This document shows positions 1 through 44,960 of a stretch of DNA of 44,960 bases, one piece after another. The position numbers and the translations under genes were made by a program. This DNA comes from a virus. Location: the IMG/VR virus record IMGVR_UViG_3300031728_000001, one strand, 5' to 3'. How positions within the stretch are numbered: position 1 is the first letter of the stretch; every line of letters starts with the position of its first letter. The notes under the pieces were generated by a model. The model had not been told where the DNA came from. It did no database searches and was given only the letters and a program-made list of their open reading frames with translations.

Positions 1-2
1 GT

Positions 3-383
3 TGGTTTGTGAAAGGAATAAGAAAAAATAATCCTGATTGGCTTGTGGTAGATAAAGGTGATGATGTTAGTGAGAAAAAACAGACTTGGTGGGGCATAGA
101 AGAAATAACATGTGCCAACAAGTTATTAAGACATTATGGACCAGAGATTGTAGAGAAAACTGTTGAGTGGTTTTGTGATAATTGGCAAGCCATGATTGAT
201 AATAGTAATGGAAAACTTTCTGGTGCACCTAATGTTAGATTTTTATGGGTTGGTAGAGATAGAATATTTGTTGATGCCAAGTTAGGAAATGTACCAGGTG
301 AAAAGAAGCCAAAGAAGAAAAAACATATGGTAGGTGAGTACAATGCAGAGCGTGCAAAAAAACGGCCAAGGGTTGGCTGGTAG
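3..383 (+). CDS. partial CDS, C-terminal part of unknown protein (possibly replication-associated) just upstream of the helicase-loader gene
   Basis: The frame is open to the window edge and ends at TAG 381-383. It sits directly before the DnaC-like gene. Lys-rich tail. Confidence 0.4.
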   Translation, partial: WFVKGIRKNNPDWLVVDKGDDVSEKKQTWWGIEEITCANKLLRHYGPEIVEKTVEWFCDNWQAMIDNSNGKLSGAPNVRFLWVGRDRIFVDAKLGNVPGEKKPKKKKHMVGEYNAERAKKRPRVGW

Positions 384-1026
384 AATGTTTTCCAATGTTA
401 TATTTAGACGTGAATTAGATATTAAAGATTTAGAACGAATGTGTATTCCTAAGCGTTATTGGAAAGCGAGCTACTATAATCTTACGGATAATGGTGGCGA
501 AGAAAGTCTTAGGAATATGGTTGGAAATTATATTTCTAATATGGCTAAAATGCGAAAAGAAGGTGGGGGATTTATATTTTATGGTGATAATGGGACTGGT
601 AAATCATGTGCATCTGTAGTATTGGCAAAAGAATTTCGTAGAAGAGGTAATACTGTTTTATTCATAGAAGCTGCTGATTTGAAGCGATTGGTTGCCAGTA
701 AAGAATATTTTGATGACAATGAGACATATTGGGAACGTTCCAAAGATGTAGACGTATTAGTAATTGATGATTTTGGAAAAGGGATAATGGATGATACTGG
801 ATTTGGTGCAACTATTTTTGATGAATTAATTAGGTCTAGAAATGCAAATAAAAAAGTTACAATAATTACGTCTAATATTGAACCACACGAATGGGTTAGT
901 GAATTGACATTGAAGAATTCTACTATTCATACATTGGAAGAATGTACAATTCCTGTTCATGTTATTGGGGATAATCAAAGGAATGGTTCTATACAAAAAT
1001 TAAGGTCACTTTTGAAAGATAATTGA
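334..1026 (+). CDS. DnaC/IstB-like AAA+ helicase loader
   Basis: Walker A GDNGTGKS, Walker B VLVIDDFGKG, and a TIITSN sensor motif. An in-frame ATG at 385 right after the upstream stop is an alternative start. Confidence 0.75.
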   Translation: MSTMQSVQKNGQGLAGRMFSNVIFRRELDIKDLERMCIPKRYWKASYYNLTDNGGEESLRNMVGNYISNMAKMRKEGGGFIFYGDNGTGKSCASVVLAKEFRRRGNTVLFIEAADLKRLVASKEYFDDNETYWERSKDVDVLVIDDFGKGIMDDTGFGATIFDELIRSRNANKKVTIITSNIEPHEWVSELTLKNSTIHTLEECTIPVHVIGDNQRNGSIQKLRSLLKDN

Positions 1027-1033
1027 GGATGAA

Positions 1034-2359
1034 ATGGGAGATAACAAGACTCCTCCATATAATGAAGAAGCTGAAAATGCTGTTCTTGGGTCTGTTCTTT
1101 TGAATAATGATTGTTGGGGTGAGGTTTTTGCCAATGTAAATGAAGAAGATTTTTATATAAATTCCAATAGAATAATTTTTTATGGCATGTATTCTTTGTT
1201 CGAGGCTGGGATACCTATTGATCATGTCACATTAGGAAACAGATTAAGAGAGCAAGGTCAACTAAAAAATATAGGTGGTGCAATTGCATTATCGCAATTG
1301 ACAGATTTTGTATCTGCACCGTCAAATGTGGGTCATTATGCAAATATAGTTAGAGAAGCCAGTGCTATACGTCGTGTAATATATAATGCTCAGAAAGTTG
1401 TTTATGATGGATTTAAAGCAGAAGGTATAGATTCTTTATCTCCTAGTCTTGAATCCCTGTTGAATGCAGCACAGGATCTTTCTAGGCATAGAATGCCACA
1501 TAATTTATTGGATATTGGAGGAAAGGTTCTTGAGAATTATAGAAAGGCTGCTGATGGATATAGGGGTATTCCATTTCCGTGGAAAACAATAGATGATATG
1601 ACGGCAGGTGCATGGCCCAAAACTGTTACTATGTTTGTTGCTCGACCTTCAGTTGGGAAAACGTTCGTCTGTGTTATATGTGGTAGACATGCATGGATGA
1701 AAGATAAACGTGTTTTGATTGTTTCACCAGAAATGAGTAAAGATGAGATAGCTGAGAGATTTTTTACTATCCATTCTGATGTTAGTTACCATAGTGTTAT
1801 TACTGGTCAACTTCCAACTGTTATGGAGCAAAAATTTGTAAATACAATTAATGGTGAGGCTGGTAAGGATGGATTGTGGATTATGGATTCTGATGATGAT
1901 TTGAGTCCGCGTGGTATAGATGCTGCAATTCGTGCTTGTAATGCTGAGCTTGTTGCTGTTGATTCGATTTATGACCTACATATTAAAGGGGATCGTCGTG
2001 AGAGAGCCGTGGAGGCTCTTGGATGGATGAAGCGAAGTTGCAAGGAGCTTGGCTATGCTGCGATAGGCTTTGCACAGCAGAATAGGACTGCTGAGCTTTC
2101 AGAGAAGAAGGGTGGAGGGGCAAGGCTTGGAACAATTGCATTAGCTGATGAGATTGGGCAGGATGTTCATGCTGTTTATGCATTAATACAAAATAAAGAT
2201 GATAAAGATGATAAAGTAATGAAATTTAAGCCATTAAAACTTCGTAGAGGGCAATATAAAAAGCCAGAAGTAAAAGTGCATTGGGATTTTGATAGAATGG
2301 AGTTTGGTGAAATTGAAGAAGAGGAAAATAATGAAGAGGAAGATGGGATACCATTTTAG
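1034..2359 (+). CDS. dnaB: DnaB-family replicative DNA helicase (ends in SSB-like EDGIPF tail)
   Basis: The N-terminal domain (NEEAENAVLGSVLLN) resembles DnaB. RecA-like core with Walker A ARPSVGKT. Size 441 aa. Confidence 0.8.
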   Translation: MGDNKTPPYNEEAENAVLGSVLLNNDCWGEVFANVNEEDFYINSNRIIFYGMYSLFEAGIPIDHVTLGNRLREQGQLKNIGGAIALSQLTDFVSAPSNVGHYANIVREASAIRRVIYNAQKVVYDGFKAEGIDSLSPSLESLLNAAQDLSRHRMPHNLLDIGGKVLENYRKAADGYRGIPFPWKTIDDMTAGAWPKTVTMFVARPSVGKTFVCVICGRHAWMKDKRVLIVSPEMSKDEIAERFFTIHSDVSYHSVITGQLPTVMEQKFVNTINGEAGKDGLWIMDSDDDLSPRGIDAAIRACNAELVAVDSIYDLHIKGDRRERAVEALGWMKRSCKELGYAAIGFAQQNRTAELSEKKGGGARLGTIALADEIGQDVHAVYALIQNKDDKDDKVMKFKPLKLRRGQYKKPEVKVHWDFDRMEFGEIEEEENNEEEDGIPF

Positions 2360-2388
2360 TTGACAAACTTTAAATGTGGTGTTATTTA
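2360..2388 (+). promoter_or_regulatory. putative sigma-70-type promoter (TTGACA, 17 nt spacer, TATTTA)
   Basis: Member of the repeated GTTGACAAA box family. The -10 is weak. Confidence 0.3.
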
Positions 2389-2503
2389 CAGTTTTGGAAG
2401 GTTGTTGTAGAGAGTTTTGATGATGATTTTGTTAATAGTTGATTTCTTTATTAAAGATATAATTGGTCTATTTGGCATAGTAGTTAATATGACGTGAAAA
2501 ATA

Positions 2504-2525
2504 TTGGCGAACTCGAGTTCGCCAA
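2504..2525. repeat. copy 1 of GCGAACTCGAGTTCGC palindrome (extended to a 22-bp perfect palindrome)
   Basis: ttGGCGAACTCGAGTTCGCCaa. Intergenic, 58 nt upstream of the 2583 start. Confidence 0.9.
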
Positions 2526-2582
2526 ATGGTGCTAATGGAGCACTAAAAAGATGGTGATATAGGATCACGAAATGGAGAAAAA

Positions 2583-3593
2583 ATGGGCATTGGAACTTAT
2601 AGTAAAGGATGGGGAGACCCAGATGAATATGATAGTTATGATAGCGATTATGATAGTAGTGATAGTGGGAATAAGATTACTGAAAATGAAAGACTCTATA
2701 GATTTAGATTTTCAATTCCAACACCAAAGGGTACGGATAAAAAACCAAATTTAGTAAATCCTGGTTCATCTGCTACTAAACGAGTGCTTTTTTTGGATGG
2801 TTCTCCTTTTAATATTTATGAACATAGTTTATGGAGATTTAAAAATGCTTATAATATTTTTCAGGCATTTACAGCAATTTGTTTAGAAAAAAATGGTATC
2901 TCAAAGATACCATGTCCTGTTTGTTCTAAAAAAGGTGGAAAGGATTTTGCATATTTTATTGGATTTTTACCAGTTATTGACATGGGACAGGTTGAACGGA
3001 TAGGAAATAGGGTAAGATTGCATCATGAATATTGGGAGAATGATAATGGTGACCGATTTGAGAGGTCTTTTCAGAGAGTTTTACTAGGTGCTAAAAGAGG
3101 ATCTGTTGATAATCCAGGTGTTATGAAGACATTACAGAGAAGGTTAGCAGAAATAAGGCAACAACATGGTATTGAAGATTTGACTGGTACAATATGGGAT
3201 ACAACTAGAACTGGAAAAAAAGAACCTATTGTAGGTAATGATTGGTCTTTTGTAGATAGAATTTTACCTGAACACTTTGAGGAATATCTTGTTAGATGGG
3301 GTGCAGATCCAGAATATTTAAAATTGGATATACCAGTATATACAGACCCAGATTCGAAAAAAGGGGTATTTGATATTGATGTTGATGATTATCAGGCAAA
3401 ACTTGATGAACTTGTAGGATGGGGAGATAATAGAGGTAATAAATCGTTTCATGATGGACAAAGACAAGGGATGGTACGTAGTAATATGCAAACTGGCATG
3501 AGAGAGCCTCCTAAAACGTATGGAGTTGGTTTTGGTAATAGTGGTCAATATGTAGGACCTAATGGTCCCAATGATGATGATATACCGTTTTGA
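2583..3593 (+). CDS. hypothetical protein with Gly-rich linker and SSB-type C-terminal DDDIPF tail; possible ssDNA-binding protein
   Basis: The C-terminus ...GPNGPNDDDIPF matches the acidic tip of bacterial SSB. Acidic Asp/Ser/Tyr-rich N-terminus. SD ggag 6 nt upstream. Confidence 0.6.
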   Translation: MGIGTYSKGWGDPDEYDSYDSDYDSSDSGNKITENERLYRFRFSIPTPKGTDKKPNLVNPGSSATKRVLFLDGSPFNIYEHSLWRFKNAYNIFQAFTAICLEKNGISKIPCPVCSKKGGKDFAYFIGFLPVIDMGQVERIGNRVRLHHEYWENDNGDRFERSFQRVLLGAKRGSVDNPGVMKTLQRRLAEIRQQHGIEDLTGTIWDTTRTGKKEPIVGNDWSFVDRILPEHFEEYLVRWGADPEYLKLDIPVYTDPDSKKGVFDIDVDDYQAKLDELVGWGDNRGNKSFHDGQRQGMVRSNMQTGMREPPKTYGVGFGNSGQYVGPNGPNDDDIPF

Positions 3594-3602
3594 GGTTGTA
3601 TT

Positions 3603-6176
3603 ATGAAAGTTGTTGTAAGTGGAAATGTTTGGTTGCCAATTGATGATTTGTCTGCTCAACAGATTTTAAATATAAAAGAATTATTAACGATATATCCTAA
3701 GAAGACGACAGATATTGCTACAAAGGCAGATCCAAAGCCTATTTATATGTATGATGAAAAGGAGGATTTCATTGGTGTTCCTAGAGCATGGTATAGGAAA
3801 AATGTTACAAAGGAACATGATGAAATATTAAAAATATCATATGGTAGTAAAATGTCAGACTTTACTACTAGATATCAGGCAACTGGAAATTTCATTGAAC
3901 AGGAAGCTGTAATAAGAACATTTCTTGCTAGAATGGAGGGTAAAAAGTGGGATGGTTTTTTGTTGAAAGCAGGATGCGCTTTTGGAAAGGCATTAAAAAA
4001 TGGAGAACCTGTTTTAACATCTAATGGTTATATTCCTATAGAAAAATTAACTGTTAATGATATGGTAGCAGGAACTGATGGTAATTTTTATAATGTGACT
4101 GGTGTGTATTCACAAGGTATACGTGATTTATATAGGATTAAATTTACTGATAATACGTATATTGATTGTGATGGTGATCATTTATGGACATTTGTTATTA
4201 GGCGTAGAAAAGGAAAAGTAGTTACAATTAAAACTAAAGATTTATTTTTATCTGATTTACGAGAAAAAAGTGGAAGACTATTTTGGTTGCCAGATATATC
4301 TCCTGTTGATTTTGGAAGAAATGATATATTGCCAATTGATCCATATACATTAGGTGTAATATTAGGTGATGGAAATATAAGTGATTTAAGATCTGTCTAT
4401 ATTACTACTGAGGATTTTGATATAATTAATAATTGTAAACTTCCTCCTGGAAATAGATTTGTTCGTCGCAAGGATAATAGTGGAAGGGCTACTACATATA
4501 GGATTTCTCAAGATGTTAGTAGTTCTAAAATGTTTAAGAATGATTCATTACGTCTTAGATTGAAATCTATCGGGTTGATGGGATGTAATTCTCATGATAA
4601 GTTTATTCCTGATATTTATGAATATGCAAGTATAAATAATAGATTGTCATTATTACGTGGGTTATTTGATGCAGATGGTTATCCAATTTCAAGTGGAATT
4701 GTTGAATATACAACTGTTTCAAAGGTAATGGCAGATTCTGTTTTTAGAATAGTAAATTCGTTGGGTGGTACATGCATAAATAAATATAGGAAAACTAAAT
4801 ATACTAAAAAAGATGGTTCAAAATCTAAATGGTTTTATAGTTATAGACTTATTATTAAATTGCCTAAGAATATGAATCCACATAGTTTATATAGAAAAAA
4901 ATGTATTATTAATAATGCAAAATGGCAAAGAAAAATTGGAAGAGCTGTTGATTCTGTTTGTAAAATTGGAAGTGATGAAGCTACATGTATTTCTGTAAAT
5001 AGTCCAGATCATCTTTTTTTGACAAAGAATTGTATTCCTACACATAATACCGCTACTTCATTGGAGTTTGCTAGACGTGTTGGCCGTAAGACATTAATTA
5101 TTGTTCATAAAGAGTTTTTTTTAAAACAATGGAAGAATAGAATAAAAAAATTTATGCCAGATGCTAAAGTTGGAATTATTCGTCAGAATAAATGTGAATT
5201 TGAGGATTGTGATTTTGTTATTGCAATGCTTCAATCTTTAGTGAGGGATAAAGATAGTCATAAGTATCCAGAAAGGATATATAAATCGGAATTTGGAATT
5301 GTTATTAGTGATGAATGTCATAGAATAGCTGCTTCTTCATGGTCATCTGTTTTACCTAGATTTAATGCTGCATGGAGAGTTGGTTTAACAGCAACTCCTA
5401 GACGAAAAGATGGTGCACAAGACGTATTTTTTAATCATATAAGTGATGTTACATATTCTGCTAAAACTAAGGCGCAAGTGCCTGGTTTGAGAGTGTTAAA
5501 GACTTATTCATGTTTGAAACCGATAAGAAGGGGTAATTATTATGTATCAGTTGATAATTTGAATAGTGCTCAAATTTTAACTCAGCTTGGAAAGGATCAG
5601 TTTAGAGCAAAAGATATTGTTGATCAATTAGTATTGGCTGTTCAAAATGGTCGTAAAATAATAGTTGTTAGTGAAAGACTTTATCATTTGAAACTTATGA
5701 GTGACATGTTGATGAATTCTTTATTTGACCTTGATTTGCCATTTGAACCTACTATTGATTTTTGTACTGGTGAATGGTTTTCTGGAGAAGTATGGGAAGA
5801 ATCAAATAGTAGGCATAAAAAAGGTGACCCTAAAATGGTCAAAAGAACAGAAGCTGATTTTGATAAAGCAGAACGTGCTAATGTAATTTTTGCAACTAAG
5901 CAGAGCATTGAAGAAGGATTTGATGTTGAAGCGCTTGATGTGTTGGTTCTTTCGATGCCTATGGGAGATATAGAACAAATAGTTGGTCGCGCTAGAAGGT
6001 GGTGTTATCAAGACAAGGAAAAATGTGAACATTATTGTCCATGGAGAGTTGGTAATTGTAAAGAAAAACCTAAACCTATTATAGTTGATGTTGTAGATGA
6101 GAATATTCCCCAGCTTTTACCGAAATGGAGGCGCAGACAGAAGTTCTATAGGAAAATTGGAACAGAAGTGTCTTGA
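3603..6176 (+). CDS. SF2 (DExH) DNA/RNA helicase interrupted by an intein
   Basis: Motif II ISDECH, motif III GLTATPRR, motif VI QIVGRARR, and motif Ia-like RKTLIIVHKEFFLKQW. The motif I region is split by the intein. Confidence 0.75.
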   Translation: MKVVVSGNVWLPIDDLSAQQILNIKELLTIYPKKTTDIATKADPKPIYMYDEKEDFIGVPRAWYRKNVTKEHDEILKISYGSKMSDFTTRYQATGNFIEQEAVIRTFLARMEGKKWDGFLLKAGCAFGKALKNGEPVLTSNGYIPIEKLTVNDMVAGTDGNFYNVTGVYSQGIRDLYRIKFTDNTYIDCDGDHLWTFVIRRRKGKVVTIKTKDLFLSDLREKSGRLFWLPDISPVDFGRNDILPIDPYTLGVILGDGNISDLRSVYITTEDFDIINNCKLPPGNRFVRRKDNSGRATTYRISQDVSSSKMFKNDSLRLRLKSIGLMGCNSHDKFIPDIYEYASINNRLSLLRGLFDADGYPISSGIVEYTTVSKVMADSVFRIVNSLGGTCINKYRKTKYTKKDGSKSKWFYSYRLIIKLPKNMNPHSLYRKKCIINNAKWQRKIGRAVDSVCKIGSDEATCISVNSPDHLFLTKNCIPTHNTATSLEFARRVGRKTLIIVHKEFFLKQWKNRIKKFMPDAKVGIIRQNKCEFEDCDFVIAMLQSLVRDKDSHKYPERIYKSEFGIVISDECHRIAASSWSSVLPRFNAAWRVGLTATPRRKDGAQDVFFNHISDVTYSAKTKAQVPGLRVLKTYSCLKPIRRGNYYVSVDNLNSAQILTQLGKDQFRAKDIVDQLVLAVQNGRKIIVVSERLYHLKLMSDMLMNSLFDLDLPFEPTIDFCTGEWFSGEVWEESNSRHKKGDPKMVKRTEADFDKAERANVIFATKQSIEEGFDVEALDVLVLSMPMGDIEQIVGRARRWCYQDKEKCEHYCPWRVGNCKEKPKPIIVDVVDENIPQLLPKWRRRQKFYRKIGTEVS
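3975..5048 (+). mobile_element. intein (HINT splicing domain plus LAGLIDADG homing endonuclease), 358 aa, inserted in helicase motif I
   Basis: Starts with Cys (CAFGKAL..PVLTSNGYIPIEKL, block A). LAGLIDADG motifs LGVILGDGN and LLRGLFDADGY. Ends ..IPTHN followed by Thr+1. Confidence 0.8.
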
Positions 6177-6210
6177 TTTTCGGAACATTGGGGATGGAAG
6201 GAATGTTTTT

Positions 6211-6723
6211 ATGAGTAGTAGTTCCGATAGCCGAAAAGAATATCAACGTATGTATTATGAAACAAACAGAGAAAAAATTTCAGAACGAAAGAAAGAAAGA
6301 TATCAAAAAGATTCCAAGGTGAGAGAGCGTGCAAAGGAATTAGCAAGATTAAATAGGGCTAAAAAAAAAGCTGAGATGGATAAATTAAGAGCTGAAGGAA
6401 AAATACCAAAATCTAAACCAAGAAAACGCAATAATGGTCCTATTTATATTATTGTTAATGGCAAAAAGTGTGTTGGTCTTTCAATTAATGATTTAGCTGA
6501 AAATATTGGTCGTCCTGTATCTACAGTAAAAAATTGGATTAAATCGGGTGTTATACCTGATACACCATTTAAAACTGGTAGAGGAAAAAGATTGTATAGT
6601 ATTGGTATGATTTTAATTGTTAAAATGGTATTGCAATCAAGAGGTATTATTCTATTTCTTGATACAGAAATTTATAATAAAATAGTTAAAGAATGGAGTA
6701 AGTTAGGTGTAAATGTTTGTTGA
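6211..6723 (+). CDS. basic protein with C-terminal excisionase/MerR-like HTH (putative DNA-binding protein)
   Basis: ATG 6211 is within ORF 6097-6723 and avoids overlap with the helicase. Motif LAENIGRPVSTVKNWIKSGVIPDTPFKTGRGKRLYS. Confidence 0.45.
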   Translation: MSSSSDSRKEYQRMYYETNREKISERKKERYQKDSKVRERAKELARLNRAKKKAEMDKLRAEGKIPKSKPRKRNNGPIYIIVNGKKCVGLSINDLAENIGRPVSTVKNWIKSGVIPDTPFKTGRGKRLYSIGMILIVKMVLQSRGIILFLDTEIYNKIVKEWSKLGVNVC

Positions 6724-6775
6724 TAAACTGTTTTTTAGGTTGTAAATATATTGTTTTGTTGAATGAGGAGGAAAA

Positions 6776-7346
6776 GATGAAAATTGAAAATGAAGGTAAT
6801 GTTTGTAAGTCTAAATTGGTAAAATACAGAGGTGAACCAAAAGGATATTCAGGTTATCATAACGGAAGCGGTAAGATAGGTGTTCATTCTAATCGTACTG
6901 ATTTGTTTTCTTATGGATTTAGTGCAGGAAGAACAATTTTTCTTAGAAAATATGAGTTTGGTAGGATTAAGCTTTCTGTTAAAGTGAAATTTGATAATAG
7001 TGATGATTATTCTATTGTTAAAAGAGCTGTTAAAGATTTTATTTTGGAAATGCTTAAAAGGGAAGAATATGGACTTGAAGAAAAAGAATATAAGCCACAA
7101 TTTGAAGCAAATACAATTGGTATTTTGAATGCCTGTATGGATAGGAATATATTTATTTCATATGGTTTGACGTTAAAGGGAGCTAAAGAATATGAATCTC
7201 ATCAAGTAGATACAATGGAAGAAATACCAATTTCTGATAATGATAATATTGTAGAAATATTTGAGGTTATATCTGATGATATGGCTTCTGATATTGCAGA
7301 CCAATTTTCTAGAATTAAATCATTAGAAAGCGACAAAGGGATATGA
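6776..7346 (+). CDS. hypothetical protein
   Basis: SD gaggagg precedes ATG 6776 (internal start of ORF 6717-7346). Confidence 0.5.
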
Positions 7347-7347
7347 A

Positions 7348-8613
7348 ATGGACACTAAAATGGACACAAAGCGTCCTGGCCTTTCAGTGCTTAAGAGATT
7401 GATCAACAAAGAACATGGTTCTGGAACAATTGGTAGTGCTGGTTCTGTTAAGAATATACCTAGATTGTCAACAGGTAGTTTATCTTTTGATAGGGCATTA
7501 GGTGGTGGTATTGCTGTTGGTAGAACAACTATTTTTGCTGGAGATGAATCATCTGGAAAGACAACAAATGCTTTACGGGTAATAGGACTTGCTCAAAATA
7601 TATGTGCAAATTGTTATAGGCCAGTAAAAGATTTGAGTGTTTCAGAAGTTGTTGATTCAGAAGGTGATACATACTGGAGTGCAGAAGGAAAGTGTGATTG
7701 TTTTAGTCGTGGGATTTTTAAGCCTATTAAATATGATGATGAAAAAGAATCTGATTTTAAAAAACGATTAGAAAGATATAAAGAAAATTCGTATGAAGAA
7801 TTTAGTGTTGTATTTTTTGACCCAGAAGGGACGTTCGATAAGGTATGGGCTGCAAAATTGGGTGTTGATATTCGTAGATTATTGTATGTTCAAGCTGAAA
7901 CAACAGAGGAGGTATGTGATATATATGAGAGTTTAGTAAGAACTGGAGAAATTGATTTGTTTGTGCTTGATTCTATTGCTGCTATGACACCATCTGCAGA
8001 AATTGAGAATAGTTTAGCTGAATGGCAACAAGGATTGCAAGCGAGACTGATGAATAAGTTTATTAGGAAAGTGTTATCTAGTATTACTTCTGTTATGAAG
8101 TCAAAAGGTAGAGCACCAACACATATTTGGATAAATCAATTTAGGGAAAAAATTGGTGGGTCATCATTCGGTGATAATCGTGTGATGACATCAGGAAAAG
8201 GACAATTGTTTTTTGCTAGTACAATTGTAAATTTTTGGACATCAAAATGGACTAAAGAGGAACAAGATAAGGATATTTTTGGTAAGGATTTGATGTCTGA
8301 AATTGGTACTAGAGTGAAAGTTAGTTATAAGACCGAAAAGAACAAGACGGCACCTGCAAAACAAATGGGTAGCTATTATATGTGGATTGCAGGGGATAAT
8401 GCTGGAAAAATAGATGAATTAAAATATGTTATTGGTATGGCTTCTAAATTAAATATGTATAGAGAAGTTGGAGATGGTTCAAATAAGACATGGTATGTTG
8501 GTAATGAAAAATATACTAGAAAAAAGGATGCTATGGCTAGAATAGAAGAATCAGCTACTTTCGAAAAGCTTAGGAAGATTTTATTGGATAGGATATTAGA
8601 TGGGAAAATATGA
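7348..8613 (+). CDS. recA: RecA-family recombinase with Cys4 insertion
   Basis: LSTGSLSFDRALGGGIAVGRTTIFAGDESSGKTT matches the RecA L1/Walker A region. VLDSIAAMTPSAEIE matches RecA VVDSVAALTPKAEIE. Confidence 0.75.
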   Translation: MDTKMDTKRPGLSVLKRLINKEHGSGTIGSAGSVKNIPRLSTGSLSFDRALGGGIAVGRTTIFAGDESSGKTTNALRVIGLAQNICANCYRPVKDLSVSEVVDSEGDTYWSAEGKCDCFSRGIFKPIKYDDEKESDFKKRLERYKENSYEEFSVVFFDPEGTFDKVWAAKLGVDIRRLLYVQAETTEEVCDIYESLVRTGEIDLFVLDSIAAMTPSAEIENSLAEWQQGLQARLMNKFIRKVLSSITSVMKSKGRAPTHIWINQFREKIGGSSFGDNRVMTSGKGQLFFASTIVNFWTSKWTKEEQDKDIFGKDLMSEIGTRVKVSYKTEKNKTAPAKQMGSYYMWIAGDNAGKIDELKYVIGMASKLNMYREVGDGSNKTWYVGNEKYTRKKDAMARIEESATFEKLRKILLDRILDGKI

Positions 8614-8974
8614 ACCTAGGAGATATATTGGTAGTAGTGGTGGAAGTCCAACAGAACAAGAGAATCGGTTAGCTAAAAGATTTGGTGGTAAGCGTGTTGG
8701 TGGGTCTGGTGCTAATTATCATTCAAAAGGAGATGTAAGGGATGTTTATGTGAGAGATAAAGAATTCTTGATTGAGGCAAAACAAACTAAAAAAGCAAGT
8801 ATTTCTGTTAAATGGGACTGGTTAAAGAAAATTTCCAGAGAAGCAGAAGATAATAATTGTGAACCTGTATTGGCTATAGAAATAAAGGGAGGGGAATTTG
8901 ATAGTACCACCGATAGGGATTGGGTAATGATTCCAGCAAGGGTTTTTGAGGAATTTAGAAGGTTGATAAAATGA
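8600..8974 (+). CDS. PD-(D/E)xK nuclease, Hjc/RecU-like Holliday junction resolvase candidate
   Basis: Pattern E..ENRLAKRFGG...GGSG...GDVRD...FLIEAKQTK resembles archaeal-type Hjc (GD...E.K). Confidence 0.45.
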   Translation: MGKYEPRRYIGSSGGSPTEQENRLAKRFGGKRVGGSGANYHSKGDVRDVYVRDKEFLIEAKQTKKASISVKWDWLKKISREAEDNNCEPVLAIEIKGGEFDSTTDRDWVMIPARVFEEFRRLIK

Positions 8975-9354
8975 GAACGACATTAGAAGAAGATTTCAAA
9001 AAAATAGGTATAGATATTGGTGGTGAAGAATTTACTTCAATGGCATATTGTATGCCTAAAAGTGATGGTTCTTTTGTAATTAATGATGTTATAAAAATAA
9101 AAGAAGTAACAAAAGTTAGTATTAATCCTGGTGATATGTTGGTTGTTCATATTGATACTGAAGGATTACCAGCAAATTGTTTGTATGAATCTGTAATTGG
9201 AAAAGTATCTGATGATTTGAAGAAATTATATGATAAAGATATTAAAGTTATGATTTGTGATGAAAGAACAAGAGTTGAAGTTGTAAAGAAGAACAGTAAA
9301 AGAAAAAGAGAGTACAGAAAGACAAAAATAGAAATGGGTATATGGAAGAGTTGA
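8971..9354 (+). CDS. hypothetical protein
   Basis: ORF with ATGA overlap to the upstream gene. Confidence 0.5.
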   Translation: MRTTLEEDFKKIGIDIGGEEFTSMAYCMPKSDGSFVINDVIKIKEVTKVSINPGDMLVVHIDTEGLPANCLYESVIGKVSDDLKKLYDKDIKVMICDERTRVEVVKKNSKRKREYRKTKIEMGIWKS

Positions 9355-9371
9355 TAAAAGGATAAGTTTTT

Positions 9372-10142
9372 ATGGGAGATAAGAGTGCGATTCATTGGAC
9401 TGATGCAACATTAAATCCAGTGACGGGTTGTTCAAAGGTTAGTCCAGAATGTGATAATTGTTATGCTGAAAAAATGGCTATGCGATTGAAAGCAATGGGT
9501 CAAAAGAATTATAAGGATGGATTTGATGTTCGTTGTCATCCAGATATGCTTAAAAAATTAGGTGAATGGACTAGACCTAGATGGGTTTTTATATGTTCGA
9601 TGGGAGACCCTTTTCATTCTGAAGTGCCATTTAGTTTTATTGATGATATGCATGATGCAATGAATAAATATAATCATCATAAGTATATTGTTTTGACAAA
9701 AAGAGCTCAGAGAATGAATAGATATTTTCAAGAAAGGAATGGATTTCTTGACCATGTTTGGTACGGTGTATCTGTTGGATTGAGACAAACAGTTAATAGA
9801 ATTAATATTTTGAGAGGTACGAATGTTGAACATAAATTTGTATCTTTTGAGCCATTAATTGGTGATATTTTTAGTCCTTATGTTACTCCAGTAGAGGATG
9901 ATTTTTTTAATCTTCGTGGGATTGAATGGGTGATTATTGGTGGAGAATCTGGTCAAAAAGCAAGGGAAATGAACGAAAATAATGCTGAGAAGATTATGTC
10001 ATATGCTAAACTTCTTGGTTGTAAGGTGTTTTTCAAGCAGATGGGGACTGTTTGGGCAAAGAAAAATGGTTCTAAAAGTAGAAAAGGTGATATTGTTGAT
10101 GAATGGCCAATGTGGGCCAGGATAAGAGAGATGCCATGTTGA
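9372..10142 (+). CDS. phage Gp37/Gp68 family protein (DUF5131)
   Basis: N-terminus SAIHWTDATLNPVTGCSKVSPECDNCYAEKMA is the hallmark of this family. Confidence 0.75.
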   Translation: MGDKSAIHWTDATLNPVTGCSKVSPECDNCYAEKMAMRLKAMGQKNYKDGFDVRCHPDMLKKLGEWTRPRWVFICSMGDPFHSEVPFSFIDDMHDAMNKYNHHKYIVLTKRAQRMNRYFQERNGFLDHVWYGVSVGLRQTVNRINILRGTNVEHKFVSFEPLIGDIFSPYVTPVEDDFFNLRGIEWVIIGGESGQKAREMNENNAEKIMSYAKLLGCKVFFKQMGTVWAKKNGSKSRKGDIVDEWPMWARIREMPC

Positions 10143-10290
10143 ATAGGTTATGCGTGGGAACATATTGAGAAGGGTGTTGATGAGTATAAAAATGTTGAAT
10201 TGGATGAAAAATATTTGAAGAAAAAAGAACCATCTATTTTGTTTGACCCATATTATTTAGGGGGAAGGAAAGGGAATTTATGGTGATATT

Positions 10291-10851
10291 ATGGGTGAAT
10301 ATGATCAAATATTGATAGGTATGCCTCGAGATAAGGCAATTTTGTGTTTGAGAAAATTGGGTGATAATATTGAGTTTGTAGAACAAGAGGCTTTAGATAA
10401 TGAAAATGGAGAATTGATTAAATTCCAGGCATATGATTTTGTGATTCATTTATTTGAGAGTAATAATGATACAGAGAAATTTATATGTTTGTTACAAAAA
10501 TGGATTGAAAATGTTGAATGGTCAAAAAAAATAATAGCAAGTAGAAATATAGAACCAGTTAAAGATGGTGATGATTTTAAAAATATACATGTATTAATGA
10601 TTAGATTATGGGTTAGTGATAAATATTATGCTGATTCTTTTAAAGTTGCTGCCAATGTTATTAGGAAAAAGATTTCACAAAAATTAGATGATCCTGTTAA
10701 TGTTGGCAAAAATTTAAGTTCAATGTTCAGAGAAAAGGGATGGGTTTGTAAGTGTGGGCATATGAATTCTATAGATCATAATATATGTGTTAATTGTTTA
10801 TCATTTAATAATAATGGTAGTAGCAAAAAGAAAAATATGAAGTTTAATTGA
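10291..10851 (+). CDS. hypothetical protein with C-terminal zinc-ribbon (CKCGH..CVNC)
   Basis: ORF; Cys pairs near the C-terminus. Confidence 0.5.
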   Translation: MGEYDQILIGMPRDKAILCLRKLGDNIEFVEQEALDNENGELIKFQAYDFVIHLFESNNDTEKFICLLQKWIENVEWSKKIIASRNIEPVKDGDDFKNIHVLMIRLWVSDKYYADSFKVAANVIRKKISQKLDDPVNVGKNLSSMFREKGWVCKCGHMNSIDHNICVNCLSFNNNGSSKKKNMKFN

Positions 10852-10872
10852 ATTTGGATTCATATTGTGTAG

Positions 10873-10888
10873 GCGAACTCGAGTTCGC
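10873..10888. repeat. copy 2 of GCGAACTCGAGTTCGC palindrome
   Basis: Perfect 16-mer, 20 nt upstream of ATG 10909. Confidence 0.9.
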
Positions 10889-10908
10889 AGTTGAAAGGAT
10901 TATAAAAA

Positions 10909-11280
10909 ATGTTTGCATGTACAAGATTTGAGACAAAACAGATTATGGATGGTAAGGCTTGTGGTATTGTTAGGAAATATGGTGATAATTGTCCACATGT
11001 TAGGGGAGGGGAAATTGTTTTGACTTCCAAGTTTATAGATGGGCAAAGAAACATACCGTTTGCTAAAGTAGAAGTGCAGACGGTTAGACCAGGAACTATT
11101 GGTGCGTTCAGAAGAGACCCGATTATTTCTGAAATGGATGGGTATGCTAATGGTGAACATTGGGTTGGTCAGATGAGACAGCTTTATTCTGGTATTTCTG
11201 ATGAAGATAAGGTTTTTCATATAAAGTTTTTTATTAAGGAAATGGACAAGGATTCCGGAAGAAGGGGTGATATTAATTAA
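10909..11280 (+). CDS. hypothetical protein, possible ASCH/PUA-like fold
   Basis: Weak pattern similarity only (..IMDGKACGIVRK.. then beta-rich). Confidence 0.45.
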   Translation: MFACTRFETKQIMDGKACGIVRKYGDNCPHVRGGEIVLTSKFIDGQRNIPFAKVEVQTVRPGTIGAFRRDPIISEMDGYANGEHWVGQMRQLYSGISDEDKVFHIKFFIKEMDKDSGRRGDIN

Positions 11281-11346
11281 ATTTTTGGTTTACTAACTAT
11301 TTTTTGTGTAGTATTGTGTAAATGTTGATTGTTGTCAGGAGGCTGA

Positions 11347-12384
11347 ATGTTAGGGAATGTTATATGTAAAAAAATTATTGATGAAGCTAAAGAAAATTCT
11401 ACAATTGTTCGTTCTACAATTGTTCAAGATTTACTATTAGAAAAATGGAGTAAGAACAACTCTGATAGTAGATTAGCGACATTAGTTCCACAAGATGAAA
11501 CATGGAAAGAATTTTGGCTCTATGCTTCTGGTACAAAATATTGGTGTCCTAGATTATGTGCTATTAAGTCTTTTGTTAAAATAAATGATATTGTAAATGC
11601 TGAAGGACTTTGGAATATGGAATACGGTAAAGCCGTTCATTCTGTATTTCAAAAGTCAGCTTTACCCAGTTTGGGTGTAAAATTTTTAGGTGCATGGAAA
11701 AAATATTTTCCACTAGAGGTTCCACTTGGTAAAGATTTTGAGCATAAAATTTTTAAACTTGTTAGGTCTAGTTTTTGGAATCAAGTGAATGATGATGAAG
11801 ATCGTCATATTGTTAGGGGTTGGGGTACCAAGCCGGAAGGTAAAGATTGGGAATATGATGAGGTAAAAATCAGGATGCTAAAGTATCGTATAGTATCAAA
11901 ATTGGATGCGATACTTTTGATTAATGATGAAGAAGAAGTTTTTGAACTAAAAACAGAGAAAGTAACGGCACGGGATGATTTGGATCCATGTTTAGGTGGT
12001 GCTGCAAGGATAGATCATGTTAATCAAGTGCAATTAGGAATGTGGGCTACTGATATTCATAGGTCACGTATAGTTTATAAATTTAAAGAAGTACCATATT
12101 TTAAGTCATCATTAATGGAACATCAGATTTTATATGATGAAAGTATTGTTGATAGATTGAAAAGATTAGCGTTGATGTGCGTAGAAGCTGTAAGGATGTG
12201 CGATAAATATAAAATGGAGGTAGAGGTTGGTAAGCCTTTTTTCAAGGATGAGGCGTCCTTGTATGGATGGCTAGAGGATAGATTTGATAGACTTCAAGAT
12301 TGTCAGTTAAAGAGTAAGGGTAGACCTAAATATTGTCCTGGTAGAGATATTTGTTTTCCTAAAGGATATAGACGTAAAAAATAA
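11347..12384 (+). CDS. PD-(D/E)xK nuclease of RecB/Cas4 type with N- and C-terminal cysteine cluster
   Basis: LDAILLINDEEEVFELKTEK fits D...E.K. QxxxY/W motif HVNQVQLGMW. Cys WCPRLC near the N-terminus and C-x11-C-x5-C near the C-terminus (Cas4-like Fe-S arrangement). Confidence 0.45.
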   Translation: MLGNVICKKIIDEAKENSTIVRSTIVQDLLLEKWSKNNSDSRLATLVPQDETWKEFWLYASGTKYWCPRLCAIKSFVKINDIVNAEGLWNMEYGKAVHSVFQKSALPSLGVKFLGAWKKYFPLEVPLGKDFEHKIFKLVRSSFWNQVNDDEDRHIVRGWGTKPEGKDWEYDEVKIRMLKYRIVSKLDAILLINDEEEVFELKTEKVTARDDLDPCLGGAARIDHVNQVQLGMWATDIHRSRIVYKFKEVPYFKSSLMEHQILYDESIVDRLKRLALMCVEAVRMCDKYKMEVEVGKPFFKDEASLYGWLEDRFDRLQDCQLKSKGRPKYCPGRDICFPKGYRRKK

Positions 12385-12404
12385 AATAGTTGGGAGATTG
12401 AGTT

Positions 12405-12953
12405 GTGGCTGTTTTTTGTGGTGTTGACCCTGGTACAAACAAAAGTGGATTTGTGTTATTTGATAATGTAGATGATAAGATTATTTTTTCTAGTGAACTT
12501 AAAAATGAAATTGTTCGTTCCATATTAAGAGTGGAAGGTGATTTTCCTCTGATTCCTGATGTTGAGACGTGGGAAGCTTTTTTTATTGAAGATATTGAGT
12601 CAATGGGTTTGGTGGTTGGCAAGTCAACTTTTCAAACGGTAAAATGGATAGGTAGATTCGTTGAGGCTTACGAATATAGCACTAGGAAAAAATCTATCGA
12701 AATTTTAAGAGGAGATGAAAAAATAACATTGTGTGGAGCGAGAACATTTGTTAATCCTAAAACTGGTAGTAGAAAAGCGGTTACTGATGCGAATATAAAA
12801 AGTGCCGTGATTGATAGATTTTCACCATTAGGTGGAGGTAAGATACCGCAAGTGGGTACAAAAAAAGAACCTGGTCCATTATATGGAGTTAAGGGACATT
12901 GTTGGCAAGCACTTGCGGTTTTGATAACTGGGTTAGAAAATTTAAAGAAATGA
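12405..12953 (+). CDS. ruvC: RuvC-like Holliday junction resolvase
   Basis: GTG start with SD gggag. N-terminus VFCGVDPGTNKSGFVLFD matches the RuvC IxGIDPG motif. Confidence 0.65.
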   Translation: MAVFCGVDPGTNKSGFVLFDNVDDKIIFSSELKNEIVRSILRVEGDFPLIPDVETWEAFFIEDIESMGLVVGKSTFQTVKWIGRFVEAYEYSTRKKSIEILRGDEKITLCGARTFVNPKTGSRKAVTDANIKSAVIDRFSPLGGGKIPQVGTKKEPGPLYGVKGHCWQALAVLITGLENLKK

Positions 12954-12987
12954 TGGTTTTGTACCAGACAACAGAAAGGGCTGTACG

Positions 12988-13878
12988 ATGAGCGATGAAC
13001 AAGGAATTCAAAAAGTGAACGAAGCAGGATTGACCGTTGTTAACAACAATGATGGTTCGGGTTCGGTAGGTGATGTAGAAAATGCCAATATTGTTGATGT
13101 TGAATTTGCTGATATCAGAGAAAAGGTGTTGGAGTTAAAAAATAAAGCTGAAGAAAATTATTGGGAGTTAGGAGTTGTTTTAGCTGATGTTTATACTAAT
13201 AATAGATATCGTTCTTGGGGTTTTGATTCTTGGAAAGAATATGTTGAACAAGAGTTAGATTTTACACTTCGCAAGGCTCAATATCTTGTAAAATTGCAAG
13301 CATGGTTTGAAAATATGACACCTGCTATGCAGGCTTTTTTCAGAGGTATTGGTTGGGCAAAATGTCGGTTATTAATGGGATTTGTAGTTAAGGAGAATGC
13401 TAAATCTTGGAAAAAGCGTGTGGAAGGTAAAACATTTAAACAAATAGAAGAAATGATTTCTCGAGCCAAAAAAGAAGAGAAAGGGATAACATCTGGTGGA
13501 GATGGGTCTGGTGGAGATGGGCAAGAAGGACAGCAATCTACTGGAGAAACTTTGGTTCGTAGGGCATTTAGTCTCTATAGTGGACAAGATGAAGTTGTTA
13601 CAAATGCGATAAATCGTGCCAAGGATCTTGGTGAGACCGATAAAGATGGTCATGCGTTATCACTAGTGTGTATGGATTATTTAGCGTCAAGTACAAATTT
13701 GATAGATACGATTTCTTTATTTAGGCATATGGAAGATATAACGGGATATCGGATTATTGCATTTAAGTCTGTAGATGGAGAAAAGGACCAAATTGTATTT
13801 GGTAACGAATATCTGGTAGATTTAGTTGATGAATCGGAAGGGGATTCTGAATCGGAAGGGGATTCTGGTCAAGAATAA
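12988..13878 (+). CDS. hypothetical acidic protein with Gly/Asp low-complexity linkers
   Basis: ORF with internal tandem repeats (GGDGS GGDGQ; ESEGDS x2). Confidence 0.55.
   Translation: MSDEQGIQKVNEAGLTVVNNNDGSGSVGDVENANIVDVEFADIREKVLELKNKAEENYWELGVVLADVYTNNRYRSWGFDSWKEYVEQELDFTLRKAQYLVKLQAWFENMTPAMQAFFRGIGWAKCRLLMGFVVKENAKSWKKRVEGKTFKQIEEMISRAKKEEKGITSGGDGSGGDGQEGQQSTGETLVRRAFSLYSGQDEVVTNAINRAKDLGETDKDGHALSLVCMDYLASSTNLIDTISLFRHMEDITGYRIIAFKSVDGEKDQIVFGNEYLVDLVDESEGDSESEGDSGQE
13831..13866 (+). repeat. perfect 18-bp tandem duplication (gaatcggaaggggattct x2) inside CDS
   Basis: Direct read. Confidence 0.9.
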
Positions 13879-13886
13879 AAAAAATG

Positions 13887-13914
13887 TTGACAAACCAGTT
13901 TTAAGTAGTAATAT
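13887..13914 (+). promoter_or_regulatory. putative promoter (AAAAATGTTGACAAA box; -10 TAATAT, 16 nt spacer)
   Basis: Conserved box family. Confidence 0.4.
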
Positions 13915-13963
13915 TGATTGTGATAACTTGCAAGATGCAGGTTAAATGATATTAGGATATATA

Positions 13964-14356
13964 ATGCAAACTTTTTTACCATATTCTGATTTTGTTAATA
14001 TTTCTAAAGTGTTAGATTATAAACGTCTTGGAAAGCAGAGAGTAGAAGCACGTCAAATTTTGAATACGATATTAAATGGTGGAGGATGGTCAAATCATCC
14101 TGCTATTAAAATGTGGCGTGGATATGAAAATGCACTTATTTTGTATAGTAATATCATGATTAAGGAGTGGATTTTGAGAGGATATCGAAATACAATGGAG
14201 ATTATTAATACTGGATCTGTTGAATTTCCGTTATGGTTGGGAGATGAAGCTTTACATGCATCTCATAGGAGTAATTTGCTTCGAAAAGACTCAGTTTGGT
14301 ACAGTAAATTTGGATGGTCTGAATCACCGGACCTTCCGTATATTTGGCCTATATAA
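13964..14356 (+). CDS. possible pyrimidine-dimer DNA glycosylase (T4 DenV-like, Pyr_excise family)
   Basis: MQTFLPYSDF..LDYKRLGKQRVEARQIL resembles the family N-terminus (M.lWh..LipyLP...LlgQhrE). SD aggat before ATG 13964. Confidence 0.35.
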   Translation: MQTFLPYSDFVNISKVLDYKRLGKQRVEARQILNTILNGGGWSNHPAIKMWRGYENALILYSNIMIKEWILRGYRNTMEIINTGSVEFPLWLGDEALHASHRSNLLRKDSVWYSKFGWSESPDLPYIWPI

Positions 14357-14367
14357 GGAGTAATAAA

Positions 14368-14880
14368 ATGGAAAATAAATTTTATGAAATATATCGATGG
14401 AAGGAAACATGGAGAGATAGTAGTGAATTTGATTGGCTTGATGACATGAAAGACTGTGATGAGGCTATAGAATCTTTGAGAATGCATATTCAAAATTGTG
14501 ACAGAAAATATGAATTTAAAAGTATTTGCAATGCTGAAGATTTGATTTCGGACATTGAAGATGAGAAAGTTGAAAGAGAGTCTTGTCCGGAATGGCCAAC
14601 AAATGAACAAGTGGAAAAATATTGTGGGGTTTATCCGTGTCTTGAGTATGTTTCACGTGAAACGAAACCTGTTCGAAGAATAGGAGAAGTATGGAAATTG
14701 ACACCTCAATTGCTTAAGACAAGGTGGATGTCAGAATTAGATTTTGTACAATGGTCACTAGTTATGTATAGTTTTTATCCTCAAGAGGTAAGGATTGAGC
14801 CAATACCTGTTACATATGTATCACAAAAAAAAGAAAGAGAGATTAATATAGGATGGGATCCTTATGGCTTGGGTTATTGA
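14368..14880 (+). CDS. hypothetical protein
   Basis: SD aaggag before ATG 14368. Confidence 0.5.
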   Translation: MENKFYEIYRWKETWRDSSEFDWLDDMKDCDEAIESLRMHIQNCDRKYEFKSICNAEDLISDIEDEKVERESCPEWPTNEQVEKYCGVYPCLEYVSRETKPVRRIGEVWKLTPQLLKTRWMSELDFVQWSLVMYSFYPQEVRIEPIPVTYVSQKKEREINIGWDPYGLGY

Positions 14881-14898
14881 TAAGTTTGGTTTTAATTT

Positions 14899-14980
14899 TA
14901 CGCAAAAAGGTCAATAAAGTACGCAATTTTTTCTATTTGAAATCATTGGGTTTTTTAGGGTACGCAATTTTTTCACGCAA
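14899..14980. repeat. four iteron-like copies of TACGCAA (two with AAAAG, two with TTTTTTC) in the largest intergenic region
   Basis: TACGCAA at 14899, 14920 and 14961; CACGCAA at 14974. Arrangement is A-B...B-A. Confidence 0.7.
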
Positions 14981-15082
14981 AAAGTATCCATTCTGTCATA
15001 AAAAACTAATGATTTTGTGCTCATAAATTTGGCATGAAGAATGCAACATATTGTTGGCAGTTGCTGATGAAAGGATGATAAG

Positions 15083-15298
15083 ATGACCATAGCTAAACAA
15101 AAAGAATCTATTCGATTTAATACCGTGATTCGGTTTCGCCGTGGAAAGAGCGGGTCAGGTAGGGACCTTGTCGGTGCTAATGGTCGTGTGTCGTGCTTGG
15201 ATACGGACCCCCATTATGCGTGGGTATATGTCGACGGGTGGGTGCCTGTGGAGCGTGTACCCGTAACGTGGTTTAAGATTATTCGTCAATGGGGATAG
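15083..15298 (+). CDS. small hypothetical protein with GC-rich (noticeably above genome background) foreign-type codon usage
   Basis: SD aaggatga. Uses CGA/CGG/CGC/GCG/CCC codons, which are rare elsewhere in the window. Confidence 0.5.
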   Translation: MTIAKQKESIRFNTVIRFRRGKSGSGRDLVGANGRVSCLDTDPHYAWVYVDGWVPVERVPVTWFKIIRQWG

Positions 15299-15314
15299 TA
15301 GAAGGAGTAAGAAA

Positions 15315-15941
15315 ATGGAAAAGTTATATAAATATCCTAGAACATTTCATTTTCCTTGGTCCGAGACAGTTGCTTCAGATGATAAGGTGTTGACTGATAT
15401 ATCATGTTTTGTTGGGTCTGAAATTGTTGTTACTGAGAAAATGGACGGTGAGAATTGTACCATGTATAGAGATTATATCCATGCAAGAAGTGTTGATGGA
15501 TTGAGTCATCCTAGCAGAGCATGGGTAAAAAATATGTGGTCTGATATTAGATACGATATACCGGTTGGGTGGAGGGTCTGTGGGGAAAATTTATATGCGA
15601 AACATTCTGTAAATTATAAGGATTTGAAGTCATATTTTTATGGTTTTTCAATATGGAATGAGAATGTTTGCTTATCTTGGGATGAAACTATTGAATGGTT
15701 TGAACTTTTAGGGATTGTTCATGTTCCAGTTTTATATAGGGGTAAGTTTGATGTTGATATTTTGAAAAATTTATCAATTAATAAAGATAAACAAGAGGGA
15801 TATGTTGTTAGACATGCTTGTTCATTTCGATACGATGAATTCAAGAATAGGGTAGCTAAATTTGTAAGGGCGAATCATGTAAAAACGGATGAACATTGGA
15901 TGCATAGTAAGGTTGAGAAGAATTTATTGATGGAGGGTTGA
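15315..15941 (+). CDS. ATP-dependent RNA ligase (Rnl-family nucleotidyltransferase)
   Basis: N-terminus KYPRTFHFPWSETV.DDKVL typical of RNA ligase family proteins. Motif I VVTEKMDGEN (KxDGxN). Confidence 0.55.
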   Translation: MEKLYKYPRTFHFPWSETVASDDKVLTDISCFVGSEIVVTEKMDGENCTMYRDYIHARSVDGLSHPSRAWVKNMWSDIRYDIPVGWRVCGENLYAKHSVNYKDLKSYFYGFSIWNENVCLSWDETIEWFELLGIVHVPVLYRGKFDVDILKNLSINKDKQEGYVVRHACSFRYDEFKNRVAKFVRANHVKTDEHWMHSKVEKNLLMEG

Positions 15942-15942
15942 G

Positions 15943-16368
15943 ATGGATATTGAAAAAGTAAAGAAATATTGTGAGATAGATTTTGAAACAGATGAAGAAG
16001 GGAATGAATATCAGAAGAAATTGTTTTTTATCGAAGTTACATTTGGAGGGGATAAAGGTTGTTTTTCTGAAATTATAGATAGTTTTTATCATGGGATGGA
16101 AAGTGGAAATTTTGATTTTAGCAAAATGCTTAGTGTAGTGGAATGTGATTGTTATTGGATAGAGAAAGATGAATATTCGGGAGAAGATGTAGTAGCATTT
16201 GACACGGAAGGATATTCCTCTACTGCATGTTTGGATTGGGTGTTTGAGGACAGAAAAAGTGCTGAAGAAGCAGCTATTAAGATAGGATATGATTTCTTCA
16301 AAAAGGGGTATGAATATTTTAAGAATGAAATGTTTAGATTGGGTGCCCAAAGGAGATTAAATGACTAA
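15943..16368 (+). CDS. hypothetical acidic protein
   Basis: ORF, strongly acidic. Confidence 0.5.
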   Translation: MDIEKVKKYCEIDFETDEEGNEYQKKLFFIEVTFGGDKGCFSEIIDSFYHGMESGNFDFSKMLSVVECDCYWIEKDEYSGEDVVAFDTEGYSSTACLDWVFEDRKSAEEAAIKIGYDFFKKGYEYFKNEMFRLGAQRRLND

Positions 16369-16783
16369 AAAAACGATAACAGTAAAGATGGGTTGTGTTG
16401 ATAAACCAAATAAAAATGGTTTTATTATTCCTAAAAAAATCATGGAACAAGCAATTAAAGATAAATTTGATGATGATAAGATAGTTTTGGGAATGTTGGG
16501 TAATTCTGCTGATGGGAAAATAAGATTGGCAAAAGTTACACATCAAATTAAGCCTATTCCATATATTGACGGAGATACTATAGTTGGAGAGATTTTATTA
16601 GTTGGAGACCCAGATATAAATCTTGATATTGGGATTGTTGAAGCTATGGATGAGATTGTATGTGCTCCATGTGGATATGGTATCGTTAAAGACCGTGGAG
16701 ATGGGGTGATGGAGGTTCAACCAGGTTATGAATTGATTTCTTTCAATATTGTTGCTCCAGATATTGTAACAGAAGAAGCATAA
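16361..16783 (+). CDS. hypothetical protein
   Basis: ORF. Confidence 0.5.
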   Translation: MTKKTITVKMGCVDKPNKNGFIIPKKIMEQAIKDKFDDDKIVLGMLGNSADGKIRLAKVTHQIKPIPYIDGDTIVGEILLVGDPDINLDIGIVEAMDEIVCAPCGYGIVKDRGDGVMEVQPGYELISFNIVAPDIVTEEA

Positions 16784-16796
16784 TAAAGTGATGGAA

Positions 16797-16931
16797 AATG
16801 AAGATGAGGAATCTTGGGAGCAAGAAAGAATTGAAGCTGCTGAAAATATAGAAACTGGACATTGTGTTGATGGTCCATGTGCTTGTCCAAGATGTGTGGA
16901 AGCATATTTGGGAAAGGATAATATGGAATGA
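16797..16931 (+). CDS. small hypothetical protein (44 aa, CxxxxCxCxxC)
   Basis: Not in the ORF track. ATGA overlap with the next gene. Confidence 0.3.
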   Translation, partial: NEDEESWEQERIEAAENIETGHCVDGPCACPRCVEAYLGKDNME

Positions 16932-17113
16932 CAATTTTAATAAATAAAAAAATTGAAGTTAAAGATTTTGCTTCTGTTTATTATGGATATACTGGATGTA
17001 TAATAGAAAATCATGGAGATGAAATAATAGTAGACTTTTGGCCAGAATTGAATATCAAGGATTCATTTAGAAAATTGAGAAGAGACCAAATAAGATTTTT
17101 GGATGAGATTTGA
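16928..17113 (+). CDS. hypothetical protein
   Basis: ORF. Confidence 0.45.
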   Translation: MTILINKKIEVKDFASVYYGYTGCIIENHGDEIIVDFWPELNIKDSFRKLRRDQIRFLDEI

Positions 17114-17130
17114 TGAAAGGATGTGTTTAG

Positions 17131-17514
17131 ATGGGAAACAATATGATTGAATTGGCTAAGCAGCAAACTAGATTATTGGAAATGAATATGAAAGAACGAT
17201 GTAGATTGGTTTTTTCGGTGTATGAAAATAAATCATATGGTGATTTTGATTGTTCTTCAGTTGATGAATTTTGTTCTAAAATACTAAAGATTAGTCGAAG
17301 ACAATTTCAATTTTTGACTAACATAGGAAAAATGGCAGAGAAATGTAAAAAATTGGGTCATGATTGGGTATGGGAATTGCCATGGAGTACTTTTGCTTTA
17401 ATTTGTAAAATAGGAGATGCTAAACGAATATGTTCTTTGAAGGAGCAACTAAAAGATGCGTCTTTTGAGGAGGCAAATAGGATTTTTGAAGAAGTTGGAG
17501 ATAGTTATAAATAA
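17131..17514 (+). CDS. hypothetical protein
   Basis: ORF. Confidence 0.5.
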   Translation: MGNNMIELAKQQTRLLEMNMKERCRLVFSVYENKSYGDFDCSSVDEFCSKILKISRRQFQFLTNIGKMAEKCKKLGHDWVWELPWSTFALICKIGDAKRICSLKEQLKDASFEEANRIFEEVGDSYK

Positions 17515-17519
17515 TTAGG

Positions 17520-17543
17520 TTCTGCGAACTCGAGTTCGCAGAA
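17520..17543. repeat. copy 3 of palindrome (24-bp perfect: ttctGCGAACTCGAGTTCGCagaa)
   Basis: Lies 6 nt after stop 17514. Confidence 0.9.
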
Positions 17544-17566
17544 AATCAGTATAGATATTCAACAAG

Positions 17567-17983
17567 ATGTTGAGAAAAAGGATAGTAAAAATGAGAAGTG
17601 AAAATTTTCAAAGATTGATTGATAAATATGGGGAAGACCGTCTTAATGTTGGGGTTGATGGAGAGGAATTTTTGTATTTTTTTTCTGAAGGTCAAGAGTA
17701 TATTGCCTATGAGAATGGTGATATAGCAGAATTATATCAAGAAGACAGGAAGACAGACAATTTCGCAGAAGCGTGGGGATGGGGTAATGATAAAGGAGAA
17801 GGGTATAGTATTGGGAAAGAGTATCATAGTCCGATGCAGGCAGCACAATCGGAAGGATTGACTTGTATTATACAGATTAGCACAGATGGGTCTGTGTTGG
17901 GTTATGATAGTGATGGAAGGGCTATTGTTGTTTGTGATTCCCATGGACCATTGGCGGTTGATGTAACTGATTATATGGAGTAA
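17567..17983 (+). CDS. hypothetical protein
   Basis: ORF; alternative start 17591. Confidence 0.5.
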   Translation: MLRKRIVKMRSENFQRLIDKYGEDRLNVGVDGEEFLYFFSEGQEYIAYENGDIAELYQEDRKTDNFAEAWGWGNDKGEGYSIGKEYHSPMQAAQSEGLTCIIQISTDGSVLGYDSDGRAIVVCDSHGPLAVDVTDYME

Positions 17984-18050
17984 GATATTAAAAGTTGACA
18001 ATATTGAGGGTTGAGATGGGAAATGCCGATTTATTATGCAGATAATATAA

Positions 18051-18281
18051 ATGAGTAAAGTATCAAAAGTAGATATTATGTTGTTGGATGATGGGCTTGT
18101 TTTTGTATGTGAAGCTCAAGGAAAGTTTGAGACTTGTGATTATACTGATGGATATAAAAACAGATGTCCATACAAGAGGAATCCAGGGTGTATTTGTGTG
18201 AATGATAGAGCAATAGATGTTGCTTTGAAAAGGATGAAGCAAGTAATTTGTGATGAGATTAAAAGAAGGGGAATAAAATGA
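18051..18281 (+). CDS. hypothetical Cys-rich small protein
   Basis: ORF. Confidence 0.45.
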   Translation: MSKVSKVDIMLLDDGLVFVCEAQGKFETCDYTDGYKNRCPYKRNPGCICVNDRAIDVALKRMKQVICDEIKRRGIK

Positions 18282-18302
18282 GTAAGGATTTGATTATAGT
18301 AA

Positions 18303-18938
18303 ATGAATAATATTCAAGAAAATGATTTGGTAAAGAAATATATTGATATAGCAAAGGGTGTTGCAAGGTCATATTCGACGGTTACGCCAGACCATATTTC
18401 ATTTGATGATTTGTTTTCGGCTGGATTGATGGGTATTTTAAATTCTATTAGATCTGAAAAAACAAGATGTGTTAAGGCAAGAGTGGTTTGGGCAATCAAG
18501 GAAGAACTGAGAAGATGTGATTTTATAGATAAACAAAAACGAAAAAAGATCAATGATATTGAAATAGCTAAAGATAAATTATTTGTTAAATTGGGTAGAT
18601 ATCCTAAAGATATCGAAATTGCAGAAGAAGTTGGAATGAGTTTTGATGAATACAATAAATTTATACTTATGCATCAGGATTATAGATTATATGATGAGTT
18701 AGAAGATGTAGTTGTTGAAGATGAGGCTTTTTATGATGGTATTTTTGCTCGAGAAATTATTGAACGTGCTAATTTAAGCGAGCGAGAATTGGATCTTTTG
18801 AAGTTGTTTTATATTGATGGATATACATTAGTAGAAGTTGGAAAACAAATAGGTGTAAAAGAAGCAAGAGCATGCCAGATAAGACAGAGTATTTTGAAAA
18901 AGATTAGTAAGGCCACATCTGTTGATGAAGTAGCTTGA
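18303..18938 (+). CDS. sigma-70 family RNA polymerase sigma factor (sigma-28/SigF-like group)
   Basis: Region 2 DLFSAGLMGILNSIRS. Region 4 HTH LSERELDLLKLFYIDGYTLVEVGKQIGVKEARACQIRQSILKKI. Confidence 0.7.
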   Translation: MNNIQENDLVKKYIDIAKGVARSYSTVTPDHISFDDLFSAGLMGILNSIRSEKTRCVKARVVWAIKEELRRCDFIDKQKRKKINDIEIAKDKLFVKLGRYPKDIEIAEEVGMSFDEYNKFILMHQDYRLYDELEDVVVEDEAFYDGIFAREIIERANLSERELDLLKLFYIDGYTLVEVGKQIGVKEARACQIRQSILKKISKATSVDEVA

Positions 18939-18957
18939 TGTTTTTTTTAAAAAAAAG

Positions 18958-18986
18958 TTGACTAAACGTATTTTTTGCTGTAAAGA
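18958..18986 (+). promoter_or_regulatory. weak candidate promoter (AAAAAAGTTGACT box)
   Basis: Box family member with TTGACT and a poor -10 (TAAAGA). Confidence 0.2.
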
Positions 18987-19025
18987 TCATAGTAGGATGA
19001 TGACTAAGATAGTCATGGAGATATT

Positions 19026-20363
19026 ATGTTAGATACAGTCAAAGATTTTGCAAATAAGTATTTTAAATGTTTTCCTGTATATCTTGTAGGAGGGGGTGTC
19101 ATAGATTATCTTTGTGATCGTATTCCAAAAGATTTTGACATAGAAATTTATGGTTTATCAATAGACGAAATTTCAGACATATTAAAATCCAATGGTTTTG
19201 ACGTTAATTTTGTTGGGGCAAGTTTTGGAATAATCAAGACAGTATACAAGAATATTGATTTGGATATTTCTGTTCCCAGGGTAGATAATAGAATTGGGAA
19301 AGGTCATAAAGGATTTGATTGTTCTTTTCCTTCCAATATTTCGCCGAAAGAAGCGTCAAGAAGAAGAGATTTGACGATTAATTCAATTTTTTTAGATCTT
19401 CATACTTTGGATATTCATGATCCATGGGGAGGAGTTGAGGATTTAAGCAAGGGTGTGCTGAAAGCAACTGATTCAACAACATTTATTGAGGACCCGTTGA
19501 GGGTGCTTAGGGTTATGCAACTGTTAGCAAGGAAGGGAAAAAGTGTTGATTCAGATACTGTTGACTTATGTATTAGTATGGTCGATAGTTTTGTTGATTT
19601 GCCCCAAGAAAGAGTTTTTGAAGAGTTTGTGAAGCTTTTTAGTGCTAGTCGTCCATCAAAAGGGTTAATGTTTTTGGTAGATTCAAATTGGATTTTTTGT
19701 TTTCCAGAGTTGGAAAGCCTTATTGGATGTAAACAACATCCAGAATGGCATCCAGAAGGAGATGTCTGGGAACATACTTTAAGAGTTGTTGATTGGGCAG
19801 CTAAAGAGAAAGAAAATTTGGATGAGGATTGGCGTTTGGCGTTCATGTTTGGGGCATTGCTACATGACATTGGGAAGCCAGTGGTTGTGTCTGATGATTT
19901 TACTTGTCATGGCCATGATTTGGCTGGAGAGCCATTGACTAGGTCATTTATGGAAAGGATTACAAGGGATAAAGAACTGATTGATAGAGTTGTTTGCATT
20001 GTTAGAAATCATATGAGATGTGGACAACTTAGTTTTGGCGATGCTAAGAAATCAGGATGGAAGAGATTACATAATGACCTTAGGTTGGATGTTGCAGCAT
20101 CTCTTTCTAAGTGTGATTCATTGTCTAGATATAGTGAAGAATATGTATCAGGAATGGAACATGAGCCAAGTATGGTTGCTTTGCAGTATTTTGATGAATT
20201 TGGGAAAAAGCCAATTAAGCCTGTATTGATGGGGAGACATTTGATTGATGCAGGAATGAAGCCTGGCCCAGAGTTTGGTAAGATCTTGGATAGGGCATAT
20301 GATATCCAAATTGAAAACGGAATTTCTTGTCCAGACACATTGTTGAGGTTGGTTAATGGGTGA
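19026..20363 (+). CDS. cca: CCA-adding tRNA nucleotidyltransferase with HD domain
   Basis: YLVGGGVIDYLCDRIPKDFDIEIYG (PolyA_pol head). RRRDLTINSIF. HD motif LLHDIGKP. Confidence 0.7.
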   Translation: MLDTVKDFANKYFKCFPVYLVGGGVIDYLCDRIPKDFDIEIYGLSIDEISDILKSNGFDVNFVGASFGIIKTVYKNIDLDISVPRVDNRIGKGHKGFDCSFPSNISPKEASRRRDLTINSIFLDLHTLDIHDPWGGVEDLSKGVLKATDSTTFIEDPLRVLRVMQLLARKGKSVDSDTVDLCISMVDSFVDLPQERVFEEFVKLFSASRPSKGLMFLVDSNWIFCFPELESLIGCKQHPEWHPEGDVWEHTLRVVDWAAKEKENLDEDWRLAFMFGALLHDIGKPVVVSDDFTCHGHDLAGEPLTRSFMERITRDKELIDRVVCIVRNHMRCGQLSFGDAKKSGWKRLHNDLRLDVAASLSKCDSLSRYSEEYVSGMEHEPSMVALQYFDEFGKKPIKPVLMGRHLIDAGMKPGPEFGKILDRAYDIQIENGISCPDTLLRLVNG

Positions 20364-20583
20364 AATAACTGATAAAGATTTAGAGATTTATAGATGTATT
20401 GGATCTAATTGTAAAGACGGTAGTGAAGCAATAGTTTGTCTTGTGAGAGGTGCAAAGTCAAGACGATATTTATATCATGTTGAATGTTTTGAATGTGGTG
20501 CAAGAGGACCAGGAGGATTAACAAAGGTTGAAGCTATTTCAAATTGGAACAAATTTGTTGAAATAGGAAGTAGAGAATTATGA
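20356..20583 (+). CDS. Lar-family restriction-alleviation-like Cys-rich protein
   Basis: C..C...VECFECGARGPGG..VEAISNWN matches the Lar-family end pattern (C..CGa.gp....eAi..WN). Confidence 0.4.
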   Translation: MGEITDKDLEIYRCIGSNCKDGSEAIVCLVRGAKSRRYLYHVECFECGARGPGGLTKVEAISNWNKFVEIGSREL

Positions 20584-20918
20584 GATACAAACGTAGTTTG
20601 TTTCCATTTTTGATTTCTTTGATATGGCCAATTTGGATAGTAGTTTTTATATTTTTAATTAATAACCCGGAAAGAGTTTTGAAAATGAAAAAAACAGAAA
20701 TTGATAGTTCTGGATTATGGTTGGTTAAGTTTCATGGAGATGAAGCGACATCAGTAATTCGTATAATTAGAGGAAGACATGTTCAGGGTAAGGGTGATTC
20801 ACTTTTAATTTGTGACAATCCTGGAATGCCAAGGCAAGGAGTAACTCCATTTTGGATTACCAAAAAACATTTGGAAAAAGTATACAGAAAGATAAAAGAC
20901 CCGCTTGGTATTGAATAG
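20580..20918 (+). CDS. hypothetical membrane protein (N-terminal TM helix)
   Basis: LFPFLISLIWPIWIVVFIFLI. Confidence 0.5.
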   Translation: MRYKRSLFPFLISLIWPIWIVVFIFLINNPERVLKMKKTEIDSSGLWLVKFHGDEATSVIRIIRGRHVQGKGDSLLICDNPGMPRQGVTPFWITKKHLEKVYRKIKDPLGIE

Positions 20919-20956
20919 TGTTAAGAAATAATATTATAGGAAGTAAGGAGTATAAA

Positions 20957-21373
20957 ATGACAAAAGTATTTCTTGGTGGAACATGTAACGAGTCTTCTTG
21001 GAGGGATGTATTAATACCAATGTTGAATATTGATTATTTTAATCCAGTAGTTGATGTTGATGATTGGACTTCAGAACAACAGCAAATAGAGATTTATGAA
21101 AGGTCTATTTGTGATTTTTGTTTATATGTAGTTACTCCTAAAATGACAGGTGTTTATTCAATTGCTGAAGTTGTTGATGATTCAAATAAAAAGCCTTTTA
21201 AAACAATTTTTTGTTTTTTGCTTGAAGATGAAGGGAAACGTTTTGATAAAGGTCAGATTAAGTCTTTAGAGCAAGTAGCATCTTTAGTGTCTTCTAATGG
21301 AGCACAAGTATTAAAAAGTTTAAATGAAATAGCAATATTTTTGAATGGTTTCAATGAGTTTTATGATAAGTAA
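20957..21373 (+). CDS. nucleoside 2-deoxyribosyltransferase-like protein (low confidence)
   Basis: SD aggag. VFLGGT..(Rossmann-like)..TGVYSIAEVVDDSNKKPF loosely resembles the family. Confidence 0.3.
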   Translation: MTKVFLGGTCNESSWRDVLIPMLNIDYFNPVVDVDDWTSEQQQIEIYERSICDFCLYVVTPKMTGVYSIAEVVDDSNKKPFKTIFCFLLEDEGKRFDKGQIKSLEQVASLVSSNGAQVLKSLNEIAIFLNGFNEFYDK

Positions 21374-21653
21374 AAAATCTTGTGTTAGATGTGGACATTG
21401 TTGTACACAATATTTTACCGTTATAGTTGTAATCCCTGAGTTGGGGCCAAGAAAAGATAATATAAGGTCAATAAATATGCTTGAAGAGAGATGCCCACAT
21501 TTAGAAGGAGATCGGCCAGGAGAGTATTCTTGCAGAATACATGAATATGAATGGTTCAAGGATACACCTTGCGGACAATACAATTCAGACGGTTGTACAT
21601 TAGGAGAATATATCATTAGTAATAGTAAGAAGGATGGTTGCTGCAGTGGGTGA
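21363..21653 (+). CDS. YkgJ/UPF0153-like cysteine-cluster protein (CxxCxxCC)
   Basis: CVRCGHCC motif plus further Cys. Confidence 0.4.
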   Translation: MISKKSCVRCGHCCTQYFTVIVVIPELGPRKDNIRSINMLEERCPHLEGDRPGEYSCRIHEYEWFKDTPCGQYNSDGCTLGEYIISNSKKDGCCSG

Positions 21654-21795
21654 GAAAAGAAGATGGAAGACCTCTTTCGTTCAAAAGAAGATGTGATGCA
21701 AGTAGATATGCAGGAAGACACTTTAAAGACTACGAAAGACAACACTGGACAATATCTTGTGGTAAATAAAGAATAAAATAAAGAATAAAAAAGTG

Positions 21796-21824
21796 TTGAC
21801 AAACTATTGATAATTAGATAACAT
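21796..21824 (+). promoter_or_regulatory. putative promoter (AAAAAGTGTTGACAAA; -10 TAACAT, 17 nt spacer)
   Basis: Conserved box in a 250-bp intergenic region. Confidence 0.4.
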
Positions 21825-21900
21825 ATTTACTTGATAAAAATATAGTAATATTGAATCGATAGGAAATATAAGGAATAAACAATATTTAGGAGATAACAAA

Positions 21901-22053
21901 ATGAATACTGCAATCATATTGATAGTGCTTTTGGCTATAGGCTTTCTTGTAGCAGTTAGAATAGTTGGGATTAATAAGGGGGAGAAGAACCCAGAAGAAG
22001 ATGAAGATTGTCAAGAAGATGATATGGATGATGACATTTTTTCAGGCAAATAA
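21901..22053 (+). CDS. small membrane protein (50 aa: TM helix plus acidic tail)
   Basis: Strong SD aggag 8 nt upstream. Not in the ORF track. Confidence 0.45.
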   Translation: MNTAIILIVLLAIGFLVAVRIVGINKGEKNPEEDEDCQEDDMDDDIFSGK

Positions 22054-22055
22054 AC

Positions 22056-22439
22056 ATGGGTAGAAAGAAGAAAGAAAAAGTTGAAAGTGGTCAGCATCCA
22101 TTCTGGGCATTGTTATCAGAGTTGAAGGCTGAAGAGTTTGATAAAAATGTGACACTTTCTATTGGTGATATGGAGGCTAGATTAATTGCCACTTGGCCAA
22201 AAGTTACAAGAACAGTTCTTGGAACGCCTTTTGAAAATAAAAATATTCATGAAGCATGGAACTATATTGATTTTTATGCTGGTGGTTGGGCTAAGGCTGC
22301 TCTTGTGGATGAAGATATAGTATGGAAGAAGTGGCAAGGATTAGCCAATACAAAGTTGATATATCCTGATGGGACATATCCTGATGAAGTTAGAACTGTA
22401 TTGTTGGCTAAGGCAGATGCTTTGGCTAAGTTGAAATGA
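22056..22439 (+). CDS. hypothetical protein
   Basis: ORF. Confidence 0.5.
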   Translation: MGRKKKEKVESGQHPFWALLSELKAEEFDKNVTLSIGDMEARLIATWPKVTRTVLGTPFENKNIHEAWNYIDFYAGGWAKAALVDEDIVWKKWQGLANTKLIYPDGTYPDEVRTVLLAKADALAKLK

Positions 22440-22810
22440 GTGTTTTTACTTTTATTATTGGGGCTATAGTTGGATGGATTATTGGTGGGATAGTGAAACG
22501 AACTCGAGTTCGCAAAGCAAGAAATATGAAGAAAAGCATTTTTGATATAAAACAAGATCGGCCTGCAAAGAGAATACAGCAGGCTCTTTATAAAGAGAGA
22601 GACAAAGATGGAAGTAAATTGTTGTCATCATTAGAAGGGCAACAGGCTGAAATAAATGTATTATGGAACGCCGTGAATGATGAGAGAAAGAAGATTGGCA
22701 AGGGGCCAATTAGAATAACTAGAATAGAGGATGTTGAAAAAACTGCCTTTGGTCATATTGATTATGTACATAAAATAGCAATCTATTGTGAAGAGTTGGT
22801 TTATGAGTAA
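22436..22810 (+). CDS. hypothetical protein with N-terminal TM helix (alternative start 22526 directly after the palindrome)
   Basis: ORF; palindrome copy 4 lies within the 5' part. Confidence 0.45.
   Translation: MSVFTFIIGAIVGWIIGGIVKRTRVRKARNMKKSIFDIKQDRPAKRIQQALYKERDKDGSKLLSSLEGQQAEINVLWNAVNDERKKIGKGPIRITRIEDVEKTAFGHIDYVHKIAIYCEELVYE
22499..22512. repeat. copy 4 of palindrome (14-bp core CGAACTCGAGTTCG)
   Basis: Inside ORF 22436-22810, 13 nt before the internal ATG 22526. Confidence 0.85.
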
Positions 22811-22813
22811 GTT

Positions 22814-23029
22814 ATGAAAAGGAGATTTGATATAGGTGATTCTGTAATAGTTGATGATGAAAATTCTATGTTAAATCAAAGGCATGGTTTTGTTAGTGGA
22901 TATAATGAATCACGTGGTTATTATGTTGAATTCAAGACAACAATAACGATAATAGGTGGAAAGAATTTTTATTATTCTTGGTTTAAAGATGAACAATTGA
23001 GAGATGGAAAAGGTCCATGTCTTTATTGA
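22814..23029 (+). CDS. hypothetical protein
   Basis: ORF. Confidence 0.45.
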   Translation: MKRRFDIGDSVIVDDENSMLNQRHGFVSGYNESRGYYVEFKTTITIIGGKNFYYSWFKDEQLRDGKGPCLY

Positions 23030-23044
23030 TTATATGAAATAGGT

Positions 23045-23401
23045 TTGGCGTATATGATAATAGTTGCAATAGTTTGTGATAATTGTGGGCGTCAATACAG
23101 TCATAGGGAATTTAAAGAGGAGATTATTGATGATTTGCTTGATGCTCTCGAGACAAGAGGAATAAACAAGGATTTATGTAATGATTGTTCATTGAAAATA
23201 TCTAAAGATAGACCAATGTGGGAAGATATTACTCTTGCAGAAGGAATAGATATACGGTTGTGTAGGGCACCATCGATAAAATCTATGGCTTTTGAATGTT
23301 CGAAGAGTGTTTTTGAGAAAGATGTTGATATTTGTAAATATTATTGTGACAGAGAGATTGGTGATACGGAATTTGGTCTTTGTTTATTCAAAGATGAATA
23401 A
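23045..23401 (+). CDS. hypothetical zinc-ribbon protein (CDNCG..CNDC)
   Basis: ORF. Confidence 0.5.
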   Translation: MAYMIIVAIVCDNCGRQYSHREFKEEIIDDLLDALETRGINKDLCNDCSLKISKDRPMWEDITLAEGIDIRLCRAPSIKSMAFECSKSVFEKDVDICKYYCDREIGDTEFGLCLFKDE

Positions 23402-23416
23402 AAATAATATAATTTG

Positions 23417-23491
23417 GTGAATAAATATTCGTTATTTTATGGAAACCTCGGGATATAGAAAAAACGGATGAAAACTGTGAATAATTATTCA
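23417..23491. promoter_or_regulatory. pair of operator-like sites GTGAATAA(A/T)TATTC spaced exactly 60 bp apart; second is a perfect 14-bp palindrome TGAATAATTATTCA
   Basis: Direct read in the 113-bp intergenic region before gene 23515. Confidence 0.4.
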
Positions 23492-23514
23492 TAAAATATA
23501 AAAAGAGAGTTGAG

Positions 23515-23739
23515 ATGTTAGATAAAATACGAAAAAGTGATTTAAAAAAAGGTATGTGGGTTGCTTATATTGCTAATCAAGTAAATTATGGTGGGGAAAT
23601 AGAAGTTGGAAGAGTTAAAAGTTGGAATGATAAGTTTGTTTTTGTAGTATATAAATGTGCTGAAAATTGGGATCGGTATGAAGATTATACTGGAGTTGCT
23701 ACAAAAATAGAGGATTTAGTTATATATGATGGGGATTGA
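23515..23739 (+). CDS. hypothetical protein
   Basis: ORF. Confidence 0.5.
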   Translation: MLDKIRKSDLKKGMWVAYIANQVNYGGEIEVGRVKSWNDKFVFVVYKCAENWDRYEDYTGVATKIEDLVIYDGD

Positions 23740-23740
23740 T

Positions 23741-24055
23741 ATGATAATTGTAGCACCCAATTTACCAGATAAATATCATTTAGAATATGTAAAAAAAGAA
23801 ATGAAGAAACTTGGTGTACCTAAAATTAGAGCCATATGGTCAAAAACACATAATATATGGTTTGCAGCAGAAGGGTCACATCGTATTGCAGCAGCACATA
23901 AGGCTGGAATAGTTCCTATTATAATTGATATTACTGGAGAAGATGCAATTGTTCAGAAGAATGAAGAGGATACCCAAATGACTGCTAGAGAGTTAGAAGA
24001 TTGGTTGATTTCTGATCCTACTGCACCCAGATATGTTTTTGATGAAAATAATTGA
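23741..24055 (+). CDS. ParB/sulfiredoxin-like N-terminal domain protein
   Basis: IWFAAEGSHRIAAAHKAGIVPIIID resembles the ParB nuclease-domain core. Confidence 0.4.
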   Translation: MIIVAPNLPDKYHLEYVKKEMKKLGVPKIRAIWSKTHNIWFAAEGSHRIAAAHKAGIVPIIIDITGEDAIVQKNEEDTQMTARELEDWLISDPTAPRYVFDENN

Positions 24056-24256
24056 ATGGTAATTCGTAATAAAAAATGGAAATATATAGACCCATCTGGT
24101 GAATATGAAAAGACAGAATTAGAGATTTTAGCAGAATATTTTGAATGTTGGTCTGCTGAGATGAGAAAGAATGGAAGAGAGGACATTATTTCTGAAAAAA
24201 GATGTATAGATGATTGGGTTGCTATAAATTGTGCGTGGGAAGTGAAAGATGAATAA
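24056..24256 (+). CDS. hypothetical protein
   Basis: ORF. Confidence 0.45.
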   Translation: MVIRNKKWKYIDPSGEYEKTELEILAEYFECWSAEMRKNGREDIISEKRCIDDWVAINCAWEVKDE

Positions 24257-24521
24257 AAGAAAAGAAGAATTTTTTGAATCGGTACCTAAATGGGCTGATT
24301 TGTATGAGGTATCTCATGATACGGTTAAGATGAGAAGTTGTGCTGGTCCTTTTTCATCATTAACTAATTCTCATATGATATTGGGTCCACGGTGTTCGGG
24401 GCATGTACTTCAGAACGTTCAATTAACGAGATGTATCCTTGGGTTGTTTTCGCTCGGTCTGCTAGTTGTTTCTGGGTCCAGCGACGAGCAATTCGCGCAC
24501 TTCGAATCTGGAGGCCTGTAA
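24249..24521 (+). CDS. questionable ORF: AT-rich plausible N-terminus running on into a GC-rich foreign island (possibly disrupted gene)
   Basis: Composition switches at about 24375. Overlaps the antisense HTH gene. Confidence 0.2.
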   Translation: MNKRKEEFFESVPKWADLYEVSHDTVKMRSCAGPFSSLTNSHMILGPRCSGHVLQNVQLTRCILGLFSLGLLVVSGSSDEQFAHFESGGL

Positions 24522-24528
24522 TCCTCAT
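24364..24528 (-). CDS. XRE/Cro-C1-type HTH transcriptional regulator (only minus-strand gene; foreign codon usage)
   Basis: IRSARIARRWTQKQLADRAKTTQGYISLIERSEV matches the classic Cro/C1 HTH pattern. ATG at complement 24528 (the track ORF extends to a TTG at 24567). No clear SD. Confidence 0.5.
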   Translation of the reverse strand: MRITGLQIRSARIARRWTQKQLADRAKTTQGYISLIERSEVHAPNTVDPISYEN

Positions 24529-24715
24529 TAGTGTATATTTAGCTATTTCAAACACTATGGTCAACAAATATTAATAAATATTACGTAATATGTGAGCGTA
24601 TCAAGCAACCGCCCTACCAGACACCGAGGAGGTCCAATTTGTACCTTTAGATGTAAAAAATGTATGTCGATATATGATGAATGTGATGTAATAGGAGATA
24701 TAAAGTGTCCAAGTT

Positions 24716-24997
24716 GTGGATATGGAGGATAGTTTGAACGTTAAGGAGGCTAAGAAGGCAAAGAACAAGTGGAAGAAATCTGCACCATCTATGGGGGAGG
24801 ATGAAGCTAATGATATATTGTTGTCTTCTATGAAGTGGTTATCAAGACATGTTGATGGAGATGTTAAGGAAAGCAGAGAGCTTGGTGAGATGCTTCGTGA
24901 TAAAGGTATATGGTATATGTTTATTGAAGGAGATGAACAGAGGCCAATATTTAAGACTAGAAGAGGAAAATTTAGAAGAATGGAATGGCCTAATTAA
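24716..24997 (+). CDS. hypothetical protein
   Basis: ORF. Confidence 0.45.
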   Translation: MDMEDSLNVKEAKKAKNKWKKSAPSMGEDEANDILLSSMKWLSRHVDGDVKESRELGEMLRDKGIWYMFIEGDEQRPIFKTRRGKFRRMEWPN

Positions 24998-25007
24998 GAG
25001 GAATAAG

Positions 25008-25256
25008 ATGAATAAGATAGATTGGCCTACTGGAAGAAAGATGCATGTTCAGATTGTTGGTCTTGCACTACCTAATGGACGTCAAGTTCATTCTGAATTG
25101 GTGGAAGAGGCTTACAAAGAATATTGTCAGATGTTCGGAAATAGTCAAACGTTAGAAAGATTACAAGAGAGGGGTGGATTTGATATAGTTGAATTGGCTA
25201 CTTTTTTGTATATGAGGATAAAGCGGTTAGAGAAGAATATTGTAGAAAAAAGTTGA
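25008..25256 (+). CDS. hypothetical protein
   Basis: SD aagagga before ATG 25008 (internal start of ORF 24849-25256, avoids the overlap). Confidence 0.5.
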   Translation: MNKIDWPTGRKMHVQIVGLALPNGRQVHSELVEEAYKEYCQMFGNSQTLERLQERGGFDIVELATFLYMRIKRLEKNIVEKS

Positions 25257-25280
25257 CAAATTTTGTGTCGTATATAATAT
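25253..25280 (+). promoter_or_regulatory. putative promoter (AAAAGTTGACAAA; TATATAATAT -10 region)
   Basis: The upstream gene's TGA stop is embedded in TTGACA. TAATAT lies at a 16 nt spacer. Confidence 0.45.
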
Positions 25281-25385
25281 ATTTGCATGGATTTCTAGTT
25301 AGATTCTAGATGTGGAGTGAAAATGAAAAATGAAAATAGACAACATGAGTATCGTCCAGATGGATGGTTTCAGGTATCAGATTAG

Positions 25386-25709
25386 ATGATTTCTGATAAT
25401 AGAAATATATATATTTTAAACATTCTTATTGTTTTTATATGGTTGTTTAATTTTTTTGATGCTGTTTTTACGTGGTATTGGTTGAATAATGGTGCAGAAG
25501 AGTTGAACTGGATTATGAAGACATTGTTTGATGTTCATCCAATTTTGTTTTTCGTTTGTAAGGTCAGTTTTGTGACTATTTTTTTGATAATATTGAAAAG
25601 GTGGTCGAAAGACTATTTTCTTGCCAGAGTAGGAATTGTATTGTGTTCTGTTGTCTATTCATTTGTTATTTTATGGCATTTTTGTGGTGTATATTTGTGT
25701 TTTAGGTGA
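25386..25709 (+). CDS. hypothetical multi-pass membrane protein
   Basis: Three hydrophobic segments. Confidence 0.5.
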   Translation: MISDNRNIYILNILIVFIWLFNFFDAVFTWYWLNNGAEELNWIMKTLFDVHPILFFVCKVSFVTIFLIILKRWSKDYFLARVGIVLCSVVYSFVILWHFCGVYLCFR

Positions 25710-25719
25710 TTAGGATTGT

Positions 25720-25731
25720 GAACTCGAGTTC
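25720..25731. repeat. copy 5 of palindrome (tGAACTCGAGTTCgc; one flank mismatch)
   Basis: 15 nt before ATG 25747. Confidence 0.8.
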
Positions 25732-25746
25732 GCAAAAGAGGATGAA

Positions 25747-26085
25747 ATGTATGAAGATGGATATGTAGTAAGAGAAGAAATAGGTAAAAAGAGTGATGAG
25801 GTTGCTTGGTGTATTCCTATGGATTATGAGATAATTCAGATTGTTCTTTATATTAGGCAGGGTGATGATAATATCATATTTGATATCATTGAAGGTGAGC
25901 CACGTGTATTTGTTAGAAAAAATAAAAAAGCTACTATGTATCTTCAGCGTATAATTGATTCTTGTCATACGTTTGACATTATTGTCTTCAAGAAAAAAGG
26001 AGATGATTGTTGTGATGTTGTTGCTAAGGAAGGATCTATATCATGGTATAATGATAATCCATCATTAAAACGTAATTATGAATGA
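25747..26085 (+). CDS. hypothetical protein
   Basis: SD agagga. Confidence 0.5.
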   Translation: MYEDGYVVREEIGKKSDEVAWCIPMDYEIIQIVLYIRQGDDNIIFDIIEGEPRVFVRKNKKATMYLQRIIDSCHTFDIIVFKKKGDDCCDVVAKEGSISWYNDNPSLKRNYE

Positions 26086-26097
26086 TGGAGGAGAATA

Positions 26098-26493
26098 ATG
26101 TTTGATATATTTAGAAAGCCACATAAGGATAAAAAATATAGGCAGGTTTTTCTTGGTTACAATGATAGACGATTGGTGGGATGGGTAGATAACAGAATGG
26201 CCAGGAAAAGGAATTTGGTTAAAGTGAAGGGATATGATGGTGTATGGGAGATACTTGAAGTATTTGATGATGTAATAGTTGATGATGGGAATGTGGTAGT
26301 AGAAAGAAGAGATAAAATGTTGTCAGATAAAGCAATTTGTTGGACATGTAACAAGTTTGTATATTCTGGAGAGTTGGATATTGGATATTGTTATTATCAT
26401 GATAGAAATATGAAACAAGATTCACTTTGTATTCATCATCCAGATTATGTTGAAGGTGATTTTATTGATATAGAGGATGAAGATGAAAGTTGA
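26098..26493 (+). CDS. hypothetical protein
   Basis: ORF. Confidence 0.5.
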   Translation: MFDIFRKPHKDKKYRQVFLGYNDRRLVGWVDNRMARKRNLVKVKGYDGVWEILEVFDDVIVDDGNVVVERRDKMLSDKAICWTCNKFVYSGELDIGYCYYHDRNMKQDSLCIHHPDYVEGDFIDIEDEDES

Positions 26494-26779
26494 TACAATT
26501 GAAGATTTAAAAAAAATAGTTGGTAAAAAAGTTTATTTAGGTAAGCGTATTGCTTGGAACAACAATGATAATGATTTTGATACTTTTGAATTAGAAGTAG
26601 GAAGTATAATTATTGGACGCAAAAGATATAAAAATGAACTTGGGCCAGTAGAAGTTTTGATAAAGCCTACTGTAAAAAGTGATCCTTGGGAAGTAATTGG
26701 TGAAGTTCCTATTGATTTTGTTTGGAATACTCGTGAAGAGGCATTGGATTTTATAGCGGAATATGAAAGACAAGATTAA
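26477..26779 (+). CDS. hypothetical protein
   Basis: ORF. Confidence 0.5.
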   Translation: MKMKVDTIEDLKKIVGKKVYLGKRIAWNNNDNDFDTFELEVGSIIIGRKRYKNELGPVEVLIKPTVKSDPWEVIGEVPIDFVWNTREEALDFIAEYERQD

Positions 26780-27024
26780 TGCATGTGAATTTTAATGGTA
26801 TAAGGATAAATTTAGCAAGAGCATATAATGGTTTGTTTGAGCAATCTGAGTCAATAGATAATGAGAGGATTGAAATAAGCAAAGATAGACTTGCTGAGAT
26901 GTGTGAAATGGTAGGTGCATTTTTGTGTATTTATAACGAAGGAGATGAATCTTTTCGTGATTTATCAGGTGATGTTAAATTGAGAGACCCATATACTGGT
27001 AGATGGGAAGAAGATGATGGTTGA
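26779..27024 (+). CDS. hypothetical protein
   Basis: ORF. Confidence 0.45.
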   Translation: MHVNFNGIRINLARAYNGLFEQSESIDNERIEISKDRLAEMCEMVGAFLCIYNEGDESFRDLSGDVKLRDPYTGRWEEDDG

Positions 27025-27310
27025 TAATAATTATTGTATGACATGTGAAAGTGTAAGGAGGGTTGCATCTGAAGATTTAGAAAAAGAAGGATATGTGGGT
27101 TGTAATATTTTGAGTGGTATTAGAGGTGTTATTTGTTATAATAAAGATGATTTGAATAAAATAACAGGTAATGTTGTTGCTATGGGATGGGTTGATTTGG
27201 GTTCTCGTCCTGGCAGTAAAAGTAGTGGTATGATAACAAATGAACAATTGATAATAAAAGGTGTTATTTCTTGTCCATGGTTTGAATTGAATTGTAGGAA
27301 TAGAAGATGA
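27014..27310 (+). CDS. hypothetical protein
   Basis: ORF. Confidence 0.45.
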   Translation: MMVDNNYCMTCESVRRVASEDLEKEGYVGCNILSGIRGVICYNKDDLNKITGNVVAMGWVDLGSRPGSKSSGMITNEQLIIKGVISCPWFELNCRNRR

Positions 27311-27522
27311 GTTGTTGTAAAGATAAGAGATATATAATTGTGAAGATAGAAGGAATACATAGGGTTATTGATGTGTTGGAGGAGGAATTAAAAGGGTCAT
27401 ATATGGATTTGCCATCAGCGTATCAAGCGATTTGTGGGTTTTTACTTGAGGACCAGAAGAATAAAAAATGTAAAAAACATAAAGGGGATAATATTCGTCG
27501 TGTTCTTTTGGAATCACCATAA
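27307..27522 (+). CDS. hypothetical protein
   Basis: ORF. Confidence 0.45.
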   Translation: MSCCKDKRYIIVKIEGIHRVIDVLEEELKGSYMDLPSAYQAICGFLLEDQKNKKCKKHKGDNIRRVLLESP

Positions 27523-27550
27523 AATATGATTGATGAATGTTGGGTGAGTT

Positions 27551-27859
27551 GTGAATAGATTTGTAATGATGAAAGATGGTTTTTGGAAATGGGATATTGG
27601 TGGGTTGAGTTTTTTGATTGGTAGTACAAGAGAAAAAAAGACATATTTAGCATTATGGGTAACAACTATTTCGATATTGAATTATAGAATGGTTGAAAGA
27701 AGAATTGTTGAAGGTAATTATGGATTAGTGTTAAAGAATTTAGAGAAAGAAGCAGCAATTCTTTTGGTTAGAAGTAAAGTTAATGGTGGAAAAGATTTCA
27801 TTGAATATATAAACAAAAGACAAGATGTAATGGATAGTTTGATGTGTGTTAGGTATTGA
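27551..27859 (+). CDS. hypothetical protein
   Basis: ORF. Confidence 0.45.
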   Translation: MNRFVMMKDGFWKWDIGGLSFLIGSTREKKTYLALWVTTISILNYRMVERRIVEGNYGLVLKNLEKEAAILLVRSKVNGGKDFIEYINKRQDVMDSLMCVRY

Positions 27860-28421
27860 TATGAATAAATTGGAAGATATGTCTAAAGCATTTGATTCAT
27901 TAACTGGTGTTTGTGATAATTGTGGTTATACAGATGATAATATAGGTCGAAAAGAATGTTTAATGTGTGGAGCAAAGGCTTATGATGTAAAATTGCATGT
28001 TTTGGATAAAGATAGACCCAGTTTTCAAAAAATATATATGAATCTTGCGATTGATATTTCTAAACGATCTACTTGTTCTAGGAGACAAGTAGGTTGTGTA
28101 ATATCTTCTAGTGATTTCAGAAGGATTCTTGCTGTTGGATATAACGGTAATGCTTCTGGGTTGCCCAATAAGTGTGATGCACCAAATGTTTCTTCAGGGT
28201 GTGGATGCATTCATGCTGAGGAAAATGCTTGTATTTCTTGTGTTGAGCCAAGGAGTACAAAGAAAATAGTTTTTGTTACGGTTTTTCCTTGTAAGATGTG
28301 TGCAAAAAGATTTGTACAACTTGGTGGTGTGAAACAAATATATTATTTAGATGATTATCATGATGAAGAAGCAAAATTTGTTTTTGATATGGCTGGAATT
28401 GAGTTTTGTCGTTTGTTGTAA
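27846..28421 (+). CDS. dCMP deaminase (cytidine/deoxycytidylate deaminase zinc-binding family) with N-terminal zinc ribbon
   Basis: Deaminase motifs CIHAEENA and PCKMCAKRF. N-terminus CDNCG..CLMCG. Confidence 0.7.
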   Translation: MLGIDMNKLEDMSKAFDSLTGVCDNCGYTDDNIGRKECLMCGAKAYDVKLHVLDKDRPSFQKIYMNLAIDISKRSTCSRRQVGCVISSSDFRRILAVGYNGNASGLPNKCDAPNVSSGCGCIHAEENACISCVEPRSTKKIVFVTVFPCKMCAKRFVQLGGVKQIYYLDDYHDEEAKFVFDMAGIEFCRLL

Positions 28422-28438
28422 TTATGGGAGATTGATTT

Positions 28439-28663
28439 ATGATAGAAGTGAAAAGATGGATGTTTAGATGTTGGGTGGAAGGAATAATAATGGAAAGAGA
28501 TTCCAAAGGTAGGGTTGTTGCAGTTGAAGAAGGTAAATGTCAAGAAGCTGAAGATGCGTTGAATAGGGGAGAAACAATAGGTTTTTTGGATAACAGGGGT
28601 AAATGTATTTCAACGATGTCATTAGTTGATGGTGAATATAAAGAAAAGTTATATGAAGATTAA
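28439..28663 (+). CDS. hypothetical protein
   Basis: ORF. Confidence 0.45.
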   Translation: MIEVKRWMFRCWVEGIIMERDSKGRVVAVEEGKCQEAEDALNRGETIGFLDNRGKCISTMSLVDGEYKEKLYED

Positions 28664-28901
28664 GCATAGAGATATCTTTACAAAAGAACAAATTGAAGAA
28701 TTTGTTGGTGAATTTGTTACAATTAATTATAAGGGTCTTTTAGATAGGAAAGTTTTGGTAACTAGGCTTTTTAAGGGAAGTATAGGTTTTGATTCTAAAG
28801 AAGAATGGATATTAGGTGTTATTGAAATTGGGAAAGGATTTTTTGAGATACCGATTGCTATTTCTAATATATTAGAGATAAAGAAATTGGTAGTTGATTA
28901 G
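28653..28901 (+). CDS. hypothetical protein
   Basis: ATG 28653 is an internal start of ORF 28626-28901. Confidence 0.45.
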   Translation: MKIKHRDIFTKEQIEEFVGEFVTINYKGLLDRKVLVTRLFKGSIGFDSKEEWILGVIEIGKGFFEIPIAISNILEIKKLVVD

Positions 28902-28904
28902 TTG

Positions 28905-28920
28905 GCGAACTCGAGTTTGC
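28905..28920. repeat. copy 6 of palindrome (GCGAACTCGAGTTtGC, one mismatch)
   Basis: 12 nt before ATG 28933. Confidence 0.8.
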
Positions 28921-28932
28921 AAAGAGGTTGTT

Positions 28933-29094
28933 ATGTCGAGACGGGTTGTTGTTTGGTCTGGATGTGCTGATTCTACATATCTTCTTCATTGGTATGCTAC
29001 TTATTCTTCTATACAAAATCCTGTTTATGCTATTACGGTTGATTCTCATCCTCAATTAGATAAGAAATTTATGGCTGCACAAAGAGTATGTTGA
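28933..29094 (+). pseudogene. N-terminal fragment (53 aa) of a QueC-like PP-loop ATPase
   Basis: VVVWSGCADSTYLLHW..VYAITVDSHPQ matches the QueC N-terminus (VVLLSGGLDSTT..VYALSFDYGQRH) but stops after about 53 codons. QueC is about 220 aa. Confidence 0.4.
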
Positions 29095-29117
29095 AGAGAT
29101 GAAAGATAGGAATAGTA

Positions 29118-29672
29118 ATGCAGACAATAAAGTTTAATTATGATTTTTTGGATGTACCATGTAAGAAGAATAAAGAAGTTATGGTTGGTTCTATTATATG
29201 TAAAAAATGTAAGCATAACAAAACTTCAGGTATAAGAATGAGATATGGAGGGGAAATAATGTGTAATTATGATGAAGATGTTATTGTTATTGGTGATAGA
29301 GAAATAGTTGGTTGGTCATGTAATGAAAATGAAGAGCGGATTGTTTGTAGTGATAAAGATGAAGCTATACGATATTATCTTGAAGCGTTTGAGTGTGGAG
29401 AAAAACCAGATAAGATAAAAGTTTATGGATTTGCTCGTTCTGAAATACATGATGATGGAACAGGTGTTTTAGAAGATTTTTTGATTTGGTTAGATGAAGA
29501 TTTTGGAGATCCAGATAGTGGATGGACAGAACCTTCTGATAAAATGAAAAAGGCAGCAAAAGAATTTGTTGATGTCGTAATATCAGAATATGAAGTTTGG
29601 GCTTGTGATTGTGTTTATGAAGAAGAAGTTGATTTGAAAAAATGGATTGAAAAGAATGAAAGAAAAATTTAA
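29118..29672 (+). CDS. hypothetical Cys-rich protein
   Basis: ORF. Confidence 0.5.
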   Translation: MQTIKFNYDFLDVPCKKNKEVMVGSIICKKCKHNKTSGIRMRYGGEIMCNYDEDVIVIGDREIVGWSCNENEERIVCSDKDEAIRYYLEAFECGEKPDKIKVYGFARSEIHDDGTGVLEDFLIWLDEDFGDPDSGWTEPSDKMKKAAKEFVDVVISEYEVWACDCVYEEEVDLKKWIEKNERKI

Positions 29673-29937
29673 AGATCTTGATAAATGTATAGCAATAATT
29701 CGTGAAGTATTTGGTAATCTTAGGATATTGATTGAATCAGTGATTGGTCCAGCAACTCATTATGATGATCCAGATTATTATATTGAAATGACGCTTTATC
29801 CATCAAAGTTTTTGGATGATACATCAAAAGAAGAATTTAGAAAGAAAAGTTTGAAAGTGTATTCTATATTGAGACAAAAAGGATATAGAGATATTTGTGA
29901 AAAAGTTGTGATTAGAAAAGGTTGGAGTAGTTATTAA
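29647..29937 (+). CDS. hypothetical protein
   Basis: ORF. Confidence 0.45.
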   Translation: MKRMKEKFKDLDKCIAIIREVFGNLRILIESVIGPATHYDDPDYYIEMTLYPSKFLDDTSKEEFRKKSLKVYSILRQKGYRDICEKVVIRKGWSSY

Positions 29938-30138
29938 GATAAAATATCATTATGAAGATGAAGAAACATGTAGATTGTTTACAGATTGTCGTTTTGGTGA
30001 GAGTGTTGATTTGGATGGTCATGTTGTAATAATTAAGGTTGGGTCTATAATGTGTGAGAGATGTAAGCATTTTATAAGTATAGATAATAAAAATAGAGAA
30101 GTTGAATGTGGAATGTGGAGTGGAAAGGAAGATAAAAA

Positions 30139-30846
30139 ATGAAAATTGTAGAACCATCAGTTGAAGTTATATTTTGGGCTCCTGAAGATAGTGGAACATT
30201 AGAGGAAGGAATTGAGAAAGCAGCAAGAACTTGTTACAAAAGTGAAGGGAAAATTGGTGAAGGAACAGCGGATAAACTGATTAGGAAACTCAGAAAAAGT
30301 GGTCACCATGCTATGCTTGAGTTTGGTTATATAATGGCAAGGATTATTGCGGACCGAGGTTTGAGTCATGAGTTGGTAAGGCATAGATTGGCATCTTTTG
30401 CACAGGAATCGACACGATGGTGCAATTACAATTATGAAAGATTTGATTCTGAAATTTCTGTAATAGAACCTCCAGGATTGACAGAGGAACAGAGAGTCAT
30501 ATGGTCTGTAGCAATGGCTGATGCTGAAAGACATTATATGACTTTGATAAAAATTGGTGCTAAGCCACAAATAGCTAGGTCGATTCTTCCGATAGGGTTA
30601 AAGACTGAGATTGTTATTGGGGCAAATCCAAGGGAATGGAGGCATATTTTCAAGATGAGGTGTGATAAGCATGCTCACCCTATAATTAGAAGTATAATGA
30701 TAGAGATTTTGTTGCAGTGTCGTAATAAATATCCTGCTATTTTTGATGACCTTTTTGATGATTTGCATGATGAACTTATAAATAAATGGTCGGAATTAAA
30801 AGATAAAACTATGAGGGAAGCGATAATGAAATATGTCGTTGACTAA
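30139..30846 (+). CDS. thyX: flavin-dependent thymidylate synthase ThyX
   Basis: ThyX signature RHRLASFAQESTRW (RHRxxSxxxxSxR). HHAMLEFG. Size 235 aa. Confidence 0.8.
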   Translation: MKIVEPSVEVIFWAPEDSGTLEEGIEKAARTCYKSEGKIGEGTADKLIRKLRKSGHHAMLEFGYIMARIIADRGLSHELVRHRLASFAQESTRWCNYNYERFDSEISVIEPPGLTEEQRVIWSVAMADAERHYMTLIKIGAKPQIARSILPIGLKTEIVIGANPREWRHIFKMRCDKHAHPIIRSIMIEILLQCRNKYPAIFDDLFDDLHDELINKWSELKDKTMREAIMKYVVD

Positions 30847-30910
30847 CTGTATTAATGTGTTAATATGGTTTTTATGTTGATTTGTAGCAAGATTCTACAA
30901 GGAGATATAG

Positions 30911-31129
30911 ATGAAAACTGTAAAAATAACAATTGAAGTTAAAGTACCTAATAAAACTAAGTTTGTAGCTGTTGACAAGAATGGGTATGTATATGCTTAT
31001 TCAAGTGTTAAACCAGTTGCGTTTTCTAACGAAAGTGTATGGGATATTGATGGTGGTATTGAAGAGTCAAAAAATTTTTCTAAAAGGGAAGTTTATAATT
31101 GGAGAGATACGTTGACGAAAGTTGAATAG
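30911..31129 (+). CDS. small hypothetical protein, paralog of 31825-32106
   Basis: MKTVKITIEVKVPNKTKFVAVDKNGYVY...NWRDTLTKVE versus MKKVKITIEVEVKDEAKFVAVESDGTVY...NWRETITEVK. Confidence 0.55.
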   Translation: MKTVKITIEVKVPNKTKFVAVDKNGYVYAYSSVKPVAFSNESVWDIDGGIEESKNFSKREVYNWRDTLTKVE

Positions 31130-31131
31130 TT

Positions 31132-31515
31132 ATGGTTGATATAGATAATTTTTTACCGTTGACTGGTAAAGAACCACCACCAGGTTGGAGAAGACGTGTT
31201 GATGGTTTCTCTGCTTTCTATCATGGGGTATGGGATAATGAGAAAAAGCAGATGAGAGTGATAATATCGTATTCTAATGGATACGGTGATGGTAAATGGT
31301 GGTACCATGTTTCAGTATCTCATCGAAAAAGAATGATTACTTATGATGAATTAACATATGTTAAAAGACATTGGGTTGGAGATGACCATAAAGCTATTAT
31401 GGTGCTTCCTGAAAAATCAAAACATGTGAATATACATCCAAATTGTCTTCATTTGTTTTGTTGTCTTGATGGAGACCCTTTGCCTGATTTTACTGGAGGT
31501 ATGGGTACGATATGA
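31132..31515 (+). CDS. hypothetical protein
   Basis: ORF. Confidence 0.5.
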   Translation: MVDIDNFLPLTGKEPPPGWRRRVDGFSAFYHGVWDNEKKQMRVIISYSNGYGDGKWWYHVSVSHRKRMITYDELTYVKRHWVGDDHKAIMVLPEKSKHVNIHPNCLHLFCCLDGDPLPDFTGGMGTI

Positions 31516-31838
31516 CAAAAGAATTTCATGTTGAAACTGGAATATTGACGGAAGTTAAAACATCTAAGGTAGTTTTGATTACTGTTATAGAAAAACCATT
31601 TAGTTCTTTTGGTGAGTATAGAGATGACCATGAACATTCACGTAGTGGAGATCTGCAATCTTATTGTTTTATGTGTTCTAGATTGTTTAAAAATGAAGAC
31701 AATATATTTTTAAGTTATTGGGAATCTCATGATAATGTGTTTTTATGTGAATCATGTAAAAATTTAGCATTAGAGTCTTGTGAAAAAAATATTGGGTCTG
31801 GTTTGATTGTAAAGAGGGGAAGATATGAAGAAAGTTAA
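31512..31838 (+). CDS. hypothetical protein (CFMC..CESC zinc-binding pairs)
   Basis: ORF. Confidence 0.45.
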   Translation: MTKEFHVETGILTEVKTSKVVLITVIEKPFSSFGEYRDDHEHSRSGDLQSYCFMCSRLFKNEDNIFLSYWESHDNVFLCESCKNLALESCEKNIGSGLIVKRGRYEES

Positions 31839-32106
31839 AATTACAATAGAAGTAGAAGTAAAAGATGAAGCGAAGTTTGTAGCGGTAGAAAGTGACGGTA
31901 CCGTTTATTCATTTGGTGAATTTCCTAATCCTTCTCTTCATGGATCATACTTTGAAGTAGAAGATGATGTTTTTTGTGAGTCTGCTAGAGTTAGTAATTG
32001 GCGTGAAACAATTACTGAAGTAAAAAATACTGAAGTAAAAAATAAAAATAGACCAAATAAGCCTGATATAGATTGGTTTGATAACATTTTTGATACCAAA
32101 AAATGA
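31825..32106 (+). CDS. small hypothetical protein, paralog of 30911-31129
   Basis: See the paralog entry at 30911. Confidence 0.55.
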   Translation: MKKVKITIEVEVKDEAKFVAVESDGTVYSFGEFPNPSLHGSYFEVEDDVFCESARVSNWRETITEVKNTEVKNKNRPNKPDIDWFDNIFDTKK

Positions 32107-32150
32107 TTAGCAGAATGGGGTCAAAAACTGAATAGGTGATGAAATAATAA

Positions 32151-32345
32151 ATGAGACCAGATAGACCAGGATATTGGTGGTGGCGTGTTGATGCTTCATG
32201 TAAGTGGGGGATAGTAGAAGTATTAAAAAATTCTGATGATGAATTTATAGTTAGATGGATAGGTAAATCAGGATTTAGTTTTTTGTCTGTTGTTGGAGGT
32301 GAGTGGCTTGGAATGGTATGTTTAAATCATATAACACCTAAGTGA
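32151..32345 (+). CDS. hypothetical protein
   Basis: ORF. Confidence 0.4.
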   Translation: MRPDRPGYWWWRVDASCKWGIVEVLKNSDDEFIVRWIGKSGFSFLSVVGGEWLGMVCLNHITPK

Positions 32346-32446
32346 CCGTGATGGTTTAGTGTGCAGTAATGAAGATTTGAAGGATTTTGAAAGAATTAGT
32401 TTGGATTCTGAATTATCAGTTTTGGCTGTTTGGAACAGGAGTATTG

Positions 32447-32460
32447 CGAACTCGAGTTCG
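32447..32460. repeat. copy 7 of palindrome (gCGAACTCGAGTTCGt; 14-bp perfect core)
   Basis: 19 nt before ATG 32480. Confidence 0.85.
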
Positions 32461-32479
32461 TTTTAAAGGAATAGTGAAA

Positions 32480-32701
32480 ATGGTTTTTGAGGTTGGTAAA
32501 TTTTATAGGCATATGGGTTCAGGACAAGATTTAGCAATTGTTGGAGAAGTAAATACTACAATGTATGGACATATTTTAGTTGCAGAAGTTGCAGGAAGTA
32601 AGTTTGGTACAGGGTTGATACCAGTTGGTACTTATGAATCATGTGCTGAAAATTATGAAGAAATTACCTTTGAAGAATGGATGAAAAATTTTAGTAAATA
32701 G
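32480..32701 (+). CDS. hypothetical protein
   Basis: SD aaagga before ATG 32480 (internal start of ORF 32387-32701, downstream of the palindrome). Confidence 0.45.
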   Translation: MVFEVGKFYRHMGSGQDLAIVGEVNTTMYGHILVAEVAGSKFGTGLIPVGTYESCAENYEEITFEEWMKNFSK

Positions 32702-32710
32702 AGGCTTGAA

Positions 32711-32899
32711 ATGACTGAAAAATGGGAACCTAAACGTGGTGATAAAGTAGATTATCATTCTATGATAGATGGAAGAGTGATTTCTAAAGGACATATAATT
32801 GAAGCATTAGGTACCTTTTCAAATGGTCATGAAGTTGCTTGGATTTCAGGAGTATATGGTTGTATATCATTAAAATATTTGACGTTATCCAAAGATTGA
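32711..32899 (+). CDS. hypothetical protein
   Basis: ORF. Confidence 0.4.
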   Translation: MTEKWEPKRGDKVDYHSMIDGRVISKGHIIEALGTFSNGHEVAWISGVYGCISLKYLTLSKD

Positions 32900-32937
32900 T
32901 TAGGTAATAAAAATAAAAGATGAAATGAGATAGTAAT

Positions 32938-33195
32938 ATGGTTTATAGAGAAAGATATAAAAAAATTACAAGAACATTTGGTTTTATAGATAAAAGTGAT
33001 GATTTACATGGTATTGATTTTGAATCAGTTCATAGGATTAGGTTGCAAAAAAATTATGCATCTGAATCATCTGTAATAACAATATTTTGGGATCGTGAGT
33101 ATTCTGACTTAGTTAAAACAGAATTTACAGTTGGAAATGAGCTTGCACTAGAGATCATGAATAAGTGGTCTGCATATATGAATGAGGATGATTAA
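32938..33195 (+). CDS. hypothetical protein
   Basis: ORF. Confidence 0.45.
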   Translation: MVYRERYKKITRTFGFIDKSDDLHGIDFESVHRIRLQKNYASESSVITIFWDREYSDLVKTEFTVGNELALEIMNKWSAYMNEDD

Positions 33196-33459
33196 ATGGA
33201 AGATAAGAATAAATTAGCTATAGCTAAAAAAATAAATGATAGTACAGAATTGTTTAGTATATCTGCTGTATATACACAAGATGCAGATTCTTGTAGTAAT
33301 GAAACATGTCAGGAATTGGAATTGAAGACAGATGATGCAGGTGGCGGAATGTATTACGTTTTATCTACGAAAAGATGGGCTTTTGAAAGTGTTGATGAGA
33401 TAGTAGGTATAATTGAAGATTTTCTGAAAAGAGTAAAGAATGGTGATAATGATGACTAA
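33196..33459 (+). CDS. hypothetical acidic protein
   Basis: ORF. Confidence 0.45.
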   Translation: MEDKNKLAIAKKINDSTELFSISAVYTQDADSCSNETCQELELKTDDAGGGMYYVLSTKRWAFESVDEIVGIIEDFLKRVKNGDNDD

Positions 33460-33979
33460 ACCTGAGATTAAGCCAGAATGGGTTGAAAAGTATACTGATT
33501 CATTTGCATCACATTTAAGATATTATCGGCAGGCTGCTGATAAACTTGGTGTTGATAAATCACTTGTGCTGATTCATGATGGTTCGAAAAGTATGGATGA
33601 AGAGTTTCCTTGGTATGTAAGGAGATTTGGTGGTGAGATTAAAGATGATCCTGAATGGTTGGCTGCTTGGAATCATCATATTCATAATAATCCTCATCAT
33701 TGGGAATATTGGATAACACCAGGTGGCAATAATGAACCCAGTACAATATTGCCAATGCCAGAAAGATATGTGTTAGAAATGGTGGCAGATTGGATGGGGT
33801 CTGGGCGTGCATATACTGGTGATTGGGATATGACAGATTGGTTAAGTAGAAATTTGTCAAGGATAAAAATTCATAACAAGACAAGAGGACGTGTTGAGAA
33901 AATTTTAGTTGATAAGCTTGGTTATGAGAGACAGGATATGATGTTATGGAGATGGGATTGTAGGGCAGTTAAAAAATGA
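33440..33979 (+). CDS. hypothetical His-rich protein (HHIHNNPHHWEYW)
   Basis: ORF. Confidence 0.5.
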   Translation: MVIMMTKPEIKPEWVEKYTDSFASHLRYYRQAADKLGVDKSLVLIHDGSKSMDEEFPWYVRRFGGEIKDDPEWLAAWNHHIHNNPHHWEYWITPGGNNEPSTILPMPERYVLEMVADWMGSGRAYTGDWDMTDWLSRNLSRIKIHNKTRGRVEKILVDKLGYERQDMMLWRWDCRAVKK

Positions 33980-34254
33980 GTGGTTTTTTGTCTGGTATTT
34001 TGGGTGATAAAGAGGGTAAAAGATTATATTTATATGAAGAAGTTATTGAACCCTTTTTAAATAGAATAGATGAGGAGATGAAAAATAGGAGAATTTCAAG
34101 ACATGAACTTGCTGAGAAAATGGGATGTGATGTTAGTGATATTAATAGAATGATGGATAGAAGTATTGATATTTATGTTCAAACAATGGTTAACATGGCT
34201 TTCCATGTTGGATTGAAAGTTGTTTTATTGTTAGAAGAGGATACTAATGAGTAA
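33976..34254 (+). CDS. hypothetical protein
   Basis: ORF. Confidence 0.45.
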   Translation: MSGFLSGILGDKEGKRLYLYEEVIEPFLNRIDEEMKNRRISRHELAEKMGCDVSDINRMMDRSIDIYVQTMVNMAFHVGLKVVLLLEEDTNE

Positions 34255-34972
34255 TTTTATTGTATTTGAGGGTATTGATGGTGTTGGAACTACAACACAA
34301 TCATATATGATGTATGAATATTTAAAAGATTTGATTGGAAAGAATCAAGTTGTATGGACAAAAGAACCAACTGATTGTTGTATTGGACATTTAATACGAG
34401 AGATTTTATGTGGTACAGAAGAGAAGTTTTCTGGTAATGCCATGGAATTACTATTTAGAGCAGATAGAATAGACCATGTTGAGAATTTTATAAGACCAAA
34501 GATAGATGAAGGGAAATGGGTTATTTGTGATCGATATTATCCTTCAACACTTGTATATCAAGGAATTCAAAATACTATGTTAGATAGTATAAAGAAGATG
34601 AAGCATATGTTTTATCATTTTATTGATGATGATGGAATTGTTATTCCTATTTTAACAATTATTTTAGATGCTGATGTTGATATTTGTCAGAGCAGAATAA
34701 AAGATAGAGATATTAATCGTGAAATTTATGAAAATATAGAATTTCAATCAAAGATAAAAGAATTGTATTTAGAGTGGGCTAATGTCGATTGGGATAAAAT
34801 AGCTGGGGCACATGGTAAAATTGATGAAATTATTTATCCATGGAATAAAAAAATAGTTGTTGATGCGAATGGAAGTGAAAAAGAAGTTCATGATAGATGT
34901 AAAAAAGTATTATGTGATGTTTTATCTGATGCTTTAGGTATCGATTGGAACAGTTTAGAAGGTATAAAATGA
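34247..34972 (+). CDS. tmk: thymidylate kinase-like dNMP kinase with atypical P-loop (GIDGVGTTTQ, Lys replaced by Thr)
   Basis: FIVFEGIDGVGTTTQ, TKEP, LLFRADRIDHV and WVICDRYYPSTLVYQG align with the Tmk P-loop, TREPGG, DR(Y/H) and LID-adjacent motifs. Confidence 0.65.
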   Translation: MSNFIVFEGIDGVGTTTQSYMMYEYLKDLIGKNQVVWTKEPTDCCIGHLIREILCGTEEKFSGNAMELLFRADRIDHVENFIRPKIDEGKWVICDRYYPSTLVYQGIQNTMLDSIKKMKHMFYHFIDDDGIVIPILTIILDADVDICQSRIKDRDINREIYENIEFQSKIKELYLEWANVDWDKIAGAHGKIDEIIYPWNKKIVVDANGSEKEVHDRCKKVLCDVLSDALGIDWNSLEGIK

Positions 34973-35172
34973 AATATTCTGTTTATGCAAAAGTTGTTGG
35001 AAGTAAATATTTGGGTGAGGTAGAAGCTTCTAGCGAAAAAGAGGCCATTGAAAAAGGTTGGGAATTAGACGAAGCTTGCGTTTGTTTTTGCCATCAGTGT
35101 TCTTCTGAATGTGAAAACCCAGAAGTAGATGACATATCTGTTGTTCAGCATGGAGATGAAGATAATGGGTGA
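34969..35172 (+). CDS. hypothetical protein
   Basis: ATG 34969 is an internal start of ORF 34945-35172. Confidence 0.4.
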   Translation: MKYSVYAKVVGSKYLGEVEASSEKEAIEKGWELDEACVCFCHQCSSECENPEVDDISVVQHGDEDNG

Positions 35173-35533
35173 TTTTGATAAGAGTGGTATTGAGTTAATA
35201 GCAGATGAGAGAAGAAGGCAGATTGAAGAAGAGAAGTATAGTTTAGAACACGATAGGTCTGTTAATAATTGTGGTCAATTGTCTTGGGCAGCTATTGCAT
35301 ATGCTTCACCCGGAAGAGTATATAGAAGAATGGGATTAGGAGAATCTAATTTTAAGTTTATGGACCCTTTTCCTTGGCATATTCAGTATGATGCTAGACT
35401 TAGAACGAGGAAGGCAGATAGGGGGAGTTTTTATCCTTCTGAATATGAAAAAGAGGAGAGGATGAGTTTGTTGATAAAAGCTGGTGCTTTGATTGCTGCA
35501 GAGATAGATAGGCTGAACAAATGGCAGAAGTAA
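35165..35533 (+). CDS. hypothetical protein
   Basis: SD ggag before ATG 35165. Confidence 0.45.
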   Translation: MGDFDKSGIELIADERRRQIEEEKYSLEHDRSVNNCGQLSWAAIAYASPGRVYRRMGLGESNFKFMDPFPWHIQYDARLRTRKADRGSFYPSEYEKEERMSLLIKAGALIAAEIDRLNKWQK

Positions 35534-44062: not shown

Positions 44063-44341
44063 ATGTTTGATTTTAATATTTATCAAGAAATTCAAGATGG
44101 AATTCCGTCCAGTGAAGCAGAATGGAATCAAGCAGATGCCGAAGAAATAGGTTATCATCATCAAGATAGACCTTGGATATTGACTGGTTATGATGCATGG
44201 GTCCATAATCCCTTTTATAAGGGACCATCTGTGCCACATCCGGAAATAGATTATCCTGATGGAGCTTATTGTGAGGAAGAATACATCGAAGAGACTATAT
44301 ATTCTTCATCTGAACAGCCTGAAGATGATATTCCATTTTGA
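44063..44341 (+). CDS. small acidic protein ending in SSB-like EDDIPF tail
   Basis: Strong SD aaggag before ATG 44063. C-terminus ...SSEQPEDDIPF. Confidence 0.5.
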   Translation: MFDFNIYQEIQDGIPSSEAEWNQADAEEIGYHHQDRPWILTGYDAWVHNPFYKGPSVPHPEIDYPDGAYCEEEYIEETIYSSSEQPEDDIPF

Positions 44342-44350
44342 GGAGAAGAA

Positions 44351-44623
44351 ATGCAAGATACAATAATTCCTATTATCCATTTAAATGGAACGTCAAGAGA
44401 AGCTTTGTTGGATGGATATCTTGGAGTGTATAAGGCATTAAAAATTTCTATTGATAAAATTTACGATGCTGCTCCAAATGGAAGAGATTATTATATTTAT
44501 GGAGAAGGAGCTTTTGAGAAAGCTAGAAAACAGCATGAGGATAGGGTCAACAAGCTTAAGTTAGTTATGGATGAAATAGAATACATTATTAATTCTATCA
44601 TTAAAACACCCATCAGTTCTTGA
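44351..44623 (+). CDS. hypothetical protein
   Basis: SD gaggag. Confidence 0.5.
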   Translation: MQDTIIPIIHLNGTSREALLDGYLGVYKALKISIDKIYDAAPNGRDYYIYGEGAFEKARKQHEDRVNKLKLVMDEIEYIINSIIKTPISS

Positions 44624-44659
44624 AACAAAAGATTGTGAATAATAAAAGGAGCAGCTACT

Positions 44660-44960
44660 ATGGATAATATTTATAAATTGAATGAATTGATTGTATTAGC
44701 TGGAATACATATTGATAATGGTAAAAATAAATCTTCAGAAAATTTAGCTTTAAATTCTGCATTACTTGCTAGAGAAGATGGTAATATAGAAGAGGCTTAT
44801 CAATGGGCAATTAAAAGTTTATGCTATAGTGTCGGTGTTTTTTATCCTGATTGTAAAAAATTTGATAGAGGAAGTAAGATGGATGTTATTGAAGCTATTG
44901 AGTATTTTGTTTCAAGAACTGATGGGTGTTTTAATGATAGGTTAGCATTGGATGTATCTG
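44660..44960 (+). CDS. partial CDS (3' end outside window), hypothetical protein
   Basis: SD aaggag 9 nt before ATG 44660. Open to the window end. Confidence 0.5.
   Translation, partial: MDNIYKLNELIVLAGIHIDNGKNKSSENLALNSALLAREDGNIEEAYQWAIKSLCYSVGVFYPDCKKFDRGSKMDVIEAIEYFVSRTDGCFNDRLALDVS

What the first reader, a model, noticed from the sequence alone, without database searches (positions are those of the whole stretch)
2339..3593. SSB-type C-terminal D-I-P-F tail on the DnaB-like helicase, a putative SSB, and a third small acidic protein
Three otherwise unrelated proteins end in the hallmark SSB-Ct tip. The helicase 1034-2359 ends ...EEEDGIPF. Protein 2583-3593 ends ...GPNGPNDDDIPF after a Gly-rich linker. 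Protein 44063-44341 ends ...EQPEDDIPF. In bacteria the DDDIPF tip of SSB is the docking peptide for many genome-maintenance proteins. In phage T7 both the SSB (gp2.5) and the helicase-primase (gp4) carry acidic Phe-terminated tails that compete for the polymerase. A helicase and an extra small protein sharing the tip suggests a tail-based replisome organising code. Alternatively the small protein could be a decoy that titrates host SSB-interacting proteins.
Basis: partly seen in the sequence, partly recalled or inferred. Interest (0 to 1): 0.6.

Follow-up and report, generated by a model that had tools for sequence, protein, structure and literature searches.

The report
SSB-type docking tails on three phage proteins
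An uncultured phage puts the short C-terminal peptide that bacterial SSB uses to recruit its partners (acidic residues then Ile-Pro-Phe) on its replicative helicase, on a gp32-like single-strand-binding protein and on a small acidic protein, and all three tails are kept in distant relatives, so they look like one shared docking signal whose receptor is still unknown.

Summary
The DnaB-type helicase (1034-2359) ends EDGIPF, the 336-aa protein (2583-3593) ends DDDIPF and the 92-aa protein (44063-44341) ends EDDIPF. About 3e-4 such C-termini are expected per window.

- Helicase: 97 of 120 homologues end [ILVMAT]-P-[FY]; four cultured-phage DnaBs do not.
- 336-aa protein: about 22 of 26 homologues keep D-[DS]-D-I-P-F behind a variable Gly/Asn/Gln linker.
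- Small protein: it belongs to a family of at least 380 clusters, and about half carry the tail.

A sample of 120 phage ORFs ending DDDIPF also included SF2 helicases, a primase-helicase, an ERF recombinase and unknown small proteins, so the tip is a portable module.

The mechanism is inferred, not shown: a shared docking peptide, closest in logic to the T7 gp4/gp2.5 tails. No partner was identified.

Verdict: new variant of a known kind, moderately interesting.

The parts
334..1026 (+). DnaC/IstB-like AAA+ helicase loader. It is a context gene directly upstream of the helicase and carries no tail.
   Evidence: PF01695 E 7.9e-9 and phrog_50 'DnaC-like helicase loader' E 8e-28. The same position is kept in L002, L004 and L006-L008.
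1034..2359 (+). DnaB-family (SF4) replicative helicase, 441 aa.
   Evidence: PF00772 E 8e-29, PF03796 E 1.5e-19 and phrog_19 E 1.5e-61. NCBIfam DnaB models match but below their cut-offs.
2300..2356 (+). Helicase C-terminal extension EFGEIEEEENNEEEDGIPF (residues 423-441). It has 10 acidic residues in the last 20, and the tip EDGIPF lies at 2339-2356.
   Evidence: It lies beyond the Pfam DnaB_C match (178-422). Of 120 homologues, 97 end [ILVMAT]P[FY] and 113 end F/Y, with about 7 acidic residues in the preceding 17. It is absent from four cultured-phage DnaBs.
2360..2582 (+). Leader between the helicase and SSB genes. It holds TTGACA-N17-TATTTA directly after the helicase stop, and a perfect palindrome TTGGCGAACTCGAGTTCGCCAA at 2504-2525.
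   Evidence: The core CGAACTCGAGTTCG is kept in L001, L008 and L004 although the flanking sequence differs. Its function was not tested.
2583..3593 (+). Divergent gp32-type single-stranded-DNA-binding protein, 336 aa. Residues 1-30 are an acidic Gly/Asp/Tyr-rich N-terminus with invariant W10. Residues 31-282 are the folded core. Residues 283-327 are a disordered linker. Residues 328-336 are the tip GPNDDDIPF.
2823..2924 (+). Putative zinc-binding ligands H81, C100, C111 and C114 (codons 2823-2825, 2880-2882, 2913-2915, 2922-2924).
   Evidence: They are invariant in 26 homologues. The only hhalign hit to T4 gp32 aligns residues 73-115 with gp32 56-92. It puts C100, C111 and C114 on the three Cys of that gp32 stretch (CPVC on CPVC) and H81 one residue from a gp32 His. 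These match Cys77, Cys87, Cys90 and His64 by my recollection of the gp32 zinc ligands. The hit is weak: probability 6%, E 0.006.
3564..3590 (+). SSB-Ct-type tip GPNDDDIPF of the gp32-like protein.
   Evidence: About 22 of 26 homologues, down to about 35% identity, end D-[DS]-D-I-P-F behind linkers that vary in length by tens of residues.
44063..44341 (+). Small, very acidic protein (92 aa, 22 D+E against 2 K+R, pI 4.05). The core is residues 1-61 with the motif W-I-L-T-x-x-D-x-W-x-x-N-P-F-Y-x-G-P-x-x-P-H-P-E. The linker is residues 62-86. The tip is EDDIPF at 44321-44338.
3603..6176 (+). ResIII/SNF2-type SF2 helicase interrupted by a LAGLIDADG intein. It is a syntenic neighbour, carries no tail and is a candidate tail receptor.
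   Evidence: PF04851 and PF14528. The intein (~3989-5056) is absent from the 98%-identical L001.
7348..8613 (+). RecA-like recombinase. It is a syntenic neighbour, carries no tail and is a candidate tail receptor.
   Evidence: PF00154 E 8e-44. It is conserved in L002, L004, L007 and L008.

Best explanation
The three C-termini are working copies of one short docking peptide of the bacterial SSB-Ct type: an acidic run, then a hydrophobic residue, Pro and a terminal Phe with a free carboxylate, held on a flexible linker.

The 336-aa protein is the phage's ssDNA-binding protein. It has a strongly diverged gp32-type zinc-containing OB fold, and it has a bacterial-style disordered linker and DDDIPF tip in place of the T4-type acidic domain.

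The DnaB-type helicase sits next to its DnaC-like loader and carries the same kind of tip. A hexamer would display six copies on its C-terminal tier.

I infer that SSB-coated lagging-strand DNA and the helicase offer the same ligand to the same receptor pocket(s). Partners would then be held at the fork and handed between helicase and SSB, as the T7 gp4 and gp2.5 tails do on gp5.

The tip matches the near-universal bacterial consensus. It stays the same in relatives ranging from 33 to 64% GC. For those reasons I favour receptors that are host SSB-interacting proteins, such as the clamp-loader chi subunit, the primase C-domain or repair helicases and nucleases. Phage proteins with the same kind of pocket may also be receptors.

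The small acidic protein uses the same pocket as a soluble competitor or adaptor.

Shown: presence of the tails, their conservation, their modular spread, and the fold of the SSB. Inferred: that the tails bind anything, and what they bind.
For: 1. Non-chance and conservation.
- Expected 3e-4 such C-termini per window.
- Helicase tail kept in 97 of 120 homologues, to about 28-40% identity.
- SSB tip kept in about 22 of 26 homologues behind length-variable linkers.
- Small-protein tail kept in an 82%-identical homologue whose linker differs, and present in about half of a family of at least 380 clusters.

2. Co-occurrence. The order loader, tailed DnaB, tailed gp32-like protein, ResIII helicase is kept in all five related phages read (L002, L004, L006, L007, L008; GC 33-64%, contigs up to 195 kb), and a RecA gene is seen in four of them. 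In the near-identical L001 the contig ends before that point. L007 also has a tailed member of the small family (hmmsearch E 5e-9, ends DDDGLPF).

4. Architecture. The linker is disordered (pLDDT below 50) and 53% G/N/Q/P/S.

5. Modularity. DDDIPF-stop gives at least 120 matches against 2 for the scrambled control in IMG/VR. In the sample, 36 are canonical SSBs. The rest include other SSB-annotated PHROGs, SF2 helicases, one DnaB_C/primase-helicase, an ERF protein and unknown small families.

6. Precedents.
- T7 gp4 and gp2.5 tails bind gp5 basic patches (PMC12593628; PMC12339929).
- The HK620 SSB tail NDYPPF is needed for Sak4 (PMC5928155).
- The DnaG C-domain binds SSB-Ct (PMC3632105).
- The phage SSB-like protein Bas52_0087 carries FDDDIPF (bioRxiv 10.64898/2026.04.29.721553).
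Against: - There are no binding data, and no receptor was identified.
- The host is unknown, so I could not test whether the tip matches the host SSB.
- The helicase motif is looser than bacterial SSB-Ct: VPF 38, IPF 33, APF 8, IPY 7, TPF 5. The window has Gly at position -4, and the two closest homologues end IGF and TGF, so Pro is not strictly required. The helicase tail may therefore serve a different or weaker site.
- Relatives sit on contigs of 130-195 kb and probably encode their own polymerase outside the roughly 52 kb I could read. A purely phage-internal circuit is not excluded.
- About half of the small-protein family works without the tail, so the tail is accessory there.
Confidence: 0.55

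Rival explanations
1. A closed, phage-internal circuit of the T7 or T4 kind. The helicase and SSB tails bind only phage-encoded partners: a polymerase encoded outside the window, the DnaC-like loader, the adjacent ResIII helicase, the RecA-like protein or a nuclease. The resemblance to the host SSB tip would then be convergence on a good docking peptide.
For: The T7 gp4/gp2.5-gp5 system and the T4 gp32 acidic domain work this way (PMC12593628, PMC12339929, PMC5928155 discussion). In HK620 the phage SSB tail serves a phage protein, Sak4. Synteny places an SF2 helicase, RecA, a PD-(D/E)XK-like exonuclease, a RuvC-like resolvase and a DHH phosphoesterase near the tailed genes. These are the same enzyme classes that bind SSB-Ct in bacteria. 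Relatives have large genomes that probably encode a polymerase.
Against: Phage-internal tails are free to drift: T7 tails end in Phe without Ile-Pro, and T4 gp32 has no such tip. Here the tip stays at the bacterial consensus across phages of 33-64% GC. No polymerase or primase was found within about 52 kb of the module. The same tip recurs on many unrelated phage proteins in unrelated phages, which is easier to explain by a common host-side receptor.
Confidence: 0.25
2. For the small protein specifically: it is a decoy or inhibitor. As a free, highly acidic carrier of the SSB tip it would occupy the SSB-Ct pockets of host repair, restart or nuclease proteins, or of a defence sensor, and so disable them. 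It would not be a replisome component.
For: Its net charge is strongly negative, with a family median of -13.5. It has no DNA-metabolism domain. It lies 41.7 kb from the replication module in the window and is not next to replication genes in 60 IMG/VR loci. The family is spread over phages of 35-68% GC. A preprint proposes that a phage SSB-like protein with FDDDIPF interferes with host SbcB (bioRxiv 10.64898/2026.04.29.721553).
Confidence: 0.35
3. The tails act mainly in cis as auto-inhibitory electrostatic lids. They would fold back on the protein's own DNA-binding surface (the OB cleft of the SSB, the DNA-binding surfaces of the helicase) and tune DNA binding and loading rather than recruit partners.
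For: Intramolecular binding of acidic tails is documented for E. coli SSB (PMC3936761) and discussed for HK620 SSB (PMC5928155). [quoted passage not shown] The helicase extension is very acidic, with 10 of the last 20 residues D/E.
Against: Electrostatic shielding does not require an invariant hydrophobic-Pro-Phe at the very end, yet that is the best-conserved part in all three families. The small protein has no DNA-binding surface to shield. In known systems this role coexists with partner recruitment.
Confidence: 0.1
4. The motif is a sliding-clamp-binding or other unrelated C-terminal peptide, or a compositional accident.
For: Clamp-binding peptides also sit at C-termini and end in hydrophobic or aromatic residues (general knowledge; review PMC11139829).
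Against: The sequence lacks the Gln-Leu-x-Leu-x-Phe/Leu pattern of clamp-binding motifs and matches SSB-Ct residue for residue (DDDIPF). Chance is excluded.
Confidence: 0.03

Closest known systems
Bacterial SSB C-terminal tip (SSB-Ct, E. coli ...DFDDDIPF) and its interactome
   Same: The tip sequence is identical (DDDIPF, EDDIPF). It sits at the extreme C-terminus, follows a disordered Gly/Gln/Asn/Pro-rich linker and is strongly conserved.
   Different: The carriers are not bacterial-type OB-fold SSBs. One is a gp32-like fold, one is a DnaB-type helicase and one is a small acidic protein of unknown fold. Binding to any SSB-interacting protein is untested.
Phage T7 gp4 helicase-primase and gp2.5 SSB acidic Phe-terminated tails binding gp5 polymerase
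   Same: Both the replicative hexameric helicase and the SSB of one phage carry acidic C-terminal tails ending in Phe. In T7 they share basic patches on the polymerase and increase processivity and exchange (PMC12593628; PMC12339929 and its references 41 and 42).
   Different: There is no homology. The helicase here is DnaB-type with a separate loader and no primase domain, and the SSB is gp32-like rather than gp2.5-like. The tip is the bacterial Ile-Pro-Phe type. No polymerase gene is in view. A third, non-replisome protein carries the tip.
T4/RB69 gp32
   Different: There is no detectable sequence-family membership (no Pfam hit, PHROG of unknown function, profile E 0.006 only). The N-terminus is acidic and Gly/Tyr-rich rather than the basic cooperativity segment. 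The C-terminal end is a bacterial-type tip, which T4 gp32 lacks.
Phage SPP1 replication module (G39P loader, G40P DnaB-type helicase, G36P SSB) working with host PolC/DnaE, clamp loader and DnaG
   Same: The gene set is the same (loader + DnaB-type helicase + own SSB). [quoted passage not shown]
   Different: The SPP1 SSB is a canonical OB tetramer, and I found no report of an SSB-type tip on G40P. Whether the present phage uses the host polymerase is unknown.
Non-canonical phage SSBs with SSB-like tips (HK620 SSB, NDYPPF; Bas52_0087, FDDDIPF)
   Same: They are phage-encoded, distantly related or non-canonical ssDNA binders that carry an SSB-Ct-like end. That end is needed for partner recruitment in HK620 and is proposed to touch host factors in Bas52 (PMC5928155; bioRxiv 10.64898/2026.04.29.721553).
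   Different: They are different protein families. tblastn of the 336-aa protein against 50,697 phage records finds nothing. Neither paper describes a helicase or a small protein with the tip.

Membership tests
SSB-Ct-type C-terminal docking peptide | Motif at the extreme C-terminus (free carboxylate of the terminal Phe). | tested here: met
   A stop codon follows Phe directly in all three genes.
SSB-Ct-type C-terminal docking peptide | Consensus of acidic residues followed by [IL]-P-F. | tested here: met
   The tips are DDDIPF and EDDIPF, with EDGIPF in the helicase. The helicase family consensus is looser: [VIATL]-P-[FY] after an acidic run.
SSB-Ct-type C-terminal docking peptide | Carried on an intrinsically disordered, length-variable linker. 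| tested here: met
   In the SSB-like protein, residues 283-336 have pLDDT below 50 and linker length varies by tens of residues among homologues. In the small protein, residues 61-92 have pLDDT about 60 and no secondary structure. The helicase was not modelled.
SSB-Ct-type C-terminal docking peptide | Conserved across orthologues while the linker drifts. | tested here: met
   As a control, four cultured-phage DnaBs lack the tail.
SSB-Ct-type C-terminal docking peptide | Binds the hydrophobic pocket and basic ridge of SSB-interacting proteins. | not testable with these tools
   This needs peptide binding assays or complex modelling against known partners. The host is unknown.
T4 gp32-type SSB | OB fold with an inserted zinc-binding subdomain. 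| tested here: met
T4 gp32-type SSB | His + 3 Cys zinc ligands in gp32 order and spacing. | tested here: met
   H81, C100, C111 and C114 are invariant in 26 sequences. hhalign places the three Cys on the three Cys of gp32 residues 56-92 and H81 one residue from a gp32 His. These match Cys77, Cys87, Cys90 and His64 as I recall the gp32 ligands. Metal binding itself was not tested.
T4 gp32-type SSB | Sequence-family membership (Pfam gp32 model or an SSB-annotated PHROG). | tested here: not met
   There is no Pfam, NCBIfam or PDB-HMM hit. All 26 members hit only phrog_17226 (unknown function). hhalign probability is 6%.
T4 gp32-type SSB | Basic N-terminal segment for cooperative binding. | tested here: not met
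   Residues 1-30 are acidic (8 D/E, 1 K/R) and Gly/Tyr/Ser-rich with invariant W10.
T4 gp32-type SSB | Binds ssDNA. | not testable with these tools
   Needs biochemistry.
Canonical bacterial SSB (PF00436 OB tetramer) | Homologous OB domain. | tested here: not met
DnaB-family replicative helicase | DnaB N-terminal domain plus RecA-type C-terminal domain. | tested here: met
   PF00772 E 8e-29, PF03796 E 1.5e-19 and phrog_19 E 1.5e-61.
DnaB-family replicative helicase | Partnered with a DnaC/IstB-type AAA+ loader. | tested here: met
   The adjacent gene 334-1026 matches PF01695 and phrog_50, and is syntenic in all relatives.
T7 gp4/gp2.5 tail-sharing system | Helicase and SSB of one phage both carry acidic tails ending in an aromatic residue. 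| tested here: met
   Pairs co-occur in every related locus read.
T7 gp4/gp2.5 tail-sharing system | Both tails bind the same sites on the phage polymerase. | not testable with these tools
   No polymerase gene was found in the window or in L001 upstream, and there is no binding assay.
T7 gp4/gp2.5 tail-sharing system | Homology to gp4 (primase-helicase fusion) and gp2.5. | tested here: not met
   The helicase has a DnaB N-domain and no primase domain. It hits phrog_239 'primase/helicase' only over the helicase part. The SSB fold is closest to gp32.

The most novel reading that the evidence does not exclude
The bacterial SSB tip is a portable short linear motif. Phages have grafted it repeatedly onto non-SSB proteins (replicative DnaB-type helicases, SF2 helicases, ERF recombinases and a very large family of small acidic proteins) to plug directly into the host's SSB-interaction pockets. 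That would be a bacterial-virus counterpart of motif mimicry by eukaryotic viruses. In this clade the helicase hexamer would display six tips and capture host replisome parts (clamp-loader chi, primase) without the usual tau-DnaB contact. The small protein would tune or block the same pockets.
Probability: 0.4. Interest if true: 0.8.

Novelty: new variant of a known kind. Interest (0 to 1): 0.6.

Why it matters
SSB-Ct is the central recruiting signal of bacterial genome maintenance, and it has so far been treated as a property of SSBs. A replicative helicase clade with at least 100 protein clusters, and a family of small phage proteins with at least 380 clusters, carry the same signal. That gives concrete, synthesisable peptides for asking how phages assemble or hijack replisomes.

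It also bears on whether phage proteins compete with host SSB for repair and restart factors, and on why several defence systems sense phage SSB-like proteins.

It further assigns a likely function (SSB) to a PHROG of unknown function, and defines an unannotated small-protein domain.

Tried and rejected
- Megablast of 12 kb against 50,697 phage records found no match. tblastn of the SSB-like protein found no match. The clade has no deposited relative.
- Genome contexts of small-family members in Komagataeibacter and relatives show copies without a tail and uninformative neighbours. The one cultured-phage hit, Erythrobacter phage vB_EliS-L02, sits among hypothetical proteins.
- I tried to walk the near-identical IMG/VR contig upstream to look for a polymerase. 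One scan yielded only 1.3 kb of new sequence, so I abandoned it.
- I considered matching I/V in the helicase and SSB tips within genomes. The few pairs available (mostly IPF/IPF, one VPF/VPF, one VPF/IPF) are uninformative.
- I rejected a clamp-binding motif and a compositional artefact.
- Seven literature searches found no description of a DnaB-type helicase carrying an SSB-Ct tip. The library is not exhaustive.
Full report
**What is there**

The window has 33% GC and nearly all of its genes are on the + strand. It carries phage-type DNA-metabolism genes.
- At its left end lie a DnaC/IstB-like loader (334-1026), a DnaB-family helicase (1034-2359) and a 336-aa ORF (2583-3593).
- These are followed by a ResIII/SNF2 helicase split by a LAGLIDADG intein (3603-6176) and, further on, a RecA-like gene (7348-8613).
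- The window also holds a PD-(D/E)XK-like exonuclease, a RuvC-like resolvase and several nucleotide-metabolism enzymes.

Each gene has a Shine-Dalgarno-like sequence before its ATG.

**Is it chance?**

No.
- Only four ORFs in all six frames end IPF-stop, and three of them are these genes.
- From the window's own amino-acid frequencies I expect 2.9e-4 such ends, giving P(>=3) of about 4e-12.
- Outside the tails the three proteins share no similarity.

- *Helicase.* Of the 120 best homologues, which run down to about 28% identity, 97 end [ILVMAT]-P-[FY] and 113 end in Phe or Tyr. About seven acidic residues lie in the 17 residues before the tip. The few exceptions are mostly fragments. The commonest endings are VPF (38) and IPF (33). 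The two closest homologues end IGF and TGF. Four DnaB-like helicases of cultured phages at 26-30% identity stop shortly after the RecA domain with no such tail, so the tail belongs to this uncultured lineage.
- *336-aa protein.* I found 25 homologues. About 22 of the 26 sequences end D-[DS]-D-I-P-F, while the preceding Gly/Asn/Gln/Ser-rich segment varies in length by tens of residues.
- *Small protein.* The word-index search found only two close homologues, both with EDDIPF. One of them has a linker of different length. The exhaustive HMMER search found 380 cluster representatives sharing a sharply conserved core, W-[IV]-L-[ST]-x-x-D-x-W-x-x-N-P-x-Y-x-G-P-x-x-P-H-P-E. Of 147 examined, 58 have a strict tail and 16 a loose one. 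Among the 106 with at least 15 residues after the core, 71 carry a tail. Many of the rest stop right after PHPE. In 60 IMG/VR loci (GC 35-68%, contigs 4-317 kb), 25 of 56 family ORFs carry the tail.

**Co-occurrence**

The order loader, tailed DnaB, tailed 300-340-aa protein, ResIII helicase is kept in all five related phages I read (L002, L004, L006, L007, L008). These span 33-64% GC and sit on contigs of up to 195 kb. A RecA gene is seen in four of the five, but not within the part of L006 that I read. In the near-identical L001 the contig ends before that point.

In L007 a 102-aa ORF about 4 kb upstream of the loader is a member of the small family (hmmsearch E 5e-9). It ends DDDGLPF. The trio therefore recurs in a distant member of the clade.

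**What the 336-aa protein is**

It has no Pfam, NCBIfam or PDB sequence match, and it belongs to phrog_17226, a family of unknown function.

An AlphaFold2 model built from the 26-sequence alignment is confident for residues 31-282. It is disordered at residues 1-30 and 283-336.

The family has invariant H81, C100, C111 and C114. The only hhalign match between the family profile and T4 gp32 aligns residues 73-115 with gp32 residues 56-92.
- That stretch holds gp32's zinc ligands, as far as I recall them: His64, Cys77, Cys87 and Cys90.
- The match puts CPVC on CPVC and places H81 one position from a gp32 His.
- Statistically it is weak, with probability 6% and E 0.006.

No canonical SSB is detectable in the window with an E. 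coli SSB query.

I conclude, with moderate confidence, that this is the phage's SSB. It is a far-diverged gp32-type fold that lacks the basic N-terminal segment of gp32. It carries a bacterial-style disordered linker and tip.

**What the small protein is**

It is very acidic (22 D+E against 2 K+R), and the family median net charge is -13.5. The model shows two helices, a small hairpin and an ordered extended segment covering the NPFY...PHPE motif. After that comes an unstructured tail.

**A wider pattern**

I classified the 120 sampled phage ORFs that end exactly DDDIPF.
- 36 are canonical SSBs, found by jackhmmer seeded with the E. coli OB domain.
- I scanned 77 other unique ORFs of at least 60 aa. 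Many match PHROGs annotated as SSBs of other kinds.
- There are also SF2 helicases: ResIII, DEAD and Helicase_C domains in three to four ORFs, and phrog_16 in five.
- One is a DnaB_C/primase-helicase, one is an ERF annealing protein and one is a processivity-factor-like protein.
- One is a TIR-domain protein.
- Several belong to unknown small families.

The sample is small and in arbitrary order. It still shows that the tip is a portable module in phage DNA-metabolism proteins, and that helicases carrying it are not confined to this clade.

**How it most likely works**

*Shown:* three unrelated proteins of one phage carry a conserved, terminal, linker-borne peptide identical or close to bacterial SSB-Ct.

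*Established for the model systems:*
- SSB-Ct docks by its terminal Phe and acidic residues into pockets of many genome-maintenance proteins, including chi and the primase C-domain (PMC3632105, PMC3045619).
- The T7 gp4 and gp2.5 tails share basic patches on gp5 and hold polymerases at the fork (PMC12593628, PMC12339929).
- Phage SSB tails recruit phage partners (PMC5928155).
- SPP1 combines its own helicase, loader and SSB with the host polymerase and primase, and needs an SSB with a tail (PMC3561973).

*Inferred:*
- In this phage the helicase hexamer and the SSB filament offer the same ligand to common receptor(s). That would keep partners at the fork and allow hand-off between helicase and SSB.
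- In T7 the helicase C-terminal face points toward the fork and the leading-strand polymerase (PMC12593628). By analogy, six tips on the C-terminal tier would be well placed for this.
- I favour host SSB-interacting proteins as at least part of the receptor set. The tip stays at the bacterial consensus across phages of very different GC content, the same tip recurs on unrelated phage proteins, and no polymerase or primase gene lies within about 52 kb of the module.
- This last step is the weakest. The genome is incomplete and the host is unknown.
- The small protein would act on the same pocket as a competitor (decoy) or an adaptor. I cannot separate those two.

**Caveats**

- There is no binding evidence of any kind.
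- The helicase motif is looser than SSB-Ct: Val is as frequent as Ile, Ala, Thr and Tyr variants occur, and Pro is replaced by Gly in the nearest relatives. It may therefore serve a different or lower-affinity site.
- The gp32 assignment rests on fold similarity of moderate strength.
- Literature searches of the held library found no description of a DnaB-type helicase with an SSB-Ct tip or of the small family. The library is incomplete, so 'not described' is provisional.
- A 2026 preprint does describe a non-canonical phage SSB-like protein with FDDDIPF. That part of the architecture has precedent.

**Verdict**

It is a new variant of a known kind, namely SSB-Ct or T7-type tail docking, on new carriers. 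These are a DnaB-type helicase clade, a gp32-like SSB and a large unannotated small-protein family. Interest 0.6.

Noticed in passing
IMG/VR loci L093-L212 (e.g. L133:4839-6524, L172:942-2771, L180:3136-4842, L206:45-464, L113:12674-13483, L123:4873-5745, L169:6511-7686): I sampled 120 phage ORFs ending exactly DDDIPF. Only 36 are canonical SSBs. The others include SF2 helicases, a primase-helicase fragment, an ERF annealing protein, a processivity-factor-like protein, a TIR-domain (CAP12/Pycsar-type) protein and several unknown small families. The scrambled control DDDPIF-stop has 2 hits in the whole collection.
   Followed up: partly
window 2360-2582 (palindrome 2504-2525; TTGACA at 2362-2367): The leader of the SSB gene has TTGACA-N17-TATTTA directly after the helicase stop. 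It also has a perfect palindrome whose core CGAACTCGAGTTCG is kept in L001, L008 and L004 although the flanks differ. It could be a promoter plus an operator or translational control site, as for T4 gene 32. This was not tested.
   Followed up: partly
window ~3989-5056 within 3603-6176: A LAGLIDADG intein interrupts the ResIII/SNF2 helicase. The 98%-identical IMG/VR contig (L001) lacks it precisely. The DnaB of relative L002 (859 aa) and the ResIII helicase of L006 also carry inteins.
   Followed up: partly
L007:5708-6016: In a 64%-GC member of the same phage clade, a divergent member of the small WILT..NPFY family with a DDDGLPF tail lies about 4 kb upstream of the loader/helicase genes. In the window the family member is 41.7 kb downstream.
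   Followed up: yes
protein P0157: A 1399-aa protein holds six copies of the small-protein core domain and ends in a hydrophobic segment followed by basic residues (HKRRK). The domain therefore also occurs as a repeat in a large, possibly membrane-anchored protein.
   Followed up: no
L010-L025 (Komagataeibacter and Novacetimonas genomes, one labelled as an unlocalized plasmid sequence), L009: Cellular or plasmid copies of the small-protein family lack the IPF tail (they end ...WWPDDPTP). The neighbours are uninformative.
   Followed up: partly
window 40021-42681: An 886-aa ORF has no PHROG or NCBIfam match. Its C-terminal third is rich in charged residues and looks coiled-coil-like.
   Followed up: no
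window 2583-2672: The N-terminus of the SSB-like family is conserved and acidic (M-G-x-G-x-Y-S-x-G-W-x-x-x-D-D-Y-D, W10 invariant). That is the opposite charge to the basic cooperativity segment of T4 gp32. Its role is unknown.
   Followed up: no
L031:1872-2081, L057:8629-8919, L031:6050-6442: Further small phage ORFs, unrelated to the three families studied here, also end in acidic + [IL]P[FY] (...FDDEIPY, ...KDELPF, ...DDTIPF). They lie next to members of the small family.
   Followed up: partly

Follow-up and report, generated by a model that had tools for sequence, protein, structure and literature searches.

The stretch of virus DNA that we analysed, 44,960 nt long and referred to here as the window, carries a strain-specific insert of 244 nt of foreign DNA (24390-24633, assigned to neither strand). 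The insert splits a small zinc-ribbon gene in two and bears, on the minus strand, the 5' fragment of an XRE/Cro-C1 helix-turn-helix (HTH) regulator gene. It was probably acquired in a recent, strain-specific event in which illegitimate recombination captured a random fragment of a regulatory locus, leaving a truncated HTH pseudogene and a split gene, and most likely serving no function. This kind of event is already known; the instance described here is new.

A 244-nt insert in a zinc-ribbon gene

The edges of the insert were set by reading-frame deletion together with the comparison of relatives. Exact-protein look-ups were run for a neighbouring gene of 109 aa and for the intact 79-aa gene. 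The first gave ten short contigs from metagenomes, all of this phage group, and the second four more, including pieces of a 170-kb and a 31-kb contig; 13 of the fetched contigs span the insertion site. None of these 13 metagenomic relatives has the insert. Each runs from 24389/24390 directly into 24634, with flanks 95-99% identical to the window on both sides, and all of them (13/13) keep an uninterrupted plus-strand gene for a 79-aa zinc-ribbon protein. The same 79-aa ORF is restored exactly when the 244 nt are deleted in silico; the insert thus lies between codons 47 and 48, between two proline codons. The boundary is ambiguous by 1 nt (one C), 24391-24634 being equally possible. The initial annotation of this DNA had described an island, bounded at 24364 or 24375 and at 24640, that was inserted into a plus-strand gene. 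The island and its insertion are upheld by the intact relatives and by the restored ORF, but its limits have to be moved to 24390-24633. Comparison with related phages, a check proposed at that time and now run, identifies the island as an indel: the relatives have the intact plus-strand gene, and no similar HTH was seen in any of the fetched relative loci. The annotation had counted such a pattern against its own proposal; this was mis-specified, as the pattern supports insertion. We infer that the direction of the change was a gain by the window, and not a precise loss by its relatives. Two junction-adjacent nucleotides (24383 G and 24636 A) were considered as footprints of donor microhomology or as a compensatory pair and were rejected because both positions are polymorphic among the relatives, with A, C or G at one of them and CCC in eight versus CCA in five at the other.

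The two halves of the zinc-ribbon gene are readily recognised on the plus strand. The N-terminal 47 codons occupy 24249-24389, and the C-terminal 32 codons with the stop (24634-24732), identified from the relatives, contain the CxxC...CxxC zinc ribbon and are cut off from their start codon. Joining 24249-24389 to 24634-24732 gives MNKRKEEFF...LGPPICTFRCKKC...CPSCGYGG followed by the stop. This joined product matches protein cluster P0041, that of the intact gene, with 23 members on contigs of up to 172,915 bp, and the Pfam zinc-ribbon matches of the C-terminal half are weak (E 0.03-0.1). As 244 is not a multiple of 3, the plus-strand gene is frameshifted. What is read instead is a fused 90-aa ORF (24249-24521, plus strand) made of 47 native residues and 43 residues from the antisense of the HTH fragment. 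The earlier description of this ORF as a disrupted gene that continues into the island is now demonstrated against the relatives. A database protein identical to the fused ORF, P0042, has one member, on one 165,799-bp contig. The insert-bearing allele is recorded on that single contig only, from which the window presumably derives. The zinc-ribbon gene is evidently dispensable.

An allele recorded on one contig only, and whose donor was not found, could come from an assembly or library chimera, in which case the 244 nt would occur in no real phage genome. We regard such an artefact as highly improbable. The flanks resume at the exactly adjacent base with nothing lost or duplicated, no more than 8 nt are shared at the junctions, much less than the k-mer sizes of assemblers, and two independent joins returning to the same position would be very unlikely.

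Foreign composition and a truncated HTH gene

The insert differs from its surroundings by three measures. With a GC content of 0.443, where the window as a whole has 0.334, it ranks among the top 1.4% of 244-nt windows. The value of 0.443 is made up of the HTH-coding part (24390-24528, 0.504), an AT-rich middle of 63 nt (24529-24591, 0.206) and a right end of 42 nt (24592-24633, 0.595). Higher GC than that of the insert is found elsewhere in the window, at 1891-2180 and 15031-15375, which reach 0.48-0.49. The second measure is GC skew. The plus strand has an extreme excess of G over C across the window (mean skew +0.43, sd 0.14, in 200-nt windows), and the skew becomes negative only at 24426-24675, that is in 3 of 1791 windows over the whole 44,960 nt. 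This sole negative-skew region supports the presence of the only minus-strand coding segment, in agreement with the initial annotation, which had regarded the HTH gene as the only gene on that strand. Third, the 46 codons encoded by the insert have a codon score of -1.77, compared with -0.82 +/- 0.15 for 208 phage ORF chunks of the same size; not one of the 208 scores as low, and the distance amounts to 6.5 SD. The GC content at third codon positions is 0.43 for these codons and 0.22 for phage ORFs. The sliding-window and codon-usage checks thus bear out the GC jump and the foreign codons reported earlier, as GC, GC skew and codon usage each deviate. In none of the three is there any drift toward the values of the phage, consistent with a recent event.

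The other strongly GC-rich patch (about 0.48-0.49 in 244-nt windows) contains a 71-aa plus-strand ORF (15083-15298) preceded by a Shine-Dalgarno sequence, which may be another compositionally foreign gene. In the intergenic stretch upstream of this ORF (14895-14990), the motifs ACGCAAAAAG and GTACGCAATTTTTTC are repeated and may be promoter or regulatory repeats.

The coding part of the insert (24390-24528, minus strand) corresponds to codons 1-46, plus one nucleotide, of an XRE/Cro-C1 HTH gene. The minus-strand ORF spans 24364-24528 when read from an ATG, or 24364-24567 from a TTG. A Cro/C1-type HTH had been proposed here from the letters alone, and the Pfam profile confirms it: HTH_3 (PF01381) matches with 29.1 bits (cut-off 23) and E 1e-6, and PHROG repressor and regulator families match the ORF as well. 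The HTH_3 match covers only positions 1-33 of the 55 in the profile, and the five-helix domain is incomplete. The peptide encoded by the insert, MRITGLQIRSARIARRWTQKQLADRAKTTQGYISLIERSEVHAPNT, comprises helices 1-3 and continues into the turn that precedes helix 4; its residues 4-40 match helices 1-3, recognition helix included, and the fragment aligns to residues 7-45 of the 71 of 434 Cro. The homologues and 434 Cro continue into helices 4-5, whereas the homology of the insert ends at the start of helix 4, which is also the edge of the insert. Searching 1.84 billion representatives with HMMER gave 40 matches at E<=1e-3, of which all those inspected were HTH proteins, and the best identity to any database protein was 63-64% over 38 residues. 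The motif is placed at residues 2-6 in the closest database proteins, and the alignment with cyanobacterial plasmid regulators takes in the query from its residue 1; both observations support the ATG at 24528 as the native start.

What follows the fragment in the apparent ORF belongs to the phage. The edge of the insert falls within codon 47, and the tail (24364-24389, minus strand) consists of two bases of this Val-47 codon, then DPISYEN and a stop, all antisense to the phage gene. The last seven residues and the stop are therefore encoded by the flank, and the tail bases 24364-24389 are present in every relative lacking the insert. The D-P-I-S of the tail resembles helix-4 residues of the homologues, a likeness by which a 54-aa product with four helices may be possible. 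AlphaFold2, run on the 54-aa product as a single sequence without an alignment, returned one long helix and no HTH fold (pLDDT 71), an uninformative result. Direct reading of the sequence revealed no Shine-Dalgarno element before either the ATG at 24528 or the TTG at 24567, as the initial annotation had remarked for the HTH ORF. That annotation had gone on to suggest a gene in decay, and this part does not hold: as read from its sequence, the HTH 'gene' is a 5' fragment, cut at the insert boundary as the insertion took place, and not a complete gene in slow decay.

Upstream of the HTH start lies an AT-rich stretch (24529-24591, GC 0.21, no strand assigned) that would have been the upstream or intergenic region of the donor locus. 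It contains, 50 nt upstream of the HTH start, the perfect 14-bp palindrome ATATTACGTAATAT (24578-24591, no strand), noticed earlier and exact, which is the presumptive operator of that locus. Perfect 14-nt palindromes number 17 in the window, where block shuffles give 4.1 +/- 2.0, so that ATATTACGTAATAT taken alone is only mildly unusual; the others include those at 2508, 10874, 14650, 17525, 18942, 22499, 22584, 23478 and 25403. A sigma-70-like promoter match, TTGATA-16-AATATT (24577-24604, minus strand), faces the HTH fragment and overlaps the palindrome; it is a consensus match only, and sigma-70-like matches are no more numerous in the region than in shuffles. The GC-rich right end (24592-24633, plus strand, GC 0.60) finishes in GAGGAGGT and would represent either the 5' UTR and Shine-Dalgarno sequence of a divergent donor gene or the first 14 codons of this gene, starting from GTG 24592. 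It is in frame with the zinc-ribbon half, by chance.

Compared with XRE/Cro-C1 regulators such as 434 Cro, the insert shares helices 1-3 and an upstream palindrome placed as in an autoregulated repressor gene, whereas it has about 60% of the domain, with helices 4-5 missing, and is known here from its sequence alone. One could imagine that such a unit works as a regulatory moron with its own promoter, whose 54-aa mini-HTH would bind the palindrome or a related host or prophage operator, for instance as a dominant-negative protein or a decoy, the loss of the zinc-ribbon gene being tolerated. The genuine HTH_3 match does cover the DNA-reading helices 2-3, the promoter-like site overlaps a perfect palindrome directly upstream, and the ORF stays open for 54-67 codons with a flank-encoded tail loosely like helix 4. 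We nevertheless judge this function unlikely. The domain breaks off at position 33 of the 55 in the profile, and helices 4-5 are present in every homologue; the end of the ORF is owed solely to the antisense flank; there is no Shine-Dalgarno sequence, and no terminator-like site in 23900-25100; no further copy of ATATTACGTAATAT occurs in the 45-kb window with up to two mismatches, so that no other operator copy is at hand there; a single contig has the insert-bearing allele, whereas the cluster of the intact gene counts 23 member sequences; and the single-sequence AlphaFold model, which is weak evidence, lacks the HTH fold. In the sense of Hendrix and colleagues, a phage moron is a promoter-gene-terminator unit located between phage genes. 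The insert shares with morons a foreign composition, an orientation opposite to that of its neighbours and a promoter-like sequence of its own, but it differs from them in that it is not intergenic and contains neither a complete gene nor a terminator. The acquired regulatory moron of the initial annotation is therefore not one in the usual sense of the word, as the element lies inside a gene and has no terminator and no complete ORF.

Ends of the insert, mobility and RNA processing

The ends of the insert have features of their own. A 10-nt inverted repeat, 90% complementary, has its left arm at 24386-24395, straddling the left junction, and its right arm at 24621-24630; it is not flush with the insert, starting 4 nt outside the left end and stopping 3 nt inside the right end. 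A long-range helix between 24380-24402 and 24612-24638 reaches -27.3 kcal/mol, against -16.6 +/- 3.5 in shuffles (P ~0.006 with the flanks included), and the pairing of the ends of the insert only has a P of 0.06. In addition, three copies of GGTCCA (24384, 24475 and 24631) lie within 253 nt, one at each junction and one inside. The end pairing and the recurrence of GGTCCA are unexplained by a simple random capture.

These features, together with the cleanness of the insertion, would suit a small non-autonomous mobile element, either MITE-like or of the IS200/IS605 type without duplication, that entered at GGTCCA and kept the HTH as a relic of its parent element. The near-terminal inverted repeat, ends that pair more strongly than shuffles and a GGTCCA on both sides, if a 3-nt target difference is allowed, all speak for it. 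On balance, however, we find such an element very unlikely. The test for a target-site duplication was negative: a duplication of GGTCCA requires a target with one proline codon, 13/13 relatives have two, and an additional 3-nt deletion would have to be assumed. The inverted repeat is not flush, and the insert-only ends reach only P 0.06. The insert occurs once in the window, two exact patterns of 30-31 nt taken from it gave no match in IMG/VR, and blastn revealed no DNA similarity in phage or plasmid collections. Moreover, the HTH fragment reads outward through the end, whereas the transposase remnant of a MITE would read inward from the terminal repeat. The mobile-element remnant that had been envisaged at first finds no support in clean terminal repeats or, within the collections searched, in repeat copies.

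Alternatively, the insert could be an intervening sequence that is removed or skipped in expression, as a self-splicing or processed intron or through long-range bypassing between CCA codons, so that the zinc-ribbon protein would still be made. Precise removal restores the ORF, identical CCA codons stand on both sides with a GGAGG just 5' of the downstream one, the upstream CCA is followed by CGG, a rare codon (1.8 per 1000 codons), and the helix clamps the two insert ends. We hold this to be extremely unlikely for several reasons. Rfam gave no match, Intron_gpI included, at the gathering threshold over the whole window; at E<=10 over 24250-24750 there was again nothing inside the insert and two chance snoRNA-like matches in the flank only. 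The absence of a match to an Rfam family is the outcome of a check that the initial annotation had asked for. ARAGORN found neither tRNA nor tmRNA, and RNA folding of both strands was ordinary (z-scores of only -0.6 and -0.8). In a group I intron, U is the last exon base and G the last intron base. The junctions of the insert read ...CCA/CGG...GGT/CCA or, shifted by 1 nt, ...CAC/GGT...GTC/CAA, that is A/C...T/C or C/G...C/C, and not the U/...G/ of group I. Small group I introns without an ORF, of roughly 250 nt, occur in orf142 of Staphylococcus phage Twort; the insert resembles them in its size, in its position inside a phage protein gene and in the frame restored by precise removal, but differs in having no Intron_gpI match, the wrong splice-site nucleotides, an ordinary fold and a coding antisense strand. 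A frame-keeping GT...AG intron at 24392-24620 was also considered and rejected, the dinucleotides being attributed to chance and the bacteriophage encoding a sigma-70-type factor.

As for bypassing, the gene 60 of T4 has matched take-off and landing codons, a stop after the take-off codon, a gap of about 50 nt and a Shine-Dalgarno-like element before the landing site. The insert shares with it the CCA/CCA pair and the GGAGG, but it has CGG in place of the stop and a gap of 244 nt. The match between the CCA codons is a trivial consequence of the original Pro-Pro, and the bona fide protein-coding fragment on the minus strand explains the sequence with no RNA role. One might finally speculate that the 244-nt unit is not inert, being skipped or removed by bypassing or by an unrecognised processing guided by the end-clamping helix, or that it is a new small mobile cassette made of an operator and a truncated repressor decoy; we give hardly any credence to this idea.

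Phage context and origin of the fragment

The window is a run of plus-strand genes, all on one strand, with a flavour of replication and nucleotide metabolism: it encodes a DnaB-like helicase, a primase/helicase, a UvsX-like recombinase, a CCA-adding enzyme, a thymidylate synthase and a thymidylate kinase. The phage group, represented only by metagenomic contigs, has a genome of about 166-173 kb with about 33% GC. The region is highly mosaic among relatives whose aligned parts are 91-99% identical, and downstream there are several blocks of kb scale that differ. In T4-type phages, hyperplastic regions show gene-level indels between close relatives (PMC2839356, PMC4122927), and the region described here likewise has presence/absence differences, small genes of unknown function and many indels. 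The phage resembles T4 in genome size, GC content and the UvsX-like recombinase. PeSL-mediated events in T4-type phages act at promoter/stem-loop motifs, where entire ORFs are exchanged between genes (PMC2839356, PMC4122927). The insert differs from such cassettes in that it is intragenic, consists of a gene fragment only, has a foreign composition and is flanked by no PeSL-like motif.

Other differences between members of the group were observed in passing. A second indel (23514-23717) is a 204-nt cassette with a 74-aa AT-rich gene (ORF 23515-23739), which sits exactly between an upstream Shine-Dalgarno sequence and the start codon of the next gene. It is present in the window and in contig L027, most of it is found in contig L025, and it is absent from L001, L003, L004 and L006-L010. 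In L025 (12070-13655, compared with 30371-30379 of the window), about 1.05 kb of extra sequence lies inside the ThyX-type thymidylate synthase gene; the product matches LAGLIDADG_3 and Thy1, and the window gene (30139-30846) is without the extra segment. This difference is the presence or absence of an intein or homing endonuclease. L027 (GCA_037386685.1, JARRLV010000007.1) is a 10.4-kb contig of the phage group placed in a metagenome-assembled genome labelled Candidatus Lokiarchaeota. The relatives encode a sigma-70 region 3/4 protein, corresponding to 18303-18938 of the window, which identifies the element as a bacteriophage despite the Lokiarchaeota bin; L027 is probably a mis-binned bacteriophage contig.

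In the search for a donor, a word-indexed search of 5.8 billion protein clusters with the 67-aa ORF gave no candidate, and exact-protein look-ups of the 90-aa, 67-aa, 54-aa, 46-aa and 66-aa ORFs of the window and of P0042 returned no record. A peptide-pattern scan of viral contigs found only HTH genes 39-57% identical, from unrelated bacteria; the scans of metagenome and genome contigs had, among the matches listed, HTH genes of the same 39-57% identity, again from unrelated bacteria. With tblastn, phage and plasmid collections yielded only cyanobacterial plasmid regulators that were 40-52% identical. A close relative of the fragment was thus not found in the collections searched (among the matches listed, for the metagenome and genome scans). 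Judged by amino-acid composition and not by taxonomy, the best HMMER homologues appear to come from GC-rich bacteria. The GC content is 35% in T4 and about 51% in the host that it infects. By the same measure, a fragment of about 50% GC in a phage of 33% GC would be compatible with an origin in the host or in a prophage.

We therefore return to the capture of a foreign fragment, for which we propose the following scenario. The donor would be a source of about 50% GC, the bacterial host, a prophage and a plasmid all being candidates. A random fragment of 244 bp would have been taken from it by illegitimate recombination, of a short-homology or end-joining type, into the small zinc-ribbon gene, which in this phage of roughly 166 kb lies within a mosaic, 'hyperplastic' stretch. 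The many gene-level indels around the site and the UvsX-like recombinase of the phage speak for this reading. This fragment would span the control region of a divergent gene pair, with 46 codons of a repressor, a 63-nt promoter/operator region carrying the palindrome, and the leader or start of the neighbouring gene; that it is a random piece of a larger locus is something we infer from the truncation alone, no donor having been found. The capture would have had two effects: the zinc-ribbon gene was frameshifted and truncated, and a truncated HTH pseudogene was created whose frame ends by chance in the phage flank. The insert is most likely inert, or at most would add an antisense promoter.

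The insert calls for caution in annotation, since a 54-67-aa 'Cro/C1 regulator' and a 90-aa fused ORF would both be called genes here, and neither is native or complete. With a single event, breakpoints resolved to the base and 13 empty-site relatives, it offers a clean, datable example of the uptake of foreign DNA by large lytic-type phages. If the donor locus is ever sequenced, this fragment of about 50% GC could serve as a marker for the host of an uncultured phage group or for a co-resident element.
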